A stretch of DNA of 64,000 bases from an uncultured virus (IMG/VR IMGVR_UViG_3300030406_000618) (Duplodnaviria > Heunggongvirae > Uroviricota > Caudoviricetes). This document shows positions 1-64,000 of this stretch, piece after piece. The position numbers and the translations under genes were made by a program. The notes below the pieces were generated by a model. The model was not told the DNA's origin. It did no database searches and was given only the letters and a program-made list of their open reading frames with translations. Numbering within the stretch: the stretch's first letter is position 1; every line of letters begins with the position of its first letter. Location of the stretch: the IMG/VR virus record IMGVR_UViG_3300030406_000618; one strand, given 5' to 3'.

Positions 1-590
1 ACCTGTTACATTACCAGTAAGATTGCCTTCTACTGTGCCTGCAACAAAAGTCTCACTACCAATAGTCCACTTGTCTGTACTTTCATCCCACTGAAAAGTT
101 TTGTTAGAGGAACTTCCTCGACTTATTTCAATACCACCATTTTCTGTAGGTGAGCCAGTAGCATTACTGTTTAATAAAATTTTGTTATCTGCAAGTTCGA
201 TTGTCTCGGTATTTACAGTAGTTGTAGTTCCGCTTACAGTTAAATTACCACCAATAACTGCATTACCAGTTGTAGTTATAGAAGGTAAACTACCGCCTGA
301 AAGTCTCGCATCAACTCTTGCGTCTGTATAATAAAGATTTGTAGAACCTTCAGATAAGTCATCTGTAGTAGATGAAGCTAAACCAGTTGTAGATAATACA
401 CCAGTAGATGAGTTATAACTTAAGTCACCTGATACTGATATAGAACCTCTTGCTCTTGCTTGAGTAAAGTATTGATTAGTTGAACCTTCAGATAAAGAAT
501 CTGTGTCAGGATTAGCAGTAGCACTTGTAGCTATGCCTGATAATTTTGTTTGTTCAGCATCAGTAAAAGCATTCGTATTAGAATTATTTT
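1..590. repeat. Direct repeat copy 1 of shared tail-fibre segment
   Basis: Matches 36647-~37240; first 77 nt identical, about 23 mismatches in the first 540 nt by eye. Confidence 0.95.
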
Positions 591-2307
591 CATATAAAGT
601 TTTTATAGAAGCACTATCAGCTAAGGCTACTTCCTGCCATGCACTTCCTGTGTATGCTTTTAATTTGTTAGAAGAAGTATTAAAAACAAGGTCTCCTGCA
701 TCTAAACTTGTAGAAGGGTCACTAGAAGCAACACGATATCTGTCTGCAAACGAATTTACACCAGTCACGTTAGAAGCTACTGTGTTAACATTAGCTATAG
801 AACCTGCAACTGTATTGACGTTTGCAATGTCTGTAGCGACAGTGCCAATATCTGTTCCGTCATTAGCGACAGTAGTTACATTCGAACTAATACCTGCAAC
901 TGTATTTATATTTGTATTGTTACCTGCAACGGTATTAACACTTGCTATATTAGTAGCAACAGTGCCGATATCTGTGCCGTCATTAGCTACTGTTGTAACG
1001 TCTGAACTAATACCTGCTACTGTAGTTATGTTAGCATTATTGCCTGCTACAGTATTAATATTAGAACTATTAGAATTTACTGCATTTATATTTGTTTCAT
1101 TAGATGCAACAGAATTTACATTAGCTATATTAGAAGATACTGTATTTACATTTGCTATAGAGCCTGCAACTGTTCCTATTGTATCTGAGCCTGCTAAATC
1201 AGTTGCTACCGTACCAATATCTGTAGCATCTCCTGCAACTGCGGTAACATCAGCATTGATGCCTGCTACTGTAGTTACATTTGCATTGTTACCTGCTACA
1301 GTGTTTATGTTAGCACTGTTTGCATTTACTGCATTTATATTTGTTGCGTTAGCATTTACGGCATTAATATTAGTAGAGTTTGCATTTACTGCCGTTACGT
1401 CACTAGATATTCCTGCTACACTAGTTACATCACTAGAAATACCTGCAACAGTTGTTACATTGGCATTTATACCTGCAACTGTATTTACATTAGAAATAGA
1501 ACCACTAACTGTGTTGACGTTAGCTATGTCTGTAGCAACGGTATTTACGTTAGCTATCGCATTACCAACTGTGTCTACGTTGGTTATTGAATTTGCTACT
1601 GTATCTATTTCAGATACACTTTCATTTAAATCGTTAGCTACAGTATCAATTTCTGATACTGCTTCTGCTAAATCATTAGCTACAGAAATGACATCATTAA
1701 TATTTGTAGCTACTGTGTTTACTGAACCTATGTTAGAAGCAACAGTTGTGACGTTTGCATTATTGCCTGCAACTGTGTTTATGTTTGTTGAATTATTATT
1801 TACTGCATTAACATTAGCTATATTTGCATTTAGATTTAATAAAGATGCTTTGTTTGCAGAAGTAAGCCAAGTATTTTCTAGATAGTTTTTCGTTGTTGCA
1901 TCTTGTGGATTTGTTGGGTCTGCAACATTTTTAATAACTTTTGATTGCGCATTAAATTTATCATCATTGTCAATACGCATATTATTTGCTTGGTCATCTG
2001 CGGTTTCTTGTGCAATGAAAAAGTTTTGGTCTGCTGATTTATCTAAGTCTGCTTCTGTTAAAACACTACCGTCAGTAAAATCAACAAGTCTTGCGTTGAT
2101 TGGAGTATTTCTAGATATCTTAATAACTGCTAGATTAGCAGGTGCAGAATTAAAAGTTAGTGTACTTGTACTTATAGTAAATGCAGTTGTTTCTACATTA
2201 TCAATAAATGCTTTAATGTGTGTAGGGTCTAAGAAACTAAAAGGTATACTAAACCCTGTAGTGTTACCGTCTCCTGTATAGAGAACTTGTGAGTTAAGTG
2301 CTGTCAT
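1..2307 (-). CDS. Tail fibre (T7 gp17-type N-terminus), runs off window edge; not in ORF track
   Basis: Manual translation from ATG 2307: MTALNSQVLYTGDGNTTGFSIPF...RLVDFTDGSVLTEADLD, then many VNTVA-type repeats and TDDLSEGSTNLYYT repeats. Confidence 0.9.
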   Translation of the reverse strand, partial: MTALNSQVLYTGDGNTTGFSIPFSFLDPTHIKAFIDNVETTAFTISTSTLTFNSAPANLAVIKISRNTPINARLVDFTDGSVLTEADLDKSADQNFFIAQETADDQANNMRIDNDDKFNAQSKVIKNVADPTNPQDATTKNYLENTWLTSANKASLLNLNANIANVNAVNNNSTNINTVAGNNANVTTVASNIGSVNTVATNINDVISVANDLAEAVSEIDTVANDLNESVSEIDTVANSITNVDTVGNAIANVNTVATDIANVNTVSGSISNVNTVAGINANVTTVAGISSDVTSVAGISSDVTAVNANSTNINAVNANATNINAVNANSANINTVAGNNANVTTVAGINADVTAVAGDATDIGTVATDLAGSDTIGTVAGSIANVNTVSSNIANVNSVASNETNINAVNSNSSNINTVAGNNANITTVAGISSDVTTVANDGTDIGTVATNIASVNTVAGNNTNINTVAGISSNVTTVANDGTDIGTVATDIANVNTVAGSIANVNTVASNVTGVNSFADRYRVASSDPSTSLDAGDLVFNTSSNKLKAYTGSAWQEVALADSASIKTLYENNSNTNAFTDAEQTKLSGIATSATANPDTDSLSEGSTNQYFTQARARGSISVSGDLSYNSSTGVLSTTGLASSTTDDLSEGSTNLYYTDARVDARLSGGSLPSITTTGNAVIGGNLTVSGTTTTVNTETIELADNKILLNSNATGSPTENGGIEISRGSSSNKTFQWDESTDKWTIGSETFVAGTVEGNLTGNVTG

Positions 2308-2310
2308 GTT

Positions 2311-5300
2311 TTATAAATTATTACTGAATTGATATAATGATTTGATGTCATCATTATCTATCGGCCTTCCTGTATTTAGTTTTCCTTTGTTACGTTTCTG
2401 TACCTTTAAACTATCAATAAGAGTAAAGTCTCCTTTCTTATTCACTGTGCTTTTAAATAATTTAGCTTCCCTGATAAGTTGTATCTCAGCTAATTCGTGG
2501 TACTTCTTTACTATTTTTTTGATAGCTTTTATTTTACCACCGTCTGTTTTGTTTAAGTCGTCAATAACTATAGGTTCAGATAGCTTATCATAAGACTTAG
2601 AATTTATTAATTTTAGTAAAGCTTGGTCTAAAGTTTTACCACCTATTTTTGTTTCTCTTAATATTTCTTGTAGTCTATTGTAACCAGTCTGACCTTTATC
2701 ATTGACAAACAATGTTAAATCTATGTTGCCTTGTAGCTTTTCATTCATCTTAGGCACATTTACACCAAGACTTAATATCTCAGACGCAACAGGGTCTTTG
2801 GATTGTTCAGAGTATGCGAAAGGATTAAACATACCATTAATAAGTCTATCAGTTTCATCACCCTGTATTTTTAAAGGTTGACCTCGAAAGTCATACTTTA
2901 GTTCTACTTCACCTGTACCAGTACGTTTCTTTGCTTCATCAAGGATGCTACGGACATCTCGGTAGAAAGGGTCGTTGACTAGCTTGGTGTAAATGTTCGG
3001 TATAAAAGAACCCACTTTAGAGTTCACATATCTTGCTAATTTGTTTGGATTATCTTCAGTCAGCACTTGCATAAAATCTGCAAGACCTTTTAAGTATGTT
3101 TTACTAAATAAGTTTCTTGATATGCTTGATGAACCTGCTTGTAGTGCATTACTTATTTTTGCCGTTGGACTAATGTAATCTGATACATCACCGCCTTGTT
3201 GGGCCAACATAAGTAAAATATCACCACCTACTCTCTTAGCTTCTTCTTCAGTTAGTTTTGTGTAGACTTCGTTATAATCTGCAACAACTCCAAAGAATGC
3301 ACCAAAGGGGTCTGCTCTTCCAAATTGTATATATTTATATGTTCCACTTTTCTCGTCAAAGTATCTAAATGCGTATGGTAATGTACCACCGCTTTTTCGT
3401 AATTCTGCTAGGTCTCTTGATGTTGTTGTTTTTTCACCGACAACAGTTCCTTGTACTCCAGTAATATAACCTTCTCTATATAGCATAGATGCGTAGACCA
3501 TAAGACTAGTACCAACTGCTAGTTGTCCTCTTGCTTGAGCCATAAGTTCAGGCCCATTTCTACCTAAGAAATTTTCTCTTACTTGTTTTCTAATTAAACC
3601 TAGTGGTGTTCTATCTACAATGTTTAACATCAAGTTTACAGGTGTTCTAACAAACGGAACAACCTGACGAAGTATTGGATATTCATTTACAATGTCTTGC
3701 ATTCTTTTAAATATACCAGTTAAATCTTGTGTATATGTACTTTCTTGTGCATAGCGCATTGCATTCTTATTGATACCTCTATCAAATTCATCAAAACCTC
3801 TACCAATATATTCTAAGACATGTGCATCAAATTCAGATATTGGTCTTCTCTTTAGTGTTGAACCAACAATTTTATTTTTGTCTTTTCCTAATCTGATAGC
3901 ATCCATAACTGCATCAGCTTTTAATTTACTTCTATAATTTATTTGTTTGAAAAATTCGTCAGCACTATTTAGAAATCTTGTAGGCACTCTAACAACACTA
4001 CCTAAAGCACCACCGACAGATTTAGGGCCGTCTATTTTTGTAAGACCACCTTTACCGCCAATAATTGTATCTTCTTTTCTAAAAGCCATTGCCATGTATT
4101 TTATGGCATCACTTAAATATTCTCTAAATCCTATATAAGTTCTTATTGCTCTAACACCTTCTGAACGTAATGCTCTTGCTTTTGCACCTACACCTATAGT
4201 TAGCTGACTACCAATAAGTTGCTCTAGTGGTTTTAATATTGTGTTGGCAATGTTTGATGAAATATTAATGATGTGTGTTTTAGGATTAGATAATAGTGCA
4301 TTAATCCATATCTCGTTTAGTACATTCCATGATTTATTTTTGATTGCAAAACTTAATACTTTACTTAAATCTGCATCTCCTGTTTTTGCTATCTTATTAA
4401 TAAAATCATCAAAGTTACCACCATATTCGTCAAATTCTTTTATAACAGTGTCTAATTCTTGTCTTATAGGATTTTCAGGAACTTTACCGCTTACTCTTAA
4501 TGACCTACCTAAACTAGATGATATTGACCTTTTATTTTCAATAGCAAATTTATAGTTAGGTATTAATACTTTTTTTAAAAATTCTTTACCTTTTGGTTCT
4601 CTTCTTGAAACTATTGACAGTCTTTTTATAGCAGAAGCCATTGTTTCTATGTAACTATTTAGGGCAACAATTTTTTGTGGTGCTTTTCTAATTACTTGTT
4701 CAAGTTCTTTTACATCTATCTCTAATCTACCTGCATTATTTTCGTATAATCTTTTTGCAGAATTTTCTACTTGTTCATCAGTAATAATTACTTTTCTACT
4801 TTTTACTAATTTATCAAATGCTTTTTCAAACGCATCTATTGTAAGTAATCCTTGTTTATCTAGGTTAGTAAATTGTCTTAGATTAAAACTAGAACTTAAA
4901 TCAATATTAAATAAACCTTCGTCAAATACTTCTCTAGCTGATTGATTTCTGTTACCTCTTGCAGTTGCTTGCAAGAATTGAAACTGTTGAAAAATTGAAT
5001 CTTCTAAATCTTTTTCTAAGTTTTTAGATACTTCATCAGCAAATTCTTTTTCTTGTTGTGATTGTTTTATTTCACTTACATCTAGCCCTTCTTCATTTTT
5101 ACCTGCATTTGGACTAGCAGTATCAGCTTCATCAGTTTGATTTTTTAAAAATTGTTCGTCTTCTAAAATCTGTTCTTTACTATACTTCTCACCATTTCTT
5201 TCTGCATTTCTATTTTTAATTAATCTAAAAGTTCTAAATGCAGTTTCTAACGCACCACCAATAAGTGAACCTTCTAGTGCATTTTTAAATCTTGCTTCAT

Positions 5301-6024
5301 AAAAAGTATCATCAGGGTCAGAAGATAAATAATCAAATAATGGATTTTGTAAGTGTGGTGCATGTTCATTAATAATATCTACAAGTCTGCCTGTCTCTTC
5401 ATCAAATGCAGTAAAGTCAGCAATAGCACCTATAGTTGTTACTTTAGCAATCTTACCTGCGTTTGATATTGGATTTACTAACTTAAGTGGTTTTGTACTA
5501 TTAAATAATTTACTTGTTAGGTTTGCGCCACCCTTCAAGGCTTTGCCACCAAAGAAATATCCTGATACGAATTGTGTTACACCTCTAGTTACTTCACCTG
5601 CTACTGTATCAGCATCATCTACTTCAGGTAATTGTATAGCATCATCTACACTAAATTTACCAAATATAGGATTAGACCTTCCTTCTGATACAAGTTCATC
5701 ATATCTTTTGTATTGCATGATGCCGTTGTCAGCATCTTCACCAAATACAAATCCACCTATATTTGTTTTTTCTCCTAAAGTGTCACCTAATTTTTCTACT
5801 AATCCTATCGAAGATTGAACTGCATCTCTTACACCGCCTAATGCTTGTAATCCCATATCACCAATAACACTTCTATCTGTAGTTTTTGTTTGCTCTACAT
5901 TCTCTACTGGTTCTTGTTCTACTTGAAATCTTGGTAATGCTAAATATTTTTGTATTGTAGCTTCATCTGTTCCGTCAGGAAAAGATACTTTTTTACCGTT
6001 TGGTGCTTCTCTTACTATTGCCAT
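2311..6024 (-). CDS. Internal virion (ejection) protein, gp16-like
   Basis: 1237 aa; last of three internal proteins before the tail fibre; PFVRTPVN-type motif. Confidence 0.75.
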   Translation of the reverse strand: MAIVREAPNGKKVSFPDGTDEATIQKYLALPRFQVEQEPVENVEQTKTTDRSVIGDMGLQALGGVRDAVQSSIGLVEKLGDTLGEKTNIGGFVFGEDADNGIMQYKRYDELVSEGRSNPIFGKFSVDDAIQLPEVDDADTVAGEVTRGVTQFVSGYFFGGKALKGGANLTSKLFNSTKPLKLVNPISNAGKIAKVTTIGAIADFTAFDEETGRLVDIINEHAPHLQNPLFDYLSSDPDDTFYEARFKNALEGSLIGGALETAFRTFRLIKNRNAERNGEKYSKEQILEDEQFLKNQTDEADTASPNAGKNEEGLDVSEIKQSQQEKEFADEVSKNLEKDLEDSIFQQFQFLQATARGNRNQSAREVFDEGLFNIDLSSSFNLRQFTNLDKQGLLTIDAFEKAFDKLVKSRKVIITDEQVENSAKRLYENNAGRLEIDVKELEQVIRKAPQKIVALNSYIETMASAIKRLSIVSRREPKGKEFLKKVLIPNYKFAIENKRSISSSLGRSLRVSGKVPENPIRQELDTVIKEFDEYGGNFDDFINKIAKTGDADLSKVLSFAIKNKSWNVLNEIWINALLSNPKTHIINISSNIANTILKPLEQLIGSQLTIGVGAKARALRSEGVRAIRTYIGFREYLSDAIKYMAMAFRKEDTIIGGKGGLTKIDGPKSVGGALGSVVRVPTRFLNSADEFFKQINYRSKLKADAVMDAIRLGKDKNKIVGSTLKRRPISEFDAHVLEYIGRGFDEFDRGINKNAMRYAQESTYTQDLTGIFKRMQDIVNEYPILRQVVPFVRTPVNLMLNIVDRTPLGLIRKQVRENFLGRNGPELMAQARGQLAVGTSLMVYASMLYREGYITGVQGTVVGEKTTTSRDLAELRKSGGTLPYAFRYFDEKSGTYKYIQFGRADPFGAFFGVVADYNEVYTKLTEEEAKRVGGDILLMLAQQGGDVSDYISPTAKISNALQAGSSSISRNLFSKTYLKGLADFMQVLTEDNPNKLARYVNSKVGSFIPNIYTKLVNDPFYRDVRSILDEAKKRTGTGEVELKYDFRGQPLKIQGDETDRLINGMFNPFAYSEQSKDPVASEILSLGVNVPKMNEKLQGNIDLTLFVNDKGQTGYNRLQEILRETKIGGKTLDQALLKLINSKSYDKLSEPIVIDDLNKTDGGKIKAIKKIVKKYHELAEIQLIREAKLFKSTVNKKGDFTLIDSLKVQKRNKGKLNTGRPIDNDDIKSLYQFSNNL
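5772..5791 (-). promoter_or_regulatory. Phage RNAP promoter, SP6-like (ATTAGGTGACACTTTAGGAG)
   Basis: One of five copies of the motif; lies inside the gp16-like CDS. Confidence 0.65.
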
Positions 6025-7976
6025 TATTCCATACCTTCTAATAGTGTTTCAATTTCTTTTATTCTTTCTCTTACTTTTTTTGTTTTCTTCTGTGCTTTAA
6101 GGTTAGCCAACTCCTCTTCTAATTCTTCTTTATTTGGTGGTTGTGGATTATCTGCTTCTCTTTGTTTATTTAAATTTTCTTCAAATTCTTCAAAGGTTAT
6201 TGCGTCAGGATATTTTCTTTTAAACTTTCTTCGATTAACTGCACTTAAATCAGGCGGTATAAATATTACAGGTTTATTATTTTCATCTAGATAGTTTGAG
6301 TTTTGGTCTATCTCTTCGTCATCTGCACCAACACCAATATTATCTAAAGCTTCATCTAATTCATCTCCACTTTCACCTTCACCTTCATCTTCTAATAATG
6401 AAGGGTCAAACTCTTCAGTTTCAAATTTAGGTGCTTCTAATAATCTGTCGTTTTCAACATAATTTTCTGTCAGTATATTTATAAATTGTTGACTTCTTGC
6501 ATTTGACCATTCTATAAATGCATCTTTTCTTGCACTTGCATCACCGTCAAATTTTTCTAGTGGATGAAATTTCAACCACTCATTTATGTCTTCTTTAAAC
6601 TCTGCAATGACTACTGCATCTACAACAATTTCAAACTGTGCTTTAGAATTAATATCGTCAACTAATGTTTGTACTTTATTTATAACAGTATTGTATTGAA
6701 AGTTACCTATAAATGGGTCGCCTTTTGTATCTATGTATGCTTGTACTTTAGCATCAAAATCGAACCATTGTTCTTGTTGAAACAAAGTTCTATTGTTATC
6801 TAAATATTCTTTTGCTTCGTCAAACTTTTGCTGATTAATTAAATCTTTTAATGTATCAACTGCATCAGGGTCGTTAAATGTACCAAAACCAATTCTTCTA
6901 TTTTCATATATTGTTAATGCTTCTTGTTTTTGTCTATTATTTAATATAAAAAATTCATCACTGTTTTTCAAATCTGTATATGTATCATATTTATTAGTTA
7001 GGTCATTAACGACAAAGTTTTCTTTTTTTATTTGTATTTCTTGTTTTGTAATCTCGTCTAGTTCTTCTTGATTACGTCTAGTCTCTAAATCATCTTCTAA
7101 AAAACTAAAATCATCTTTTAATGAGTTTATATTACCTAATACATCAGTTCCTAATTTTATATGTTTAGGCAATTCATTTATAAGTTTACTTGCAAATTCT
7201 AAATCGCCTGTTAGTTCTACATATTCTTTTAAACTTTCCATATACAAGTCTCTTGCTTTTGTTTTAGACATACCACTCTCAACTGCTTCTTTTATAAAAG
7301 TAGATATGTCTTGACCCATTTTTACGAAATCATTACTGTCAGGGTCAAAAAACTCTTGTACTCCAGTTTTATAATTTTTATCAAATTGTTCTCTTATCTT
7401 TACAAGTTGATTATTAATATGTTCATTTTCTGTATTGTTTCTAAAGTTTGTAGTTTTAGAAAAGAAATTTTTTTCTAAAGTTATTGCATCATATAAACCA
7501 AGATTATTTTGTTTTATAAATTTTTTTAATTCTTCTTCATAAATTAAGTTAAATGCGTTAGGGTCTGTGTTCTCTCCTAAGTTTTCTTCTGCGTATCTTT
7601 TTGCAAATATACCTTTGAACTCTTGTACTTTAGTTCCTAATTCTAACTCTTGTAACTTTTCAATATAATATGGATTTGCTTCTCTAGGTATTTCACCTTT
7701 ATCTACTGCACTGTTAAAACCTTTTTTATTTTGTACTTGTTGGTTATAAAATTTAACGGCTTCAGCTTCACTAGTTTCTTTTTGTTTTTGCTCAGCTACT
7801 AAATTTCCTGTAGTTAATGCACCTTCCATAAAATTACTAAGAGAATTTGTAAAATTTTTTAATCCTGCAATTTCAGGCTCAGCTTCAGGTTTATAAAATA
7901 AATTAAAATCTCTAGAAACTACGTCTGGTAACTCTCTTTTTAAATCAAGTTGTGGTGTGTTAAATCCCTTAGCCAT
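6024..7976 (-). CDS. Internal virion protein, gp15-like
   Basis: 650 aa helical protein in syntenic position. Confidence 0.65.
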   Translation of the reverse strand: MAKGFNTPQLDLKRELPDVVSRDFNLFYKPEAEPEIAGLKNFTNSLSNFMEGALTTGNLVAEQKQKETSEAEAVKFYNQQVQNKKGFNSAVDKGEIPREANPYYIEKLQELELGTKVQEFKGIFAKRYAEENLGENTDPNAFNLIYEEELKKFIKQNNLGLYDAITLEKNFFSKTTNFRNNTENEHINNQLVKIREQFDKNYKTGVQEFFDPDSNDFVKMGQDISTFIKEAVESGMSKTKARDLYMESLKEYVELTGDLEFASKLINELPKHIKLGTDVLGNINSLKDDFSFLEDDLETRRNQEELDEITKQEIQIKKENFVVNDLTNKYDTYTDLKNSDEFFILNNRQKQEALTIYENRRIGFGTFNDPDAVDTLKDLINQQKFDEAKEYLDNNRTLFQQEQWFDFDAKVQAYIDTKGDPFIGNFQYNTVINKVQTLVDDINSKAQFEIVVDAVVIAEFKEDINEWLKFHPLEKFDGDASARKDAFIEWSNARSQQFINILTENYVENDRLLEAPKFETEEFDPSLLEDEGEGESGDELDEALDNIGVGADDEEIDQNSNYLDENNKPVIFIPPDLSAVNRRKFKRKYPDAITFEEFEENLNKQREADNPQPPNKEELEEELANLKAQKKTKKVRERIKEIETLLEGME

Positions 7977-8542
7977 TACACTGTGTCCTCTAAATCATAT
8001 TTAAATTCTTTTTCATATTTTCTACCGTAGTGTGAGTTAGCAACATTCATTGCACTAGAAGCAAAATTCAATATTGGATTAGGTGGTGATACATAAGTAG
8101 ATTGACTTTCTTGGCCAAATTGTATCGCATCTAGATTACGTTTATATTGTGCAACATTGATGTTCATATTTCTTTCTAATGATGCAACATAATTACCTTG
8201 TGTTCTATAATAATCTTCTAGCAATCTATTAGTTGAACCTGTTAATGCTAATCCTCTAGCACCTGCTTGTGTAACAAATTCTGCTTCTTTTTTTCTAGTT
8301 AGTAGTACACCTTCTAATTCTTTTTGAGCAGATTGTTCTTGTACTTGTCTAATACGTAAGCTTTCACTGGCATATCTTTTGATAGCATTGTTTCTAGCTA
8401 TTTCATTTTGTTGTTGTTGTCTTTTATATTCTGCTCTTTCTGCTCTCTGTCTTTGCACAAATCCGATTGCTGAAGTTGCTAAGCTAATCGCTGTAAGTGT
8501 TTGAGCAGAAGTAAGACCTGCTAAAGCTAGTGGTACGCACAT
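7976..8542 (-). CDS. Internal virion protein, gp14-like
   Basis: 188 aa, MC- start, Ala/Gln-rich, syntenic position. Confidence 0.7.
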   Translation of the reverse strand: MCVPLALAGLTSAQTLTAISLATSAIGFVQRQRAERAEYKRQQQQNEIARNNAIKRYASESLRIRQVQEQSAQKELEGVLLTRKKEAEFVTQAGARGLALTGSTNRLLEDYYRTQGNYVASLERNMNINVAQYKRNLDAIQFGQESQSTYVSPPNPILNFASSAMNVANSHYGRKYEKEFKYDLEDTV

Positions 8543-9018
8543 AATTTTACAAACTCATAAAAATCTTTATTGAGAACTCCTATTTTTCTTTTTGATATAA
8601 ATGTAAATCCACACCAATCTAACCATTTGATGTGAAGCTTATTTCTACAATCAACAACATTCCATAAAAGAGGATGTTTTTTATTATAAAAATTTACAAT
8701 GTCTCTACATTGTTTTAAAAATGCTATTTGTATTTCAACAATATCGTTTGTTGCTAACATCCATATAGCACCATTACTGGTTACTCCAAATGCACCAACA
8801 GGCACATCTTTAGGATTAAAAATAGTGTAACAAGTTTCTGAAGTTTTATACGACAGTAACATTGCTTGTAGTGGCGCAAGGCCAACTAGTGATAATATTT
8901 CTTGTTTGTCTTCGTATCGTAAACGAGGTGCAAGAAATCGCATATCATCTAACGTACTACTTTTAAAATAACTAAATCCGTTGTGTTGGGGTAACATAAT
9001 ATCCTTCCCAGTTTGCAT
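8527..9018 (-). CDS. gp13-like / DUF2833 acetyltransferase-fold protein (true start probably downstream)
   Basis: LRxEDxxE, IWML and HIKWLxWCGF motifs; follows tail tube B. Confidence 0.7.
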   Translation of the reverse strand: MQTGKDIMLPQHNGFSYFKSSTLDDMRFLAPRLRYEDKQEILSLVGLAPLQAMLLSYKTSETCYTIFNPKDVPVGAFGVTSNGAIWMLATNDIVEIQIAFLKQCRDIVNFYNKKHPLLWNVVDCRNKLHIKWLDWCGFTFISKRKIGVLNKDFYEFVKLCAYH

Positions 9019-11341
9019 TTATAAAATTGCAAGGAAGGTGACTATCGTTAAGTAACTTAATAGTTAGCTTGTCATTTTCGGACTGAACCGCAAAAGCATA
9101 ATCACCGTCTTCTAGATTAACAGTACCCAGTAATCCTGTACCTGTTATTGTTCCTGTAAATGTTGTTGTAGAAGTATCTCTACCTACTGGTGTAACTTGT
9201 GTTTTAAAGAAACCTGTATCATTAAATGACACTGACCAGTTTCTTATTTGCAACCTACCTTCTTTTACAGAAATTCTAGAACCTTGACTATCTGCTATCT
9301 GTACGAATTGTTGTGAGAACTGAAATAAAAATTCATACTGTTCTCCTATAAAATAATTAAATGATGTTATATCTCCAGTAACAACAATACTTGTACCTGA
9401 TTGTGATACTGTATTTATTTCTCTACCTGCTTTGTTTGTTGCACCTGAACGGCCAACAACTTTCATAGTGTTTGTTATTGTATAAGGTAGTGTGATTGTT
9501 GTTTGATTTGTATTTGCATCATAACTTTCAGTAATCTGTGTGTTATCTAATTTTCTATCTAAGTGTGTTAGATAGTTAGAACCTGTGTCAACAACCGCAG
9601 GTGAAATGTCTAGTGTTTCTAAATATACACCGTCACTTCTTTCATTCACTAAATATAAAATATTTTCAACAAACTCTGCACTTAGTATTGTATCAGTTGT
9701 GCTAGTTCCGTATGTCCATTTGTGCCATGCAGATTGTAGTCTTTTGTTTTGTGCAACGTAACTTTGGAAAACATACAATGCATTTGGCTCGTCATCTGAC
9801 AATGCTATCAGCATATTTTCGTTTGTTGCAGTAGTTAATTTAGATACGTTAGCAGGAATAAATTTAGGTACGTTAGCAGTTATGTCGTCTGCTTTTTTTG
9901 TATCAGTATCACTTGCTATAAAAAATTCTCTTACACCTGAGAAGTTACCTTTTTTAAATATAAAGAATACGTTAGAGCCTGCTCCTACAGGCTTAACAGT
10001 TTTAGAAGATTCAAACTCAGTAGTAACATTTATTGATACATTACCTGCCGTTAGTGTTGCACCACCTTGTATCATAAATTGTGTTTGGTCTGAGAACACT
10101 AATAGTTGTTCGTCAAAAGATATTGCATGTCTTAATATAGAAACTTTAGTATGAGTTGATGCTATGTCTATAGGGTCAGTGTCTAATATTTGTGTTACTG
10201 TCTCAGGAAAATAATTAAAAAATTCACCTGCTCTTGACATAACAACATTCTCGTCTGTTAAAAATCCAAGTCTGTTTCTATGAAAAAACATGTCATTAAT
10301 TTTTCTGTCAATAAAACTAGGATTAGGTGAACTTTCTAAATCACCTGCAACTCTATTACCAAAAGCAGGCACACTATAATTTGTTGCATTGATTGTATAG
10401 TTTGTGCCGTCTACTTGTGTAAATCTAAAATTACCGTCAGCAGTTCTAATAAGAACATGTGGCATAGTCTGTTCGTCTATTTCAATTAATGTATTAGGTT
10501 CTACAGTTTCTTTCCATACTCGATTGTCTTCTTCATATTTTACATAATAATTATCAAAAGCATTTTGTGCATCACCAACAACAGAAACAACCATGTTATT
10601 AATAGCAGGCAATGGTAAGTCAGAAAAACTTTGTACTTCATCTTTTACTACCTGTGATGCTTGGTCACCAAAACCGTCAGAAGCAGAAGTAGTTAATGTG
10701 CCTGAAGATTTTATTATAGAAAATGAACTATCTCCTATATTAGCTACAGAAATATTTGGTAAACTTATTGCACTTCTTAATGCATCTCTAATACCTTTTG
10801 TTGATATTGTTCCGCTAGATGAAGTTGTGTGAGTAAATGTAGTGCCGTCAATAGTTATAGAATATTCAGTGCTATTGACACCTTGTAAAACTGTATAAAC
10901 TGCTTGCTCTATTTTAGCAGGTGATGTTGAAGTTTTCATTGTTACTGTCTTTGATTTATTTAAGACAAAAGTAAAATCAGCAACAGTAACACAAACAAAG
11001 TCTTGTCTTGGATTTGTTGAATTTAAATAAGTATTTGCTCCTGTTTGTGAAACAACTGTCTTTTCTGTGCCGTCAACTTCGAATGCTCGTATAGAACCAT
11101 TTTCAATAACAACAACATATCTTTCTGTTGTATCTCTATTAATCGTATGTAGGAAAGGATTAGTAAAAGAAGTATTACTAATTTTTGCTATGTGATTTGT
11201 TGGTGGTCTTTTCTTTAGACCTTCAACAACTGAACTGAAACCGTTGATTTGCTCAGAAGCTTGAGAACTTAATCTAAGTATCTCAGGTTGTTGAGAAACA
11301 CCTTGAACTAAGTTTGGTATAGTTCTCGATACTAGTGGCAT
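8972..11341 (-). CDS. Tail tubular protein B (gp12-like nozzle)
   Basis: MPLVSRTIPNLVQGVSQQP...GLKKRPPT N-terminus typical of gp12; 789 aa. Confidence 0.92.
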   Translation of the reverse strand: MPLVSRTIPNLVQGVSQQPEILRLSSQASEQINGFSSVVEGLKKRPPTNHIAKISNTSFTNPFLHTINRDTTERYVVVIENGSIRAFEVDGTEKTVVSQTGANTYLNSTNPRQDFVCVTVADFTFVLNKSKTVTMKTSTSPAKIEQAVYTVLQGVNSTEYSITIDGTTFTHTTSSSGTISTKGIRDALRSAISLPNISVANIGDSSFSIIKSSGTLTTSASDGFGDQASQVVKDEVQSFSDLPLPAINNMVVSVVGDAQNAFDNYYVKYEEDNRVWKETVEPNTLIEIDEQTMPHVLIRTADGNFRFTQVDGTNYTINATNYSVPAFGNRVAGDLESSPNPSFIDRKINDMFFHRNRLGFLTDENVVMSRAGEFFNYFPETVTQILDTDPIDIASTHTKVSILRHAISFDEQLLVFSDQTQFMIQGGATLTAGNVSINVTTEFESSKTVKPVGAGSNVFFIFKKGNFSGVREFFIASDTDTKKADDITANVPKFIPANVSKLTTATNENMLIALSDDEPNALYVFQSYVAQNKRLQSAWHKWTYGTSTTDTILSAEFVENILYLVNERSDGVYLETLDISPAVVDTGSNYLTHLDRKLDNTQITESYDANTNQTTITLPYTITNTMKVVGRSGATNKAGREINTVSQSGTSIVVTGDITSFNYFIGEQYEFLFQFSQQFVQIADSQGSRISVKEGRLQIRNWSVSFNDTGFFKTQVTPVGRDTSTTTFTGTITGTGLLGTVNLEDGDYAFAVQSENDKLTIKLLNDSHLPCNFINANWEGYYVTPTQRI

Positions 11342-11946
11342 TAATAGACCCTATTATTTCTTGTTATTGTATATGCTTGGTCAGGAGTATCGAAAATAGA
11401 ATAATCTCCTGTAGTTGCTTCTGCTTGCTTAAGAACAATTAATGCTCTTGCTTCGTCTTCTGTAGAAAATTTGTGTAATGCGTTTGCACCAAGTGTTCTA
11501 TCGTGGAACACTCTAGCACTTCTTATTGTGATGTATCTTTTTGCTTGCTCAGGTATTTCGTTAAAAGGTAACAAATATACAATTACTACATCCTCAAAGT
11601 TAGTATCAAATATGTCTGTATTTTTTGCTAAGTTATATAAATAGTTATCTCTTTGTACTATATCGTATTGTACTCTTGAGTATTTATTATTATCTAATTC
11701 TACACGTAATATGTTTGTAGCTAGTGGTATCTTATTAGAAGTATCTCTAGATAAGGTAACTTTATAATGTGTATTAAAATGCCACCCTGCACTTTGTACT
11801 TCTCTTGTTATCTCAGATAAAATATTAATAGCTACTGTACCGTCAACTGGTAAAGACCCTGATAATGTGTTCAGTGGTGCTTCACCAATAGTTGATAAAA
11901 TAGTATTTACGGCTTCAAGCTCCGTTGTTCTTGTTGTTGTTGTCAT
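11341..11946 (-). CDS. Tail tubular protein A (gp11-like)
   Basis: TELEAVNTILSTIGEAP...GWHFN motif. Confidence 0.92.
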   Translation of the reverse strand: MTTTTRTTELEAVNTILSTIGEAPLNTLSGSLPVDGTVAINILSEITREVQSAGWHFNTHYKVTLSRDTSNKIPLATNILRVELDNNKYSRVQYDIVQRDNYLYNLAKNTDIFDTNFEDVVIVYLLPFNEIPEQAKRYITIRSARVFHDRTLGANALHKFSTEDEARALIVLKQAEATTGDYSIFDTPDQAYTITRNNRVY

Positions 11947-12127
11947 ATTCTACACACTTAAAATGATAATCTCTTATTCCTTCGTCTTTTAAAATTTCGT
12001 CTAGGTCGTTTCCTTGTTTAATACATTTAGCAACAGTTTCGTGTTGTTGTTTTAAAGGAGTACATGTTAGTTCGTTATATGCATCAGGCGGAAAGCACAT
12101 AAAACCAATTAAATAAATAAGTTTCAT
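11915..12127 (-). CDS. Hypothetical protein (70 aa, four Cys)
   Basis: ORF fills the gap between the terminator and tail tube A. Confidence 0.55.
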   Translation of the reverse strand: MKLIYLIGFMCFPPDAYNELTCTPLKQQHETVAKCIKQGNDLDEILKDEGIRDYHFKCVEYDNNNKNNGA

Positions 12128-12130
12128 AAA

Positions 12131-12160
12131 TAAAAAAGGGGGGAACTAAATCCCCCCATT
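12131..12160 (-). terminator. Intrinsic terminator after capsid gene (T-phi position)
   Basis: Minus strand GGGGGG-ATTTAGTT-CCCCCC followed by a T run. Confidence 0.85.
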
Positions 12161-12167
12161 GTGGTTA

Positions 12168-13121
12168 TTATTGTGTTTTGATAGACACTGCACTCTCAGG
12201 TCTTAATACGTTTGAGCCTACTGCCATTCTTGCAGTCATTAATGTACCAAGTCTTCTTGGGTCATAAGTTGTCTCAAGCACTAAGTCTTTAAGTTTTACA
12301 GTACCAATCGCTGATGAATGGAATAAAGTAGCCACGTGATATTGGCCGTCAACATTATATGTGTTGTTTGTTCCACTCACTGCTGATGAGTTATCAGCAA
12401 ATGCAGTTACCGCAGTGTTTGATTTCACTACAGGCACACCACCGATTGCTACCACTGTACCTTTACCAAAGTCACCATTGTTAGATGAGAAGTCACGTGA
12501 GACTAGCTTATCTACGTTTGCTAACTTGTAGTAAATGTCAGGGTTTACAACAATGTATCTACCTGCATCTGGAACGTCATTCTCGTCAAGTCTTTGAATA
12601 CCTTCAAAGATAGATGCGATAAGACTATCCATGTTTGTGTTTGCGTCTGCATCAGTAATTTCTAAACCGCCATTTAAGTCAGTTGTAATATTTGCAGATG
12701 CTTGTGAAGCCAAGATAGCTAACTGTAGTAAGTTTTGGTCTACAGTCTTTGCTAATGCACTTCCCATTTCTTTTGAGTAAATTGAACGCACATCATAGTG
12801 ATTTTTCAATTCATCCATTTCAGCAACAAATGCTGATGCTACGAGCATGTCATCAATGTTGATGATTTTCTCGTTGTGTTTCACTGCTGAACCAGTGATT
12901 TCATTTCCTACTGTATGATAACCTGCGCTTATCTTTCCAGTTACAGGGAATTGAGCAGACTTTCCGTTTGCAATAGTTCTAACGGTGGTCATACCTAACA
13001 TGAGGTTCTCACGTTGAAAACTTGCAAGAACTTCACCACTGAAAACTTTCAAGAATAATGCGTCAAAGGCCGTACCAGTATTGTTGACTAAACCTAGTCT
13101 ACTTGGGGTTGCGTTTGCCAT
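12168..13121 (-). CDS. Major capsid protein (gp10-like)
   Basis: ALFLKVFSGEVL...RTIANGKSAQFP...LRPESAV; strong AAGGAG RBS. Confidence 0.95.
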   Translation of the reverse strand: MANATPSRLGLVNNTGTAFDALFLKVFSGEVLASFQRENLMLGMTTVRTIANGKSAQFPVTGKISAGYHTVGNEITGSAVKHNEKIINIDDMLVASAFVAEMDELKNHYDVRSIYSKEMGSALAKTVDQNLLQLAILASQASANITTDLNGGLEITDADANTNMDSLIASIFEGIQRLDENDVPDAGRYIVVNPDIYYKLANVDKLVSRDFSSNNGDFGKGTVVAIGGVPVVKSNTAVTAFADNSSAVSGTNNTYNVDGQYHVATLFHSSAIGTVKLKDLVLETTYDPRRLGTLMTARMAVGSNVLRPESAVSIKTQ

Positions 13122-13243
13122 AATTATTCTCCTTTATGGTTATTGTTATGTATTTCCTATCTACTTTCTTAGTGGGTTTGTTGTCTGTCGTAACAGGCAA
13201 ACTGTTGGGGTTTCAATAAGCATCTCTCTAATGAGGGATGATG

Positions 13244-13513
13244 CTATGCTAGTTTAGTTCCTTTTTTCCAAGATTTAACGGCCCAATATGCAGGTGACAA
13301 ATTCTTTTGACCGTCTACTTTTTTTAATACTGCACCCATTCGTGCTAAGAAACTTTTTTGTCTTTCAGGATTATTTCTTTTTATACTGAGATTAGGGTCA
13401 CCAAACGATACTTTCTTAATATTTCCTGATGATTTATCTCTTACATAAACCATATATTTTTTATTTTTATTAGGATTTCTTAAGATTTTATTTAGTGGCT
13501 TGTCAGTCGACAT
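13244..13513 (-). CDS. Small basic protein (DUF6321/DUF5754-like)
   Basis: KKVSFGDP...RQKSFLAR...SPAYWA; homologous to 56256-56537. Confidence 0.7.
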   Translation of the reverse strand: MSTDKPLNKILRNPNKNKKYMVYVRDKSSGNIKKVSFGDPNLSIKRNNPERQKSFLARMGAVLKKVDGQKNLSPAYWAVKSWKKGTKLA

Positions 13514-13653
13514 TACTTCTTCTTTTTAATTTTAGCTTTGTCTTTCCATTTGTTTTGCATATCTCTATATGCTTCAGGTGAAATGGTAGAGTTCTTTTTA
13601 GAACGTGAGATACCCTTTTTCTTTCTTCTGTTAATATTTTCTACTAATGACAT
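13513..13653 (-). CDS. Basic micro-protein, 46 aa
   Basis: MSLVENINRRKKKGISRSKKNSTISPEAYRDMQNKWKDKAKIKKKK; TAATG-coupled on both sides. Confidence 0.75.
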   Translation of the reverse strand: MSLVENINRRKKKGISRSKKNSTISPEAYRDMQNKWKDKAKIKKKK

Positions 13654-13793
13654 TATACTACTACCTTCTTTTTCTTTTTAATTTTTAGCTTTGCAAAATC
13701 TTCGCCAGTAATTTTTTGAAAAGGCGGTGCTTGCTTAGCAATTTTCATTTGTTTAGGTGATAACTTAACCTTCTTACCGTAATGACTTGGCAT
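13653..13793 (-). CDS. Basic micro-protein, 46 aa
   Basis: MPSHYGKKVKLSPKQMKIAKQAPPFQKITGEDFAKLKIKKKKKVVV. Confidence 0.75.
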   Translation of the reverse strand: MPSHYGKKVKLSPKQMKIAKQAPPFQKITGEDFAKLKIKKKKKVVV

Positions 13794-13795
13794 AA

Positions 13796-13915
13796 CTATT
13801 TCTTCTTTTTAATCATAAGCATCATCTTAGCTTTTTTATCCATAGCTGATTTTGCTTTTTTCTTTTTAGGTGGTCTTCCTTTTTTTGAACCATAAGTTCC
13901 TTTTCCCATAGGCAT
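13796..13915 (-). CDS. Basic micro-protein, 39 aa, AT-hook-like KKGRPPKK
   Basis: MPMGKGTYGSKKGRPPKKKKAKSAMDKKAKMMLMIKKKK; AAGGAG RBS upstream. Confidence 0.75.
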   Translation of the reverse strand: MPMGKGTYGSKKGRPPKKKKAKSAMDKKAKMMLMIKKKK

Positions 13916-13916
13916 A

Positions 13917-14327
13917 TTAATTATTCTCCTTCTTTAATTTTCCTGCTACTTTCTCAGCACTCCTACCTACCGTATATCCACCGACACCGATAGTTAGTAA
14001 TGTCCATAATGCGTCAGGAAGTTCTAATAATATTCCCCAACCAAAAAATGCGTTGGCATAGGGAACAAGTAAATAGTTGTTAGCTATAATCAAAACCACT
14101 ATTAACATTAATAATGGTCTCCAATTTCTAGCTAGCCAACTTTCGCTTTTAGCTTCTGCTAAAATTATATTACTAGCAGTAGTAAGTTCTTTCATCTCAC
14201 CTGCTAAAACTTGTTGTTGTATAGTTTGTTTTATTTTTTCACGTTCTTCTTTACTATCTATGGCTTTATCTACAGTTTTAAATAAAGCAGATACCATAGG
14301 TGTAACTGCGCCTAATAACTGTATCAT
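13917..14327 (-). CDS. Holin (3TM, GTA-holin-like)
   Basis: AEAKSESWLARNWRP, hydrophobic helices, GYTVGRSAEK C-terminus. Confidence 0.8.
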   Translation of the reverse strand: MIQLLGAVTPMVSALFKTVDKAIDSKEEREKIKQTIQQQVLAGEMKELTTASNIILAEAKSESWLARNWRPLLMLIVVLIIANNYLLVPYANAFFGWGILLELPDALWTLLTIGVGGYTVGRSAEKVAGKLKKENN

Positions 14328-15133
14328 AGGACACTAGACCTTGCGATTTTTTCTGACACTGATTTTCTATATGCAGGGTCTTTTTCATAACGTGGGTCAC
14401 TCATAGCTTCTGTTACTTGTGCTACAGAAGAAAACACATCATTATTACTTAGGTTTGTTTCACCTTGTAAAATTTGTGTATTAGTATCAGTGCCAACAAT
14501 ACCTGCTTTTGCCATTAATCCTTGTAATGCAAAATCCATTTGTTGTTGTGAGCCATTATCAATAGTCTCATTAAATGCATTTTGTTCGTCTTCACTTAAA
14601 TTATTAGAAGCCCATTCCATAAGTTCTTTGTAGTTTTCTTCACCACCAACAGTATCATACATTCTGCCTATAGACTGGTCTGCTAATGCTTTTTGTCCTT
14701 CAATATATCCGTCAACTAATTCTTTTGGTAATCCTGCATTTTCTAATTCAGTATAACTTTGTTCAGATAAACTTCCTTCTCCTACCCATTCATCATAATA
14801 CTTTTCTAAAGTTAGACCTTCTTGTGGTGCTTCTTCAGTAGTATTTTGTTGAGGTGTTTCTTCTTGTTGTTGTGGGCTAGATTGTTTCTTTTCTAATTCT
14901 GAATAAGCCTTTGCCATATCTTCAGCAGTTTTAAATTTTTCAGGTAACCACTCAGGTCTATCTTCTGAAGATTGTATATCAGTATCAGGTTGTGAAACTG
15001 TTGTAGAAGTTTCTTTGTCAGATAACGTACCTGTTTCTGTAATACCAAAACCTTCTTTTTGTAAGTTTTGTGCTGATTGTTCTAGACTTTCATTTGTATT
15101 ATCAGGATTGATTTCTACTCTTTCTGTACTCAT
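14324..15133 (-). CDS. Capsid assembly scaffolding protein (gp9-like)
   Basis: Acidic; RPEWLPEKF, VGGEENY and AMSDPRY motifs. Confidence 0.9.
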   Translation of the reverse strand: MSTERVEINPDNTNESLEQSAQNLQKEGFGITETGTLSDKETSTTVSQPDTDIQSSEDRPEWLPEKFKTAEDMAKAYSELEKKQSSPQQQEETPQQNTTEEAPQEGLTLEKYYDEWVGEGSLSEQSYTELENAGLPKELVDGYIEGQKALADQSIGRMYDTVGGEENYKELMEWASNNLSEDEQNAFNETIDNGSQQQMDFALQGLMAKAGIVGTDTNTQILQGETNLSNNDVFSSVAQVTEAMSDPRYEKDPAYRKSVSEKIARSSVL

Positions 15134-15135
15134 TA

Positions 15136-16740
15136 TTACTCCTTATTAGCAATAGTAGGTTGACCTTGTTCATCTACAGTTAAGGTCTGATTATTATTGT
15201 TTAGTAGTTCACCTGCTTTAGTAATAACTCTAGGGTCTAAGAATTGTTGACCTGCTTGAGATGCTTGTTGTTGTTGCATCTCTTGTTCTACTTGCTCAGG
15301 TGATTTTATTAAACCTTGTGTGTCTATTCCGTTTGCTACTGCAAACTTCTTAATAGCATCATTTAGGTTTACATATTTAGCTAATGTTTCCGCACCTAAT
15401 GTAGATGCTAAATCAGACATAAATTGTAAAAGTTTTATTCTGTCACTAGCCCTACCTAATGCTTCCATTCCTACTATTATTTTTGTTTTAACAATATCTT
15501 TTGGAAGTTCAGGTAGTAGTTTCTGTCTCCTTAACAAAGCTATTTTTGCTTGTAAATAAGGCAACTGAAATTCTGTTGTTAGTATGCCATAGACACCACC
15601 AAGAGCATCTTGTAATTCGTTAGCAACTAGTTGTACTTCTGTTGCCGTAACTCTCTCAGCTTGTCTTTGTACTGATGCATTTAATAAAAATGCAAATTGT
15701 AATCTTTGTTCTATTCGTTGTGAAGCTTCTAAGGCTACTCTAAAATCACCAAATTTATTAGCTTGTAATACAGAAACATCCTGTGCTTGGCCTTCAATAA
15801 TTGCACCATTTGGTGCTTTTGCTATTGATGATGCTCTTGTAGTACCGTTAGGTGATACCATAAATAACATTTTAGATGATGCAGATGAGCCTTCTAATAT
15901 AGACCTTGTTAGTCCTTCTAATGATTTTAAATCACCAATATAACTTTCTACATGTCCTCTACCATAATCACTACCGTCTACTCTATTAAATCGTAGTGGT
16001 ATGTATGGCATATTTTCTTCTGTAAATTTTTGTTTTAATACTTCTACTTTTTTTATTTCTTGCATTAACTCGTAACCATTTTTTGCTTTTTTAATGCATG
16101 TATATAAGTGCAAGAATTGATTGTCTTCCATATCTTGTGGAATAACATTTTGTAATTTAGGGGGAATAGATGCTCTAGAAATATGCTCTTTGATTATGAT
16201 AGTAAGTATCTTGCCTTCAGGGTCACGTTTAACTACGTAGTTTTCTAATCTAATTACACGTAATCCTTGTTCGCCTAATTTTAATAATACATTACCTGAT
16301 ATGATTAATTGTTTTAATGCTTCGTATACTGCAACTCTATCATTGTTGCTTTCAATATTGTCCATGATAGATTTTTCTATCTTGGCTAAACCTTGTTCTA
16401 TTGTAGCTTTTTGTTCAGGATTACCTTCTAATTGTTTATAAATTAAATCATCAATATCTAATCTAAAAAATGGTGCTTGAGGTGGAAACAAAGCTAACAT
16501 TAATTTAGATGCTAGATTAGTAACACCTCTACTACCTACTGATTGATATGGTGTAGGATATGTTGTTGCTTCGTTTGCTCCTTTTGGCGGAAATAAATGT
16601 GGTATAGTTAGTTCAGATGCTTCTCTTGCTCTCTCAATATATGTCTCTCTATTGATGCTCAGCTTTTCGTACTGACTTTCAATATTAGATTTATCATCTT
16701 TATTGGCAGTAGTTCCTAAGCTATAAGTCTCTGTAGCCAT
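15136..16740 (-). CDS. Portal / head-tail connector (gp8-like)
   Basis: PYQSVGSRGVTNLASKLMLALFP, YGRG and ERVTATEV motifs. Confidence 0.95.
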   Translation of the reverse strand: MATETYSLGTTANKDDKSNIESQYEKLSINRETYIERAREASELTIPHLFPPKGANEATTYPTPYQSVGSRGVTNLASKLMLALFPPQAPFFRLDIDDLIYKQLEGNPEQKATIEQGLAKIEKSIMDNIESNNDRVAVYEALKQLIISGNVLLKLGEQGLRVIRLENYVVKRDPEGKILTIIIKEHISRASIPPKLQNVIPQDMEDNQFLHLYTCIKKAKNGYELMQEIKKVEVLKQKFTEENMPYIPLRFNRVDGSDYGRGHVESYIGDLKSLEGLTRSILEGSSASSKMLFMVSPNGTTRASSIAKAPNGAIIEGQAQDVSVLQANKFGDFRVALEASQRIEQRLQFAFLLNASVQRQAERVTATEVQLVANELQDALGGVYGILTTEFQLPYLQAKIALLRRQKLLPELPKDIVKTKIIVGMEALGRASDRIKLLQFMSDLASTLGAETLAKYVNLNDAIKKFAVANGIDTQGLIKSPEQVEQEMQQQQASQAGQQFLDPRVITKAGELLNNNNQTLTVDEQGQPTIANKE

Positions 16741-16976
16741 TAACTAGTTGGAAAATTTACTCCACTTGCAACTAATCCTGATGTAGCTAGAGGTATTCTA
16801 AGTTCTCCTCTACCTAATCTTTTATTACCTTTACCGCTACCTATCTTTAAGTTTCTTCCTTCAGCAGAAGCAGGTGCATTTTGCACGTCTCCTGTTGTAG
16901 CAGTTTTCACTACTGGTGGTGTTGGTGGGGTAGGTTCAGGTGCAGGTGGTGGGCTTGGGTTTCCGCCTAAACACAT
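16740..16976 (-). CDS. Small virion protein before portal
   Basis: MC- start, Pro-rich, GRGELRI; syntenic with the small genes before T7 gp8. Confidence 0.6.
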   Translation of the reverse strand: MCLGGNPSPPPAPEPTPPTPPVVKTATTGDVQNAPASAEGRNLKIGSGKGNKRLGRGELRIPLATSGLVASGVNFPTS

Positions 16977-17158
16977 TATTCCGTCTCCTCGTATTCTGTT
17001 TGTTTTTTATATTCTTCTCGAAGGTGATTAACAACAGACCTTTGGCCTGATTTATAGAAAATTGTCCTCTCATTGTCATTAATATCAGCACATCTATCAG
17101 GAAATAACTCCTCTAAATATGCTATTAACTCCTCTGTGAGTAAGGGTTTACTGGCCAT
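16976..17158 (-). CDS. Hypothetical protein, 60 aa
   Basis: LEELFPD...GQRSVV motif; GGAG RBS; coupled to neighbours. Confidence 0.65.
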   Translation of the reverse strand: MASKPLLTEELIAYLEELFPDRCADINDNERTIFYKSGQRSVVNHLREEYKKQTEYEETE

Positions 17159-17480
17159 TACTATTGTTATTTTCTCCTAAAGTGTCACTTAATTTATCTA
17201 AGGCTTCTTTTAGTTCACCTGCAATACCACCGTAACCACATATATCTACGTAATCATCTTCATTAAACTTACCATGTTGCGTTCTTGCAACCTTTAACAA
17301 TACCATAAGTAATGCTACATCAGCAGTATTTAATATTATATTTGCTCTAAATTTATTAGTTAAATAACCTGACCACAATCTTGCTATGTTATCGTGATTG
17401 ACTATTTTATCTCCGTTTTGTTTTGCTCTGTCACCATTAACTAGTTCCAGTGCGTTTTGTAGTGTCTTTGTAGTGTCCAT
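17148..17480 (-). CDS. DUF6378-like protein
   Basis: DRAKQNG...IARLWS...MVLLKVAR...DDYVDICGY. Confidence 0.75.
   Translation of the reverse strand: MDTTKTLQNALELVNGDRAKQNGDKIVNHDNIARLWSGYLTNKFRANIILNTADVALLMVLLKVARTQHGKFNEDDYVDICGYGGIAGELKEALDKLSDTLGENNNSNGQ
17174..17193 (-). promoter_or_regulatory. Phage RNAP promoter for late genes (ATTAAGTGACACTTTAGGAG)
   Basis: Motif copy just upstream of the head-gene cluster. Confidence 0.8.
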
Positions 17481-18222
17481 ATTTATAACTCCATTGTTTG
17501 ACTACACCATTTTGTAAATCGTATTCATCATTATGTAGTATTCTTGCTAAGGTTGCTTGACGGTAGGCATCATCAACTGTTAATCCTTGTTTAATATACT
17601 CATTGATGACAATATCCCAGTTGTCTTCAAAATTATTTGTAGGATTTAGTAGTCTACTAGCTTTTACCTGACCGACAGACGGACAACCTTTATATCCGTC
17701 AGCAATATCACCAACCAAAACTTGTACCATAAAATTATAATCTGCCATGTGTTTAGGTACGATATCTATATTTTCATCAAAGTCACAATGTATTGCAGGT
17801 ATTGTCTTCATATCTTTATCACCTGATAAAATTACGCATCTATCTTTGTAGTCACCTGTAGCTAATATACCAATAACATCATCACCTTCTAACATAGGAT
17901 ATAATTCACTGTCATGTGTTTGCATGACATAATCTTTTAATGGTTTATAACAAACAGGTTTTCTTACAGTCTTTCTGTGTGCCTTGTAATCTTTATCAAA
18001 TATCTTTCTAAAATTTTGTTTACCGTCAGTAAAACAATGTATTGCTCTGTCTGTCTCTGTAAACTCTAGATAGTTTTTAGTTTGATAATCGTATAATCTT
18101 TTTGCTTCTTTGAAGTCACTGTGTAACGACCATTCATCATTACCCCAATCAACAGGTATTTCTAATGCTGAGGATATACGATATGCTAACATATCGGCAT
18201 CTACTAATAATACTTTAGGCAT
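17437..18222 (-). CDS. 5'-3' exonuclease (gp6-like)
   Basis: LLVDAD, YKAHR, EGDDVIG, DKDM and GDIADGYKGCP motifs. Confidence 0.92.
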   Translation of the reverse strand: MPKVLLVDADMLAYRISSALEIPVDWGNDEWSLHSDFKEAKRLYDYQTKNYLEFTETDRAIHCFTDGKQNFRKIFDKDYKAHRKTVRKPVCYKPLKDYVMQTHDSELYPMLEGDDVIGILATGDYKDRCVILSGDKDMKTIPAIHCDFDENIDIVPKHMADYNFMVQVLVGDIADGYKGCPSVGQVKASRLLNPTNNFEDNWDIVINEYIKQGLTVDDAYRQATLARILHNDEYDLQNGVVKQWSYKYGHYKDTTKRTGTS

Positions 18223-18506
18223 TCCTTTATCTCCACTAATTCAATTATATTAGATGCAGGTATCACCGTTGAATTACCTGCTTGTGTTATTGTACCGTCA
18301 TCATTAATTATGATGTCACCTACAAACTTGTATTTCTTTTTTGTCTTGGATATTAACCACCCTGAAGTAACACAGTTACCTACGTCTTGCTTTTTGATTT
18401 CTTCTATGTCTTGCCATGCACTATCACTTGCAGGGTCTATCCACCAACATAAGTAAAATTTATATGGAAAATTATCTTTGTTTATTTTCTTCCGAGTATT
18501 TTTCAT
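18204..18506 (-). CDS. Hypothetical protein with WxDP..DSAW motif
   Basis: Homologous by eye to 49473-49727. Confidence 0.6.
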   Translation of the reverse strand: MKNTRKKINKDNFPYKFYLCWWIDPASDSAWQDIEEIKKQDVGNCVTSGWLISKTKKKYKFVGDIIINDDGTITQAGNSTVIPASNIIELVEIKECLKYY

Positions 18507-18945
18507 TTACCATTTCCTGTATTTCAATTTGTATTGCGTAATCATTGATTACTTCTAACGGTATAAGAACAAGCTTTGATGTATTAGCATCACCGCCCAT
18601 AACTACTTTCTTTTTTCTTTGATAATATCCTGTAATAGTTTGTAGCCTATCTATAGGTATTAGAATTATGTTAGGTTTTTCTTGTTTTTGCCAAAGTATA
18701 AAAGCCCAGTAGTCAGATTTTGTTGTAGATAAACCTGACGGTTTACCACGACTTTCTATTTCGACTGCTATATTGCCAGTCTTACTCCACTTCTTATCTG
18801 TCTTTACTTCCAACTTTTTATTACCTAATATTTTTTTCAATTCGTTTTCCCACTGAAGACCAAACTTTAAATCTTTTTTAAAATCAATGTCATATTCTTT
18901 AGTGTGTTTCACTCCAATCTCTGCCAACTTTGATTTCACCGTCAA
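18472..18945 (-). CDS. Putative PD-(D/E)XK-fold nuclease-like protein
   Basis: EVKTD...TGNIAVE...KPSGLSTT..DYW. Confidence 0.55.
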   Translation of the reverse strand: MTVKSKLAEIGVKHTKEYDIDFKKDLKFGLQWENELKKILGNKKLEVKTDKKWSKTGNIAVEIESRGKPSGLSTTKSDYWAFILWQKQEKPNIILIPIDRLQTITGYYQRKKKVVMGGDANTSKLVLIPLEVINDYAIQIEIQEMVNEKYSEENKQR

Positions 18946-20668
18946 GCCTACATCTAAATTTCATAGCTTGACGTGTGTCCTCAAAAATACTTTCTGCAAT
19001 AGTTTTAAATTCATCAACACGATTTTTCTTTACAATAAATTGCATCTCGTCATGGACATGAAGAACCATTGCGTAGTCTTCACCCCATACAAAATTATTC
19101 TTTTGTAATTTTTCATTAAGAATGATTGTTCCCTTCTTAACTATTATTGCTCCTGCTGATTGAATAAGTGTGTTTAGAGCCGAATGCTCACTACGACACA
19201 TTAACTTGCGATTGTCTAATCCTCTCAAAAATTTTTTGTTGTGGTATGCATCACTGACTGCTTGCTTTAGATATTTAAGAGCAGGTAATTTTTTCTCAAA
19301 GTTATCTCTTAATCGTTTTCCTTCTCTACTGTTTCCCTCAGTAATGAGACCGAGTTTTTCATTTCCTGCACCGTATATGTAAGCATAGATGAAAGTCTTA
19401 GCTTGATTTCTTGTACTAAGCCCAACTGCTTGTTGGTTAACGGTGTGGATATCTCCTTCCAATAACTCCTTAATGAATTTGCCACTGTCAAAACTGTGAA
19501 GATAGTGGCCCAAAACACGAAGTTCCAAACCGCTAAAATCAATACCAAGCATGGCAAAACCACTAGGAGCAGTAAAGAGACTACGTAGTTCTTTACCGTA
19601 TGGGCTTGAGGAACTGACAACTTGTTGAAGGTTAGGTGAGTTCGCAGTACATCTACCTGTGACCGCACCATTTGTAATAATTTTTCCATGTATTTTATTC
19701 TCCTTTGTAACTAATTTTAAGTATGATTGTTCTCCGTCAGATAGCTGACCTAATCTTTTCTGTAACATAAAATGCTCAGCTAAAAGTTTTGCTTCAGGAT
19801 ATTCTAATTTTTTTAATATCCGTTCATTTATTTCAGGCTTACCAGTTGGTGTAAACTCTGTTGGTTTCCATTTATAATTAAGTATTAATCGTTCAGCTAT
19901 ATGGTCTCTACTGTTTGGATTAAACTCAACCATTTTAAATTTTTTTACAGGTACACCTTTTTTGTAACCTAATCTTTTATTGTCTCTTTTTGGTACTAAT
20001 GTATCTGTATGTTTTTCTATTGGCGGAAAAGCCTTTGTTAATTTATTTTCTAACTCAAGCCTTTGTTTAGTTAAGAAAACAAATAACTTTTCAGCAGAAG
20101 TTAAATCAAAATTTACTCCTTGACGTTCTTGTTTTCTAATCCAATGAGCAAACTTATGTTCTAGTTCTATAGCTTCTGAGGAATATCTTTGTTGTAATAT
20201 TTTTACATACAGTAAGTAAGTTACTTCAACATCATTCTCACAATATGATTGCATGTCAGGTGTCCAGTTTTCAAAGCCATATTTTTTTATGTAGTCACCT
20301 TTTCGTTGGCCTAATCTATAACCCCATGCATCTAGTGAATGCTTACCTATTAACTGACTAGGTACAATTTTTTCTCTAAAGTCTTTGTCTTTTATGTCAG
20401 TCCATATTAATCTTGTAATTAGTAATGTATCTATAAGTTTGTTATTAAATTTTACTTTAAAAACTTTTTCTATAGCAGGTATGTCAAAGTCTTGTATGTT
20501 ATGACCTATTAATTCTTTTGCGTTTATTAGTAAGTCAACACCTTCTTTTACTTTGTCAGGTGTAAAAGAATAGACTTCTTTTGTATCTATATCTTTTGCT
20601 ACAATGCAATGCACCTTTGTCATTACATCTACTAATCCGTCTGTCTCTATATCAAATACTAATCTCAT
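18899..20668 (-). CDS. polA: DNA polymerase family A with 3'-5' exonuclease (gp5-like)
   Basis: FDIETDG, DFSGLELR, AKTFIYAYIYG and HVHDE motifs. Confidence 0.95.
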   Translation of the reverse strand: MRLVFDIETDGLVDVMTKVHCIVAKDIDTKEVYSFTPDKVKEGVDLLINAKELIGHNIQDFDIPAIEKVFKVKFNNKLIDTLLITRLIWTDIKDKDFREKIVPSQLIGKHSLDAWGYRLGQRKGDYIKKYGFENWTPDMQSYCENDVEVTYLLYVKILQQRYSSEAIELEHKFAHWIRKQERQGVNFDLTSAEKLFVFLTKQRLELENKLTKAFPPIEKHTDTLVPKRDNKRLGYKKGVPVKKFKMVEFNPNSRDHIAERLILNYKWKPTEFTPTGKPEINERILKKLEYPEAKLLAEHFMLQKRLGQLSDGEQSYLKLVTKENKIHGKIITNGAVTGRCTANSPNLQQVVSSSSPYGKELRSLFTAPSGFAMLGIDFSGLELRVLGHYLHSFDSGKFIKELLEGDIHTVNQQAVGLSTRNQAKTFIYAYIYGAGNEKLGLITEGNSREGKRLRDNFEKKLPALKYLKQAVSDAYHNKKFLRGLDNRKLMCRSEHSALNTLIQSAGAIIVKKGTIILNEKLQKNNFVWGEDYAMVLHVHDEMQFIVKKNRVDEFKTIAESIFEDTRQAMKFRCRLDGEIKVGRDWSETH

Positions 20669-20934
20669 TGCACCAATACCACCTTTATTCTTTTTGTTGC
20701 AGGTAATGCTTCATGTATTACCGTTAATGCTTTGTTAATTACTTCTTTTGCTTCATAGTCACCACATAAAACAATCGGTATTACATTCTGATATTTCACA
20801 GAATGATAAATAGCTTTCATAATTGTTCTACAAGTTTGAAAAACTAATTGTTGTTCCTCTTCTGTAAATGTTAAGTAGTCTTCTTTCTCTACAAGATAAG
20901 ATAAAATAAATTTTGTTAGACTTCTTTCGTTCAT
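20665..20934 (-). CDS. Hypothetical protein
   Basis: ATGA-overlapped with both neighbours. Confidence 0.6.
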   Translation of the reverse strand: MNERSLTKFILSYLVEKEDYLTFTEEEQQLVFQTCRTIMKAIYHSVKYQNVIPIVLCGDYEAKEVINKALTVIHEALPATKRIKVVLVQ

Positions 20935-22535
20935 GCTATGTTGTTTTCTAACAATCTGCCTGTATCTTTTTCGTAACGCAGTAGTGTGGCTACTCCTGTT
21001 TCGCCACTAAATCTATTTTTTAAAACTCTTACAGTCATAAGATTATTAGCTTCACTATCTTGTTGATTTCTTTCAAAACCTATTACTGCATCTGATAACT
21101 GTGCTAGTGAATGCGAACCACGTAAATGAGATAAGGAAGTTTGTACTCCTTCTTCATGTCCTAGTTTACCTTCAGGTCTTTTCAAATGAGATACAACAAA
21201 CATACCAATCTTTAACTCTTCGACTAACTTTCTTAGTTCAGTCATAGTGTTATCTAATAGTCTTCGTTCATCACCTTCATGTAATCCTGATATGACTATA
21301 GATATGTGGTCTAAGATTATATATTCACAACCTAATGCATGAACCATATATCTTATTCTGTTCATCAAGTCTTGACTATCTGTACTACCCCAATGGTCAT
21401 AGAAGACAACTCTATCTTTGATGTCTTGCCAAACTTTTAACAGTTCCGTATCGTCAGTTAATTTTTTTACTTCAGGTAAATGTATAGGTAAGTTAATACC
21501 AATAGAAACTAAACCACGTATACTTCTTTTGACACTTTCTTCCAATGCTATGTAACCTACTTTATGTTTCTTTTGTATAAGGTCATAAGCTATCTCTCTA
21601 CATACTTGTGATTTGCCTGTGCCTGAACCTGCACATAATAAAACTATCTCATTCTTTCTTATGCCTTTTAGTTTTTCATTCAGTCCATTCCAATGATATT
21701 CTATTGACGGCTCTTCTTCATCATTAATGAGTAAATCAAAAGTTTGGTCACCTGTAACAATACCTTGTGGTGTATAAGTTTTTGCTTCAAAGATAGCATC
21801 AATAATTTTATTTGCTTTACCTGCAACTAATAACTCGTTGGCATCCTTACCTTGTAGTTTTGCTATCTTAGCTTTACCAATAGGTAATACTTCAGCGCAT
21901 TCAACAGAAGCTTTTAATCCTGCTTCGTCATTATCAAAACATAATATAACTTCTTCAAATTTTTGTAGCCATTCTAATTCTTTGACTATAAATTTTTTAG
22001 CTGAACTAGCACCTGAAGGAACACTTACAACTGGATATTTATTTTGTTGTACTAATGAGATTGACATTGCATCTATCTCACCTTCAGTAATAACTAATTT
22101 TTTACCACCGTCTCTCCAGTTTTGCTGACCGAATAATGTTATGTCATTAAAATTACCGACCCAACGAAAGTCCTTATTAGGATATCTTATGTGTTGCGCT
22201 ACCACTTCATACTTTTTGTTGTAGTAGTTTGCTATTTGTACTGGTGATTTATTGTGGTGACCTATTTGATAATTAAAAAATTTACATGTGTGTTCGTCTA
22301 TTTTTCTTTTTGTAAGTCTGTCAAAATTTCCTTTCAACATATCCCCTTTCTTATTTTTTATTTGTAGATTTTGTTTTTGTTCGTCTGTGAATTTGTAGTT
22401 GTGGCAACCGAAACAGTAGGTGTGGTTGGTGTATATTGCCAGATTGTCTCGGCTACCACAATCAGGACAGGGAGCATGTCTTACAAAGTCCGAGCCTTTT
22501 TGGGGAAAGGAGGAAAGTAAGGATTTACTCGGCAC
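20931..22535 (-). CDS. DNA primase/helicase (gp4-like)
   Basis: CPDC..CFGC zinc finger, TOPRIM EGEID/FDND, Walker A GSGTGKS, LRGS motif. Confidence 0.95.
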   Translation of the reverse strand: MPSKSLLSSFPQKGSDFVRHAPCPDCGSRDNLAIYTNHTYCFGCHNYKFTDEQKQNLQIKNKKGDMLKGNFDRLTKRKIDEHTCKFFNYQIGHHNKSPVQIANYYNKKYEVVAQHIRYPNKDFRWVGNFNDITLFGQQNWRDGGKKLVITEGEIDAMSISLVQQNKYPVVSVPSGASSAKKFIVKELEWLQKFEEVILCFDNDEAGLKASVECAEVLPIGKAKIAKLQGKDANELLVAGKANKIIDAIFEAKTYTPQGIVTGDQTFDLLINDEEEPSIEYHWNGLNEKLKGIRKNEIVLLCAGSGTGKSQVCREIAYDLIQKKHKVGYIALEESVKRSIRGLVSIGINLPIHLPEVKKLTDDTELLKVWQDIKDRVVFYDHWGSTDSQDLMNRIRYMVHALGCEYIILDHISIVISGLHEGDERRLLDNTMTELRKLVEELKIGMFVVSHLKRPEGKLGHEEGVQTSLSHLRGSHSLAQLSDAVIGFERNQQDSEANNLMTVRVLKNRFSGETGVATLLRYEKDTGRLLENNIA

Positions 22536-22546
22536 TTAGTAACTTC

Positions 22547-22996
22547 CTATTCTGAAACTTGTTGGTCTGTAAAACCTTCATTAAATAAATATTCATCAAC
22601 GTCAAAGTTAGGGCAGGTTTTTGCATCATCTAATGCAGTGTGGCCTACTATCTTTGCGTCAGGATATTTTTCTAATAATTCTTTTAATACTCTTTTTAAT
22701 GTTTCCCATTGTTCAGCAGTAAAATTATCTTCAGGTTCAGTCCAGTCATCTTCTTTTGCACCACCGACTACACACACTGAAGTGCTGATATGATTATAAT
22801 TTTTTACATGGGCCTGCATTGCGTCATCATCTCTTCCACGTTCCTCTACCCCATTTCTTCTGATAACTCTTGCGTAGCCACATCCAAGCCACCCCCTCTG
22901 TCTATGCCAACGGTCTATTTCTTTGACACCAATATCTTGAGACGGTCTTGTTTGCGAACAATGTATTACTATATATTCTGTTTTATTTCTCGACAT
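22547..22996 (-). CDS. N-acetylmuramoyl-L-alanine amidase (T7 lysozyme gp3.5-like)
   Basis: IVIHCS...IDRWHRQRGW...GH..KTCPNF. Confidence 0.93.
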   Translation of the reverse strand: MSRNKTEYIVIHCSQTRPSQDIGVKEIDRWHRQRGWLGCGYARVIRRNGVEERGRDDDAMQAHVKNYNHISTSVCVVGGAKEDDWTEPEDNFTAEQWETLKRVLKELLEKYPDAKIVGHTALDDAKTCPNFDVDEYLFNEGFTDQQVSE

Positions 22997-23412
22997 TCTT
23001 TTATCTCCTTAAGCCATTCTTTAGGGAAAGGCTCTTTGCTAGTTCTTACACAATGGTATTTAAATCCATGTAATTCACACCACTTGCCATAAGTTGTTTT
23101 AGATTTCTTACCAATCTTTGTTCTTGCGTTAGAAAAAATAAATCTAATATCTAACTCAGGATATTGTTCCTTAATTATTTTATGTTTCTTTCTGTCAGCA
23201 GTTACAAACTGTCCTTTAGTTTCCACAATGAATGCATCATCAATAGGAAAGTCAGGCTTGTAATATCTTTTTTGAGCAGGTTGTTGAAAGTCAATACGTG
23301 TTCCTTCGTAAGTAAATTTAATTTTTTTCTTACAAAGAAAATCATATACAACTTTCTCCAACCCACTCTTAAGTTTAGGCTTAGTAGTTTTACTAGAAAT
23401 CACCTTTAGCAC
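22969..23412 (-). CDS. Endonuclease I (gp3-like resolvase)
   Basis: SGLE, YKPDF, VETKG, DRKKH and LDIRFIF motifs. Confidence 0.93.
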   Translation of the reverse strand: MLKVISSKTTKPKLKSGLEKVVYDFLCKKKIKFTYEGTRIDFQQPAQKRYYKPDFPIDDAFIVETKGQFVTADRKKHKIIKEQYPELDIRFIFSNARTKIGKKSKTTYGKWCELHGFKYHCVRTSKEPFPKEWLKEIKECREIKQNI

Positions 23413-23986
23413 TATCTATTAGTTCTTGGTCATCTAGTTCATCTTGTGAAAATCCGTCTGTCTCTTCAAACAAATCTGACAATGATGAATTTTTATTTGT
23501 ATCTGAAGTAACTAGTTTAATTACTTGCACTGCTTTTGGTTGTAGTTGTATGCCTACTCCTTGTGCATCAGTAGCCCACTCTCGCATAATGTATGCAATC
23601 TTAAGTGTTGAACCACTCCATATTCTAGTCTCTTCACTCAAAGGTTTTTTGTTACTATCCATAACAACAATCCTTCTGTGAAATACTTCTTGTGTGGTAT
23701 TATTTTTACCACTTGCTTTTACTTTAAATGTAAATGTTACATAACCGTCATTATTATTTTCATACGGTAAATGTTTTTTTACATTTTTATTTTTTTGTTT
23801 GGCAATACGTGTAGCTAGTTCGTTACATGCATTCTCGATATCAGCAATCATCTGTGTTGCGTCTTCTATCTTAACCATAAGCTTACAGTTATACACACCG
23901 TCACTGTCAAATTTAGTATCAGGCACTTGTAGATGCGGATAAACTGCTTGACCTATAGCACTAACCTTTAGGTTATTTGTACTCAT
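23393..23986 (-). CDS. ssDNA-binding protein (gp2.5-like)
   Basis: PDTKF, AVQVIKL, acidic tail ending in Phe. Confidence 0.88.
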   Translation of the reverse strand: MSTNNLKVSAIGQAVYPHLQVPDTKFDSDGVYNCKLMVKIEDATQMIADIENACNELATRIAKQKNKNVKKHLPYENNNDGYVTFTFKVKASGKNNTTQEVFHRRIVVMDSNKKPLSEETRIWSGSTLKIAYIMREWATDAQGVGIQLQPKAVQVIKLVTSDTNKNSSLSDLFEETDGFSQDELDDQELIDSAKGDF

Positions 23987-24010
23987 AAGTTTTTCTCCTT
24001 AGTAGGTGTT

Positions 24011-24030
24011 TACCTAAAGTGTCACCTAAT
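24011..24030 (-). promoter_or_regulatory. Phage RNAP promoter for replication genes (ATTAGGTGACACTTTAGGTA)
   Basis: Intergenic, directly after the RNAP stop and before SSB. Confidence 0.85.
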
Positions 24031-25695
24031 CTATATACAGAAAAATACACTATCTTTTACCTGCTCTAGATTTAGATTACCCTTAGGTGGTAATTTAGGG
24101 AACTTGTTTTGATTTTTAGTAGACAACATAGCATACATTTGGTCTGACCATTTCTGTAGTACATCATCTTGGTAAATATCAAAGAAGGCTTCCCTTATAG
24201 CCTTTGACATAATGTCTGTTTCAGGTGCGACTACACCAAAACTATCATGTATCATACTAAAACTATCAACACCTGCTTCGTGTGCTTTTACTACTGCTAG
24301 TTGTAGACATGATGCATCTAGACTATGTATAAAATTAGGCGCAACTGATTGTGATATTTTTCTACTGTCAATGTTATCTGTTTCTGATTGCACAGTTAGT
24401 TTTATTATACTGTCACCCATTTTTGTTTTCACTCTCTTGTGTTCCATTTTGTAATTCATCATCTGCACTGGCGCATTCAATGGTGTTGTCCAAGATACAG
24501 GTAAATTTTCTGACGCAACAAGACGAGATACTTCTTGTAAAAATGCCATAATATTTTTTGCACCAACAACTACATCACCTATGCTATCCCAAACAACAGG
24601 TGTTAAATATTGTGTTGCTCTAAATAAATCGTCACCAAAATTGTGTTGCTTTCCTCTGTCTTGTAATTCTTTTACTACATGCTCTTCTATATATTCTCTA
24701 CATGAATATCTTGTCAGGCCGTATGGCAAACACATTGTAGGTTTCTTACATATTTTTCTATCTATGCCATAGTCAATCCATTGCATAGCTATCTTATCTC
24801 TACGTTGATTTAACTTTTCTAATACCTTAGTTGCAATGATGCCGTATATGTCTTGTGGTTTATTACTTGGTATTAAATTAGTAGCCTTACCACCATGTTC
24901 ATCTCGCATCATAGCTGAATAATGTTGTAAGCCTGAGTTACTACAATCTGTCTGTACTGGTAATGAAGTTAAAAATTTATTACTAAATCTTGTACTAGCA
25001 AACTCTTCATACTCTTTACAAAATGCATAGAATGCAAACGGTTTGTCTGCGCTATTCCACCATGTATCTCTCAATGGGTCTTTTGCAGTAGATAATATTC
25101 TATCATGGTTTGCTTGCACCCATTTTATCCTTGTGTTGATATCTTCTTTGTCAACTTCACCAAAACAATTTGCACCATATATAAATAAATGATGTTCACT
25201 ATCGCCTATAGGTTTTCCATATTTAAAAGTAAGTAAAGTCCTTGACCAGTCAGCACCTTGTGGATTTAACAATGCAGGCTTAGGATATATTCTCCACCTA
25301 AAATCATACTGATGTGGAAAGAACATTGACTTACCACCATATAATTTAGCTATGTTTAGCACCTGATTACATTGTATAAATTTAGATTTTTGTTGGTGTC
25401 TAAGGTCATAAACTTTATTTGCTCTACGTTTATAATCTCTTAGACTTTCTTTGTTTGTTGCAATATCGTATGGCTTAGGTGGTAGTTCTATAGTCTCAGG
25501 ATTTACAGGTAGCTTACCTAATGCATAGTTATTATCTAAACAAGTCTGTATAAGTTTGTATACGTGGTCGTTTCTAACCCATTCTGTTTCTTGTATACAA
25601 TCTATAGCCTTATATACATAAGGCATGTCATTAACTATATTATTTAACTCTTCTAAGTATTGTCTATTTCTTTGTTTTTGTAGATTGTAATGCAT
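24031..25695 (-). CDS. T7-type RNA polymerase, C-terminal catalytic part
   Basis: Motif A DCSNSGLQH, motif B RKICKKPTMCLPYG, motif C IHDSF; own RBS GGAAGGGGT. Confidence 0.93.
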   Translation of the reverse strand: MHYNLQKQRNRQYLEELNNIVNDMPYVYKAIDCIQETEWVRNDHVYKLIQTCLDNNYALGKLPVNPETIELPPKPYDIATNKESLRDYKRRANKVYDLRHQQKSKFIQCNQVLNIAKLYGGKSMFFPHQYDFRWRIYPKPALLNPQGADWSRTLLTFKYGKPIGDSEHHLFIYGANCFGEVDKEDINTRIKWVQANHDRILSTAKDPLRDTWWNSADKPFAFYAFCKEYEEFASTRFSNKFLTSLPVQTDCSNSGLQHYSAMMRDEHGGKATNLIPSNKPQDIYGIIATKVLEKLNQRRDKIAMQWIDYGIDRKICKKPTMCLPYGLTRYSCREYIEEHVVKELQDRGKQHNFGDDLFRATQYLTPVVWDSIGDVVVGAKNIMAFLQEVSRLVASENLPVSWTTPLNAPVQMMNYKMEHKRVKTKMGDSIIKLTVQSETDNIDSRKISQSVAPNFIHSLDASCLQLAVVKAHEAGVDSFSMIHDSFGVVAPETDIMSKAIREAFFDIYQDDVLQKWSDQMYAMLSTKNQNKFPKLPPKGNLNLEQVKDSVFFCI

Positions 25696-26632
25696 TCTTT
25701 ACCCCTTCCACTGTATTTTCCTCGTTATATTTTTTGCCATAGTAACCACCAACAAAAGGATTTTCCCACTTGCGAGGTGGCATAATCATAGGCATAAAAT
25801 CAGGATGTAAAGCTTCGTTAGATATATTAAAATTTTTTATTTCTTCTATCGTTTTATCTGTAGCTTCAACATATCTTATAGATTTATTCTTATATATTTT
25901 CTTTAGCGGTATATTTATTAACCCAACTATTTTTAAAAAATAAATCATCTTTGTACCTAAATGCACTTTGTCTGTCTTGTTCCATTTAATAAAATCTACG
26001 TTGTTTTTATTCATAAAATAAACCCACACGTTTTTCTTATACATGTATTTGTTTTCTGTTTGAGGTATAGATTTACTAGAATTTAATTTATTAGAAACTC
26101 TAGCATACAATGATTTATCAGTTGCCATAAACTGTGTAATCCTTGCTTCCATTTCTAACGCATTACCAATTTTTATACTTAATCTATTCAGTGTTTGTCT
26201 GTTTGATATACCGTCTATACTATTTTTTATAATAATTAAACTAGCCTTATCCCATATAATCGGTATGTCATTTTTTAATTCAGCATTATTAAAATGCTTT
26301 TGTTCTAGACATTGACATATAAGTTTAATTGCAGTTTGGTGTCTGCCTGCCAAACCTTGTAAGGATTTAGTTACCCATTCGTGTATCATCTTAGATAAGA
26401 TTGATACATACTTCTGCTGAAATACTATTCCATGTAACGTAGTGCTTTCTTGACCCTTGGCCATAGCATTGTTGACTTGTTTGTTAAACTTCTCAATACC
26501 ACCACGCATCATCATTTGTTCTAACTCTAGTTCTTCTTCTATTTTTTTGGAATAATTTTCATCATCACGAAATTTACCGCCAACACCTACACGCATAAGT
26601 TCCTGTAGTTGCTCTTGGATAAGTCTATCCAT
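25664..26632 (-). CDS. T7-type RNA polymerase, N-terminal part
   Basis: IGNALEMEAR, KVHLG and PMIMPPRKW...GGYY motifs; stops after a 32-nt overlap with the next ORF. Confidence 0.88.
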   Translation of the reverse strand: MDRLIQEQLQELMRVGVGGKFRDDENYSKKIEEELELEQMMMRGGIEKFNKQVNNAMAKGQESTTLHGIVFQQKYVSILSKMIHEWVTKSLQGLAGRHQTAIKLICQCLEQKHFNNAELKNDIPIIWDKASLIIIKNSIDGISNRQTLNRLSIKIGNALEMEARITQFMATDKSLYARVSNKLNSSKSIPQTENKYMYKKNVWVYFMNKNNVDFIKWNKTDKVHLGTKMIYFLKIVGLINIPLKKIYKNKSIRYVEATDKTIEEIKNFNISNEALHPDFMPMIMPPRKWENPFVGGYYGKKYNEENTVEGVKNALQSTKTKK

Positions 26633-26642
26633 ATATGTCTCC

Positions 26643-27764
26643 TTAGTTTATATTATTAATGGTGTCAGCTATCTTAGATTTCATACTATCAGTAGGCTTA
26701 GCATAATAGGTCAAGGTAGTTTTAATATCCTTGTGGCCTAAATAATATTGTACTGATTTTATATCTAAGTTTGCTTCAACTAATCTAGTAGCAGTTGTGT
26801 GTCTCGTAGTATATGGCACATAGTCTGCTGATAAATTAGCTTGCTTACGGTAAAAATCCCACTTATGTCTGATTGTATTTTTGTTATATAAAAATAATTT
26901 TTGGTCTTGTCTTTGTGAAGCACTTAACTTTTTGCGTTCAAATATTTCAATCATGCAATGAGTTAGTTGAATTTCTGTCCATACTCCTGTCTTGGTACGA
27001 TAAAATCGTAGCCAATAATTATTGTTTTTCTGTGTCACGTTATTGAGGGTCAAAGCAAATATTTCACTATGTCTTTGACCCCCTTCAATAGCCCAATTAA
27101 TAAAGTCTGCAAAATCTTGGTCATTATTCTTTAAACAAGCTTGAACTAAATCAGCTTGTTGGTCAAGATATAACACAGGTTTTGGCTTACTCTCACTAAC
27201 AGGTAGGTTTCTGATAGTAGGAATATTATGACCGTCTATTAATCGTCTATCGCAGGCATACTCAAACATGACCCTGAGTAAACCTAACCTTTTATTGACA
27301 GAAGAGTTATGAGATGTACCGACATTGCTTCTGTCTTTGATATAACTAGCGCAGGCAATTTTAAAGTCTTCGACCTGCTCAAACCTTATCTGATTTATTT
27401 TAATGTTACCAAAAAATTTTAATAAATCTTTGTAGTATATTTCTTGAGCATCTTGGCTTGTAAGTTTACTAAACCTTGTCATGTTTAACTGTGAAAATAT
27501 TTCTGACAGTGTTTGTTTATTATACTTATCATCATTGCCTAAACTTACTTTTGTTTTTAAGTTTGCTTTTATGTTAACTGCTTCTTGTAATGCTTTGTAA
27601 AACTCCTGCTCATATTCTTGACTAGAATAGTTGTCAGGCAAGTCCAGTTTTACTGTAGCAAACTGCCTTGATATCTTACCGTTATGTATTTTTGATTGAT
27701 TAATTTGTAATGTCTTCTCGTCTCTCAATCGTATACCTTTTGGAAGTGCCTTACTTATCATCAT
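26643..27764 (-). CDS. int: Tyrosine recombinase/integrase
   Basis: GQRHSE, RTKT, YTTRHT and LGHKDIKTTLTYY catalytic pattern. Confidence 0.9.
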   Translation of the reverse strand: MMISKALPKGIRLRDEKTLQINQSKIHNGKISRQFATVKLDLPDNYSSQEYEQEFYKALQEAVNIKANLKTKVSLGNDDKYNKQTLSEIFSQLNMTRFSKLTSQDAQEIYYKDLLKFFGNIKINQIRFEQVEDFKIACASYIKDRSNVGTSHNSSVNKRLGLLRVMFEYACDRRLIDGHNIPTIRNLPVSESKPKPVLYLDQQADLVQACLKNNDQDFADFINWAIEGGQRHSEIFALTLNNVTQKNNNYWLRFYRTKTGVWTEIQLTHCMIEIFERKKLSASQRQDQKLFLYNKNTIRHKWDFYRKQANLSADYVPYTTRHTTATRLVEANLDIKSVQYYLGHKDIKTTLTYYAKPTDSMKSKIADTINNIN

Positions 27765-27906
27765 TAATCTCGCTTTTTGGGTTAGTAAAATAATGTGGAT
27801 GCAATTTATTTTCCACCCTTTTCTTTTCTTTTTTTCTGTTCTTACTTTCTTTTTGCAGTTGCCTAAATGTTTTAAAATTTAAGTCTTTAGTCCATGTTGT
27901 TCTCAT
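27751..27906 (-). CDS. Basic hypothetical protein, 51 aa
   Basis: MRTTWTKDLNFKTFRQLQKK...; AGGTAGGT RBS; overlaps integrase start. Confidence 0.5.
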   Translation of the reverse strand: MRTTWTKDLNFKTFRQLQKESKNRKKEKKRVENKLHPHYFTNPKSEINDDK

Positions 27907-28053
27907 TTTAACCTACCTTTTGAGATGCAATGAGTAGCAGGAATTTTACGGAGATTATATACACTTACTTGGTTTCTTCCTTTCTTAATAATTTACTATA
28001 GTTATTAATCATTCCTGCCACATCATTGCGCTATAGTCTCAATATAAGACTAT

Positions 28054-28089
28054 AAAAAAACCCAACCATGCAATGAGTTGGGCTTTCTT
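28054..28089 (-). terminator. Intrinsic terminator in early region
   Basis: Minus strand GCCCAAC-loop-GTTGGGT followed by a T run. Confidence 0.75.
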
Positions 28090-28095
28090 ATATCC

Positions 28096-28392
28096 TTATA
28101 AACTGGCCAAAATATCATCAGCAAATTTTTTTGGTTTTATTCGTTCAACCATTTTTTTGACTATGTAATCACGTGCCATAGTCTCAAATCTATTGAGTGA
28201 CCCTGCAAAATCATGCACTGCTATTAACTCTTCGATCATGGTTTGCTCTTCAAGTGTTCCATAATTTTTAGCAATTAGCATTGCGTTGGTCGTATGGTTG
28301 TTTGTTGCAGTATTTTCTTTAATCTTAAAAACAAAACTTACTGCCGTTGTTTCTAAGTACCTGCCTTGTTTATCAATTTGCCATATTGTCAT
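28096..28392 (-). CDS. Early hypothetical protein
   Basis: Start moved to ATG 28392, which follows an AGTAGGT RBS. Confidence 0.6.
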   Translation of the reverse strand: MTIWQIDKQGRYLETTAVSFVFKIKENTATNNHTTNAMLIAKNYGTLEEQTMIEELIAVHDFAGSLNRFETMARDYIVKKMVERIKPKKFADDILASL

Positions 28393-28467
28393 TTTTACAC
28401 CTACTTTTTTACTTTCTCTCAAGCTTATAAGCTTAAGCCTAAGCCCTGCATGGGCTTAAGTTTAAGT

Positions 28468-28566
28468 TTATCTGATTGCAACAACGTAAAATATTACTGC
28501 AAACATAAAGCCGTATGCTATAGAACAAAAAATTGTTTCAGCATGTTTGTTTAATAGTTTTTTCAT
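28468..28566 (-). CDS. Small membrane protein, 32 aa
   Basis: MKKLLNKHAETIFCSIAYGFMFAVIFYVVAIR; ATGA-coupled. Confidence 0.5.
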   Translation of the reverse strand: MKKLLNKHAETIFCSIAYGFMFAVIFYVVAIR

Positions 28567-28739
28567 ATTACCGCCTTCTCACCTTCATGCGCTAAGTAAA
28601 TACCGTAAAAAAATACTGCGGTAAGTAACCAGTCTAACAATAAAGGTAATTCTAGTTGTTGAGTTACACTGCCTAGCAGTTGCAGGAGTAACCCTGCAAC
28701 GCAAATTAAAAATAAAAATAGTCTTAATGCATATATCAT
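28563..28739 (-). CDS. Small two-TM membrane protein, 58 aa
   Basis: MIYALRLFLFLICVAGLLLQLLG...; TAATG-coupled to the ArdC-like gene. Confidence 0.55.
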   Translation of the reverse strand: MIYALRLFLFLICVAGLLLQLLGSVTQQLELPLLLDWLLTAVFFYGIYLAHEGEKAVI

Positions 28740-29659
28740 TACGCAACCGCCTTTACATCTTGGCTTTCTGCCTTAGGTTGTAACTCATCAATAAAATTGA
28801 TTGCTTTTTGAGCATGGGCCATTGCAGTGAATAAAGCTTTTGGTTTGTCTTTAATATCTGCAATCCAACCATTAAGATATTTTGCGTGTTGGTCGCTTGG
28901 CTTTTTAGCTATCTGCAAAATATTAGATAATATTGCACTGCCTAATTCTGCAACCAACTCTTCCTGCGCATAACTTAGACACTTCTTAGACCCATTATCA
29001 AGTCTATCTATGCGTGATTTGTGGCCAGTCCAGTGAACCAATTCATGCAAGATAGTTGAGTAGTAAGCTTCTTGCTTTGTTTGGTCTGCTGTACTCTTCC
29101 AAGTGTCAAGCGGTGACATGTTAATATAATCCATAGACGGCACGTAGTAACAACGGCCCGCCTCAGTATGCTTAATAATTGCCTTAGTGTTTTTGATGTA
29201 CTCATCAACACCTGCAATTTTTTCTACTAAGCTTTTTGGCTTGTTGTTTTTTTGTTTGAAGTCTTCAGCATTAAGTGTTGTTTGCTCAAGATTAAAAACA
29301 TTATAAGACTTTAAGAATTTATAACCTTCATTAAACTTCTTACCGTCTTCACCTTCCTTGGTTGTTATATGCGTACCGTAATAAAATACTGGTGTAGCAG
29401 TCTCACCTTTAAGAACCCTGCCACCTGCACCGTTTATTTGTTTAAACGTGGCCCATGTATTACAAGGATATGGATTAAACATTTGCAACCAAAATAAATT
29501 GATACCGCTATAATTACGGCCCTGCAAATTATGAGGAAGTGAATAGTTACCTTGTTTGGTATGACCACCAAACGGCTTAAGCCAGTCAGTTCCAACGTCT
29601 TCCATGCGCTTAATAACTAAGTTCGCAACTTGTTGGACTTTTTGATTTGTTAAAGTCAT
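28739..29659 (-). CDS. ardC: ArdC-like antirestriction protein (ssDNA-binding plus zincin-like domain)
   Basis: YSGIN, WATFKQ, VLKGE, VFNLEQT, HELVHWTGH and YAQEELVAE motifs. Confidence 0.85.
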   Translation of the reverse strand: MTLTNQKVQQVANLVIKRMEDVGTDWLKPFGGHTKQGNYSLPHNLQGRNYSGINLFWLQMFNPYPCNTWATFKQINGAGGRVLKGETATPVFYYGTHITTKEGEDGKKFNEGYKFLKSYNVFNLEQTTLNAEDFKQKNNKPKSLVEKIAGVDEYIKNTKAIIKHTEAGRCYYVPSMDYINMSPLDTWKSTADQTKQEAYYSTILHELVHWTGHKSRIDRLDNGSKKCLSYAQEELVAELGSAILSNILQIAKKPSDQHAKYLNGWIADIKDKPKALFTAMAHAQKAINFIDELQPKAESQDVKAVA

Positions 29660-29696
29660 GTTTACCTACTTTCTTTTTTAACAATATACAAATCTG

Positions 29697-29724
29697 AGTA
29701 TGACCATTTTTGACTTAGTGTCAA
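29697..29724 (-). promoter_or_regulatory. Host sigma70-type early promoter
   Basis: TTGACA-16 nt-CATACT upstream of ardC; the -35 lies within the palindrome TTGAC-ttagt-GTCAA. Confidence 0.55.
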
Positions 29725-29775
29725 ACATAAAAATTATTTTTTATTGTGAATAACTATAAAATAATTGTGGATAAC

Positions 29776-29795
29776 TTCTTAAAGTGTCACTTATT
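29776..29795 (-). promoter_or_regulatory. Phage RNAP promoter near genome start (phiOL-like position)
   Basis: AATAAGTGACACTTTAAGAA. Confidence 0.7.
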
Positions 29796-30119
29796 ATATG
29801 ACTGCATTATCTTGGCCAAGTGTTGCAAAATTACAACACTATATGCGTGCCTTGTTGTTGGTGTCATATATAAATATAAAAATGAAAAAACAGATAATGA
29901 GAAACATGAACGGCAAACAAAAAAAATTGAAAATATGTCTTTTTGTTTTGCATTAGATTTATAATCCTGCGCATAATAATATTTTGCAATGCTTTTTGCT
30001 AGATTGTTACATTTATTTGTTGCAGGGCCACCGCCTACCCTTGTTTTTTCTGACCGAGGGCCATGGGGAAAAATAAAAATTTAGCCATATACGTAAGGTT
30101 GTCACATTTTTGACCCAAA

Positions 30120-30389
30120 TTATTTCTCGTTCACATCTCGCCAAGACAATATGTCAGCAAACGTAACCGATAGTATATAGGTCATAAACTCATCTAGATT
30201 ATTCTCGATAAATACTCTAGTTGTCTGTATGTTTTTCTTATTGATAGCTTTTAGTGGTTGTTCTTCTGTGTCCTCAAAGCTTATCTTCAAATCCTTCATA
30301 GCCTGTATCATTGTATTTCTGATAGCTTGTTTTGGCTTATACTTAGAATATATAGAACTAAGGTATAATACTTTCTCTCGTTCTTTCAT
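30120..30389 (-). CDS. Hypothetical protein after terminase
   Basis: 89 aa ORF with AGGT RBS. Confidence 0.55.
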   Translation of the reverse strand: MKEREKVLYLSSIYSKYKPKQAIRNTMIQAMKDLKISFEDTEEQPLKAINKKNIQTTRVFIENNLDEFMTYILSVTFADILSWRDVNEK

Positions 30390-30563
30390 AATGTAGTTTA
30401 CCTAGAGTTATACTTAGATTTCTTACATGTAATTATGATACATCATCATCATAACACTAGGGTTTAGAGTTTAATTCTACATATTGCTATAGTAATAATT
30501 GTACTTGTTACCTATCAATATGGTCTATTAGTCAGAATACGTCATAACTTAAAGTTATTATTA

Positions 30564-30583
30564 CTCCTATAGTGGCACTTATT
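30564..30583 (-). promoter_or_regulatory. Phage RNAP promoter near genome end (phiOR-like position)
   Basis: AATAAGTGCCACTATAGGAG just after terL. Confidence 0.7.
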
Positions 30584-30624
30584 TATTTTTTATCATAGAG
30601 ACTGTCTTTAATAAAAATATCTTA

Positions 30625-32292
30625 TTAATAACTTATCCATGATTTAGTGTTTCCGACACCCCAATACTTTTCTAACTCCTCGTTTAACATCTCTTCTCTA
30701 CGATTTTTAAAAGCCGTATCTTGGTCTTTACTTAATTGTTGTAACCAATAGTGACAACATAACTGTAAGGCATCTATTCTATCGTCATTAGCTAGTGTGT
30801 TTGCTCCTTTTTGTAGTCTAGAGCATTGATAAAATAGCTGATATCTAAGGGCCTGCTCAGCAGAATATATACTATTAGTGCTTTCGTAGTCTTCTTTTAT
30901 TACATTTCTATCAACAATAATTCTATGCTGAGAGAATAACGGCTCTAGTGTGTCTAGTATTCTACGGTGCTTATTAGCCGTTTGACGTACATTTTCTGTA
31001 GTACAAGGATATTCTTTAGATAAATATGGTTTGAGTAAGGCTTCAAACATACCTTGACCAAAGTTTTCTTCTATCAGTATTTTCTTAACGGAATGCTTCT
31101 TAGCTATCTTTGTCAGCTTGTCTAATACATATTCTGTATATCCTGCATTAAATCCACCGATATCTACTAAAAATATATTACCGTTTAGAAACTTTGTAAC
31201 ACAATATGCGGTCTCGTCTCTGCCTTTACCTGAAGGGTCTATAGACATTACACAACCTTGATACGGCAACCATTCGCCTTGTATCTGCATAGGTCTAAAA
31301 TAGGCATCTCCCATTAACCCTACATTCGGCAAATCATTATGTTGTAACTCAGGGGAAGAAGCCCATATTACTTTCTCAGGTGCATTATCAGGGTTCAGGT
31401 TCATAACGACCAAATCGGATAACTTAAGAGGATATTTATGTAAATCAGATAGAGTAGTGTCTAACTGAAATTGCATGTTAAAACCTAGTCTTCCGTAACT
31501 AGCTTCTCTCTCAAGTAAATCTTTATCGTCAAATCTAGAAGGTTCTGTAGATTTACCTACTTCTTCTGTAGACCATGTATTTTGTATGATAGGTGCTAGG
31601 TTAGAGCCATAACTCTTTAGTTGTTCTTCACTAGGATATCTAGCAGTCCAATACCTAACTTTATAACCACGTTCTTGTAACTTATTGTAAATACTTTGCT
31701 CACACTGAGGTGTGCCTAAAAACACGATTTTAGACGTTTCTAAGGGCTTTATAATAGCTTCGAACTCTTTGATAGCTTCTGATAGCTTATCTCGCATAAA
31801 CTGCGTCTGTGTATTACCTGACGTTTCAATATCATCAGCAACAATCAAATCTGCTCTACTACCAGTTAACTGTGATGTAATACCTAGAGATTTTACACTT
31901 GGTTGGTGAGATGCTAAAGCAGGTGCAACATCAAAAGAAATCTTAGATTGTCGTTGATTTTCAGTAGGTTTTAGATGTAGTAACAACGGCATCTCAGACA
32001 ATAGTCTTAGACAAAATGTACTAAAATCGTCTGCTCTATTTTTACTAGCTGATACAACTAAGATATTTAACTTAGGGTCTAATAATAATCTCCACAATAC
32101 GTATGCAGAAGTTATCCAAGATTTACCTACACCTCTAAATGCAGATATAATCTGTCTGCTTTCTTCACTGGCTATATAATCAGCTATGTCAAACTGTATA
32201 GTTGTTGGCTCAGGTAGATTTAGATGTTTCCATACTAAGTATAAAAAATTTCTAAAATCTCTTAGAGCATCAGGTATTTGATGCGGTTGCAT
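30625..32292 (-). CDS. terL: Terminase large subunit (gp19-like)
   Basis: AFRGVGKSWITS, IVADD, IDPSGKGRDET and DDRIDAL motifs. Confidence 0.95.
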   Translation of the reverse strand: MQPHQIPDALRDFRNFLYLVWKHLNLPEPTTIQFDIADYIASEESRQIISAFRGVGKSWITSAYVLWRLLLDPKLNILVVSASKNRADDFSTFCLRLLSEMPLLLHLKPTENQRQSKISFDVAPALASHQPSVKSLGITSQLTGSRADLIVADDIETSGNTQTQFMRDKLSEAIKEFEAIIKPLETSKIVFLGTPQCEQSIYNKLQERGYKVRYWTARYPSEEQLKSYGSNLAPIIQNTWSTEEVGKSTEPSRFDDKDLLEREASYGRLGFNMQFQLDTTLSDLHKYPLKLSDLVVMNLNPDNAPEKVIWASSPELQHNDLPNVGLMGDAYFRPMQIQGEWLPYQGCVMSIDPSGKGRDETAYCVTKFLNGNIFLVDIGGFNAGYTEYVLDKLTKIAKKHSVKKILIEENFGQGMFEALLKPYLSKEYPCTTENVRQTANKHRRILDTLEPLFSQHRIIVDRNVIKEDYESTNSIYSAEQALRYQLFYQCSRLQKGANTLANDDRIDALQLCCHYWLQQLSKDQDTAFKNRREEMLNEELEKYWGVGNTKSWISY

Positions 32293-32491
32293 TAATTTTA
32301 AACGGTAGTTCTTTCATTAAGTCCTTAAGAGGGCTTTCATCATTTGGTATAGCTTCTATGCCATTATCTTTTAGAAACTGTCTAGCAACATTAAGGTCAC
32401 TAGCTTTACAGTCAGGGTCACGTACTTTCTCTAGTAACTTTTGCGTTAGTTCACTATGCAACTGATTAAGTTGTTCTTCTTTATTACTCAT
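32270..32491 (-). CDS. terS: Terminase small subunit (gp18-like)
   Basis: LH..LT..LL...ASDLNVARQFLKDNGI. Confidence 0.85.
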   Translation of the reverse strand: MSNKEEQLNQLHSELTQKLLEKVRDPDCKASDLNVARQFLKDNGIEAIPNDESPLKDLMKELPFKINATASNT

Positions 32492-32703
32492 TGTTGTCCT
32501 GCAAATATTTTAAATAATGTAACAATAGCAGTAGCTAGGCCACCCATAATTATTAATGTACGGATTGACCCTCTACCCATATTTACTGACTTTTTTAAAT
32601 CTTCTATATCCTTAGAATTTTTGTCTACTTTTTTGTCAAGTAACTCTAGTTTATTTAGTAGTTTATCTACTTTAAAATCTAGAGTTATATTATTACTTGG
32701 CAT
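32488..32703 (-). CDS. Small coiled-coil protein with C-terminal TM
   Basis: Heptad region followed by a hydrophobic helix. Confidence 0.55.
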   Translation of the reverse strand: MPSNNITLDFKVDKLLNKLELLDKKVDKNSKDIEDLKKSVNMGRGSIRTLIIMGGLATAIVTLFKIFAGQQ

Positions 32704-32863
32704 GACTTTTTAATTCTTCTTTTAATTCGTGTATTTCTTTTCGATAGTCTTTTAGTTTCTCATTTGCTTTTTCTAGTAAGTCTAGGGCGGTGTTTAGACC
32801 TATACCCCTTTCATCATACTTTTTTTGTAAACTGTGGTATTGCGATATATCTGCTTCTTGCAT
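32693..32863 (-). CDS. Coiled-coil hypothetical protein, 56 aa
   Basis: MQEADISQYHSLQKKYDE...; AAAGGA RBS. Confidence 0.55.
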   Translation of the reverse strand: MQEADISQYHSLQKKYDERGIGLNTALDLLEKANEKLKDYRKEIHELKEELKSHAK

Positions 32864-32881
32864 AGTGTTTTCCTTTCGTTG

Positions 32882-33328
32882 TTATTTAATCCCTGATAGT
32901 GGATTATTTAGTGCTTTATTTATTTTTAAATCTAGTTCTTCCTCTAGAATTTTAAAATCTTGTGATATTTCTCTTTCGTTTGCTTTTACTCTATCTTCAA
33001 TGTCATTAACAATTTTGTCTATTGACCTTACGTCTTGCTTAATATCTTTTATATCATCTCTAATTGTTATCTGCATTTGGCTAGCTACATCATTGACTAA
33101 GCTAACTTCTTCTAAAACTGTTGATATTTCTGACTTTAACACTGCTATTTGCTCGTCATACTTGCTCAGGTCAGGGCTAACAAATTCTGTAATAGCCTTT
33201 TCCATATCTAAAAATTTCTGATAATAAGTAAAAGCAGTCCAAGAAAAACCACCAAGAGTTCCTATTAAAGAGATAATGATGAAGAGTTTTCCACCCTTCA
33301 TAGATATTCCTTTGTATTCTACTTCCAT
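32882..33328 (-). CDS. Membrane-anchored coiled-coil protein
   Basis: N-terminal TM followed by a long heptad repeat. Confidence 0.65.
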   Translation of the reverse strand: MEVEYKGISMKGGKLFIIISLIGTLGGFSWTAFTYYQKFLDMEKAITEFVSPDLSKYDEQIAVLKSEISTVLEEVSLVNDVASQMQITIRDDIKDIKQDVRSIDKIVNDIEDRVKANEREISQDFKILEEELDLKINKALNNPLSGIK

Positions 33329-34506
33329 TGTAAATCTAATAATTCATTCATTGATAAATAATCCATATATAACATCCCTTGATTAACGTCTTCTATACTT
33401 TGATTTATATATAAATCTACTTCTTGATAAACTTGTGTGTCGGTAATTTGCTGACTTGTATAGCTACTAAAATCATTGTCAGCTAATATAACCATAAGTG
33501 CAATACCTGTAGTTTGTGCTTCGTTAGACATTTTATCTTTCTGACTAGCCATTAATTTGTTAGCAACCTTTTGTTTTATTTCTTTTGGTTTAGGTGCTTC
33601 TTGTTCTTCAACTTCATCAGTTGTTTCTTCTACAGGCTCTTCTACTTCTTCTGCCATTTCTTCCATTATCTCAGCTTCAATTTCCATTTCTATTTCAGCT
33701 TCAACAGTCTCTACTTCCATGACCTCAATCTCTTCTACAGGCTCTAGGTCAATCTCAAAACTTAAATCTTCTGCATAAAAATCTTCGACAACAATGTCAA
33801 ACGATACTTGTTCTATTTGTATGTCTTCAGATAAAATATCATCTACAACATCTAAAATAATATCAGTAATAATATCTACTGTTTGATATTGTATACTTAG
33901 AAAAGGGTCACTAATAATTCCGCCAAACATACCGCTAGTGTAACCTGCATCAACAGACCAAATATCCATTTTAAATACTACATCTTCGTATGTATTTTCT
34001 GACAAAGATTGTGAGTATGTATAATCTTGAACACCTACATAGTTCATTTCTACTAGATGTTCGTATTTATTTATTAGTGTTCCTGTATCATCATTAAGAA
34101 ATAATGTGATACTAAAATAATCTTTACAATCTCCGTTAGTATTAGCGCAAGAAGGCACAGTTAAATTAGACCTATGACTTTCTATAGATGCACCATATTG
34201 AAAATCAAAACCCTGTTGTATTTCTGCAACACTTAGACCTTGTTCAATAAGCGAGTATTCTTCACTAATAATACCGCCACCGTCTGTTTCGTTATATGAA
34301 CCACGTACACTTGAGTTACCAGTACAAACTTCACCGTCTAACAAAGGATTAGAATAACTACAATTAGTAGTAGATGCTTCATCATACAATGTCCATTCGT
34401 CAGCAGGAGTTACTATGTTGCCAGTATCTATTTCTTCTGCTTTAGAATAAAAGCAAACCAGTAGTAATAAGAAACAAAGTCTTATACAACGCAATGTGGT
34501 CAGCAT
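33319..34506 (-). CDS. Exported acidic protein (start uncertain)
   Basis: Signal-peptide-like CFLLLLVCFYSKA/EE, Cys pairs, Glu-rich tract. Confidence 0.65.
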   Translation of the reverse strand: MLTTLRCIRLCFLLLLVCFYSKAEEIDTGNIVTPADEWTLYDEASTTNCSYSNPLLDGEVCTGNSSVRGSYNETDGGGIISEEYSLIEQGLSVAEIQQGFDFQYGASIESHRSNLTVPSCANTNGDCKDYFSITLFLNDDTGTLINKYEHLVEMNYVGVQDYTYSQSLSENTYEDVVFKMDIWSVDAGYTSGMFGGIISDPFLSIQYQTVDIITDIILDVVDDILSEDIQIEQVSFDIVVEDFYAEDLSFEIDLEPVEEIEVMEVETVEAEIEMEIEAEIMEEMAEEVEEPVEETTDEVEEQEAPKPKEIKQKVANKLMASQKDKMSNEAQTTGIALMVILADNDFSSYTSQQITDTQVYQEVDLYINQSIEDVNQGMLYMDYLSMNELLDLQWK

Positions 34507-34996
34507 CCGAAAACTCCTGTTGTGGTTCTTCTAGTTCTAAATCTTCAAAATCAGGCCGTAACTCAGGTGATGCAAGCCACAACTCTTTGGCTTCTTCACC
34601 AATTTTTCCGTCTATCGGACACCATGTGCCTGCATTTTTCATTGCGACCCAGACACGTTTATCCTGACATAACACAGAAACACTGGCGATTTTAAGCCCT
34701 TGCTGATAAAGCATGCGAGATAATTTAAGCATTTCGCAATTCTTGTCTCTTATAGTTAAGCCACTACTTATTCCTAAGACTTGCGTTTGTACTGCTCCTG
34801 CTACTCCTGTTTTACAAATATCACTATTGACTGTATTCATGCTAGGGCTTGAAGCCGTAGGCGGAGTTTTATCAATAGTTGTTACAGTGTTTGATGAACT
34901 AACTGTATTTGTGTTTGCAAAAGCAGTACCAACAAATAAAAATAGAATGACTGTAAGAAGTCTACTTACAGATACACTCACCATTACAAAACTCAC
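34442..34996 (-). CDS. Exported Cys-containing protein with C-terminal hydrophobic anchor (start uncertain)
   Basis: Signal LLTVILFLFVGTAFA/N, four Cys, C-terminal LFLITTGLLLF. Confidence 0.65.
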   Translation of the reverse strand: MSFVMVSVSVSRLLTVILFLFVGTAFANTNTVSSSNTVTTIDKTPPTASSPSMNTVNSDICKTGVAGAVQTQVLGISSGLTIRDKNCEMLKLSRMLYQQGLKIASVSVLCQDKRVWVAMKNAGTWCPIDGKIGEEAKELWLASPELRPDFEDLELEEPQQEFSDADHIALYKTLFLITTGLLLF

Positions 34997-34999
34997 ACA

Positions 35000-35137
35000 T
35001 TAGTATTTCGCTACGAGTTTTAACTCTTCGTGGCCTGTGTTTGTTTCTTCATTGTCGATTACATTAACAACTTCTATTACTAAGTCACCGTCTGCAATCA
35101 TTTGCTTGATTAGTGCTTTAACTTGTTCTTCAGTCAT
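35000..35137 (-). CDS. Small acidic protein, 45 aa (possible tail-fibre chaperone)
   Basis: MTEEQVKALIKQMIADGDLVIEVV...; TAATG-coupled to the upstream gene. Confidence 0.6.
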   Translation of the reverse strand: MTEEQVKALIKQMIADGDLVIEVVNVIDNEETNTGHEELKLVAKY

Positions 35138-35976
35138 TATTCAGTCCTTCCATACCATTTTAATCTTCCGTAGTTCCAAGGAACTTGAGAAGATGTATAA
35201 CCTTGCACTTGTGGCGCAAGAATAAGTGTATCGACACCAAATATATTAGTCTGAGTTCCTTGTGAATATGCACTATAACCAGTCACATATACTTGACTTG
35301 AACTTGTATTGCCTGACCAAGCATGATGCTCAATCTTTGCTGACCAAAAATTACTTGGTCCACCATAGTTATTTGTGTATCTACATATCATTTCAAACCA
35401 AAGATGTTTTCTGAAATCTCTTACAATACAATTACCACCACCAAAAGGATAATAAGTAGATCCACTTCCGTTGTTGTATGAACCACCAATACCTCTAGTG
35501 TACCATGTTGAGCCTGTATCTCTGTTATTACTAGATGAGTTTAATAACTGAACACATCCCCATGAGGTTGTATGAGTAATACCACTTGATGCATAACCGA
35601 AATCATCCATTACAAGTTTCCATGTATTGTATGTACTGCTATCCATAGGTAAATGTAATTCTAAAGGATATTGACCGCCAGTTTGGTAATGACTTGTGGA
35701 AGAAATGTCATCTATTTCAGTAACGACAGTCCATTCACCACCGCCACCTCCACCGCCACCGCCTGAGCCTGCGCCTTTAGCCATGAACGACCAGTAACTT
35801 CCGTTTATTGTTCCACCTGTTGAAGGTGCTTGGTTTGTGGAATTGGCTACTGCAATATAGGTAGAAAGTGTACCTGCATCATCATACTGTACGACATCCT
35901 TCTCCGTATAGGCAGTAGAACTAGACCAAGTACCTTTATCGACAAATGCTATTTTGCCTAAGTCTATTGTAGCCAT
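35137..35976 (-). CDS. Distal tail-fibre / receptor-binding protein
   Basis: MATIDLGKI..KGTWSSSTAY..DVV adaptor, poly-Gly hinge, aromatic/Gly-rich C-terminal domain. Confidence 0.7.
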   Translation of the reverse strand: MATIDLGKIAFVDKGTWSSSTAYTEKDVVQYDDAGTLSTYIAVANSTNQAPSTGGTINGSYWSFMAKGAGSGGGGGGGGGEWTVVTEIDDISSTSHYQTGGQYPLELHLPMDSSTYNTWKLVMDDFGYASSGITHTTSWGCVQLLNSSSNNRDTGSTWYTRGIGGSYNNGSGSTYYPFGGGNCIVRDFRKHLWFEMICRYTNNYGGPSNFWSAKIEHHAWSGNTSSSQVYVTGYSAYSQGTQTNIFGVDTLILAPQVQGYTSSQVPWNYGRLKWYGRTE

Positions 35977-35992
35977 ATATTTTTCTCCATTA

Positions 35993-38815
35993 TTATATTG
36001 TTGCTCTTAATTCACCTGTCGTTGTTATCGACCAAGTAAAACCTGTTGATGCGTACACAACATCATCAAATGTTGCATATGTTGATGAACTGATATTATC
36101 TTGTCCACCATTTGTTGTAGTAACTTGTAAAACACCAGTTCCTACATTGTAATTAAATCCATAAATTTCAGGACTTGCAGTTGTACTACTACCAGTTGAA
36201 CTAATTGTTAAAGTATTAGCATTGTCATCATAAGCTAAGTTTATATTTGTACCTGCTTGTAATAAGCCATTAACTCTGTCATCAACTCTTTCATCAGTAA
36301 AATAAAGATTAGAACCTTCACTTAAAGCACTTGTGCTAGAAGGAACATCAGTAGCATTAGCTAATTCTATCCAGTTACCACCATGTGCATAGTAACCTTT
36401 ACCTGTTGCATGAACGTGTGCAAACATACCATGATATGTAGTAGCACTAGGTAAATCACTAAGTTGTGCATACATATTTGCAAACTTAATTTTACCAGTG
36501 GTAGTAATATCGTTACTACCCATATCAAGATTAGAACCTGTAATAGCACTGGTTGCTCTTGCGTTAGTAAAGTATAAATTTGATGAACCTTCAGATAATG
36601 CATCAGTATTATGATTTGATATGTCTGAAGTTTGTCCTGTAACATTACCTGTTACATTACCAGTAAGATTGCCTTCTACTGTGCCTGCAACAAAAGTCTC
36701 ACTACCAATAGTCCACTTGTCTGCGCTTTCATCCCACTGAAAAGTTTTGTTAGAGGAACTTCCTCGACTTACTTCAATACCAACATTTTCTGTAGGTGTG
36801 CCAGTAGCATTACTGTTTAATAAAATTTTGTTATCTGCAAGTTCGATTGTTTCGGTATTTACAGTAGTTGTAGTTCCGCTTACAGTTAAATTACCACCAA
36901 TAACTGCATTACCAGTTGTAGTTATAGAAGGTAAATTACCGCTTGAAAGTCTTGCATCAACTCTTGCATCTGTATAATAAAGATTTGTAGAGCCTTCAGA
37001 TAAGTCATCTGTAGTAGATGAATTTAAACCTTGTGTAGATATTACACCAGTAGATGAATTATAATTTAAATCACCTGATACTGATATAGAACCTCTTGCT
37101 CTTGCTTGAGTAAAGTATTGGTTAGTTGAACCTTCAGATAAAGAATCTGTATCAGGATTAGCAGTAGCACTTGCAGCTATGCCTGATAATTTTGTTTTCT
37201 CAGCATCAGTGAAAGCATTAGTATCATTATTGTTTTCATAAGCTGTTTTAATTTCAGCATCAGATTGATCTGCAGTTGCACCTGTTTCAATACCACTTAA
37301 TTTTGTATTTAAAGCTGTAGTATAAGAAGCAGTAGTTGCATCTAATACTGAACTGTGAGCCTGGACATCAGATCCAATAGCAACACCCATGTTAGTTCTA
37401 GCAGTTCCTGCATTTGGTAAATCAGATAAATTATTTGACTTTTGTAAAAAAGTAGTTCCTGAACTATAAGCATCTACCCATGCACTTCCTGTGTAAACTT
37501 TCATAGCTCCAGAGCTAGAATTAAAATATAAAGCACCAGCAACTAAAGCATTTCCGTCATTATCTACACTAGGATCTGAACTTTTTGGTCCTAAATATCT
37601 GTCGTCAAAACTATCAAAAGAAGCTAAAGCACTATCCCTTGCAGATTCAGCAGCTGTTTGTGCTGAAGCAGCAGCACTTTGACTCGAGGCTGCAGCAGTA
37701 GCTGAGTTATTTGCGTTTGTAGCTTGTGTAGTAGCAGTTGTTGCTGAATTACTTGCGTTAGTTTCAGATGTTGCAGCAGCTGTCGCTGAGTTTGCTGAAG
37801 CAGTAGCACTATTAGCAGCATTGGTTTCTGAAGTAGCAGCTGCACTTGCACTATTGGTTGCACTAGTCGCTTGAGTAGATGCTGTAGTAGCACTAGTTGC
37901 TGCGTTTGTTTCTGAAGTAGCAGCATTATTCGCTGATGTAACACTTTCTGCTGCTTTGGTTGTTGCTGTGGTTGCAGATGTTGCTGCATTTGTTTCGGAT
38001 GTTGCTGCGTTAGTCGCTGATGTAGCAGCTTCAGTTGCTTTAGTTGTAGCAGTTGTAGCTGATGCCGCTGCGTTACTTTCTGAAGTAGAGGCTGCAGATG
38101 CCGAACTAGCAGCATTTGTAGCTGACGTAGTAGCTGTTGCAGCGTCTACTACTAATTCATATTTTGCACTATTTGCATTTGTAGTAAGAGGCTGAGAACC
38201 AGATGATGTGTGCGATTCTAATACAATAAATACATTATTTGTAGATGTGTCTTTAACTAAATCTCTTTTGTTATAACTTGTACTTGCAGCCCAGTTACCT
38301 CTAAATACACCTAATTCTTGAGTAGCATCAAATCCATCACCAGAACTATTAATAGCAAGAACTTTGTTTGCTATCAGTTCTCCAGGTAAATCTGCATTAA
38401 AGGTTGTAGTACTAGTTACAGGATATTGTAATGTTCTTAAAAATTTTTCTTCTAACTGTTGCATCATAGCAACAATCTTGTCTAATTCTGTATTTAGAGT
38501 CTGTATTGGAAAATTACCAGATACTGGAAAGTCAGAAGTTCTAGCAATAGCTACATCTCTAATAATAGTAATAACATCATTTAGGGTAGCACCTGATCCA
38601 CCTAGTGTTATAGATCCCCCACCTGTAACACCTGCACCAATTACACTGTATTGTGATGCAGATGAAGGTGAGTTGCTGTAAGTAAGGAGTGTCGTACCAT
38701 TGAAAACTTTTAAATCTGCTACGTCAAAAAATTCAAAACTAACAGCAAATGTAGTTTGTCCAGACGTAGCTGTATATTGATTTTTGGGTGTTGTATCACT
38801 TATTTGTAATGCCAT
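35993..38815 (-). CDS. Tail fibre spanning the A/B join (phage B N-terminus, shared or phage A C-terminus)
   Basis: gp17-like N-terminus, ATSETNAA repeats, LSEGSxNxYxT repeats; contains repeat copy 2. Confidence 0.85.
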   Translation of the reverse strand: MALQISDTTPKNQYTATSGQTTFAVSFEFFDVADLKVFNGTTLLTYSNSPSSASQYSVIGAGVTGGGSITLGGSGATLNDVITIIRDVAIARTSDFPVSGNFPIQTLNTELDKIVAMMQQLEEKFLRTLQYPVTSTTTFNADLPGELIANKVLAINSSGDGFDATQELGVFRGNWAASTSYNKRDLVKDTSTNNVFIVLESHTSSGSQPLTTNANSAKYELVVDAATATTSATNAASSASAASTSESNAAASATTATTKATEAATSATNAATSETNAATSATTATTKAAESVTSANNAATSETNAATSATTASTQATSATNSASAAATSETNAANSATASANSATAAATSETNASNSATTATTQATNANNSATAAASSQSAAASAQTAAESARDSALASFDSFDDRYLGPKSSDPSVDNDGNALVAGALYFNSSSGAMKVYTGSAWVDAYSSGTTFLQKSNNLSDLPNAGTARTNMGVAIGSDVQAHSSVLDATTASYTTALNTKLSGIETGATADQSDAEIKTAYENNNDTNAFTDAEKTKLSGIAASATANPDTDSLSEGSTNQYFTQARARGSISVSGDLNYNSSTGVISTQGLNSSTTDDLSEGSTNLYYTDARVDARLSSGNLPSITTTGNAVIGGNLTVSGTTTTVNTETIELADNKILLNSNATGTPTENVGIEVSRGSSSNKTFQWDESADKWTIGSETFVAGTVEGNLTGNVTGNVTGQTSDISNHNTDALSEGSSNLYFTNARATSAITGSNLDMGSNDITTTGKIKFANMYAQLSDLPSATTYHGMFAHVHATGKGYYAHGGNWIELANATDVPSSTSALSEGSNLYFTDERVDDRVNGLLQAGTNINLAYDDNANTLTISSTGSSTTASPEIYGFNYNVGTGVLQVTTTNGGQDNISSSTYATFDDVVYASTGFTWSITTTGELRATI
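36647..37240. repeat. Direct repeat copy 2 of shared tail-fibre segment
   Basis: Matches window positions 1-~590. Confidence 0.95.
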
Positions 38816-41800
38816 TATCTTATACTTTTTTCTAACCTATCAAAGATACCATCTAAATACCATATATTTTGCAAAGGTAAAGACCTTCGTATTGCTCTGG
38901 CTGTAGTGTAATCATAATTACCACTACCTGTATCTAACATTATTTCATATAAATTAGCTGCTAAACTACCAGTTGGTCCAGCTAATCCCATTTTTTGTTT
39001 ATATGTTGAATCGTAAGGTTTACCTGCACCTAATGCAGGAGCTATACCATATTCATTATTACTTGCTACTTCTATCATTCTGTTTACATCACTAAATATG
39101 CCAATAACTGCAGATCTATCAATCGCACTAGCTATTTTATCACCTAGTTTCTTTTTGCTGTAATCTCTATCAAATGCTCTTGTTCTTAACATATCAACCA
39201 TAGCTCCTAACCCTACTAAGAATATAACTCCAGTAAAGAAATTTTGATCTCTTTCTTGTAAACCTCTCATCAAAATAGCTTGTGTAGCAGCCATACCAAA
39301 TTTTTTAAATTGTGATAACACACTACCTACTTGTGTATTCATCCACAATGGTACATCTGCTTTATCAGGAGTAACAATAGTAGTTCTTATTTCTTGTCTA
39401 AGTGCATTACTAAAAGCAGTAGCAGCTTCTCTATCTGCCCAAGTATCTGATCTAGCTATTCTATTTATTCTCATACCACCAGTTTCTTTTGCTTTTACAC
39501 CTAAACCAAACTCTTTGTATTGTTCAAATATTCTTTTAGCCATATCTCTATTTATTCCAACTTTTGTAAGTTTAGCTAATTCTCTTTTGCCTATAGTACC
39601 TTTCACATATTTTTCTGATAATTGTAATATTTTGGTGCTTCCTATGAATGCAGAACCTCTTTTTACTCCTGTATTCCAAACATTCATCATGTTAATAAAG
39701 GTGAAATATAACGAGTTGGCACTGGATGTTGCTCTTTCAACAGCATTCATTCCAAAAACCATATCATCTACATTACCAATAATAGATGCCCTACCTGCAA
39801 ATAATAAATCTAATGCTTCACCTGCCATTTCAGCTTCTTTTTTTGATAGCTTCATAACTTGTCTATACATTCCAGAAAAACCTGTATCTAATATTTGACC
39901 AAAAGTATTTTTCAAACCATTTTGCATAATTAATCTTGCCATGTCAGGAACAGCTGATAATGCTCCTTGTAAAAAAATCATGTTTTGAACATTTTTTAAT
40001 GTTCTGATAGCAGCTGGTAATGCAGCACTTGGATCTGATGGCAATCCATATGTACCTCTAAGTAAATCTCTAAGTGCTTCTATATCTCTTAAATCTTGAT
40101 CTCTTTCACCAATTAATTTTTTTCTTAATTCTGGTTTTGTTTTTGCTGGTGCAGTTTTATTTATAAAATTATCCCACTCTACTCTTAATTGTGCTATGCC
40201 TGGTTTATATCCAGGTCCTCTAATACCCATCATAGCAACATCACCAAATACTTTAGCTATTTCAATATCAGGCATAATAGAATTAAAATACTGTTTCATA
40301 ATCAAACTAATATCATCTTCCATATATCCTCTTGCTAATAGATGTTCATCATCAAAATTCCAAACTCTATTTCTTAAATGTTTAGATATACCTGATGCTT
40401 GGAAAGCAAACTCTAAATCAAATGTATCATCTCTACCTATTGGATTTTTTGGTAATTTATTAAATGGCATAGATGTTAGTATGTCATCTACTACCTCATC
40501 CAACTCTTTAGATGTCATTTGTATACCTTTGTTTTTAAATGCAATAAGTAAATCTTTTTTAAACTGATTTATATCTTTTCTAATTAAATCCCTTCTCCAG
40601 TATCTAGGTAAAAAATCTTTTCTCAAAGGACCAGTTGCATTTATTGTGTCTAATCTCGCTTGTTCATCATCTATTCTTTTTAATATATCTTGTAATGAGT
40701 ATTCTTTATTTTTTTGAACTATTTTTGTTTCACCTCTACTTCTCATTCCATCTCTTGTTTTTTTCAAACCTGCTATAATAAGTTTTGAATATAAACTAAA
40801 TAATTCTTCTGCATCTGCTTCTCTACCAATTAATGTAAAGAAATTTTGTCTTATTGTTCTAGCTACATTTACTGCTTCTGGTAAAAATCTACCTTGCCCA
40901 AAATTACTAGCTATCAAAGATCTAGATACTTGTTTTCTAAATTGTACCTCTGACATAATATTATTTTTCTTAAAAAAGTTCTTAGCTCTATTTTTTAAGT
41001 TTGGTGTACCGAGGTTGTTTTCTTCATAAACTCTTTTTAAATATTGTTTATATGCATCTTTAACTGCTCTAATATTATCTACTACATATAAATTTTTTCT
41101 TGCAATATTTGATTCTATAGATCTTGTTGTTTCTATACCTTTTAAATTTTTATTTTGTATTAACTTTGTATCCATCATATCCGTAGCTATTTGTCTAACT
41201 GATAATAGTTTAGATTGTATGGCTCTAAACATAGGTGTAATAGGAGTATCTTCTAATCCTGTATATGTTTTAACAAAAGACTCATCCCATAAATCATCAT
41301 TATAAGATACACCTTTTGATTCAGCGGAAGCACTAGCTCCTACAGACTGTGGTTTAACTTTTTTGTTAGGATCAAAAATTCTACTATCTATATCATCTTG
41401 ATCTACAATTTTTGTACTGGCAACTTCAGTTTCTTTTCTATCAAGTCTATCCATATCTCTATTGTATCTAGCAATAGCTTCACCACCTTCTCTGTTTCTA
41501 AGTCTTGATATACCACTAAGTAATCCTGTTGTTATGAATGTACCAAAAGGAACTATATATGTTAGTTCTTGTTCTCTTGTTTTATCTATTGTTTGTTTAT
41601 ATAGCTCCTCAGCTGCCATAACTCCTGTTACTTTTTTTACATTTAAAGCACCTTGCGTTGTTCTAAATGCTTTTGCACTAAAAGCAAATAAACTAATAGG
41701 ATCTAATATAGCACCTGTTAATCTTCCAATAAAATATGCTCCAGGGTTTACTTGTATAATGTCATTTTCTTCTTTCAGTTTAGTCATTAAATATTTGGTT

Positions 41801-42078
41801 TCTTCTGCACTTTCTGAAAATTGGAAATAGTCCATATTGTTTACAAATGGAGCTAAACTCTGATCATAAAATGGGTTGTACTCTGGATCAGGTTTAAAAT
41901 TCTTTCTATTTCTTTCTGTAAATGTTGTGTATGATAGAGCTACACTATTTTCATCAACAAATCCTTTTTGGATTCCTTGCATTTTTGGTCTAGAAAAAAA
42001 CTTATCTAAACTAGATTCATTATCTACTGTTCTTGAAACGTGTTTCTTATGAAAACCTTTGTATACTACATTTGCCAT
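38815..42078 (-). CDS. Large internal virion protein
   Basis: 1087 aa directly before the tail fibre; QFKxF and LPLQN motifs. Confidence 0.7.
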   Translation of the reverse strand: MANVVYKGFHKKHVSRTVDNESSLDKFFSRPKMQGIQKGFVDENSVALSYTTFTERNRKNFKPDPEYNPFYDQSLAPFVNNMDYFQFSESAEETKYLMTKLKEENDIIQVNPGAYFIGRLTGAILDPISLFAFSAKAFRTTQGALNVKKVTGVMAAEELYKQTIDKTREQELTYIVPFGTFITTGLLSGISRLRNREGGEAIARYNRDMDRLDRKETEVASTKIVDQDDIDSRIFDPNKKVKPQSVGASASAESKGVSYNDDLWDESFVKTYTGLEDTPITPMFRAIQSKLLSVRQIATDMMDTKLIQNKNLKGIETTRSIESNIARKNLYVVDNIRAVKDAYKQYLKRVYEENNLGTPNLKNRAKNFFKKNNIMSEVQFRKQVSRSLIASNFGQGRFLPEAVNVARTIRQNFFTLIGREADAEELFSLYSKLIIAGLKKTRDGMRSRGETKIVQKNKEYSLQDILKRIDDEQARLDTINATGPLRKDFLPRYWRRDLIRKDINQFKKDLLIAFKNKGIQMTSKELDEVVDDILTSMPFNKLPKNPIGRDDTFDLEFAFQASGISKHLRNRVWNFDDEHLLARGYMEDDISLIMKQYFNSIMPDIEIAKVFGDVAMMGIRGPGYKPGIAQLRVEWDNFINKTAPAKTKPELRKKLIGERDQDLRDIEALRDLLRGTYGLPSDPSAALPAAIRTLKNVQNMIFLQGALSAVPDMARLIMQNGLKNTFGQILDTGFSGMYRQVMKLSKKEAEMAGEALDLLFAGRASIIGNVDDMVFGMNAVERATSSANSLYFTFINMMNVWNTGVKRGSAFIGSTKILQLSEKYVKGTIGKRELAKLTKVGINRDMAKRIFEQYKEFGLGVKAKETGGMRINRIARSDTWADREAATAFSNALRQEIRTTIVTPDKADVPLWMNTQVGSVLSQFKKFGMAATQAILMRGLQERDQNFFTGVIFLVGLGAMVDMLRTRAFDRDYSKKKLGDKIASAIDRSAVIGIFSDVNRMIEVASNNEYGIAPALGAGKPYDSTYKQKMGLAGPTGSLAANLYEIMLDTGSGNYDYTTARAIRRSLPLQNIWYLDGIFDRLEKSIR

Positions 42079-44921
42079 TACTGTATATTAAAAGTATGAA
42101 CACTTTGTTTATCAATGTAGTTCATAATTTCTTCTTCACTAGTCATAAATTTAACACCTGGATACATAACCTTTGTAAAAATAGATTCTAAAGTTTCTTG
42201 GTCAATACCAAGATCTTTTGCAAAATCTAATGGGTTTTCATCTAGGTATCTTTTTATTGCATTACTTATAATATTTGCATTACTGATTATTTCTCCTTCT
42301 TCAGTAACTAGTGTTCCTGTTGGACTAAAGTATTGTGCTTCATCAATATCTCCATCTAACTCAAGTCTTTGGTTTTGTGCATAAAAATAATTAGGATCTA
42401 AGTTATATCTGTATACATCAGTGCCAGGTACTCTTTCTAAAAATACTCCATCTTTTTCAATAGCTATTTCATATGCTCTTGCTAAATCAAATTCAACTTT
42501 GTTTTCTTGATCAGTTCCAAAATTATTAATATAAAACTGAGGATAGTTTTCCAACATATAATTATAATCCTCTGTATTATATTTTGCTTCCATATCTTTT
42601 ACACGATTGTAAAAATGCACTGCTATGTACATATCTTTATCTTCTAATCTTTCATAAATAATTTTATCGTCTACAGGCTGATATGCTAATGTTAAACCTG
42701 GACCTGATGCTTCATACTTACTAACTCCAAAACCTTCATCTCTTAATTTTCTTATGGTCATATCCATAGCTAGTTTTTGATTATTCTCTATATCTTTTCT
42801 TAATTTATCAGGATTACTATCTATCAAACTAAAGTCTACTAACTTATTTAAAGAGGTTGTATATATAGAATTTAACTGTGCTTCTATATCTGGAGGTAAG
42901 TTTATAAGTCTTGATTCTGCTGCTTCTGCCGCATCGCTTTTAAAAAAGATTGGTTGTGTTATTGCTAGTGATAATTTTTCAAACTCTGATAATCCAAACA
43001 AATCTGTATAACTACTAGTCTTTTGTTTTTTATCATCTTCATCTAGACCAAAAGGTAAATAACTTGGTATTTTATTTCTTACCCAGTTAAATAATGCAAT
43101 TGGACCATATTGTGTTTGTGCATCATCAATAACTCTACTTTCTATAAAACTTGCGTTCATAGCATCTAATCCACTTTTGTTTACAAATTCATTTGCTTTA
43201 TCAAAGTCAAATCCTTTTTTTACATTATCTCTATATTCTGTGTACAACTTTCTAATATTTTCAATATCTGTAATGTTTACATTTAAATATGGCTCACCTC
43301 TTGTTTTATCTAAATACAAAAAGAAATCACTTACTTCACCATATCCTGCTTCATAGAAAGCTAGTGCATTTAAACTTTTAGATAGTCTGTAAAATTCAAA
43401 TGTATTTTGTAATTGTGCTGCATCTGTACTGCTAATACCATCACCACTTGCACTTATGATAGCATCTACCTTAGCAAAGACATCTCTGCCATCTAAGGGC
43501 ATATTTCCCATCTTCATATTGTATTCAAATGCTTTTATTTGATATAAATTTTCTTTTTCTAAATTTAACTGATCTACAGTTTTTCCTGCCATAGGTTCAC
43601 CATACCCAGGAGTAGTTTTTACTTGTTGTACCATCATCATATATTCGTTAGTAGTTTTTGATGGAACACCTATCATAGTATTTCTGTATTGGATTAATTG
43701 TTTATCTGTTAGTTCAATATCAGTATCATTTTTAATAAGTTCTTTTAGAGTAGTTGCTTCTGGAAAAACACCATCATACCTGTCATAAATAGATTGTAGT
43801 GATTTATGAATACTTATTGCATTAAGTGATTCTTGTATTGTAGCTAAAGCTGTAGTTGGATCTTGAAATAAATAATCATCATTTGCTACTATTTCTAATA
43901 CATCTGATATACTAGAGTTTAATGCTTTCTGAGGATCATTAATATATGTATCTATTACAAACTGTGATTTTTCAGCTATAATAGTGTTTGTTGCTATTTC
44001 AGCCATTTTGATTCTTTTATTATTAAAGTTTAAAAGTTGTTCTTTTTGATCTACATAATTTTTCCTAATAGACTCAACCTCTGAATCAGATAAATTATTT
44101 ATATCTCTAGATTCTGGATTAGTAACAAAGTTTTCAATCATATCATCAATAACATCATTAGCTTCAATAAGTTGTCTTGATAAACTTTCTGTTGTTGAGT
44201 TGTCAAAATCAATTGCACCAATAATACTTTTCATTTTTGAATAAAATTTTTGTGATGAATAATCTATTTGTAATGCTCTTACATTAGATTCTATATCTGT
44301 TGGTGTAATCTTTAATGGTTTAAGTTGATTTAATGTTTCGTAGTTTTTAGCTATTCTATTTATAGCAGGAGTGACAACATTTGTATAATGTGTTTCAATT
44401 AACATATTTTGTTTTTCAATATCTCCAGGATTATTTTTTATAACCTGATCTATGTAATTAGTAGTTAATGCTATATTGCTAGTTTCTAGTTCTTGTGTTT
44501 TTGTAAGTAAATTTGTGTATTTCAAATCATTTGCATAATCTGTAACTAAGTTAATATTTTCAGAAAACGCTACATCAAGTTTATTTGTAATGTAGTTTGC
44601 AAACCTTTGTGGTGCTTCTCCTAATACTTTATCTTTGTATGATAATAATTTTTGTTGTAATCCTACTAAATCTGGATTTGTGCTTTGTAATTCTTTTCTA
44701 GTTTCTTCTACTATAAAAGCACTAGAGCTTGTATCAAAATCATTTTGCCATTCTTTATCCATTATATCAGCTTGGAATAAAGTTATCTTTTCAGCTGTTT
44801 CTGCTAACTTACCACCTATAGTTCCAAGACTGGCTGTATTAGTTTGTACAACTCCAAAAGGATTCTCAAGAAGCGTTCTTCTTTTTCCTCTATTAAGTTC
44901 TGCTCCTCTTTGTAAAACCAT
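42078..44921 (-). CDS. Internal virion protein (putative)
   Basis: 947 aa in syntenic position; coupled to neighbours. Confidence 0.6.
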   Translation of the reverse strand: MVLQRGAELNRGKRRTLLENPFGVVQTNTASLGTIGGKLAETAEKITLFQADIMDKEWQNDFDTSSSAFIVEETRKELQSTNPDLVGLQQKLLSYKDKVLGEAPQRFANYITNKLDVAFSENINLVTDYANDLKYTNLLTKTQELETSNIALTTNYIDQVIKNNPGDIEKQNMLIETHYTNVVTPAINRIAKNYETLNQLKPLKITPTDIESNVRALQIDYSSQKFYSKMKSIIGAIDFDNSTTESLSRQLIEANDVIDDMIENFVTNPESRDINNLSDSEVESIRKNYVDQKEQLLNFNNKRIKMAEIATNTIIAEKSQFVIDTYINDPQKALNSSISDVLEIVANDDYLFQDPTTALATIQESLNAISIHKSLQSIYDRYDGVFPEATTLKELIKNDTDIELTDKQLIQYRNTMIGVPSKTTNEYMMMVQQVKTTPGYGEPMAGKTVDQLNLEKENLYQIKAFEYNMKMGNMPLDGRDVFAKVDAIISASGDGISSTDAAQLQNTFEFYRLSKSLNALAFYEAGYGEVSDFFLYLDKTRGEPYLNVNITDIENIRKLYTEYRDNVKKGFDFDKANEFVNKSGLDAMNASFIESRVIDDAQTQYGPIALFNWVRNKIPSYLPFGLDEDDKKQKTSSYTDLFGLSEFEKLSLAITQPIFFKSDAAEAAESRLINLPPDIEAQLNSIYTTSLNKLVDFSLIDSNPDKLRKDIENNQKLAMDMTIRKLRDEGFGVSKYEASGPGLTLAYQPVDDKIIYERLEDKDMYIAVHFYNRVKDMEAKYNTEDYNYMLENYPQFYINNFGTDQENKVEFDLARAYEIAIEKDGVFLERVPGTDVYRYNLDPNYFYAQNQRLELDGDIDEAQYFSPTGTLVTEEGEIISNANIISNAIKRYLDENPLDFAKDLGIDQETLESIFTKVMYPGVKFMTSEEEIMNYIDKQSVHTFNIQ

Positions 44922-45451
44922 TATCTTTGCATCCCTGCTGCTAGAGTAGTTCCAAATCTAGCTTGACTTTCTCCTGGACCAATACCTTGTGTTTTAGTTT
45001 TTGGTGCTGGATTATAATATTTATAGTAATTCCATCCATTTGCAGCATAGCTAGATACATCAGCTATTGCATTATATGCTACTTGTTGTTTTTCAATTTT
45101 AGAATTAATTATAGCTTGATCATATTTTGAATTAGCTATCTTTGCATTTAATCTAATTGACTGTATATCTTTTACTGCATTTGATACTACATCTTCTTGT
45201 ATAGATAAAAATGATCTACTATCATCTAATATACCAGCAGCTCCAGCAATAGCTCTATTAGCAGCAAGTGTTTCATCCATTACACGTCTACGTGCATTTT
45301 CATCTTGTAAAGCTCTAAGCTCTGCATATTTTTTTTCATCTTTATATCTTGCTATATCATTATTTAAAGCAACATTTGCAGCTTGTGCATTAGCTACACT
45401 ACTTACTGCTCCTACTGTTGCTGATATTAATAATGCTGTTTCTACGCCCAT
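44921..45451 (-). CDS. Internal virion protein, gp14-like
   Basis: Ala-rich, hydrophobic N-terminus, follows tail tube B. Confidence 0.6.
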   Translation of the reverse strand: MGVETALLISATVGAVSSVANAQAANVALNNDIARYKDEKKYAELRALQDENARRRVMDETLAANRAIAGAAGILDDSRSFLSIQEDVVSNAVKDIQSIRLNAKIANSKYDQAIINSKIEKQQVAYNAIADVSSYAANGWNYYKYYNPAPKTKTQGIGPGESQARFGTTLAAGMQR

Positions 45452-45452
45452 T

Positions 45453-47645
45453 TTAGTATACTACCTCTAATGCTACACCTAAAACCTTCAAAGGCAAGGG
45501 TGCTGTTTGTGTTATTTTTAATGTTGGTTGTCTGTTATATCCCAAAAAGAAAAACTCCTTTTTACCAGTAACAGGTGTGACTGGATTATCAATACTAAAA
45601 TCAACCTGTCTTATAACTAAACTTTTAGCAGTATTATCTGATGCTTGTAAAGCTACATTTAGTGTATCTGATACATCTATAACTGCTCTAGATATTCTTT
45701 TTATTTCACCAGTTAATGGACCAGTAGCAACTTCTCTATCTATAGGCATTGTTTCTAAACTAGGATCATAATTAAATCCTACTATAACACCTGCATTATG
45801 GGCTTCTTCAAATGTAATAGTATCACTTCCAGATGTTGTAAAACTACCTAAAGAAAATGTACCATCAACAGCATTAACTGTTTCCCCAGTTAAATGAGAT
45901 GGACTGTTATGGACACGACCTGATATAATTGTAATTGGAGCGTTATCAGCAGGTGAGGAATCTAGTGCTTGATCTAAAACTAATGTATGTCCAGTAGATG
46001 TAGCAGTAACTGTTTGTATTTCATATATTCCAGTAACTCCATTAATAGTAATTCTATCTCCTGTATTTGGACTACTAGTATATCCATCAACATTTAATGT
46101 TGAACCTGACTGAGAAGCACCATTGACTAATGGAGTGCCTTGTTGATTAACTGTAGTTGTTCCAGAACAATCTAATGTTAAATCATCTTGTTCAGCAAAT
46201 TTTTCTAAAGTATACTGTATAGATCCTTCTAAATTTCTTTCAACAACACAAAATAAATTTTCATTGATTGCAGTTATACTAGTATACTTATCTCCTGTTT
46301 TTGTTTCCCATTGTGTCCAACCTGCTATCTTTTCTGCTCTAACACTATGGAATAATGCAAGTGTTCCATCATTGTTAGTAAAAAAAGCAAACTGTTCTGG
46401 TCTAGTTGTTGAACCAGTTATCATAGTCATATCTACTGGTGATTTAATTAACTGTGATGCTAATATAGAAATAGATGTAGATGCATAAGCATTTTCAACA
46501 TCGCTAAATAAATATTCACGAATAGATTTACCATTTTTTTGTGCATATAAAGTTGCACCATCAAATACTATTGGCTTTGCTCTGCTACATCCATATGGTG
46601 TTTGTCTTAAAAATGTTATATTAGCTGGTGTTACAGCAGAAGTATCTGTAGATGTCGGTACAAAGTATTCACCACCATCTGTTAATACTTGTAAGTTTCT
46701 TGAAGATACTAAATGTCTAATTTCGTTTACTCTATCACCAGACACAAATACATTTAGGGCTTCATCAGAATTACCTGATCCTACATCAAAATTAAAATAT
46801 CCACCTACTTGTGATCCTATTACAGCAGCAGGAGCATCTCTTACTCCAGCAAAGTATAATCTATTATCATGGAAGGTAACTGCTTGTGGAAAACCTCTAA
46901 CAGCAGATATTAATTGTTCTTCCCAATCTGCTTCAGCACTAGTTCCAGCTAATGTTTCTAATATTGTAATAGTAACTACAGTTGCACTTGTATATCCAGT
47001 TATCTTTGCTTGTTTACCACCAATTTTTAAATACGTGCCATTATGATTTACATCCCAAGTATTAGCACTAGCTGTAAGTGTAACACCTGTTCCACTTGTA
47101 GCAGAAGGAGTAACTGTTACTGATGTAGGTGCATATTTGTAAAAAGGCTGTGTAGTTTTATTAATACCACCTACTTGAACTGTATCATCATCTTCAAACT
47201 CAAATAAAGAAACATTAAAATTACTAGCACTAGTTCTTTTGATTTCAATAATAGGATTATTTCTATGTGTGAGAAATACCGTATCGCCAAACTGTGCAAA
47301 GTTTAATTCAAATAATTGAGCTGTAGTCCAATTACAATTAGATGTTATATTAGCTTGTATACTTGCACCTGAACTATCAAATACATCTAATCTATTATTT
47401 GATAATGCAAAAACTGCTAGTTCATCATTAGAAAAAATAAAAGGTATGATTCTTGATTTGCCTGGTAATACAGATTTAAATGTAGTTCCAGGTCTACGCA
47501 TAATACCACCTTCATCTAATAAATACCAATTACGCAAAGTTTTAGCACCATTAAAGTATGCATTAGCATCTGTTCTAGTAACAAGTGAGGAGTTAAGTTC
47601 ACCACTTGAAAAGTTGGTGTATACTGTTCTTAGTACACTAGCCAC
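45453..47645 (-). CDS. Tail tubular protein B / stabilisation protein
   Basis: NFSSGEL...GGIMRRPGT, GFPQAVTFHDNRL and PLPLKVL motifs. Confidence 0.88.
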   Translation of the reverse strand: MASVLRTVYTNFSSGELNSSLVTRTDANAYFNGAKTLRNWYLLDEGGIMRRPGTTFKSVLPGKSRIIPFIFSNDELAVFALSNNRLDVFDSSGASIQANITSNCNWTTAQLFELNFAQFGDTVFLTHRNNPIIEIKRTSASNFNVSLFEFEDDDTVQVGGINKTTQPFYKYAPTSVTVTPSATSGTGVTLTASANTWDVNHNGTYLKIGGKQAKITGYTSATVVTITILETLAGTSAEADWEEQLISAVRGFPQAVTFHDNRLYFAGVRDAPAAVIGSQVGGYFNFDVGSGNSDEALNVFVSGDRVNEIRHLVSSRNLQVLTDGGEYFVPTSTDTSAVTPANITFLRQTPYGCSRAKPIVFDGATLYAQKNGKSIREYLFSDVENAYASTSISILASQLIKSPVDMTMITGSTTRPEQFAFFTNNDGTLALFHSVRAEKIAGWTQWETKTGDKYTSITAINENLFCVVERNLEGSIQYTLEKFAEQDDLTLDCSGTTTVNQQGTPLVNGASQSGSTLNVDGYTSSPNTGDRITINGVTGIYEIQTVTATSTGHTLVLDQALDSSPADNAPITIISGRVHNSPSHLTGETVNAVDGTFSLGSFTTSGSDTITFEEAHNAGVIVGFNYDPSLETMPIDREVATGPLTGEIKRISRAVIDVSDTLNVALQASDNTAKSLVIRQVDFSIDNPVTPVTGKKEFFFLGYNRQPTLKITQTAPLPLKVLGVALEVVY

Positions 47646-48241
47646 TAGTACCCCCTAGTCGTTAATCTATTTGTTATAAATCTTTTTGAGTTTAATCTCT
47701 TTGTAGAAACTTCTTGGCTTTCAATATTCTTTGATATTAATATTTGTCTTTCTGCTAAATCAGAAAACTGTTTTATCATAGCTGCATCTCTTGCTACTGA
47801 TCCTGCAAAAATAGATGCTAATTGATATTCTAAACATAGTTGAAAGTATGCTGGAAACTGTGATTCATCTTGTCTGAATACATAATCAGCAATAACTGCA
47901 GAAGAAGAACCATATCCATTTAAAAAAACTTTATCACCATATCTTGCATATTGAATAGGTACATCAGCAACAGTTAAAGTATTTAGTTGTAGTAAATCTG
48001 GTGATGTTGGTAACTGATAAGCATATTCATATCTACCAGTTGGTGTTGCTGTTAATAAACTTAATTGTTGTTGTTCTGTGGCAAAGGTCCATCTATGTCT
48101 AGATAGTGTAGACTCTACAATATTCTCATAGATGTTTGATGCTACTAGAGCCTCAGTGCTTCCATCTGAGAATGAAGATATTGGTTGAGCACCAATCATA
48201 ATCAATGCTCTTGCACATATGTCTACTTTAGTACTTGCCAT
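47645..48241 (-). CDS. Tail tubular protein A / adaptor
   Basis: VDICARALIMIGAQPISSF...HRWTFA...YAYQLP. Confidence 0.88.
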   Translation of the reverse strand: MASTKVDICARALIMIGAQPISSFSDGSTEALVASNIYENIVESTLSRHRWTFATEQQQLSLLTATPTGRYEYAYQLPTSPDLLQLNTLTVADVPIQYARYGDKVFLNGYGSSSAVIADYVFRQDESQFPAYFQLCLEYQLASIFAGSVARDAAMIKQFSDLAERQILISKNIESQEVSTKRLNSKRFITNRLTTRGY

Positions 48242-48245
48242 AGTT

Positions 48246-48270
48246 AAAGGGGGGAATAAATCCCCCCAAT
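48246..48270 (-). terminator. Hairpin / weak terminator after head genes
   Basis: G6/C6 stem with a short T tract. Confidence 0.55.
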
Positions 48271-48274
48271 ATCA

Positions 48275-48523
48275 TTATGATAATAATGCAGTTGTTACTG
48301 TAGAGGATGTTGCAGCTGATACGATTAAGATATCTACTACACCATTTGATCCACCACTGTTTACAATGATTACATCACCAGCGTTCAGATCGCCTGTCGC
48401 TGATAAAAAGTAATCTGCATCATCAATAGTTCCTATAGCATCTCCGTCAGAGTAGTACCATAAGGAATTGCTATCTCCCATTTGAGAGATCTTCTTAATT
48501 GGATTTGAAGTTGCGTATGCCAT
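48275..48523 (-). CDS. Small virion (capsid decoration-like) protein
   Basis: 82 aa directly after the capsid gene; AGGAG RBS. Confidence 0.6.
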   Translation of the reverse strand: MAYATSNPIKKISQMGDSNSLWYYSDGDAIGTIDDADYFLSATGDLNAGDVIIVNSGGSNGVVDILIVSAATSSTVTTALLS

Positions 48524-48532
48524 TATTTACTC

Positions 48533-49366
48533 CTACTCTGCACACTTCTGGATTCTTACACCATCACCATCAATTAGGACTGCTCCCATTGACATATATG
48601 AAGTTGTAAGGTGTGCTACTTTCTCAGGGATATAGTTTACTTCAGTTCTTACGTCTGAACCTACGCCCATACCTAGAGATGATTTATGGAAAGCAATAGT
48701 GTGTCTATCTGTTGAACCAGATGTTGGTAGACCACTAAAACCCATCCACATGAAAGACAACCATCTTTTAGCTGTCATTCCACCTTTGTAAGGTAGATCT
48801 GCTTCACCGATATATTCAGCTCTTGAGAACTGATCTATATCTAATAGGTCAGACCACTGTTTTGGACCGACTACCCAGTATCTTTGTCCATCATCTGGCA
48901 CATCATTGTTACCAAAGATTTCAAAAACATTCTGAGCTTTGTCTAAGTTCATACCAGTAGTACTACCAGCAGAGTTATTTGCTAGTGCAGTTGCACCTGA
49001 ATTGTAAGTATCTGTGATGATTTCATCAGTCTTACGACCTAGAGCATATGCAGCATTTTGTGCTACAATATTTCTCTCATCAATATTTACTTTCAATTCG
49101 TCTAGTTTGTCTACGTAATCAGCAGCATAAAAGTCTGATAGTGTTGCAGTTACATTTGAGTGTACTGAGTTCATAGCGACAACCTCAGCGTGTCTTGCTT
49201 TAGTTGAAGCAGAACCTTTCGCTACTTTTTGGAACTGAACAGTATTTCCCTTTACACCATTGACATTACGTACCATGGACTTCAATTTTGAGCCCATACG
49301 TTGATAAGCCATGTGAACTTCAGCTTCAAACTGTTTCACAAATGCTTGATCTATTGTTGCTGTCAT
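48533..49366 (-). CDS. Major capsid protein (BPP-1-like)
   Basis: IDQAFVKQFEAEVHMAYQRMGSKL...DKLDELK..AAYALGRKTD. Confidence 0.88.
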   Translation of the reverse strand: MTATIDQAFVKQFEAEVHMAYQRMGSKLKSMVRNVNGVKGNTVQFQKVAKGSASTKARHAEVVAMNSVHSNVTATLSDFYAADYVDKLDELKVNIDERNIVAQNAAYALGRKTDEIITDTYNSGATALANNSAGSTTGMNLDKAQNVFEIFGNNDVPDDGQRYWVVGPKQWSDLLDIDQFSRAEYIGEADLPYKGGMTAKRWLSFMWMGFSGLPTSGSTDRHTIAFHKSSLGMGVGSDVRTEVNYIPEKVAHLTTSYMSMGAVLIDGDGVRIQKCAE

Positions 49367-49472
49367 TGTGTTTTACCTTTCATTGTTAAATCCAAGTTGT
49401 CGTCATAAACATTTCTAAGTTATCCATCACTGGGCAAAGTCCAGTTTAAATCGGCTTGTTAGTTGAGATATA

Positions 49473-49727
49473 TTATATTTTCGTCATCTTTACAAGACAA
49501 GATGCAGGAAAAACATTGACATCAGCGTATGTGTATGATCCATCGCTTTCCTTGATATAACTTGCAAATGTCTTGATATACTTCTTATTCTTTGAATAAA
49601 TGTATGCTTCTGTAGTAATAATAGCTGGAGATAGATTTTCCATATCTTTATCAGACAACCATGCACTATCTCCAGTAGGATCTTCCCATATAAGTACGTA
49701 TTTCTTATATGGAAACTTTTTAGCCAT
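49473..49727 (-). CDS. Hypothetical protein with WxDP..DSAW motif
   Basis: Homologous by eye to 18204-18506. Confidence 0.6.
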   Translation of the reverse strand: MAKKFPYKKYVLIWEDPTGDSAWLSDKDMENLSPAIITTEAYIYSKNKKYIKTFASYIKESDGSYTYADVNVFPASCLVKMTKI

Positions 49728-50469
49728 ACTTTTTCTGATATAGATCAGTTACTTTTCTAATATATGCAGGATCTTTTGTACCTTCTTTCCAGTACCTTGG
49801 ATCTTGCATCATAGATTGTAAATCTCTTTCATCTAGTTCTACATCTACTACAGTATTAGTATTAGGTAATGCTTTGTTTTTAGACAAAGACATTATCTCT
49901 TCTAAAGCTTTAATCCCTTCAGCAGTACTAGCCATATTGGCAATAGCATTATAGGCATCAGTAGATAAATACTTTTTGCTCCAAAGATCAGCAGCTTCGA
50001 TACGCTCTTTGGCATTATCTCCCAGTTTGCCCATTTCTTCTTGTAAATTTGGCAAACCAGCAATCTCATTATTAACAAAAGCCTCCACTCCCTGGTTGAA
50101 TACATCCTGTGATAATCCATTATCTCTACAAATTTGTTCCCAAGACTTAACAAGTGCTTGTTCTGGATCAACGGATATTTCAACATCTTTTGGTATTTCT
50201 GGTAGCTTTATTTCATATGATTCAGGAACGCTAGACTTTCTTTCTGCTTCCAGATCTTCACGTAATTGTTTCGTAAGATCTTCAGTTCGCATTCCAAGTT
50301 TTTGCTCCAATGCTTTGTATGATGCACCCAGTTCTTCAACTTTAATTTCATTTCTATCTGTATCCCAAAACTTCTCTGGAATATACTCAGGTATTTGAAC
50401 TTCAGTAGTGTTTTCTTGAGATACCTGTTGTGTTGTTTCTTGTGTTTCTTGTACTTGTTCTTCTGACAT
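49720..50469 (-). CDS. Scaffolding protein
   Basis: Acidic; PEYIPEKFW, SYKALEQKLG and MQDPRYW motifs. Confidence 0.8.
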   Translation of the reverse strand: MSEEQVQETQETTQQVSQENTTEVQIPEYIPEKFWDTDRNEIKVEELGASYKALEQKLGMRTEDLTKQLREDLEAERKSSVPESYEIKLPEIPKDVEISVDPEQALVKSWEQICRDNGLSQDVFNQGVEAFVNNEIAGLPNLQEEMGKLGDNAKERIEAADLWSKKYLSTDAYNAIANMASTAEGIKALEEIMSLSKNKALPNTNTVVDVELDERDLQSMMQDPRYWKEGTKDPAYIRKVTDLYQKKYG

Positions 50470-50744
50470 TATGCCTCCTTATCAGATTCAATTCTTTTCT
50501 TGATGATGAAATATAAATATCTCATGCCTTCAAGATGTCGTAGATGTTCATTGCTAATATCTTTACCTGCAACTGCATCTACTGTTATGGATCTTAAATA
50601 ATCCAAAATCTTTGCACCAACAACGGTGCTAAAAACTGCATTCATTTCTGAATTAAGTTCTCTTTCTTTTTCTTCTGTTCGATAAAATCCATCAATAGAT
50701 AGATGGCTTCCTTTAGGTTTGTTCTGGAGCTGCTCCCAACTCAT
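50469..50744 (-). CDS. Bbp19-like protein
   Basis: VFST..GAKILDYLRSIT...LRHLEGMR; between portal and scaffold. Confidence 0.7.
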   Translation of the reverse strand: MSWEQLQNKPKGSHLSIDGFYRTEEKERELNSEMNAVFSTVVGAKILDYLRSITVDAVAGKDISNEHLRHLEGMRYLYFIIKKRIESDKEA

Positions 50745-52290
50745 TTGTTCCTCCTTGTTGTTGCATTACTTGTTGCATTTGCTGTACTACTTGTTGTTGT
50801 TCAGCTGCATCTCTAATTAGTTTTTCAGGAAGGTTCATTTTCTCTGCCAAGTACCTAGCTACTTCTTCTTGTTTTACAATAAGATTTAGTACTTGTGGTC
50901 CAAATGTTTGACCTAGCGTTGCGTTGAATCTATTTACATCTGCAATATCTTGCTCGTTTTGTGCTCTAGACAATGGTGATTCTGGAACAATTTTTATTTC
51001 TTTGTTATTCAAAGAAGGTAACTCTATTCTGCCTTGTTTCTTTAAAATATAAATAACACGTCTAATTAATGGCATAATAAATTCTGATTGTAATCTTCCA
51101 AATGAAGATCCAATTTGTCTAGATAAATCTGCCATTCTTTCTGCTACTTCAGTAGCTGACATTGGTGTACCTTTGGTTGGACCTAATGTTTCCATGTATA
51201 ATGCTTTACGAATATTTTGCCTCATATCATCTAATACTAACTGTGCAACATCAAATCTACCTGCTCCATTAATAGGAACTAGTCCTCTAGATCCAGGAGC
51301 TACTGGAATAATTGTTCCAGGCACTAATTGAATGTTATCTGGATTAATAACTCCATCATCTTCTAATTGATAAATACCAGATATATTCATCTGTGCATTT
51401 TCTAAAATTAATTCAATAGTTAAGTTTGTAGTCTTGATAGCAGACATAGCATTAAATACTGGACCACGACCATATACTTCACCACTAGCTTTATTCCATC
51501 TAAATGTAATAAATGGATTAGAACCTTGTCCTTCAAAAGTATCTTCAAGAATAATCGTTTCAAAATCTTTTACACATACTACATAATCATAAACTTCTTT
51601 ATTTGGATCTTTATAATTTCTCATTGTACCTTCGATTACAGTACACTTGACATCTGGATCATTTAAAATCTTATCTTCTATATCTTCAAAGTTTCCATCT
51701 GGATATAAAACTTTTAAATCACCTAATCTAATATTTCTTTTTCTATAAATACAATCTACTCTATTATCTGGACCTGCATTTAAATATACATGAGGTAATG
51801 GTATAGAATTAAATACTACTGGATTAGTTGATGTACCTTCATTCACTAACATTACACCTGTACCAATAGCTAAATCCATAAATGATTCATGCACTTCTTG
51901 ATTAAAGTTAGATGAATGTAATATTTCAAATATATAATTAGTTATTTCATCTAACTGTGCATCTATCTGTGGTGCTATATTTGGAGGTATCTCTATACCT
52001 GCTTTTAAATTAATCCATCTTCCAAATGTAGGAGTGATACCTGCTTGTAGTCTTGAAGCAAACTCTTGAATACCTACAACAGCTGTTTCATCAAAGATTC
52101 TATCTGTCCTTTTTTCTCCAGGAGCTTCTTCATAAAATGCTTCTCTACCTGGCATAGTATATTCATATGCTTCTTCAAACTTTGGAATCCAATGAGATTT
52201 TAATTGTTCTGATTGTGCAAACTTTTTTAAAAAAGATTTAGGATTCATTACTCCAGTATTTGGAGAAGATCTATAATTAAAACTGTACAT
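50713..52290 (-). CDS. Portal / head-tail connector
   Basis: IFDETAV, GEVYGRGP, MSATEV and FGRLQSE motifs. Confidence 0.93.
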   Translation of the reverse strand: MYSFNYRSSPNTGVMNPKSFLKKFAQSEQLKSHWIPKFEEAYEYTMPGREAFYEEAPGEKRTDRIFDETAVVGIQEFASRLQAGITPTFGRWINLKAGIEIPPNIAPQIDAQLDEITNYIFEILHSSNFNQEVHESFMDLAIGTGVMLVNEGTSTNPVVFNSIPLPHVYLNAGPDNRVDCIYRKRNIRLGDLKVLYPDGNFEDIEDKILNDPDVKCTVIEGTMRNYKDPNKEVYDYVVCVKDFETIILEDTFEGQGSNPFITFRWNKASGEVYGRGPVFNAMSAIKTTNLTIELILENAQMNISGIYQLEDDGVINPDNIQLVPGTIIPVAPGSRGLVPINGAGRFDVAQLVLDDMRQNIRKALYMETLGPTKGTPMSATEVAERMADLSRQIGSSFGRLQSEFIMPLIRRVIYILKKQGRIELPSLNNKEIKIVPESPLSRAQNEQDIADVNRFNATLGQTFGPQVLNLIVKQEEVARYLAEKMNLPEKLIRDAAEQQQVVQQMQQVMQQQGGTNELGAAPEQT

Positions 52291-53045
52291 TACTTAAATG
52301 TTCCACCAAATCCTCTACCCTTAACTGTAAGAAATGGTCTTTCATTATTAGATACGTTTCCAATACCGTATCCAGCTAAAACTTTTTCTATTTTTCTTTT
52401 TCTTTCATTTTCTCTTATATTGCTTTCACTTTGTTCTATTGGTGTTTTAGTTGTATTTGTATTATTACTACTATCATTTTTAAAAAAACTAGTTCCTCTT
52501 ATCGCATTAAAAATAGCACCAACAGGTGATGATTCTATTAATCCTGCTTTTCTAACCATGGTTGGTGTATTAGATCCATCTATATATTCTAAAGTATTAT
52601 ATCCAGTTACAGCTCTAGAAATATCACCACCTAATTGTTTTAGCGTAGGAGCATTTGCAGTTAGTTGTGGTGTTTGTTTTGAAAGTATAGTTTCACCTTT
52701 TTCGTTTTTCATTCCTGTTCCAACAAAACTCATTCTTTCTACTCCATCAGAACCAGTAAATTTCTTACCACCTAACATTTCTCCTACTTCTTGAGTACGT
52801 AAATCGTTTGCATATTTTTCTACATTAGCTGGTCTACGATATTTAGAACCTATTTCACCGATATTTTTACTAATAGCATTAAAAGATTTTCCTGTAGTTC
52901 TTTTAATTGTTTCTGCTTGTTGTGTTGTAGCAGTAGCTAATCCAGTAGTTCCAGACATAGCCAAAGATTGACCTGGACCCATTCCAGATACTTTTTTTTT
53001 ATTATTTCCTCCTCCACCTCCAGATGTTGGTTTACTTGATCCCAT
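52290..53045 (-). CDS. Hypothetical Gly/Thr-rich probable virion protein
   Basis: 251 aa, TAATG-coupled, directly before the portal. Confidence 0.6.
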   Translation of the reverse strand: MGSSKPTSGGGGGNNKKKVSGMGPGQSLAMSGTTGLATATTQQAETIKRTTGKSFNAISKNIGEIGSKYRRPANVEKYANDLRTQEVGEMLGGKKFTGSDGVERMSFVGTGMKNEKGETILSKQTPQLTANAPTLKQLGGDISRAVTGYNTLEYIDGSNTPTMVRKAGLIESSPVGAIFNAIRGTSFFKNDSSNNTNTTKTPIEQSESNIRENERKRKIEKVLAGYGIGNVSNNERPFLTVKGRGFGGTFK

Positions 53046-53257
53046 TATGTTTCTTGTCCTTCTGTAAAAAATCCAGCTCCACCAGCTCTTGTAAACAATG
53101 ATCTATTACCGAGCTTACCTTCGATAAATCTTTTTTTTCTTTTAGCCATAGCTTCTTCTTGTTCTTTTTTTATACGTTCTTCCTCCATACGCTTTTCTTT
53201 TAATTGTCTTTCTAGCTCTGGATCAGGCTTATATTTTGGTGTTCTTAAAAATCCCAT
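53045..53257 (-). CDS. Small charged hypothetical protein
   Basis: 70 aa, G.RSLF motif, coupled. Confidence 0.6.
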   Translation of the reverse strand: MGFLRTPKYKPDPELERQLKEKRMEEERIKKEQEEAMAKRKKRFIEGKLGNRSLFTRAGGAGFFTEGQET

Positions 53258-53652
53258 TGTTCACAACCATGTTTCTTTAAGTATTTATATAACTGAAAAG
53301 GGGTAATAATCAATCTATTTATTCCTAGCACTCTCATAATGACAGTTACACAAGAATGTTCTCTCAACCATGCAGCTTGAAATAATCTCCACTTATGGCG
53401 AAATGTCTTGCATTTTAAAATAATACCATCATGTTGTTTTATATAGACCATCATCTGATCTACTTCTGTACCATCTATAATATTTAAGTCTAATCTTCTG
53501 TGTATATGTTCTACTACCATCCATTTATCTTTTTTTGGAAAGTATGCAAAAGCACCACAATGTGCCATCCCATTTTTTCTGAACCTGTGATACCACTCAT
53601 GGTTTGGTGGATCATAAAAAAATACTAGCCATTCCTTCGGAAAATATCCCAC
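53245..53652 (-). CDS. Putative permuted papain-like (NlpC/P60-type) protein
   Basis: His (HCG) before Cys (SCV), C-terminal TPFQLY. Confidence 0.45.
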   Translation of the reverse strand: MGYFPKEWLVFFYDPPNHEWYHRFRKNGMAHCGAFAYFPKKDKWMVVEHIHRRLDLNIIDGTEVDQMMVYIKQHDGIILKCKTFRHKWRLFQAAWLREHSCVTVIMRVLGINRLIITPFQLYKYLKKHGCEQWDF

Positions 53653-55148
53653 TTTTTCCTCCTGTTCATAGAACTACGATCAAATATATTCCAGTTCTTA
53701 TAAGCATTAGATACTTGTGGTTTTGCTGGACCTATAGTTAATGATCTACCTTCTCCTGCACCTAACATTAAATATTGTAGTGCATCATGTACGTGTGAAA
53801 ATTTATTTTTATTAGGTTTATCCTCATATCTTTCTCCAGAAGTTTGTATTCTTCTATAGTGGTATCCACCAAGAAAACCTTTTCTTAGTTGTTTACAGGA
53901 TGGCGATAGTAAGAAACCAGACTTACCATCAACCATCCTATTTAATGCAGCTTCTACTGATTCTATTCGTAGAGATACATCATTTGATGGAGCTGGAAAG
54001 GCTTGGATACCTTGTTGTCTTAGTATCTGAAAAGGAGTAGTTTCATCTGTCTGTGCCCTAAAATCTCCAGCTGGATCACCAAATATTTTTAAATCTTTAT
54101 CTGCACAATGTTTAATAATCTCATGTTTTAGTAATTCACTAAATTTAACTGTGCCTATATCAAAACAAACTAATTCATGAAGTATCAACCATCTACCATC
54201 TGGTAGCTTTTGACCAAATACTGCAGAAGGTGTTAAGCCAAAGTCTAATCCAATATATACTGTAGTAGGTGCAAAAGGTATTTCTTCATCTGCTATATGG
54301 ACATCTTCTCTAAATGATCCATATACCAGTTTACCATCTTCTATAGTTCCTAATCTATTTAAAACATAAACATCAATCCAACTTTTAGATTTTCCTCTGA
54401 TAATATTTGGATAGTAATCTGGGGTAACATTTCTGATATTTTCTGCTGTATCATTAAGTACATAACCTTTAATTTTATCATCTTCTTTTTTTTCAATCAT
54501 TCCTGGAGGCTGTACAAAAAACTTCCAGTTATCTGGTTTAACTAACATTACAGATTCTTCTTGACTCATATGATCTGGAAAAGGAACTTCTCCAGACATA
54601 ATAGACCACCAATGATCTTCATCAGGTGCGTTAGTATCTGCTATTACACCATACCATGATGGTCCACCATCTTTCATAGAAGGATATCTACCTACACGCA
54701 TTGTACACGCATCTACAATAGATTTAGGAATCTCTCTTGCTTCATTTATCCATACACCAGTTAATTCTAAAGACAAGAGTTTCTTGACATCTTCAGGTCT
54801 ATCTAGTGCTAAAAAAATAACTTCTAGTTCTACATCACCTACATGAATGTTATGTGTATACGGAACTGAATATGTAAAGTTTCCAAATGAGTTTTCTGGA
54901 AACCAATCTAACCATGTTTTGATTGTTGTAGTCTTTAACTGTGGGTTAGTATTTCTTATAACTGCCCATCTAGATTTACGTTTACCATCTGGACTAGGTG
55001 TTTGTTTTAATGCACGTCTAAATAATTCAATACAGCAGGATACAGATTTACCAGATCCTACTGGACCACGTACACCTCTAAAGAAAGATTCATCCTTCAT
55101 AAAGGATTTAATAACCTCTCCAGGTGCTTTATAATTTAATTCTGTCAA
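53625..55148 (-). CDS. terL: Terminase large subunit
   Basis: GPVGSGKS, VWINEARE, GLDFG and HVHDALQY motifs. Confidence 0.93.
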   Translation of the reverse strand: MTELNYKAPGEVIKSFMKDESFFRGVRGPVGSGKSVSCCIELFRRALKQTPSPDGKRKSRWAVIRNTNPQLKTTTIKTWLDWFPENSFGNFTYSVPYTHNIHVGDVELEVIFLALDRPEDVKKLLSLELTGVWINEAREIPKSIVDACTMRVGRYPSMKDGGPSWYGVIADTNAPDEDHWWSIMSGEVPFPDHMSQEESVMLVKPDNWKFFVQPPGMIEKKEDDKIKGYVLNDTAENIRNVTPDYYPNIIRGKSKSWIDVYVLNRLGTIEDGKLVYGSFREDVHIADEEIPFAPTTVYIGLDFGLTPSAVFGQKLPDGRWLILHELVCFDIGTVKFSELLKHEIIKHCADKDLKIFGDPAGDFRAQTDETTPFQILRQQGIQAFPAPSNDVSLRIESVEAALNRMVDGKSGFLLSPSCKQLRKGFLGGYHYRRIQTSGERYEDKPNKNKFSHVHDALQYLMLGAGEGRSLTIGPAKPQVSNAYKNWNIFDRSSMNRRKKWDIFRRNG

Positions 55149-55336
55149 GCAATACCATTATCTACAGATTTTTTAATTAATTTGTAGATAGTTTCTGGTA
55201 GTAAAGATTCGATAAACTTATCAGCTTCTTTATCAGAGAATCGTAAGTCATCAGGATAATGTTTGAAATGTTCTTTCTTCACTATCTTACGAAGTCTTTG
55301 ACGATCCTCGTAAGATAGCTCCTCTGCGTACCTCAT
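55145..55336 (-). CDS. Hypothetical protein
   Basis: 63 aa overlapping the terL start. Confidence 0.6.
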   Translation of the reverse strand: MRYAEELSYEDRQRLRKIVKKEHFKHYPDDLRFSDKEADKFIESLLPETIYKLIKKSVDNGIA

Positions 55337-55338
55337 GT

Positions 55339-55449
55339 TTAATTAAATATTAATCCTAAGATTATTAAAGTAGGAATAGCACATACAAATATTTTTCCTT
55401 TGTAATTAAGTCTATCCCACTTTCTTTGTATTTTTACTATTAAATCCAT
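55339..55449 (-). CDS. Micro-protein with C-terminal TM, 36 aa
   Basis: MDLIVKIQRKWDRLNYKGKIFVCAIPTLIILGLIFN; TAATG-coupled. Confidence 0.6.
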   Translation of the reverse strand: MDLIVKIQRKWDRLNYKGKIFVCAIPTLIILGLIFN

Positions 55450-55619
55450 TATGCTCTCGCTTTCTTTTTAGCTGTTGCTGATAGATCTTTGAAATGTACT
55501 AAAGGTTTACTAGATGCAGTATGAGTCTTGCCTGAATGTAATTTACCATTAGGCATTTTATGATATGCACCTTTGTGTTCAGTACCATTTTTAAAATAAT
55601 GTTTTACGCCTTTGCCCAT
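55449..55619 (-). CDS. His/Lys-rich micro-protein, 56 aa
   Basis: MGKGVKHYFKNGTEHKGAYHKMPNGKLHSGKTHTASSKPLVHFKDLSATAKKKARA. Confidence 0.75.
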   Translation of the reverse strand: MGKGVKHYFKNGTEHKGAYHKMPNGKLHSGKTHTASSKPLVHFKDLSATAKKKARA

Positions 55620-55729
55620 TACTTTTTCTTCTTACTAGCCATAATCTTTTTCTTCAAAGCAGGTGGAAGTTTGTTCTGTTTTCCTTTTAGCTTTTTAGAT
55701 CCAGCAGCTGGTTTTTTCATTCCATACAT
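55619..55729 (-). CDS. Basic micro-protein, 36 aa
   Basis: MYGMKKPAAGSKKLKGKQNKLPPALKKKIMASKKKK; AGGAGG RBS. Confidence 0.75.
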   Translation of the reverse strand: MYGMKKPAAGSKKLKGKQNKLPPALKKKIMASKKKK

Positions 55730-55977
55730 TATGATACCCTCCTAAACGGTTTTGTTTTGGCAGATATAGATTTGGGTTGTCTTACAAACTGTTTCCCTTT
55801 CTTACTGCCTTTTCTCTTAGCTCTAGTTGTAGCTGCATACTCTGCAGGAGTCAATGCTTTGATCGCAGCTTCTGGTAAGTAGCGTTCACCAGTTTTGGCA
55901 GATGGCTTTCCAGATTTGGTTCTCCATTTCTGGTTAGTCCATGCTTTCAAACTTTTTTGAGATTTAGATAAAGCCAC
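55729..55977 (-). CDS. Basic protein, DUF5872-like C-terminal half
   Basis: QKSLKAWTNQKWRTKSG...RYLP...KKGKQFV. Confidence 0.75.
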   Translation of the reverse strand: MALSKSQKSLKAWTNQKWRTKSGKPSAKTGERYLPEAAIKALTPAEYAATTRAKRKGSKKGKQFVRQPKSISAKTKPFRRVS

Positions 55978-55978
55978 T

Positions 55979-56089
55979 TTATTTTCCTTTTATTACTTTA
56001 CTTAAAGTCTGTGCTTGTTTTTTATGTGAATTAGAAGCTTTCTTTAAACCTTTAATTACTTTTTTTATTGTCTTAATTTTCTTTTTCAT
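55979..56089 (-). CDS. Basic amphipathic micro-protein, 36 aa
   Basis: MKKKIKTIKKVIKGLKKASNSHKKQAQTLSKVIKGK; GGAGG RBS. Confidence 0.7.
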   Translation of the reverse strand: MKKKIKTIKKVIKGLKKASNSHKKQAQTLSKVIKGK

Positions 56090-56262
56090 TATCTATATCC
56101 TCCACCTTTTGCTTTATATTGTTTAGCTAACATCTGAGCCTTCCTTGCTGACCATTGCCCAGGCTTTCCTCCTTTTCCTCCAGCTTTAATACGATTAAAT
56201 AAACTTTTTCTCATTCCAGGCTTGGTATAATTACCTGCCTCATTGACTTTACTCTTTACCAT
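56089..56262 (-). CDS. Basic protein, DUF5872-like N-terminal half, 57 aa
   Basis: YTKPGMRKSLFNRIKAGGKGGKPGQWSARKAQMLAKQYKAKGGGY. Confidence 0.78.
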   Translation of the reverse strand: MVKSKVNEAGNYTKPGMRKSLFNRIKAGGKGGKPGQWSARKAQMLAKQYKAKGGGYR

Positions 56263-56537
56263 TTTGATTTATTAGCCCAAAACGCAGCTGACATCTTGCC
56301 TTTGGCTATATTTTTTCGATGTCTAGCTTTAAATGATTTTCTTTTCATTTTCATTCTCTTAGACTCTCCTGCTTTTGGTTTACCAGCTGTACTAGCTCCC
56401 TGTTCACCATATCTAATAGTTTTTATTTTATTGCCTTCTTTGGCGACTACGACATGAGATTTTTTAGGATGATTAGGGGTACGTTTAGGTTTGTTATATC
56501 CAGATACACCTATCCTTTTTAAAAGGCTTTGGCTCAT
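56256..56537 (-). CDS. Small basic protein (DUF6321/DUF5754-like)
   Basis: KTIRYGEQG...RKSFKARH...SAAFWA; homologous to 13244-13513. Confidence 0.7.
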   Translation of the reverse strand: MSQSLLKRIGVSGYNKPKRTPNHPKKSHVVVAKEGNKIKTIRYGEQGASTAGKPKAGESKRMKMKRKSFKARHRKNIAKGKMSAAFWANKSKW

Positions 56538-56884
56538 TTTATACTAATCAATAAATTACTAGGATCTTTTATTGCAGATAATAAACCATTAGCAAACTTT
56601 TTATAACTATTAGTCATTTTTTTTACACCAATAGTATTAAAGTTATCTACATTGTTCATCATAGCTTTAAAACCTAAAGCACCAGTATCTTTAAGAAATG
56701 AATTCTTTAATGTAGATTTATTATAACCTATCTCTTTAAATGTATTAACTTGTTTATCAGATAAACCAGACCAATACTTATTAAAAACGTCATTATCTTC
56801 CATTAACCTTATTAATTCTTTCTCTTTTATCTTTTTTGATGTGTTTTTTGCACCAGGCAACATTGATTGTCTTGTTTTAACCAT
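56534..56884 (-). CDS. Hypothetical protein
   Basis: 116 aa, ATGA-coupled. Confidence 0.55.
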   Translation of the reverse strand: MVKTRQSMLPGAKNTSKKIKEKELIRLMEDNDVFNKYWSGLSDKQVNTFKEIGYNKSTLKNSFLKDTGALGFKAMMNNVDNFNTIGVKKMTNSYKKFANGLLSAIKDPSNLLISIK

Positions 56885-56914
56885 AAACGTACTTTACCCA
56901 AAAAAAAAATATAT

Positions 56915-57142
56915 TCAACGCTGTTTGTAGTGTTCATAACATAGAAAATAATAACTACCTACCTCGTTCTTGATATGAAACGGAGCAAATTCTCCACACT
57001 CACAACAACGACAATACTTAATGTGTTCTTTATGTGTCCATTTTAGTATTTGTAACAGATTGTAACACGGACCTTTTTCGCTATTAATGTGAGTAGAGGA
57101 CCTTTCTCTGTGCTGTCGCTCCTGTTTTCTAACCCCCCTCAT
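56915..57142 (-). CDS. Small Cys-rich hypothetical protein (start uncertain)
   Basis: CCEC...CYEH zinc-ribbon-like pattern. Confidence 0.45.
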   Translation of the reverse strand: MRGVRKQERQHRERSSTHINSEKGPCYNLLQILKWTHKEHIKYCRCCECGEFAPFHIKNEVGSYYFLCYEHYKQR

Positions 57143-57526
57143 CTAATCTAGGTCTATCTTGATAGAGAGATTTCCTCCTACACTGTGCTGTACCTTATCA
57201 GGAGCTTTGAACCCACTCCTATCTAGGATGTCCTTCGACGCCTCTAGCTTCACGTAATCAGACTTCGCATCTTGTGCGAGTCTTACGATAGTCTTGACTG
57301 CTGGGATAGCTCCCACCAGACCTATCTCTGCTATACGTGAGCGGTAGTACTCTTGTACCTTTGGAAGTCGTAGCGTCTTACTAGCAGTAACTCTACCAGC
57401 TTCTCCCTTTGCATATCCTGCTATTTGACTAGCTTTTGCTACGGAGCAACCTTCTGCTACGAGGGTATCAATTAGCTTACGTTGTTTGTTTGTAAGACCA
57501 TCAGGTCCTTTTATGTGACTGCCCAT
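57143..57526 (-). CDS. terS: Terminase small subunit
   Basis: LTNKQRKL...ASQIAGY...LRLPKV...ILDRSG; start moved to ATG 57526. Confidence 0.8.
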   Translation of the reverse strand: MGSHIKGPDGLTNKQRKLIDTLVAEGCSVAKASQIAGYAKGEAGRVTASKTLRLPKVQEYYRSRIAEIGLVGAIPAVKTIVRLAQDAKSDYVKLEASKDILDRSGFKAPDKVQHSVGGNLSIKIDLD

Positions 57527-57797
57527 AACGATAGATACCTTGCTACGGTTTATGTTGTCAAGTGAAAAATTGTAAACAAACGAGAGATGTTCCCTCTCTC
57601 GTGCTCTCTCCCTAGTGGGATGATCTAGGATCATCAGTTTAAAAGGTAAATAAAATTGACTTATTAGCGTAATAGCCATGACTAGTTGTCATGTCTATCA
57701 GTACGCCCATGTATCTCTAGTTCGCTCTGCTCCCAAGAGCTACTATGTTTCTCAGTCGAGCTGAGAATAACAAGCAATCCAATTTTATTTTTACTCT

Positions 57798-58022
57798 CTC
57801 TCGATAATGCTCCATTCGTGGCGACAGAGTTAGGGGGGGTATCAGCTATGTACACGCCACGAACTACCAGTAGATTCTTTCACCAGTCAAGCCATAAAGG
57901 CTCTCGGTGCAACAAGTTGCTTGACGTTTATATCACTTCGTGAAGCGATCAAACAACTGGTCGCACTGACTGTCTTAGAATCTATGGTTGCTAAAGTGGG
58001 CATTAACGAGAGATCGACTCTC
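57798..58022 (+). ncRNA. Candidate multi-branched structured RNA / leader
   Basis: Nested complementary stems (detailed in findings); G-T pairs favour the plus strand. Confidence 0.5.
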
Positions 58023-58044
58023 ATCATATCAAAGGAGATATACA

Positions 58045-58404
58045 ATGAAGATAACAAGTAACAAAATATATGTAGTTCACACACAATACTATGAGGATTA
58101 CAATATGGAGGCTTCATCATGGAATGAAGGATATTACAAATTTAAAGGAGGAGATACATACTTCCTCTTTGGATTTGACAAAATGGCTACAGCAGTAGCA
58201 TTTGTACATAAGGAATTATGTTATCCAACTGAGTTTCCATCTGGCTACGATGAAATGACATATGATGAAGCAGAAAAATTATATGCTGAGTACACGGAGC
58301 ATGGAGGTGAGGTAAAGAAAATAGACTTACATCAGTGGATGGAGTTGAATGATGGAGGAAGAACGCATAGCGTATCAAAAGATGAAGGAGGCAGAAATGC
58401 ATAA
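58045..58404 (+). CDS. Early hypothetical protein
   Basis: ATG 58045 after AAAGGAG; TQY.E.Y...YYKFKGG.TY. Confidence 0.7.
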   Translation: MKITSNKIYVVHTQYYEDYNMEASSWNEGYYKFKGGDTYFLFGFDKMATAVAFVHKELCYPTEFPSGYDEMTYDEAEKLYAEYTEHGGEVKKIDLHQWMELNDGGRTHSVSKDEGGRNA

Positions 58405-58576
58405 TCCATTGGAAAAAGAAGCATGTGATATCATAGATAGAATTAGATATCTTGAGGAATCAGGTGCACCTAAGGATGAAATTGATCTTGAAAGACAAAG
58501 ACTTCAAGGAACAATGTATGGTAAAGAACTAGAATACAATGATGTAGAGGAGGTAAATTATGTCATACACAAATAA
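58397..58576 (+). CDS. Hypothetical protein
   Basis: ATG after AAGGAGG. Confidence 0.6.
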   Translation: MHNPLEKEACDIIDRIRYLEESGAPKDEIDLERQRLQGTMYGKELEYNDVEEVNYVIHK

Positions 58577-59072
58577 ACCAAGACACCTAGATACGGATGA
58601 AGCTAACATCCAAGCCATTACTATGGTAGCTAACCAAGATTGGTATCAGATACTAGGACATCTTGTTGATGAAACATCTGATGTAGATGTCAATTACTCA
58701 CAGTTATTATTGTGGCAGATATACAATTCATCCAAACGATCTGTGTTTTCATTCAGCTTCAATGCACAGTATTACAAAGATAAACAGATGAATAGTTATC
58801 AGGTTGATAGGGAGTCCACATCAGGACAAGAGATAGCTGAAACCAATGCAAACTACATGGTTTTACAAGGTAAAACATGGAACGCATTGGCTGAGAAATA
58901 CAAAGCTATCAATGAAGCTAGTATCAAACTATATGAAATGTTGTACCAACAACATCCAAAAGATAGGAAGATCACCAAAGTAAGTAAAGGTGAAATGAGA
59001 ACACTAGCTGACATGACACCAGAGGAAGTCAAAAGAATTACTGAGGTGAATAATCAGATGTTCGGATACTAA
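58560..59072 (+). CDS. Hypothetical protein
   Basis: 170 aa, GGAGGT RBS. Confidence 0.7.
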   Translation: MSYTNKPRHLDTDEANIQAITMVANQDWYQILGHLVDETSDVDVNYSQLLLWQIYNSSKRSVFSFSFNAQYYKDKQMNSYQVDRESTSGQEIAETNANYMVLQGKTWNALAEKYKAINEASIKLYEMLYQQHPKDRKITKVSKGEMRTLADMTPEEVKRITEVNNQMFGY

Positions 59073-59089
59073 TCTGAAATAATATTTCA

Positions 59090-59129
59090 GCTAGTGGGGT
59101 TTATACCCCATTAGCAAAAATTTTTTTTT
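59090..59129 (+). terminator. Hairpin / probable terminator
   Basis: GCTAGTGGGGT-ttat-ACCCCATTAGC followed by A5 and T9. Confidence 0.6.
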
Positions 59130-59149
59130 CAGCGAGGACCAGGGGTATG

Positions 59150-59178
59150 TTGAATATACCGAGCACTCGTGTTACAAT
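59150..59178 (+). promoter_or_regulatory. sigma70-type promoter
   Basis: TTGAAT-17 nt-TACAAT with TGn extension. Confidence 0.6.
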
Positions 59179-59195
59179 AAAAAGAAGGAGATAAG

Positions 59196-59504
59196 ATGAT
59201 CAAATCAAAAGTAGCATTTGATGCAGCAGAACGTGCAGCATCATGGGGGGTAAAAAAAATAACAGGTGGTAAATTTTCTGCCTATGCTGAGTATATCGGA
59301 ACATTCTTTCTGATCTACTGTGGCTTAGGTGGTGGCTTTATTGCTATGTGTTTATTCCTTGGTATCAATCCAACATTAGTTGTGTCAGTAGTAGCTGCAC
59401 CAATATGGATTGGTATTGTATTTCTAACTAACAATCTAACTAAGATAGCAGTACATCTAAAGGATGTTGATAGTAATCCAACATCTAAAAGAAAGAAGAA
59501 GTAA
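59196..59504 (+). CDS. Two-TM membrane protein
   Basis: Two hydrophobic helices; AAGGAG RBS. Confidence 0.65.
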   Translation: MIKSKVAFDAAERAASWGVKKITGGKFSAYAEYIGTFFLIYCGLGGGFIAMCLFLGINPTLVVSVVAAPIWIGIVFLTNNLTKIAVHLKDVDSNPTSKRKKK

Positions 59505-59794
59505 TGTCCTTGTTAAGGAAAATACAAGACAGTGATATACCACCATCAGATTATGAAGGTGATACTCTAGATGATGTAGCACTAGATTATCTGATGAAGG
59601 TATATGATGAGAATAAATTTGTAGGATTTGATACATGGGAAGAACTAAAAGAAAACTGCTATATATCAATGTTGCAAGGAGGATATCCATTTAGACTAAA
59701 AGATGAAATCTATGAAGTTGTTGATGATGCAATCAGAGATGACTATCCAGATCCAGGCTATGAGGATATACCGAAGGAGGAAGATGATGACTAA
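59504..59794 (+). CDS. Acidic hypothetical protein
   Basis: 96 aa, TAATG-coupled, Asp/Glu-rich. Confidence 0.65.
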   Translation: MSLLRKIQDSDIPPSDYEGDTLDDVALDYLMKVYDENKFVGFDTWEELKENCYISMLQGGYPFRLKDEIYEVVDDAIRDDYPDPGYEDIPKEEDDD

Positions 59795-60002
59795 TCTGTT
59801 AGATAGGAATGTCATAGAAAATATACTGACTGATCTTGGTAAATGTCAGGAGGAGTCAGGTGTTATCATGACTGATGCTAAGTATGTGTTTGAAGCATCA
59901 CAAAATTTAGAGGATCGTATCAAAGATATAAGTGATCGTTTAAATAAACTAATTGAAACTTGGGAGGAACGAGATGACTACAAGAAAGCAAATGCACGTT
60001 GA
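59787..60002 (+). CDS. Hypothetical protein
   Basis: ATG after AAGGAGG. Confidence 0.6.
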   Translation: MTNLLDRNVIENILTDLGKCQEESGVIMTDAKYVFEASQNLEDRIKDISDRLNKLIETWEERDDYKKANAR

Positions 60003-60153
60003 ATTAAGTGTATCAGTACCTTGCTTCAGATGTAATGGACTAGGTGTGATACCATGGGGTGATGCTCCTGATGAATGTGATCAATGTGAAGAATGTGAAG
60101 GACATGGTGAATGGCTGGAAAAAGTAGACATGAAGGAGGAAAATAATGAGTGA
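59974..60153 (+). CDS. DnaJ-type zinc-finger micro-protein
   Basis: CFRCNGLG and CEECEGHG; GGAGG RBS. Confidence 0.65.
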   Translation: MTTRKQMHVELSVSVPCFRCNGLGVIPWGDAPDECDQCEECEGHGEWLEKVDMKEENNE

Positions 60154-60400
60154 TTCTATGAAAGTATTACAACTTAGATGGATTGAATCAGTACAAAAGA
60201 TGTATGATGCTCTTGATAAAGATGTAGTAAAGTATGGTAAATATAAATTTGATGAGGTTGTATTAGTACATAACGAAATGATAACACAACTCTGTTCTAC
60301 TATAGATAATATAGAAGAAGAATTAATTAAGACAACTCATACGATTAAGTATTTGAATGAAGCAGCAGTAAAACTAAAGGAGGCTATCAAAAATGGGTAG
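60146..60400 (+). CDS. Hypothetical protein
   Basis: AAGGAGG RBS, overlapping neighbours. Confidence 0.6.
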   Translation: MSDSMKVLQLRWIESVQKMYDALDKDVVKYGKYKFDEVVLVHNEMITQLCSTIDNIEEELIKTTHTIKYLNEAAVKLKEAIKNG

Positions 60401-60803
60401 ATATTACGAAGGCGATATAGAAGGTAAGTTCTGGTTTGGTGTACAATCTAGTGATGATGCAGATTTTTTTGGACAACAAGGATTTCAACCAGAGTGGCTT
60501 GAATATTTCTTTGATGAAAAAGACTTGGAAAAAATACAGAAAGGTGTAGATACTTGTCTAACAAAACTTGGTGATAAGAAAAAATTATTAGATGATTTCT
60601 TTGAAAGAGTAGAAGGTTATACAAGAGAAGAAGTATGTAAGGTATTAGATGTACCAGTACCAAAAGTAGGTATGTCAATACAAGATCATAACAAAAGTAA
60701 ATACCATTATTATTTAGAATGGTATGCACGATATGAACTAGGTAAGAAGATACTAGATCGTGTTAAATCAAATGGTTTCTGTTCGTTTAGAGCAGAAATA
60801 TAA
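60393..60803 (+). CDS. Hypothetical phage protein
   Basis: MGRYYEGDIEGKFWFGVQSSDDA; AAGGAGG RBS. Confidence 0.7.
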   Translation: MGRYYEGDIEGKFWFGVQSSDDADFFGQQGFQPEWLEYFFDEKDLEKIQKGVDTCLTKLGDKKKLLDDFFERVEGYTREEVCKVLDVPVPKVGMSIQDHNKSKYHYYLEWYARYELGKKILDRVKSNGFCSFRAEI

Positions 60804-60808
60804 GTTTA

Positions 60809-61183
60809 ACTGGGTGCATTGGTCTTTGTAGCAGTGAGTGAAAGAAAGCTGATAGGCTTGGTAAGACAAGTTAGCGTAAAGAGGGTGAGACCTACCTCTG
60901 CCCAGTAAAAAGTTTCCGTATGGAACTGTGTAGGAAAGACATAAGGTAGTAAGCGTAAAGCTAAAGCTGGTGGCTACACGCCTACACAGAAAGTTTCGTG
61001 ATACTGAGTAGCTCTCGGTATCGGCTGACTGAACAACTCTTTAACAGAGGGGTAAGGTACACTTGAGATGAAGTATGGGCAAATGCCTGAGGTACTCGAA
61101 GGTGGTTGTAAGTAGGCAAATGATGAATGTATATCTGTAGCTGAAAGCATGAGGGTAATAACACTAATCCCTCGCCCTTGGCG
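60809..61183 (+). ncRNA. Candidate structured non-coding RNA(s)
   Basis: About 400-nt gap without a long plus-strand ORF, packed with nested stems (detailed in findings). Confidence 0.5.
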
Positions 61184-61203
61184 AATGTAACAAAGGAGGA
61201 AAT

Positions 61204-62007
61204 ATGTTACCACAAGAACTAATGTTTCAGGTACGTGAAGAACCTGTATATAACCAACATGGCTCAAGGCTAGATGGCTACAAGCAGTTGGTTAAAGACG
61301 AGAACAACGAACTGATTGCAGTTCACAAGAACACATACCGAGTCATATCACATGACACAGTATATGATAAAGCTAAAGATTTTCTAACAGATAACTTTAA
61401 CACCAATGGTATGACTGAGGAACACAAATGGTCTAACCATGGTGCTGTAATGGCTACTAGATTCTCTTTACCAGAGTATCAGATACCATTCAAAGATACT
61501 TCTATTGGTCTAGAAGCTGTAGTATGGAACAGCTACAATGGTATGCGTTCATTTAGATTTGATCTAGGTTTCTACCTGTGGTTATGTCTTAATGGACTCA
61601 AGAATTCGGTATGGGATATCAGTTTGAATACTGCACACAAAGGTAGTGGTGAGATTAAACTAGCATTACCTGGTGGTTATGCAGCTCTTGATGGACTACA
61701 AACTGTATATAACTACATGACTAACTGGTTAGAAACACCAGTACAAGACTATGAATTATATAGTGAAATAGATAGATTGTGCTATCAGCCAACACGTACT
61801 GACAAGAGTCATGTCAATCAACAACATAGAAATTATATTGTAGATCAGTATGAAAACAATTATGCAAAGACATATGGACCTAATAAATTCAGTGCATATC
61901 AAGCAATTACACACTGGAGTACACATTATCCTAGCGATTCCGTAAATACTCGTTATGATAGAGAAAGGAAAGTGTCTAACATGGCTTGGTTTAGCCAAGC
62001 AGCGTAG
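61204..62007 (+). CDS. DUF932/DUF945-like protein
   Basis: VH...Y..I.H, NSYNG, CLNG, H and N.FSAYQAITHWSTH pattern. Confidence 0.75.
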   Translation: MLPQELMFQVREEPVYNQHGSRLDGYKQLVKDENNELIAVHKNTYRVISHDTVYDKAKDFLTDNFNTNGMTEEHKWSNHGAVMATRFSLPEYQIPFKDTSIGLEAVVWNSYNGMRSFRFDLGFYLWLCLNGLKNSVWDISLNTAHKGSGEIKLALPGGYAALDGLQTVYNYMTNWLETPVQDYELYSEIDRLCYQPTRTDKSHVNQQHRNYIVDQYENNYAKTYGPNKFSAYQAITHWSTHYPSDSVNTRYDRERKVSNMAWFSQAA

Positions 62008-62013
62008 AGATTA

Positions 62014-62058
62014 GATGGGAGTGCACTTCTTCATCTTATTCCTCCTCGTACTCCCATC
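62014..62058 (+). other. 11-bp hairpin with anti-Shine-Dalgarno loop
   Basis: GATGGGAGTGC / GTACTCCCATC; loop ACTTCTTCATCTTATTCCTCCTC. Confidence 0.6.
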
Positions 62059-62103
62059 CTTCAATCAATGAATCATGTAACTAAATTAACAAAGGAGAGC
62101 TTT

Positions 62104-62232
62104 GTGATAGAAAAATGTAAATCATGTAATAGAAAGTATACAAGGGCTATGCTTATAGATTTTCAACAAGCTAGATTTTGTATAAAATGTTTTAATAGGA
62201 GAGGATATGAAAACAAAAACAAGAATAGTTAA
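62104..62232 (+). CDS. Zinc-finger micro-protein, 42 aa
   Basis: GTG after AAGGAG; CKSC...CIKC. Confidence 0.55.
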   Translation: MIEKCKSCNRKYTRAMLIDFQQARFCIKCFNRRGYENKNKNS

Positions 62233-62491
62233 GAAACTATGGAAGGGTATGTATATTTCACTTAGAGATTACGAAATCCAACAAGCTATTGATAAGAACT
62301 ACACTATCCAGGCAGTTCATAAAGGTGAAGTAATGATGCTTACACCATCAAGATTAAAAGATATTGATTTATCTATAGGAACTCCACAGAAATCAGTGTA
62401 TAGTGGTAAGTCTTATAGACTAATAGATGTGAGGTGGAATCCATATGACAGATCAGATAAATCCGAGTCATTACAAGCAAGGAACAATTGA
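62207..62491 (+). CDS. Hypothetical protein
   Basis: 94 aa, AGGAG RBS. Confidence 0.65.
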   Translation: MKTKTRIVKKLWKGMYISLRDYEIQQAIDKNYTIQAVHKGEVMMLTPSRLKDIDLSIGTPQKSVYSGKSYRLIDVRWNPYDRSDKSESLQARNN

Positions 62492-62645
62492 AACATATGA
62501 TTTTATAATGGACAAAGAACTATCGTATCCTCTGGGTAATGTTGTGAAATATATTATAAGGCACAAACATAAAGGAGGAGTTGTAGATCTACAAAAAGCT
62601 ATGTGGTATCTACAACGAGCAATAGATGACTACGATAGACGTTAA
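62445..62645 (+). CDS. DUF3310 / T7 gp1.7-like protein
   Basis: INPSHY...GNVVKY..R...K....DLQKAMWYL. Confidence 0.85.
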   Translation: MTDQINPSHYKQGTIETYDFIMDKELSYPLGNVVKYIIRHKHKGGVVDLQKAMWYLQRAIDDYDRR

Positions 62646-62967
62646 ACTTTTAGTAAGAAAATTTGCAAGTGATAGTAAGCTACGTAATAGACCGAAGAAA
62701 AATTATAATATGTCCGATCCAATGCAACGTAAGCAGTGGTGGATTGATAAGGTTTGTTACTTTTGTTATCTCAAGCATGATAAAGAAACTGCCCAGGCAT
62801 TACATATTGAGCTTACTAAACCGTATGTACATCCAACAGCCAAAGCTATGGCAAAAGAACTTTGGTCTGATAAGAAAAGATTTGACGAAATAATAACGAG
62901 GAGGACAAATGAATATACACAAGCAAAAGAAAGTTATAGACAGAAGTCAAGGAATCGGAGGAAGTGA
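62626..62967 (+). CDS. Hypothetical protein
   Basis: 113 aa overlapping neighbours. Confidence 0.55.
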   Translation: MTTIDVKLLVRKFASDSKLRNRPKKNYNMSDPMQRKQWWIDKVCYFCYLKHDKETAQALHIELTKPYVHPTAKAMAKELWSDKKRFDEIITRRTNEYTQAKESYRQKSRNRRK

Positions 62968-63520
62968 TGCTACTAAGATAGTAGCTGGTGATTGGAAAGA
63001 TCTATACCTAGAAAAGAAAGGTCTAAAAGAAAATGAAGATCTATCTTTTGTACTACCAGTACAGCTAGGTATATATACCGAAGATTTCAATAGAGATTGG
63101 TTTGCTGCACAAACAGATATGCCAGTTAAAGAATGTGATTGGACACTCTTACACAATCCAGTAGATAAGAATGGAAGTAAGTGGATGATGGCTAATCTGG
63201 ATGGTTTTGTATTAAACCAAGATCTTAAAACAATAGGTGTCTTTGAAGCAAAGCACGTACACGCATTTACTAAAGATGATTCTATACTAGAAAAATACTA
63301 TGCACAGATACAGCACTATATGATTGTATCTAATTTACCACAAGCATGGTTATCTATTATCTTTGGTAATAATAAATGGAAGTCATTTCATGTACAAGCT
63401 GACAAGAAGTTTCAAAAGAAACTAATCAAAGCAGAGGAAATGTTTTGGCAACATATTATTAATGATGAAGAACCTGCTGATTATGTAGAGTTCAGTTCGA
63501 TAGGAGGAACTAATGACTAA
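62909..63520 (+). CDS. YqaJ-like viral recombination exonuclease
   Basis: R..GIGGSD, ANLDG, EAK and YYAQIQHYM motifs. Confidence 0.9.
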   Translation: MNIHKQKKVIDRSQGIGGSDATKIVAGDWKDLYLEKKGLKENEDLSFVLPVQLGIYTEDFNRDWFAAQTDMPVKECDWTLLHNPVDKNGSKWMMANLDGFVLNQDLKTIGVFEAKHVHAFTKDDSILEKYYAQIQHYMIVSNLPQAWLSIIFGNNKWKSFHVQADKKFQKKLIKAEEMFWQHIINDEEPADYVEFSSIGGTND

Positions 63521-63971
63521 CAAAAGATATTGGGATCAACTAAAAACTACTGATCCTAGATTTACTAAGAAGATTAACAAAGGCTTTGGTGAACTAACTA
63601 CCATTGATCCAATGTACCAGATTATGAAGATGACTGAAGTATTCGGTCCATGTGGTATTGGATGGGGATGGGATTGTAAATACACGTACACAGATAGTAT
63701 GGTATTTGCAGAGGTAACTATTTGGTTAGATTGTAAATCACAAAACTACGGACCTGTATCTTCTGTTCAATCATTACACAAAAGTAATGGTAAACTAGAT
63801 GATGAATGTACTAAGAAAGCTATGACTGATGCACTCACTAAAGCATTATCTCATGTTGGTGTAAGTGCAGATGTATTCTTAGGTATGCATGACAACAGTA
63901 AGTATGTTGAAAAAGTCAAAGCAGATATAAAATCTAATGTAGATAAATCGAAAGTTAAGGAGGTTATATGA
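63513..63971 (+). CDS. Rad52/Sak-like ssDNA-annealing protein
   Basis: TEVFGPCGIGWG...KKAMTDALTKALS..GV.AD; follows YqaJ. Confidence 0.75.
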   Translation: MTNKRYWDQLKTTDPRFTKKINKGFGELTTIDPMYQIMKMTEVFGPCGIGWGWDCKYTYTDSMVFAEVTIWLDCKSQNYGPVSSVQSLHKSNGKLDDECTKKAMTDALTKALSHVGVSADVFLGMHDNSKYVEKVKADIKSNVDKSKVKEVI

Positions 63972-64000
63972 AGTGTATAAGAGCTGGACATTATCAAACA

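Follow-up and report, generated by a model that had tools for sequence, protein, structure and literature searches.

Genomic setting of the noncoding island

The window, by which we mean the whole 64,000-nt stretch of DNA that was analyzed, carries the genome of a marine podovirus at ~33 to 64 kb, and in the plus-strand early region of this genome lies an intergenic stretch of 400 nt (60804 to 61203), here called the island. A preliminary description had pointed to a long gap in an otherwise overlapping gene array, and this is indeed the sole large one, the other early gaps ranging from -59 to +60 nt. Among 277 phage records, the best match to the portal protein was Pelagibacter phage Hodr (55% identity); we infer from this match, and from the hosts of the phages that carry unit A (see below), that the host is SAR11. 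Two podovirus genomes lie one after the other in the window (1 to ~33000 and ~33000 to 64000, the latter bearing the island), each with its own portal, capsid, and terminase. The first is T7-like and includes an integrase, a split RNA polymerase (open reading frames [ORFs] 24031 to 25695 and 25664 to 26632), and an ArdC-like gene. This arrangement may reflect either an assembly join or elements in tandem. Features of the island and its surroundings are as follows.

59150..59178, plus strand: putative sigma-70 early promoter with TG before the -10 hexamer (consensus match only)
60393..60803, plus strand: upstream ORF of 136 aa, unknown function (phrog_33624, E = 6.7e-20); its stop codon overlaps linker 1
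60802..60807, plus strand: linker 1, AAGUUU, a cassette boundary with a predicted RNase E site (AG/UUU)
60810..60906, plus strand: unit A, uncatalogued pseudoknotted RNA (covariation, homologues in pelagiphages)
60811-60815/60900-60904, plus strand: closing stem of unit A, followed by a variable hairpin
60821-60824 with 60889-60892, plus strand: pseudoknot of unit A, GGUC with GACC (invariant, the letters being part of the search pattern)
60857-60870 and 60880-60899, plus strand: helices P3 and P4 of unit A
60910..60915, plus strand: linker 2, AAGUUU, before unit B
60916..60990, plus strand: unit B, uncatalogued RNA (small 5' hairpin, closing stem, and inner stem)
60926-60934/60981-60989, plus strand: 9-bp closing stem of unit B
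60991..60996, plus strand: linker 3, AAGUUU, directly before unit M
60997..61186, plus strand: unit M, reduced manA-type RNA (RF01745)
G61129-C61164 and U61130-A61163, plus strand: L8-L9 loop-loop pairing of unit M
61195..61199, plus strand: ribosome-binding site for DUF932, not part of any predicted helix
61204..62007, plus strand: DUF932 gene, 267 aa (PF06067, E = 1.7e-8), a neighbor rather than a partner of the island

The putative promoter at 59150 to 59178, which lies just 3' of a terminator-like hairpin (59090 to 59115), probably initiates the transcript that includes the island, as judged from its sequence and position. Promoter-like matches in the region are not in excess (19, versus 20.9 in shuffles), no plus-strand promoter match was found between 60310 and 61811, and no terminator-like site was found inside the island. 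For the DUF932 protein, searches by sequence found no solved relative and no match in cultured phages. Directly 3' of the DUF932 stop codon, at 62014 to 62058 on the plus strand, is an 11-bp hairpin with a CCUCC loop (anti-Shine-Dalgarno, cuckoo-like). CCTCC occurs within 90 nt behind the DUF932 gene in 41 of 41 related loci, so that this hairpin, which is possibly a 3' UTR-derived sRNA, is tied to the gene, unlike the island.

The island has a G+C content of 0.44, compared to 0.35 in the flanking genes. Its folding energy is within chance as a whole (z of -0.68 on the plus and 0.17 on the minus strand), and the values for units A (-0.75), B (-1.89), and M (-0.75) are likewise not significant. 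The case for structure therefore rests on comparison. Every stem listed in the preliminary description was found at its place in the sequence, and its central claim, that of a structured noncoding plus-strand RNA under selection, is borne out by covariation in units A and M and by the lack of a conserved reading frame. The argument for the plus strand from G-T pairs is likewise upheld by exchanges of G-U for G-C and of U-G for C-G in many pairs of both units. In contrast, the description treated the island as a single element of ~400 nt, where we find three separately inherited units that differ in slots, orders, and neighbors. On comparative sequence evidence, the island is real and noncoding and comprises three RNA units on the plus strand that are independent of one another, each with AAGUUU at its head.

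At Rfam gathering thresholds, there were no matches in the whole window. The Rfam/Infernal search that had been proposed succeeded for unit M, which is recognized as manA (RF01745) below the cut-off, and gave no family for units A and B. Matches to snoRNAs at E values of 1 to 6 are attributed to chance. Covariance models of ribozymes, run over 60600 to 61400 at E values up to 10, matched nothing. Twister, pistol, HDV-like, fluoride, M-box, SAM-IV, and T-box RNAs, all considered because of some resemblance, differ in topology and produced no matches. No tRNA was found next to the units in 60 loci.

Unit A, a pseudoknotted RNA of pelagiphages

Unit A is a compact core of ~70 nt with many fixed unpaired letters, found across myo-, sipho-, and podoviruses. 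In an alignment of 31 sequences, two-sided changes occurred in 12 of 25 pairs and in 114 cells, versus 34.6 in shuffles, counts that are inflated by the relatedness of the sequences; slid controls were 31 to 51% paired. Stems CTTG/CAAG and AGAGG/CCTCT both covary, as does the closing stem, although just 81% of its cells pair. In P4, the first two variable pairs hold in 98 of 98 sequences and use four and five types of pair. Of the stems proposed earlier in unit A, GCTGA/TTAGC is not supported, being 69.7% paired, equal to shuffles. The GGUC/GACC pseudoknot did not figure in the preliminary list of stems; much of the invariance in unit A, including these letters, was built into the search patterns.

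A 16-letter pattern for unit A produced 86 viral matches, 64 of which had the second conserved block downstream, while a looser pattern produced at least 120 matches (81 distinct among the matches listed), all but 3 of them motif-like by eye. A model built from 42 sequences found unit A in the cultured SAR11 phages Mosig (a myovirus; 68.9 bits) and Kolga (56.5 bits) and, weakly, in the T7-like HTVC021P (20 bits, E = 0.011), where the loop is changed and GACC is kept. Searches by blastn added matches in Aegir and HTVC048P. No Rfam family matched unit A in the window, in neighboring arrays, or in related phage loci; a GGUCUU in the radC RNA alignment is a superficial likeness, and radC itself did not match. 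Unit A is a strongly covarying and uncatalogued RNA that is present in cultured SAR11 phages, where it is annotated either as nothing or as hypothetical proteins. In Mosig (MT647606.1, 9556 to 9906; locus L211, 1340 to 1690), a run of hairpins and unit A follow a bS21 gene and are overlaid by two hypothetical proteins, Mosig_00014 and Mosig_00015, which are probably false ORFs.

Among the 74 unit A contexts with 600 nt or more of upstream sequence, 35 had a bS21-like gene in the locus. A promoter-like site lay within 120 nt behind unit A in 20 of 110 contexts, compared to a background of 4.9%. A scan of GTDB for unit A gave no chromosomal home: among 40 matches, only one (L257) was the motif and the others lacked the stems. 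L257 is a 3.9-kb contig in a Rhodobacteraceae bin and is possibly a misbinned virus. Two phage loci in which bS21 and a small heat-shock gene accompany unit A also had matches to the glutamine riboswitch above the cut-off (L287, 1668 to 1716; L332, 1677 to 1730).

Unit B, a near-invariant RNA

The pattern for unit B gave 24 to 28 matches, some of them due to chance, and the unit is present at other genome sites. No Rfam family matched it, and blastn searches against cultured phages returned short chance matches only. Its stems are 98.6% paired, with no two-sided change in 20 pairs among 11 distinct and near-invariant sequences. Inserts of up to ~45 nt occur at one point of the inner stem and form hairpins of their own; this stem, 3 bp long, shows a single two-sided change. 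The fold of unit B is thus supported indirectly, by the inserts at one point and the single two-sided change.

Unit M, a reduced manA-type RNA

Unit M matches RF01745 at 34.4 bits (E = 4.4e-7; model positions 1 to 192, window positions 61002 to 61181), the only significant family; this score is below the Rfam gathering cut-off of 55.2 bits, and its relatives score 33 to 41 bits. With helix numbers mapped from the Rfam consensus, P1, P2, P3, P4, P6, P8, and P9 are present, while P5 and P7 are absent in all 27 aligned copies. The P1 hairpin, the conserved internal loop of P3, and the P9 hairpin of manA are all found in unit M, with covariation. Two-sided changes were seen in 12 of 43 pairs and 76 cells, versus 21.6 in shuffles (27 sequences). 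Among the stems that had been proposed, GATACTGAG/CTCGGTATC and GAGGG/CCCTC covary, and so does GGGC/GCCT. ACAAC/GTTGT is a mixed case: it is 97.8% paired, but it has no two-sided changes, and two pairs of a different helix compete with it. Based on these sequence comparisons, unit M is a reduced variant of the manA type.

The loops of P8 and P9 are complementary in a way that appears to be maintained. Among 27 copies, the covarying pair is G-C in 17 and U-A in 10, its neighbor is U-A in all 27, and a third pair forms in 14 of 25. A later metagenome scan supplied 21 held-out copies, and the L8-L9 pair is present in 20 of them; the remaining copy is truncated. Blastn searches of unit M against cultured phages gave short chance matches only. 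A narrow subtype model (R1, 85% column identity) did not recover the manA RNA of cyanophage S-CREM1 whole, returning two fragments of 3 to 4 bits.

Several features of manA RF01745 are shared with unit M, including the 5' hairpin, the GUGACUGAAUAA-type internal loop, the closing multiloop, the 3' hairpin, and L8-L9 complementarity. The original manA alignment (PMC2864571, supplement 5), in the part available, already has rows with the first loop and P6 of unit M and with the reduced plan that lacks P5 and P7. The accessible text of a recent preprint (bioRxiv 10.64898/2026.07.01.735769) describes manA cages (60-mers) resolved by cryo-electron microscopy and held by L5-L7' and L8-L9' contacts, names L8-L9' as an intermolecular contact in the 60-mer, and still calls manA putatively cis-regulatory. 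Unit M differs from manA as described there in lacking P5 and P7 (the GUGGU and ACCA loops) and hence the L5-L7 contact of both described pentamers; it also has a closing stem of 3 bp and lies in an array instead of a 5' UTR. It would therefore represent a natural deletion variant in which one assembly interface was kept and the other lost.

Cassette-like array and probable exchange at linkers

A search with the DUF932 protein returned 47 viral loci, of which 41 were analyzed by script (6 had no gene start), and the upstream ORF was present in 35 of these 41. The slot between the two genes was empty (9 to 11 nt) in 18 of these 35 loci, held RNA units in 15, and held a protein gene in 2; several of the loci are almost identical, and the counts are not of independent genomes. 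In empty loci, the ribosome-binding site of the DUF932 gene comes directly 3' of the stop codon of the upstream ORF. A manA-type unit was present in 14 of the 15 RNA-holding slots, with zero to two other units in front of it, different from those of the window. Pattern searches for each unit of the window located them in other slots as well, chiefly behind the SSB gene. Counting unit strings together with flanking markers, 36 were different, and both orders were seen for B and M (B-M and M-H-B) and for C and M (C-M and M-C). Considering the empty slots, shuffled orders, and changing neighbors, we are highly confident that the units are independent of one another and do not form a leader.

Contigs from four marine RNA libraries, from four studies, hold the units. 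In one, position 60807 is joined to 60991 with 77 other letters between them, amounting to a swap at the linkers. In three runs, coverage is mainly of the island and the DUF932 gene has no contig cover; such contigs may be DNA and carry no information on ends, strand, or level, and no ranking of expression was drawn from them.

Further units occupy the same arrays. Unit C, an uncatalogued RNA of ~80 nt found in the same slots (L013, 2703 to 2790; L025, L031, L052, L054, and L105), has a pseudoknot that covaries by eye and a UGAUC loop and is palindromic in some copies. Eight or more additional structured units, including H-type pseudoknots whose linkers are A rich and hairpins with CCUCC loops, recur in these arrays (L018, L054, L081, L118, L066, L102, L071, and L089), with no Rfam matches in the loci scanned. 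At L010, L017, L032, and L046, doubled linkers separated by two to four bases stand where other genomes carry a unit and resemble scars of lost cassettes.

Linkers and promoters at the 5' ends of units

In the window, all three units have a single-stranded RN/WUU site at their 5' end. The RNase E consensus RN/WUU was mapped in Salmonella and is similar in Vibrio and Rhodobacter, according to the accessible parts of PMC5222698 and PMC7398697. The AG/UUU of the linkers fits this consensus. Across contexts, AGTTT ending within 4 nt of the unit was found for 17 of 20 manA-type units, 16 of 17 B units, 5 of 5 C units, and 3 of 3 D units, compared to a background of 0.5%. Unit A, whose contexts come mainly from other phage groups, has a loose anchor: of 37 contexts, 6 have AGTTT and 17 have RNWTT, the background for the latter being 10%. 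This signal is positional only; AAGTTTC is not enriched in the window as a whole (20, versus 15.4 expected). The Rfam consensus of wcaG RNA also begins with AGUUU.

Linkers and promoters appear to replace one another. Of 42 distinct manA-type contexts, 33 had only a linker, 8 had only a promoter, 1 had neither, and none had both. The one context without either has AAATTT, which still fits RNWUU, and in the 8 promoter contexts a sigma-70-like promoter ends 9 to 13 nt upstream of the unit. Among 19 new contexts from later metagenome loci, 6 lacked the linker, and all 6 had a promoter. The mutual exclusion has a Fisher P value of 7.6e-8, which overstates independence since the 8 promoter contexts represent two lineages only. 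The inferred host presumably possesses RNase E. We have good confidence in reading the linker as a processing site, though AGTTT could also be the inherited first letters of each unit or a recombination scar. If correct, the linker rule makes a sharp prediction for existing phage-host cultures and offers a handle for listing more phage RNAs.

Interpretation and alternatives

Taken as a whole, the island is, in our judgment, likely to consist of three stand-alone small RNA genes that occupy a slot in the early operon, are released by RNase E, and act in trans. The units would be transcribed on the plus strand within an early polycistronic RNA, and host RNase E would cut the single-stranded linkers at AG/UUU to give three RNAs, each beginning with 5' UUU followed by a protecting 5' stem. 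Recombination between coinfecting relatives would exchange units at linker boundaries in the manner of accessory genes. The freed RNAs may then act by shape, titrating host components, which is the least-supported step of this scheme; candidate partners are translation or RNA-decay factors, defense proteins, or a small molecule, and the manA-type unit may oligomerize via its L8-L9 loops. By analogy, a decoy or sponge role is the likeliest job, a decoy being among the functions named in the preliminary description, although we give it somewhat less than an even chance. Titration is favored since the content of the slot varies like that of accessory genes, since loops and pseudoknots rather than a seed are conserved, and since unit A is often found beside bS21.

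The preliminary description had suggested a leader of the DUF932-like gene or a ribozyme. With respect to the former, a cis-regulatory leader or riboswitch might be formed by the manA-type unit, either by itself or together with A and B, a role that Rfam also suggests; manA was rated cis-regulatory by Weinberg et al. in 2010 (PMC2864571), and in 13 of 30 distinct contexts (11 by script, 2 by eye) the unit ends ~27 nt before a start codon. Yet those 13 starts belong to at least six different genes, with DUF932 in 6 and other genes in 7 (2 by eye), and the remaining 17 contexts have no gene nearby. Neither a consistent place 5' of related genes nor an expression platform, as expected of a riboswitch or 5' leader, was found for unit M. 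The manA of S-CREM1 is wedged between tRNAs, and the more-than-half-empty DUF932 slots, the lack of a terminator-like site in the island, and a ribosome-binding site outside the helices also speak against a leader. Since DUF932 comes next in only 6 of 30 contexts, sequence context indicates that unit M is not its leader, and we consider such a role very unlikely. For the latter, no known ribozyme family was matched in the island or in neighboring arrays, so that the idea comes down to a new ribozyme class, represented by unit A or B, that would process its own transcript by self-cleavage. The small core of unit A, its pseudoknot, its fixed unpaired letters across three phage morphologies, and the diverged HTVC021P copy, which keeps GGUC/GACC with a changed loop, would all suit a catalyst. 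However, much of that invariance stems from the search patterns, the linkers already provide a processing route, and many copies occur singly or are followed by a promoter, leaving a ribozyme unlikely.

The linkers might instead mark insertion or recombination at the DNA level, with the units staying in the mRNA as stabilizers, nuclease roadblocks, or selfish passengers. Swaps do join at the linker, doubled linkers with no unit between them exist, and the phage encodes recombination proteins, including a YqaJ/RecE-like exonuclease. On the other hand, copies that have a promoter and no linker start close to where the others do, as would suit a requirement for a defined 5' end; inspection of the unit ends by eye showed no inverted repeat of the integrase type; and purifying selection on loop-loop pairs would be unexpected for passengers. 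We regard a DNA-level mark as quite unlikely. Small proteins, named in the preliminary description as an outcome that would count against it, are exceedingly improbable. Two antisense ORFs are present in the window (60974 to 61267, 97 aa; 60982 to 61164, 60 aa), but the minus frame is open in just 15 of 30 copies of unit M, not always as the same frame, and the plus frame is open in 0 of 30. Single-base indels occur in the unit M alignment, and the longer ORF requires the DUF932 gene, which is absent beside most copies.

Extending the reading of released, trans-acting RNAs, we tentatively propose, while leaning against its holding in full, that SAR11 phages carry an exchangeable repertoire of at least a dozen folded RNA effectors in RNase E-punctuated arrays, in which unit A would be a new ligand- or protein-binding or catalytic class that serves takeover or counterdefense, and manA would be free-standing, its reduced form assembling via one of two known interfaces. 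The contexts of manA in themselves point to a free-standing RNA rather than a cis-regulatory element.

Relation to known RNA arrays

What was already known comprises manA, the RNA clusters of S-CREM1, and the release of sRNA rows by RNase E. In S-CREM1 (OP535465), a full manA abuts tRNA-Leu and tRNA-Asn. The wcaG/manA/abiF cluster of this phage, as set out in the accessible text of PMC9964418, resembles the island in having several structured RNAs, manA included, on one strand of a marine phage; it differs in being read as cis-regulatory and punctuated by tRNAs, where the island has no tRNA, AGUUU linkers, and shuffled units. The CcsR sRNAs of the alphaproteobacterium Rhodobacter sphaeroides are similar to the island in that they form a row cotranscribed with a protein gene and released by RNase E, but they are four homologous anti-Shine-Dalgarno hairpins tied to one gene, while the island units have unrelated folds, are phage borne, and are not gene tied (comparison limited to the available portion of PMC8034643). 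The accessible part of a pelagimyophage survey reports that regulatory RNAs were not found (PMC7029224). Neither units A and B nor shuffled arrays with punctuating linkers turned up in the literature searched, which included PMC12379486, PMC5737381, two 2026 preprints, and supplements, with most subscription papers outside the search. The alignments of Fremin et al. 2023, of which PMC10690425 gave partial access, could contain the motifs of units A and B as unnamed candidates.

Flavobacterium-1 RNA (RF02976), an orphan family, adjoins unit A in arrays L192, L286, and L282 at scores above the cut-off; it is absent from the window and unrelated in sequence to units A, B, and M. In HTVC027P (L439, 570 to 1060), an unannotated intergenic stretch of 550 nt after a promoter contains Flavobacterium-1 RNA (90.2 bits) and more hairpins, which gives this orphan family a cultured SAR11 phage.
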